10,519 bases of DNA from Trichoplax adhaerens (Eukaryota; Animalia; Placozoa), in contig NW_002061054.1 of NCBI RefSeq assembly GCF_000150275.1, positions 3,913 through 14,431 of the forward strand. Reading direction: 5' to 3'. Shown here one piece after another: positions 1 through 10,519 of this stretch. Made by a program: the position numbers and the translations under genes. Positions within the stretch are counted from its first letter, which is position 1. Each line of letters opens with the position of its first letter. The notes beneath the pieces were generated by a model, which did not search any database, was not told where the DNA came from, and was given only the letters and a program-made list of their open reading frames with translations.

Positions 1-6
1 TAATTT

Positions 7-244
7 CTAAAAGCAGTGATCACCAGTTTCCATATTGGATTGCCCTGGTCCGCCAAAACTGAAGTATTTTAATTTGATCTCATTGAAAACCACATTTCCT
101 ATAGATGATCCCGCAACCACTGATATGAATAACCAAACGTTGTATGACATAGTAACCAACATCATAAAATATGCAAGTGTTATCTGCATTATTTGTAGTA
201 TCAGGTGCATGAATATAGTCGTAAAAGGTAAATTCATGCAATAG
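7..244 (-). CDS. SLC31A1: Ctr/SLC31 copper transporter, copy A, last coding exon (TM2 + TM3 + C-tail)
   Basis: Translation (R)YCMNLPFTTIFMHLILQIMQITLAYFMMLVTMSYNVWLFISVVAGSSIGNVVF...ETGDHCF*. It contains the Ctr TM2 MxxxM motif (MLVTM) followed by SYN, the TM3 GxxxG (GSSIG) and a C-terminal DHC. On the minus strand a pyrimidine tract and acceptor (ttttacttttatcgcccctttttag) end at 245, giving a phase-2 start at 244. Stop TAG at 9..7. The ORF-track extension 245-324 is intronic. SLC31A1 versus SLC31A2 orthology is not resolved. Confidence 0.9.
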
Positions 245-535
245 CTAAAAAGGGGCGATAAAAGTAAAATTCTCAGTTTGTTACTAAACATTTTTACAGC
301 TATTGATTGCTGAAATATTGTCAATTGTGTAAAAAGGACATGGTATGAAATTACCGCATAATTTACGCCTATTGTGTGAGACTCGAAGGCATGATAATAA
401 TTTTTATGCAGGTGTCAGCAATAGAATAAGTATTCAATTAACTGGATATTAATGTATATACACTGAATATTGCAGTATGCTTAGAAGAATGAATTAGTAT
501 TTGATGTTTGCGATTAAGCTACTTTTCGATCTTAC

Positions 536-701
536 CGTTTACGTCTTCTAGTAGTATTATTCATCACTAGAGGAGAATAACTATGAACTCTATGCGACTT
601 CTGCAGGCGTTGACGTTTAAGTACGTAATATTCTTTTAACAGCTTTATACCCTCGTACATAAATGATAACGCAAACCAAGCTAAGGTCGTGCCAATTAAA
701 C
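536..701 (-). CDS. SLC31A1: Ctr/SLC31 copper transporter, copy A, middle coding exon (TM1 + cytoplasmic loop)
   Basis: The 166-bp exon reads (G)LIGTTLAWFALSFMYEGIKLLKEYYVLKRQRLQKSHRVHSYSPLVMNNTTRRRK(R). YEGIK is the conserved Ctr YEGLK motif after TM1. Acceptor ataag| precedes 701 (phase 1). Donor CG|GTAAGA follows 536 (phase 2), matching the phase of the exon at 244. Confidence 0.88.
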
Positions 702-1212
702 CTTATCGGATAAATAAATCAAAGATGTAACAGGTTAAGCAACTTGAAGTATTTGATTGAATTTCGCAAACCAGATTAGGTTATGTTATTCATTTATAAC
801 TCATTATGTAATATAATTGTTCTTTACACTAAAATGGCTAGTTGAATTTAAGCATTGAACAAGTAGTTGATGTGGTACTTATTCAACGAGTATTTAAAAC
901 ATTCAAAATTTAAGATATGATATTTCTAAATAGTTATGTGATTTCGATATGTTCGGACTCTATGACATATCGTTGAACATCACGCCAAACACATAGTCAT
1001 TACTAAATTAAAAATATCTATATACTTTATTATCCTATCATTAGTGCCATCTATGCGGTCATGCAGTACATTGAAAACTAAATGCCTCTACGATCAACAC
1101 GATGCGGAGATGATTCAGGATCAAAATAGGCTTTATTATTTATTTTAACCATGCACAACAACGGGAGGGATTGAGATAGAGACCACGAGATAGTGAAGCA
1201 TGAGCTGTTTTC

Positions 1213-2184
1213 TACAGCTAAAGACAGTACTGTACATACTGTTTAATAGTCGCTATCGAACTTAGAGTACCGTCAAACTGATATTAACTAAACCTATCTT
1301 TATCAGTAGGAGTATAAGTGCAATAGATACCTTGTCATCAAAATCAGCACAAGTAAATACAGTACCTTAACGCATGTCAGCGCATCTATGTTGATACAAT
1401 ATATTACAATTAGCTTATAAATTCAAGTAATTTAATATACAGTACAGTACAGTACAGTCCAGCACTGTAACCCTACAGTACTGTACAGCACAAAGTACTA
1501 GTGTACAATGTACTGTATATTACAGTCACTGGAGGTTTGCATGGTCTGGTCTACTGTAGTCTAGTTGAATACTGTGAGTCAGTGCGTTTAATCTACAGTA
1601 CTGCATTGGGATTTTCAAAGCCCCTTTTGAGTCAAAATATGAATTGTTGGTTGTGATTGAGTTGTAGAAACTAAATTTCAGATCGGGCTACGCCAAGAAC
1701 AGTAAATTCTGTCAGGGACTTCTAATAAGGGGAATTTCTTCTTTAAAAAGTCCTGATTCCGTCGCTGTAAATCTTTGCTTACTATGATACAGAGCTGACA
1801 TTGACCAGGCAGACCAGATAGAGTGCATCGTTAATACAGTGCAGTGCAGTATATTGATTTACTGTATTTATTGAATCCACACAATACAGAACAGTAAATT
1901 CCGTCAGGGACTTCTAATAAGGGGAATTTCCTCTTTAAAAAGTCCTGATTCCGTCGCTGCAAATCTTTGCTTACTATGATACAGAGCTAACATTGACCAG
2001 GCAGACCAGATAGAGTGCATCGTTAATACTGTACAGTACTGTATATTGATTTACAGTATTTATTGAATCCACACAATACAGTACTGTACAGTACTGTACA
2101 GTACATACTGTATCATCGTTTAAGCTAATGTATTTACTATGAGTATCTGAGTAATCGTGGTGTACAGTACAGCACAATACTGTA
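1213..2184. repeat. Cluster of TA(CAG/CTG)TA motifs and (TACWG)n arrays; putative Tc1/mariner excision footprints
   Basis: More than 20 TACAGTA/TACTGTA heptamers in about 1 kb, e.g. 1228, 1358, 1438-1457, 1474-1485, 1511, 1552, 1594, 1860, 2052, 2077-2103, 2163, 2178. Several correspond to a bare TA in the paralogous copies. Confidence 0.7.
1696..2080. repeat. 192-bp direct tandem duplication specific to copy A (units 1696-1887 and 1888-~2080)
   Basis: agaacagtaaatt(c/t)...gaatccacacaatac occurs twice with a 192-bp offset. It is single-copy in B (~5890-6080) and C (~9684-9875). Confidence 0.95.
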
Positions 2185-2569
2185 GGCTCGTACGATACGG
2201 TCGTTCATAACGGCTCATAATTTTTAACTAAATCTCGTGAAATCCATGGAAACCATTCATCCAAATTTGCAATGTGGCAATCACATGATTTTCTCTGCAA
2301 TATTTTTTATTATTAAGTTATTTGTTTACTTGTACGTGATGTGCCCTCTGTCTACAATCTCTTTCCTTCACTTTTAATTAAGACACAGAGTAAAAGTTTA
2401 AACAAACAAAAGAGTCTAAAATTTCAAAAAATGTCCGGACAATAGAGTTGGAAGCACTTCAAATGATTACAATACTGTCGCTAACTGTTGTCAATCGACA
2501 TTACGTCAAGTAAAAAAAAGCTTATAGCACGTGTTCCTCGTTAAGTGTACTAAGGCTATTTACAATAGG

Positions 2570-2576
2570 TGCACTC
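2570..2576 (+). promoter_or_regulatory. Candidate metal-response element core (TGCRCNC) in the divergent Ctr/EPDR intergenic region
   Basis: TGCACTC at 2570-2576 is conserved in copy B (6487-6493). The same 9-mer TGCACTCTA lies on the minus strand around 1821-1827, 2013-2019, 6015-6021 and 9809-9815. Motif match only. Confidence 0.25.
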
Positions 2577-2789
2577 TACAAGGTAGCTAAGCTGCTCAAC
2601 CTATAGTACTGCAGCGTATGCTCGGTAATTTGAAGGATTTTTAACCTTAATTTAAGTTGAAAGCTTTCTTAATAAGCAAACAATAGCCTCAGTTAGCTTT
2701 AAATATACTACAGAGCTTCAAATAAAATTCACTTCTTCCTGAATTGCTTTGAGTTTGTTATCGACTCTACTTTTAAATAAAACACAGAT

Positions 2790-3563
2790 ATGTATCGTTT
2801 TTTGATTCTTGTCTCTCTCGTTGGTATTGCTATTGCAACTGCACCTAAACCATGCTGTACACCAAAGCAATGGGAAGGTGTTGTTGAAACAGCCGACATG
2901 AATGTCGTTGGAAGCGGAAAAACTGCTATGAACTCGACCTTTCGCGTTTTAATGCATATTTCATATGATTACCAAAATAGCAAGATTAGAGTTGATCAGG
3001 ACATATATCTAACTGGTGGTAAGACAGTCCATCATACAGTCATCGGCGACTATAAGAAAGGAAAGCTCTATTCTATTCTCAACGGCCATTGCCTCTCAGC
3101 TTCCATCAAATCACCAATGCCCGAGGCCTGCGTTCCTGAGATCGCTACTTTTTATATGGCAGGTACGCTTGGAGCTACATTAAAGTATAATACCTTCGCT
3201 TATTCCAAAAAAGATGGATCCTTGGGAGCGATAATTGATGTATCTGCAACGGGTTGCATTCCAATTGCCGTATTAGCTTTCCAGAAAGCAAAGATGCAGG
3301 GTAAAGCTATTACCAAATATAAAGCAGCTTGGTTCAAGAACATTACTGCAGGAATCAAAGACTCCTCAGTTTTCGACAAGCCGAAAGAATGCAAGCCCAT
3401 TGGAGATTCGGAAAATATCGTTGTTGACTTTGATTACTTGAAGTACTTCCAGTCTCGTCTCTTTACGGTATCTAGAGAAAATAAGATGTACTTACAGGAA
3501 TCCATTGAAGATCTCTTCCGCAAAGACTCCGTTAGACGCTTGCATGAAACATTCCTATTTTAG
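2790..3563 (+). CDS. EPDR1: Ependymin-related protein (EPDR/MERP family), secreted/lysosomal, 257 aa, intronless; copy A
   Basis: Signal peptide MYRFLILVSLVGIAIA. Family N-terminal motif PKPCCTPKQWEG, then ISYDYQNSKIR, GDYKKGKLY, conserved Cys in GHCL, EACVP and TGCIPI, and the C-terminal FKNITAGIKDSSVFDKPKEC motif. N-glycosylation sequons NST and NIT. The symbol denotes family only. Confidence 0.92.
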   Translation: MYRFLILVSLVGIAIATAPKPCCTPKQWEGVVETADMNVVGSGKTAMNSTFRVLMHISYDYQNSKIRVDQDIYLTGGKTVHHTVIGDYKKGKLYSILNGHCLSASIKSPMPEACVPEIATFYMAGTLGATLKYNTFAYSKKDGSLGAIIDVSATGCIPIAVLAFQKAKMQGKAITKYKAAWFKNITAGIKDSSVFDKPKECKPIGDSENIVVDFDYLKYFQSRLFTVSRENKMYLQESIEDLFRKDSVRRLHETFLF

Positions 3564-4566
3564 GCTGTCATAAACAATACTTGTACTAACAGCAAAGTAG
3601 ATCAGCTCGAATGATGAATCATATCTACATATACTATACAAGGCTACTCGATTCGGTGTGTAATACCTATATCTCCAAAATAGCTTACCTGTACAACCTA
3701 GACGTCCAGAATAATCTAATTGTAATGTAGTGTAGCGTTTGTAGGACGTTGTGATATGAGTAATAAGATGCTATCATCATCATATGTTCAACATTGCTGT
3801 ATAAATGTCAGCTACGAGATATATCAGCGCTGAAGTATTTTTAACATGTGTCTATGAGTCCCTATTATAATTATTAGACTGTAGATAATTTTAAATATAA
3901 GAGATATGGATGGGTACTGTTAAAGCAAAATAAAATATGTTTTAAAAAAAAGATATGAATATTTCTTTAAAAATAACATGGAATAGTTAAAGCAAATTAT
4001 TAGAAGCTTTTACAAACATAATGATTGTAAACTGCGAAGGCGATGGAATGCTGTGAATAATCGATTAGCAATTGTAATTTAACCGGAAGTAAACGCAGTA
4101 CATACTCGTACGTGTTGTTCATAGTTAGTACGTGGCACGTAAACAAGCGTGCCTAATTCGCTTGTTTCGTAGTAATTGCATGAGAACAGTTTAGAAATAC
4201 AAATAATATATGATTGTTATCCGTTAAGCGCTTACATCGGTTACTTCAATATTTAAACTAAGTTACTTTAAATTTTTAGTATTGCAACTACCATAGCGGC
4301 TTCAGGGTTTACGTTACCTCTTTATGCTTTCTGTGTTAAGCTACCTATAGATTTAAGACCTATCTGTGATTTTATAACACTATATAGTATTTAGAAAGAT
4401 GCTTAAATCGCCGCCATTTCTTTCTGTTAGATGTATTGGAAAGTACAAAAGACCACAATATGACATATTAGCATGTTTCATATACCAATAAAGATTTCCA
4501 TGTTAAGAAGATAAATCCGACCGCTTGATAACGAGTCAATAAATTACGAGGATGGCTTTTGATAAC

Positions 4567-4616
4567 NNNNNNNNNNNNNNNNNNNNNNNNNNNNNNNNNN
4601 NNNNNNNNNNNNNNNN
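4567..4616. other. Assembly gap (50 N, placeholder size)
   Basis: Run of N. If copy B is complete, the gap must hide at least ~1.2 kb including Ctr exons 2-3. Confidence 0.99.
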
Positions 4617-4923
4617 ACAGCTAAAGACTGTACATTACTGTACTGTATATACTGTTTAATAGTCACTATCGAACTTAGAGTACCGTCAAACTGATATTAA
4701 CTAAACCTATCTTTATCAGTAGGAGTATAAGTGCAACAGATACCTTGTCACCAAAATTAGCACAAGTAAATACCTTAACGCATGTCAGCGCATCTATGTT
4801 GATACAATATATTACAATTAGCTTATAAATTCAAGTAATTTAATATACTGTACTGTAAAGGGTTCGAAGGGAAAATATAATTATATAATGAATGTTACCA
4901 TATATCAGTACATGTAATTTTAC

Positions 4924-5002
4924 CTCCAGCGGTTTTAACATTCCAAGACTGGAATAACACGATCACTTTGTTACCGAAATGGAAAAACATGTGCATCATC
5001 AT
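4924..5002 (-). CDS. SLC31A1: Ctr/SLC31 copper transporter, copy B, first coding exon
   Basis: caccATG start. Reads MMMHMFFHFGNKVIVLFQSWNVKTAG(G), the Ctr M-x-F-x-F-G...LF..W.V...G N-terminal motif. Phase-1 donor G|GTAAAA matches the phase-1 acceptor of exon 2. An upstream ctaat...tttctttcatgtctctag acceptor near 5052 suggests a 5'UTR intron. Confidence 0.87.
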
Positions 5003-6701
5003 GGTGAAATTGATAATACAGTCAACATAATCAGCTTGATGTAGTTTTCTGCTAGAGACATGAAAGAAATAAGAGATTAGTACGTTGTAAAATTACAAGT
5101 GGAATCAATCCATCGAACGCGCAATATTCTCCTCTAGAAGTTGTTTGTTCGTTTACCGTTATGATTACTAATACGTTGGTGTATCAGTCAATCTTGACAG
5201 CATCGATCATGGAGATAAGAATAAAGATTAAAGTGAAAACGCTATCATTCACATCATCTAATAATCTGTATAACTTGAGTTCGATGTAAAATGCTTCGTT
5301 GTGCCAAACTGTACAGAAATTCTTCTAAGTATTCTACGTCGAAATAGTATAATAACCAAGTCATACAAAATGCATCAATATCAATGGAAGACTTATGTAG
5401 AAGAGAACTGTACAGTATAGTAATCTATGTAAAACAACTTGGCATGATTAACGTCTTTAAGATCAGAAATCAATTGGTTCATTTTATCTTATCTATTTAC
5501 ATAATTTAGATTAGCGATTGCTGTGACCGTTCGAAATTTTCCCTCAGGCTCAGCTCACGAGTGATAGGAATGGGATGGGACGGCACAACGGCTTCGGCAC
5601 CTTTATACTGTAATGGATAGCAATGAGCAAGAGAAGTACGTACTGTACGGTACGGATATAGTACAGTATACAGTACAAAGTACTAGTGTACAATGTACTG
5701 TAAAATACAGTCACTAGAGGTCTGCATGGTCTGGTCTGGTCTTGTCTAGTTGAATACTGTGAGAGTGTGAGTCAGTGCGTTTAATCTACAGCATTGGGAT
5801 TTTCAAAGCCCTTTTAAGTCAAAATATGAATTGTTGGTTGTGATGGAGTTGTGTCTTGAAGAAACTAAATTTCAGATCGGGCTACGCCAAGAACAGTAAA
5901 TTCCGTCAGGGACTTCTAATAAGGGGAATTTCTTCTTTAAAAAGTCCTAATTCTGTCGTTGCAAATCTTTACTTACTATGATACAGAGCTGACATTGACC
6001 AGGCAGACCAGATAGAGTGCATCGTTAATACAGTCAGTGCAGTATATTGATTTACTGTATTTATTGAATCCACACAATACAGTACTGTACATACTGTATC
6101 ATCGTTTAAGCTAATGTACTTACTATGAGTATCTGAGTAATCGTGGTGATTATGTACCGTGGTGTAATTCATCCAAATTTGCAATGTGGCAATCACACGA
6201 TTTTCTCTCCTATAATTTTTATTATTAATTTATTTACTTGTACGTGATATGCCCTTTGTCTACAATCTCTTTCCTGAACTTTTAATTAAGACACCGAGTA
6301 AAAGTTCAAACAAACAAAAGAATCTAAAATTTCAAAAAATGTCCAGACAATAGAGTTGACAGCACTTCAAATGATTACAATACTGTCGCTAACTGTTATC
6401 AATCGACATTACGTCAAGTAAAAAAAAAGGTTACAGGCTTACAGCGCGTATTCCTCGTTAAGTGTACTAAGGCTATTTACAATTGGTGCACTCTACAAGG
6501 TAGCTAAGCTGCTCAATCTATAGTACTGCAGCGTATGCTCGGTAGTTTGAAGGATTTTCAAGCTTAAGTTGAAAGCCTTCTTAATAAGCAAATAATAGCC
6601 TCAGTTAGCTTTAAATACGCTACAGAGCTTCAAATAAAATTCACTTCTCCCTGAATTGCTTTGAGTTCGTTATCGACTCTACTTTCAAATAAAACACAGA
6701 C

Positions 6702-7432
6702 ATGTATCGTTTTTTGATTCTTGTCTCTCTCGTTGGTATTGCTATTGCAACTGCACCTAAACCATGCTGTACACCAAAGCAATGGGAAGGTGTTGTTGAA
6801 ACAGCCGACATGAATGTCGTTGGAAGCGGAAAAACTGCTATGAACTCGACCTTTCGCGTTTTAATGCATATTTCATATGATTACCAAAATAGCAAGATTA
6901 GAGTTGATCAGGACATATATCTAACTGGTGGTAAGACAGTCCATCATACAGTCATCGGCGACTATAAGAAAGGAAAGCTCTATTCTATTCTCAACGGCCA
7001 TTGCCTCTCAGCTTCCATCAAATCACCAATGCCCGAGGCCTGCGTTCCTGAGATCGCTACTTTTTATATGGCAGGTACGCTTGGAGCTACATTAAAGTAT
7101 AATACCTTCGCTTATTCCAAAAAAGATGGATCCTTGGGAGCGATAATTGATGTATCTGCAACGGGTTGCATTCCAATTGCCGTATTAGCTTTCCAGAAAG
7201 CAAAGATGCAGGGTAAAGCTATTACCAAATATAAAGCAGCTTGGTTCAAGAACATTACTGCAGGAATCAAAGACTCCTCAGTTTTCGACAAGCCGAAAGA
7301 ATGCAAGCCCATTGGAGATTCGGAAAATATCGTTGTTGACTTTGATTACTTGAAGTACTTCCAGTCTCGTCTCTTTACGGTATCTAGAGAAAATAAGATG
7401 TACTTACAGGAATCCATTGAAGATCTCTTCCG
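6702..7432 (+). CDS. EPDR1: Ependymin-related protein, copy B; 3' end lost in assembly gap
   Basis: Appears nucleotide-identical to 2790-3520 up to the N run. The ORF-track tail ...XXXAIDC comes from reading through the gap. Confidence 0.88.
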
Positions 7433-7482
7433 NNNNNNNNNNNNNNNNNNNNNNNNNNNNNNNNNNNNNNNNNNNNNNNNNN
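7433..7482. other. Assembly gap (50 N, placeholder size)
   Basis: Run of N. Expected to contain the end of EPDR-B and the last exon of Ctr-C. Confidence 0.99.
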
Positions 7483-7728
7483 CAGCTATTGATTGCTGAA
7501 ATATTGTCAATTGTGTAAAAAAGACATGGTATGAAATTACCGCATAATTTACGCCTATTATCTGAGACTCGAAGGCATGATAATAAATTTTATGCAGGTG
7601 TACACCAGCAATAGAATAAGTATTCAATTAACTGGATATTAATGTATGTATACACTGAATATTGCAGTATGCTTAGAAGAATGAATTAGTATTTGATGTT
7701 TTGCGATTAAGCTACTTTTCGATCTTAC

Positions 7729-7894
7729 CGTTTAGGTCTTCTAATAGTATTATCCGCCACTATAGGGGAATAACTATGAACTCTATGCAACTTCTGTAGG
7801 CGTTGGCGTTTAAGTACGTAATATTCTTTTAACAGCTTTATACCCTCGTACATAAATGATAACGCAAACCAAGCTAAGGTCGTGCCAATTAAAC
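7729..7894 (-). CDS. SLC31A1: Ctr/SLC31 copper transporter, copy C, middle coding exon
   Basis: 166 bp with the same splice sites as 536-701. Reads (G)LIGTTLAWFALSFMYEGIKLLKEYYVLKRQRLQKLHRVHSYSPIVADNTIRRPK(R). Confidence 0.88.
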
Positions 7895-8714
7895 CTTATC
7901 GGATAAATAAATCAAGGATATAACAGGTCTTTAAGCAACTTGAAGTATTTAATTGAATTTCCCAAACCAGATCATATTATGTTATTCATTTATAACTCAT
8001 TATATAATATAATTGTTCTTTGCACTAAAATGGCTAGTTGAATTGAATTTAAGCATTGAACAAGTAGTTGATGTGATACTTATTCAACGAGTATTTAAAA
8101 CATTCAAAATTTAAGAGATGACATTTCTAAATAGTTATGTGATTTCGATATGTTAGGACTCTAAGATATATCGTTGAACATCACGCCAAACACATAGTCA
8201 TTACTAAATTAAAAATATTTATTTACTTTATTATCCTATCATTAGTGCCATCTACAGTATGCGGTCATGCAGTACATTGAAAACTAAATGCCACTACGAT
8301 CAACACGATGCGGAGATGATTCAGGATCAAAATAGGCTTTATTTTAACCATGTACTACTACGAGAGGGATTGAGATAGAGACCACGAGATAGTGAAGCAT
8401 GGGCTGTTTTCTACTGTACAGCTAAAGACAGTACATACTGTTTAATAGTCACTATCGAACTTAGAGTACCGTCAAACTGATATTAACTAAACCTATCTTT
8501 ATCAGTAGTACTGTAGTATACAGTAAGTGCAACTGATACCATGTCATCAAAATTAGCACAAGAAAATACCTTAACGCATGTCAGCGCATCTATGTTGATA
8601 CAATATATTACAATTAGCTTATAAATTCAAGTAATTTAATATACTGTAAAGGGTTCGAAGGGAAAATGTAATTATATAATAAGTGCTACCATATATCAGT
8701 ACGTGTAACTTTAC

Positions 8715-8793
8715 CTCCAGCGGTTGTAACATTCCAAGACTGGAATAACACGATCACTTTGTTACCGAAATGGAAAAACATGTGCATCATCAT
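8715..8793 (-). CDS. SLC31A1: Ctr/SLC31 copper transporter, copy C, first coding exon
   Basis: Reads MMMHMFFHFGNKVIVLFQSWNVTTAG(G) with donor G|GTAAAG. Splices in frame to 7894 across an 820-bp intron. Confidence 0.88.
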
Positions 8794-10219
8794 GGTGAAA
8801 TTGATAATACAATCAACATACAGTAATCAGCTTGATGTAGTTTTCTGCTAGACATGAAAGAAATAAGGGATTATTACGTTGTAGCATTACAAATGGAATC
8901 AATCCATCGAGCGCGCAATATTCTCCACTAGAAGTTGTTTGTTCGTTTACCGTTATGATTACTAATACGTTGGTGTATCAGTCAATCTTGACAACATCGA
9001 TCATGGGGATAAGAATAAAGATTAAAGTGAAAACGCTATCATTCACATCGTCTAATAATCTGTATAACTTGAGTTCGATGTAAAATGCTTCGTCATGCAA
9101 AACTGTATAGAAATTCTTCTAACCATTCTACGTCGAAATAGTATAATAACCAAGTCATACAAATGCATCAATATCAATGGAAGACTTATGTAGGTTAGAA
9201 CTGTATAGTAATCTATGTAAAACAACTTGGCATGATTAACGTCTTTAAGATCAGAAATCAATTGGTTCATTTTATTTTATCTTATCTACTTACATAATTT
9301 CGATTGGCGATAGCTGTGACCGTTCGAAATTTTCCCTCAGGCTCAGCTCACGAGTGATAGGAAAGGGATAGGACGGCACAACGACTTCGGCACCTTTATA
9401 CTGTAATGGATAGCAATGAGCAAGAGAAGTACGGTAGGGGTACAGTACAGTATACAGTACAAAGTACTAGTGTACAATGTACTGTACAATACAGTCACTA
9501 GAGGTCTGCATGGTCTGGTCTGGTCTAGTCTAGTTGAATACTGTGAGAGTGTGAGTCAGTGCGTTTAATCTACTGTACAGTACAGCATTGGGATTTTCAA
9601 AGCCCTTTTAAGTCAAAATATGAATTGTTGGTTGTGATTGAATTGTGTCTTGAAGAAACTAAATTTCAGATCGGGCTACACCAAGAACAGTAAATTCCGT
9701 TAGAGACTTCTAATAAGGGGAATTTCTTCTTTAAAAAGTTCTGATTTCGTCGCTGCAAATCTTTACTTACTATGATACAGAGCTGACATTGACCAGGCAG
9801 ACCAGATAGAGTGCATCGTTAATACAGTCAGTGCAATATATTGATTTACTGGATTTATTGAATCCACACAATACAGTACAGTGAAAATTCACATAACTTC
9901 ATTCATAATTTGAGTTTGCGAGTGCTAGAGATCTGCATTAAAGTCGAAAAGTTTGTTTTAATTTGTGAATACCGTACAATATACAATACACAGTCCTAAA
10001 TTGCCGAGGGGGTAATTCGAGTCAGACTGGAATAATGCATTATGTAAGTACGTATTCACAAATGTTTCCAATGCGTGGATGGTTCGTGAAACGTCAGCAA
10101 GTCATGCAAGCTGTAACTTTCACTATTACTAATCACTTGTACAGGATATTATATTAATCGACAATAGTATTACTTGCAGAGATTATCCCACAGGGTGCAA
10201 AAATGAATTGTATTAATGT

Positions 10220-10332
10220 CTACTGCATAGCATTCGCTTCCAGTGAATCAATCAAGACATTTATTCGATCGAAAAGGTAGCCGTGAATGTTTTTAGCATG
10301 TCTATTGAATAGATTCAACACAATTGCCTGAT
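10220..10332 (-). CDS. Possible terminal coding exon of an unidentified neighbouring gene
   Basis: Acceptor-like cttacttattacctttatttag| is followed by QAIVLNLFNRHAKNIHGYLFDRINVLIDSLEANAMQ*, within ORF 10220..10510. No family recognised. Confidence 0.25.
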
Positions 10333-10519
10333 CTAAATAAAGGTAATAAGTAAGCAGAGATTGATGTAGCAGTTCAAAGACCAAGAGTGAAATTAAACCA
10401 CTAATTCTCATCTCGTATATTGAAATGGTGAATAGTTCGTGGTCGTTAATCATGTATCTGTGTTTCATTGATGGCAATACCAATCCCTTAATAGATTGTT
10501 GAGATGACATTACAATCCA

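Follow-up and report, generated by a model that had tools for sequence, protein, structure and literature searches.

Footprint-like 5-bp insertions at TA sites may explain the dominant (ACAGT)n repeat of Trichoplax adhaerens

Paralogous repeat copies in the Trichoplax adhaerens genome differ repeatedly by 5-bp CWGTA units at TA, a real and specific insertional mutational signature that turns TA into TACAGTA or TACTGTA. Insertion and excision of a Tc1/pogo-type transposon is the best explanation that we infer for these units, and our confidence in it is about evenly balanced. The window, the whole stretch of 10,519 nucleotides that was analysed, holds the copies A, B, and C, which we compared with two further copies (D and E) from the same genome. 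Nine pairs of empty and filled sites listed in the earlier note were exact to the base when their coordinates were rechecked (9/9); each pair differs by exactly +5 (or +5n) CWGTA at TA, and the duplicated TA is present on both sides of the scar at all nine sites.

Filled states confined to one copy are found in both A and C. TACAGTA at 1358–1364 occurs in copy A only (plain TA at B4771, C8567, D, and E) and TACAGTA at 8819–8825 in copy C only (plain TA at B5028, D, and E). TACTGTA at 8412–8418 is an insertion specific to copy C, with A1213 and D empty, and two separate 5-bp insertions lie within 8509–8525 of the same copy (TACTGTA at 8509, TACAGTA at 8519), both absent from A, B, and D; A1315 is the empty partner of the second. 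The empty TA at 1052–1053 of copy A, with no CAG or CTG adjoining, corresponds to TACAGTA at 8253–8259 of copy C. This stretch is absent from copy D, which gives no polarity there. Three empty sites in all are free of a neighbouring CAG or CTG, which bears out the claim that insertions occurred without an adjoining template. At the remaining sites, units were added beside units or vary in number. An additional copy A unit, TACTGTA at 1228–1234, adjoins a CAGTA unit; the same site holds a single unit at C8432 and four units, including a mutated one, in B and D. TACAGTA at 5411–5417 is shared by B and D, while C9204 has no extra unit and E has two. TACTGTA at 1552–1558 of copy A faces TA at C9526; copy A also lacks one GGTCT unit at this site. 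Three units (T, A, A) at 9571–9585 of copy C correspond to two (A, T) at A1594–1603 and to one at B5787–5791, D, and E.

At five of these sites (A1358, C8412, C8509, C8519, and C8819), a single copy is filled while three to four others are empty. However the copy tree is rooted, deletion cannot account for both the sites filled only in A and those filled only in C, so one set or the other must be insertions. True TA to TA-CWG-TA insertions thus took place, and the filled state is derived. Deletion from an ancestral satellite, which the earlier note had named as the finding that would overturn it, fails on these five sites and on the rooting argument. In pairwise alignments, exact cyclic permutations of TACWG, which comprise just 10 of the 1024 possible 5-mers, account for six of twelve indels between A and C, six of eleven between B and C, and seven of thirteen between C and D, and for none of the three gene-side indels. 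Upstream of the gene copies, roughly every second indel is a pure TACWG unit, which amounts to about one such indel per 8–10 substitutions. Changes outside the plain +5 model are TATA versus TACTGTA (+3) at A1474, central-letter flips without length change, one 9-nt difference, and one 6-nt difference. Neighbouring units have the same central letter five times and the other nine times in the window, and 25 and 17 times, respectively, in a 190-kb sample of the genome, drawn as 20 random 10-kb pieces from its largest scaffolds; by these counts, new units are mostly not copied from the neighbour.

No other 7-mer of the window is as common as TACTGTA (27 occurrences) or TACAGTA (24), and units are stacked into arrays that vary among the copies. 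A mixed TACAG/TACTG array at 1438–1492 of copy A stands at the place of a 780-nt segment that is present in B, C, D, and E and absent from A. The second 192-nt unit of copy A ends in mixed-orientation arrays (2027–2112), with runs at 2027–2043 and 2077–2103 followed by TACTGTA at 2106–2112; these arrays are 15 nt longer than those of B. Copy B has two TACTG units at 4846–4857 (one in C, D, and E). At 5636–5660, C has no extra units, D and E have three, and B has two that are 1 nt short, and two TACGG units follow; TACGG units here adjoin TACWG units (5648–5657). Searches of the window against Rfam returned just weak, hairpin-like miRNA matches over the arrays. In copy A, the arrays lie 0.6–1.35 kb upstream of the ATG at 2790 of a single-exon ependymin-like gene (2790–3563, plus strand; PF00811, E = 1.2e-13). 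The ependymin-like gene of copy B (6702–7432, plus strand) is 100% identical to that of copy A and is cut by the second of two assembly gaps. Gap 1 (4567–4616) and gap 2 (7433–7482) both have non-continuous flanks. Gap 1 joins unique DNA downstream of the copy A gene to the middle of a repeat unit (the A1214 equivalent), so about 0.9 kb is missing from the upstream part of copy B; gap 2 cuts the copy B coding sequence 43 nt before its stop, and the sequence resumes at the A297 equivalent. Open reading frames that span the gaps are artefacts. None of the compared sites spans a gap, and copy B, which starts at the A1213 site, gives no state there.

The pentamer repeats ACAGT/ACTGT, unusually abundant and upstream of genes in the window, match the (ACAGT)n of Trichoplax, and the excess of the heptamers extends across the genome sample, in which 271 TACWGTA were observed against 40 (order-1) or 65 (order-2) expected under the Markov background that the earlier note had proposed as a check. 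Among all TA-NNN-TA of the sample, CAG (7.7×) and CTG (5.7×) alone stand out strongly, with the transition derivatives of these two, CGG and CCG, next in rank, and the observed/expected ratio of heptamer derivatives is 2.1 for transitions versus 1.5 for transversions. The excess is bound to the TA register: 7-nt runs of the periodic pattern starting with TA number 97 against 42 expected, the remaining four registers do not exceed expectation, and 7 runs of 12 nt were counted against 0.1 expected. Single heptamers constitute 199 of 229 arrays (87%), 133 of them fully isolated, with flanks that resemble those of any TA site and contexts that are unrelated to each other. A Sleeping Beauty-like ATATATAT target preference was absent from the flanks of lone heptamers, a result that is neutral for the footprint hypothesis. 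Extrapolation from the sample gives, as an order of magnitude, ~1e5 footprint-like heptamers per 105-Mb genome. The description of the window as a hotspot stands for a local peak (4.9 heptamers/kb), but against a genome-wide feature (1.4/kb) the hotspot is only relative.

CAG or CTG with a second TA at TA, with both central letters and mixed in arrays, is identical to the footprint of Sleeping Beauty-type elements, as had been recognized from the sequence alone; TACAGTA/TACTGTA is the canonical Sleeping Beauty excision footprint (PMC6943129). The scars of Trichoplax share with it the duplicated TA flanking a terminal CAG or CTG, both forms, and the +5 relative to an empty TA; unlike those of Sleeping Beauty, they have no known donor or active transposase, are stacked in arrays, and are concentrated near promoters. 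In the window and genome-wide, TA has been converted again and again into TA-CAG-TA or TA-CTG-TA by a TA-specific insertional process, and we propose that repeated hits on newly made TAs stacked the units into the mixed TACAG/TACTG arrays that constitute the known (ACAGT)n microsatellite. Most likely, a CAG-ended cut-and-paste element of the Tc1/pogo group would insert and later be excised by cuts staggered by 3 nt; the two CAG overhangs remaining on the donor would anneal with a central A·A mismatch, and end joining would yield either heptamer. Clusters could arise by local hopping or by a preference for open promoter DNA, and the source element may be lost, very rare, or unassembled. More tentatively, the (ACAGT)n arrays as a whole could have been written by a CAG-ended element of Tc1/pogo type, or by a host enzyme derived from a transposase, that moved into open promoter DNA over a long period, up to recent times, while staying at low copy number. 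The arrays would then have gained one 5-bp unit per excision rather than growing by slippage, and the host may later have co-opted them for insulation. The strong link of the arrays to promoters (PMC2871265) and to insulation (PMC12817080) speaks against a transposon footprint, being untypical of Tc1/mariner integration. No proposal of a footprint origin for (ACAGT)n was found in the open-access literature.

The search for a donor was partial and gave no CAG-terminated element family, an absence that the earlier note had listed as refuting; with this scope it weighs against the footprint idea but is not fatal to it. No TA-flanked CAGT...ACTG inverted-repeat pair was found in ~300 kb of genome sequence, in a scan that required TACAGT...ACTGTA pairs to match over their inner 30 nt; the only matches were of arrays against themselves. 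Profile searches of the whole assembly were performed with Pfam DDE_3, HTH_Tnp_Tc3_2, mariner Transposase_1, and pogo DDE_1. DDE_3 recovered one open reading frame (358 aa) without terminal inverted repeats (TIRs), in which the first catalytic Asp is, as judged by eye, apparently replaced; HTH_Tnp_Tc3_2 recovered four degraded Tc1-like fragments; and pogo-like DDE_1 recovered three open reading frames (412–525 aa) without TIRs, one of which has D, D, and E by eye, without formal alignment. The mariner profile (PF01359) had no match in the assembly, and likewise none in the control genomes. Inverted-repeat scans around the transposase-like loci detected no TIRs and no CAG-ended TA-flanked element; the transposase-like open reading frames without TIRs are single-copy, as is one Tc1-like remnant (L004). 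Candidates rejected as the element include an unrelated repeat of ~450 nt within locus L002 (at least 25 copies, ends not CAG/CTG), a palindromic structure in L005 that is not CAG-ended, and the 780-nt segment absent from A, a 144-nt stretch that D lacks, and the 192-nt tandem unit, none of which ends in TA plus CAG/CTG. Nor was a full element present at these TAs in contigs of four public runs, which are short unitigs with holes over arrays and with paralogues mixed in. The hyperactive element suggested in the earlier note is not borne out; no donor element, intact DD34E transposase, or full-element allele was found in this partial search. A survey of 2010 reported no active transposable element (TE) in Trichoplax, a TE share of 0.13% of the genome, a negative MITE/TE survey, and 11 Mariner/Tc1 fragments (PMC2871265). 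The presence of Tc1-like remnants shows that such elements once lived in this genome.

A transposon-free, self-propagating repeat is rather improbable in our estimate but carries appreciable weight. Break repair would copy in a unit taken from TACWG arrays, either nearby or in trans, by polymerase-theta-type templated insertion, gene conversion, or near-palindrome strand switching, and the motif would spread itself to new TAs. With ubiquitous arrays (~1.4 heptamers/kb) a template is usually close, and CAGTA or ACAGT indeed lies 10–50 nt away at three de novo sites; the central-letter flips, the +3 case, and the renewal at 2027–2043 of copy A resemble near-palindrome template switching, and the need for no element fits a TE-poor genome (PMC2871265). 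However, templated repair would be expected to exploit microhomology anywhere in the unit, whereas the TA register alone is enriched; insert length is constant at 5n instead of variable; and the origin of the first arrays and the choice of CWG are left unexplained. Replication slippage of an ordinary pentanucleotide microsatellite, with the second form made by point mutation, agrees with gained units that match their neighbour (as at B4846, and the three TACTG of D and E at the B5640 site) and with the perfect 10-nt period at 2077–2104. It is very improbable given the de novo single units at TA without an adjoining unit (A1052/C8253, A1358, and C8819), the frequent occurrence of the alternative central letter in new units (C8412, A1228, A1594, and B5411), and the single heptamers that make up 87% of sample arrays and fall under any slippage threshold. 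As sole cause, slippage is already contradicted by the de novo sites, and it is at most a minor contributor to array growth.

Selection would put function in place of mutational bias as the source of the enrichment, with heptamers and arrays being selected promoter or insulator elements, or the ends of promoter-seeking Mutator elements (Kim et al. 2025); we consider this improbable. ACAGT repeats occur ≤1 kb upstream of genes in 54% (PMC2871265), a repeating ACAGT motif is tied to insulation in T. adhaerens (PMC12817080), a placozoan promoter-hub motif has been assigned to automatically annotated Mutator ends, that is, to Mutator TIRs (Kim et al. 2025, PMC12221973), and the arrays of the window are upstream of ependymin-like gene copies. 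Yet selection makes no 5-bp insertions at TA, so that a generating process is still required; lone heptamers have the flanks of any TA site; the halo of transition derivatives resembles neutral decay from a founder sequence; and unit numbers vary freely among near-identical copies. Mutator elements, moreover, make target duplications of 9–11 bp, not of TA. An artefact of assembly or consensus is hardly credible, even for a gapped, repeat-rich small scaffold whose two gaps and twofold 100% identical coding sequence hint at collapse. The filled form at 8253 recurs without gaps in contigs of runs X3 and X6, and that at 8819 with 0 differences in contigs of X1, X3, and X6; these independent public runs thus answer the doubt, raised with the original observation, that the indels might be consensus errors. 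The same pattern is also seen in the 20 random pieces and in the literature (PMC2871265). A −5 form at 8819 in X4 was rejected as an allele because it matches paralogue D at three neighbouring differences, and +10 at 9202 and −10 at 9571 in run contigs were not separable from paralogue contigs.

The earlier note was right about the insertion pattern and unaware that this pattern is a published microsatellite: (ACAGT)n was described in 2010, with no origin given, as the dominant microsatellite of Trichoplax adhaerens by Wang et al., who counted perfect repeats >12 bp only and suggested a transcription-factor site (PMC2871265). The heptamers of the window resemble these repeats in genome, in motif in both orientations, and in placement upstream of genes, but differ in that most are lone TA-bounded heptamers, born, as the paralogue comparison demonstrates, by 5-bp insertion at TA. 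Like the motif of Kim et al. and the insulation motifs ACGG/ACAGT (PMC12817080), they are promoter-proximal, repeat-like, transposon-linked sequence of the same species; unlike Mutator leavings, they are TA...TA-bounded 5-bp insertions, a comparison made with the motif of Kim et al. by description only. TA boundaries and TAYAG-like ends recall the internal eliminated sequences of Paramecium, from which the insertions differ by their +5 scar and by no sign of developmental elimination. Those Paramecium sequences are TA-bounded and Tc1/mariner-like, with ends TAYAGYNR, and a domesticated transposase acts in their precise excision to one TA during development.

That one pentanucleotide repeat prevails in Trichoplax has been a puzzle since 2010, and the repeat is now being tied to promoters and chromatin insulation. 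The window provides direct evidence that units are born when 5 bp are inserted at TA, with A or T as the central letter, and such footprint-like insertions may explain the repeat. Should the footprint mechanism be wrong, an element-free, TA-specific, sequence-constant insertion process would be stranger still. If it is true, it may be necessary to revisit the automatic annotation of 'Mutator TIR' sequences at placozoan promoters, a nearly TE-free genome may hold a dense historical record of transposition, and the scars of transposon excision can create a whole class of microsatellites.

Three paralogous units, copies A (297-4566), B (4617-7432) and C (7483 to ~9880), lie in the window (G000:C1303:3913-14431; assembly of 105.6 Mb in 1414 contigs). 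The assembly is that of Trichoplax adhaerens: piece L048 contains an exact match to a 40-nt string given by Wang et al. for T. adhaerens contig ABGP01000361.1. Each of the three units has an upstream region rich in TACAG and TACTG; in A and B a single-exon ependymin-like gene (PF00811) lies downstream of it. Flanking sequence is discontinuous at both 50-N gaps of the window: at gap 1, the unique sequence that follows gene copy A runs into mid-unit sequence (corresponding to position 1214 in copy A, A1214), and at gap 2, gene copy B is truncated 43 nt short of its stop and the sequence restarts at the equivalent of A297. None of the compared sites, empty (plain TA) in some copies and filled (TACAGTA or TACTGTA, together TACWGTA) in others, crosses a gap. 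Two more copies are present elsewhere in the assembly: D (C1413:5321296-5326570, pieces L027 and L031), collinear with the window's left flank, copy C and right flank, and E on C1039, whose nearest relative is B. In D, the left flank directly abuts a C-like unit, itself followed by the right flank, and the intervening DNA contains no ependymin-like gene; the small scaffold of the window may represent a divergent haplotype, or the locus may be duplicated with two extra units. The two ependymin-like coding sequences (2790-3520 and 6702-7432) are 100% identical across their entire shared length and the DNA immediately upstream diverges by 2.5-5%, which suggests that gene conversion took place recently or that the assembly is collapsed beside gap 2.

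Pairwise global alignments of the copies, in which exact cyclic permutations of TACWG were scored, placed 6 of 12 indels between A and C, 6 of 11 between B and C and 7 of 13 between C and D in this class (gene side, 0 of 3). Just 10 of the 1024 possible 5-mers belong to this class, so chance cannot account for these counts; the remaining indels were ordinary, namely tandem duplications (TTGAA, ATTTT), changes of 1-4 nt and a few larger events. All nine empty/filled pairs listed in the earlier note proved exact when the alignments were re-checked, and its statement that several empty sites lack an adjacent CAG/CTG template holds beside the TA of A1052, B4771 and B5028. Of all 7-mers in the window, TACTGTA is the most frequent and TACAGTA the second. 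At 8253 and 8819, contigs from other public sequencing runs have the filled form without change, so these are not consensus errors, a possibility the same note had raised. A 5-nt deletion at 8819 in one of these runs (X4) was rejected as an allele because the same contig carries the three neighbouring differences of copy D. The observation itself is real and exact, and goes well beyond what chance would give.

Comparison of the five copies showed that A1358 is filled in A alone, and C8412, C8509, C8519 and C8819 in C alone, with plain TA in the other three or four copies at each site. The copy tree has no outgroup, yet its root can lie on the A branch or on the C branch, not on both; one of these sets at least must consist of insertions, and with the root anywhere else, all A-only and C-only sites are insertions. 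Deletion from an ancestral satellite, the alternative polarity considered earlier, is therefore contradicted under any rooting and was rejected. The number of complete units also varies between copies (0/1/1/2 at the B5411 site, 0/2/3/3 at B5640 and 1/1/1/2/3 at B5787), and some changes fall outside a plain +5 model, such as TATA versus TACTGTA at A1474 and flips of the central letter at constant length. A 192-nt tandem unit (1696-2088; piece L034, G000:C1039:1-900) is present once in B, C and D, twice in A and four times in E. Its second copy in A contains three perfect units at 2027-2043 (TACTG TACAG TACTG TA), where the counterparts in all other copies (1835-1851, 6029-6044, 9823-9838) read TACAGT(G)CAGTGCAGTA, degenerate and of similar length; four differences in 17 nt, against ~5% elsewhere, suggest array renewal and not point mutation, which would not fit the plain +5 model. 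Copies B, C, D and E share a 780-nt segment (4858-5640; 8649-9430) whose borders both fall within TACWG arrays; A lacks it (1436-1492) and has a mixed array at the junction. Its absence looks like a between-array deletion or a repair-linked loss.

The heptamer was counted in a genome sample drawn from the seven largest scaffolds, 20 pieces of 10 kb that comprise 190 kb when N are excluded. TACWGTA occurred 271 times against 40 (order-1) or 65 (order-2) expected and ranks among the most frequent 7-mers, its G and C notwithstanding. Its density of 4.9 per kb in the window against 1.4 per kb in the sample makes the hotspot claimed earlier a local peak of a genome-wide pattern that is not unique to this locus. 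Single heptamers account for 199 of 229 arrays; 133 lie more than 15 nt from any unit-like sequence, with flanks resembling those of any TA. Heptamers are clustered, with 47 spacings of 6-50 nt versus 14.5 expected. Of the 64 possible TA-NNN-TA words, CAG (7.7x) and CTG (5.7x) are the only prominent ones, followed by their transition derivatives CGG and CCG (TACGGTA and TACCGTA, ~3x in pieces L006-L025); TACGG units also adjoin TACWG units at window 5648-5657. The single-substitution neighbours form a halo in which transitions (O/E 2.1) exceed transversions (1.5), as expected for a founder heptamer decaying neutrally.

No CAG-terminated, TA-flanked element of the kind proposed in the earlier note was detected: ~300 kb contained no TACAGT...ACTGTA pair with matching inner ends. 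Profile searches of the assembly recovered one DDE_3 ORF (358 aa) without TIRs, its first catalytic Asp replaced as judged by eye, and four Tc1-like HTH fragments; a mariner profile matched nothing here or in its control genomes. Three single-copy pogo-like DDE_1 ORFs (525, 413 and 412 aa; L046, G000:C1396:1272280-1273857, minus strand, with L047 and L048), also without TIRs, are candidate domesticated transposases, and the first (525 aa) retains D, D and E at the catalytic positions by eye. Contigs of four other runs, which are short, have holes over arrays and include those of paralogues D and E, showed no full element at the compared TAs. Transposable elements were reported to make up 0.13% of the Trichoplax genome, none active, with one MITE family of ~20 copies (Wang et al., PMC2871265). 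Piece L002 holds a ~450-nt repeat (2365-2817; at least 25 copies, 80-95% identity, some with ~210 extra nt inside) and a separate ~103-nt repeat (300-403; ~10 copies); neither is CAG/CTG-ended, and they represent more families than that single one. A conserved dispersed element of ~115 nt (window 1073-1196, 8279-8395) has no Rfam match and has copies of 75-85% identity on four other scaffolds (L038, L039, L040, L043), every one adjoining TACWG arrays.

Runs matching the periodic pattern for exactly 7 nt numbered 97 when starting at TA, versus 42 expected under a conservative order-2 model, and 5, 23, 26 and 3 in the four other registers, each at or below expectation; 12-nt runs in the TA register numbered 7 versus 0.1. 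Enrichment of the TA register only indicates a process bounded by TA on both sides, which neither slippage nor array-templated repair predicts. Neighbouring units share the central letter in 25 cases and differ in 17 in the sample (5 and 9 in the window), and units unlike their neighbour were added at C8412, A1228, A1594 and B5411, so new units are mostly independent events and not copies of an adjacent unit. Events of either letter are what repair of the mismatch in a footprint would be expected to yield.

When a Sleeping Beauty-type element is excised, each donor end keeps a 3-nt CAG overhang; the two overhangs anneal with a central mismatch and are repaired to TACAGTA or TACTGTA (PMC6943129). 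The Trichoplax pattern has the sequence, target and polarity of this footprint, and both of its forms. A Tc1/pogo-type footprint origin is the best-fitting mechanism, and we put its probability at about even; neither the element nor an active transposase turned up in the searches above. Its main rival, a transposon-free process templated by the arrays, is in our judgement rather unlikely. Selection for function may account for the sites at which arrays are retained, not for the origin of the units. Under the footprint origin, mixed arrays and clusters would build up as the element reinserts into a scar's own TAs and hops locally.

That (ACAGT)n is abundant in Trichoplax and lies upstream of genes was reported in 2010, with a suggested role as transcription-factor site and no origin given (PMC2871265). 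A 2026 paper tied a repeating ACAGT motif to insulation (PMC12817080), and a promoter-hub motif was linked by Kim et al. (2025) to Mutator TIRs from automatic annotation (PMC12221973); the TACGG/TACCG enrichment may be related to the "ACGG" insulation motif attributed to such TIRs (PMC12817080, PMC12221973). A footprint origin for this repeat was not proposed in the open-access literature searched. New relative to the 2010 description is that the events are insertional, TA-bounded and of two forms. The copy alignments give ~1 unit event per 8-10 substitutions; by a rough rate argument, a few active copies at ordinary hopping rates would suffice in a mostly clonal lineage, and high copy number would be unneeded.
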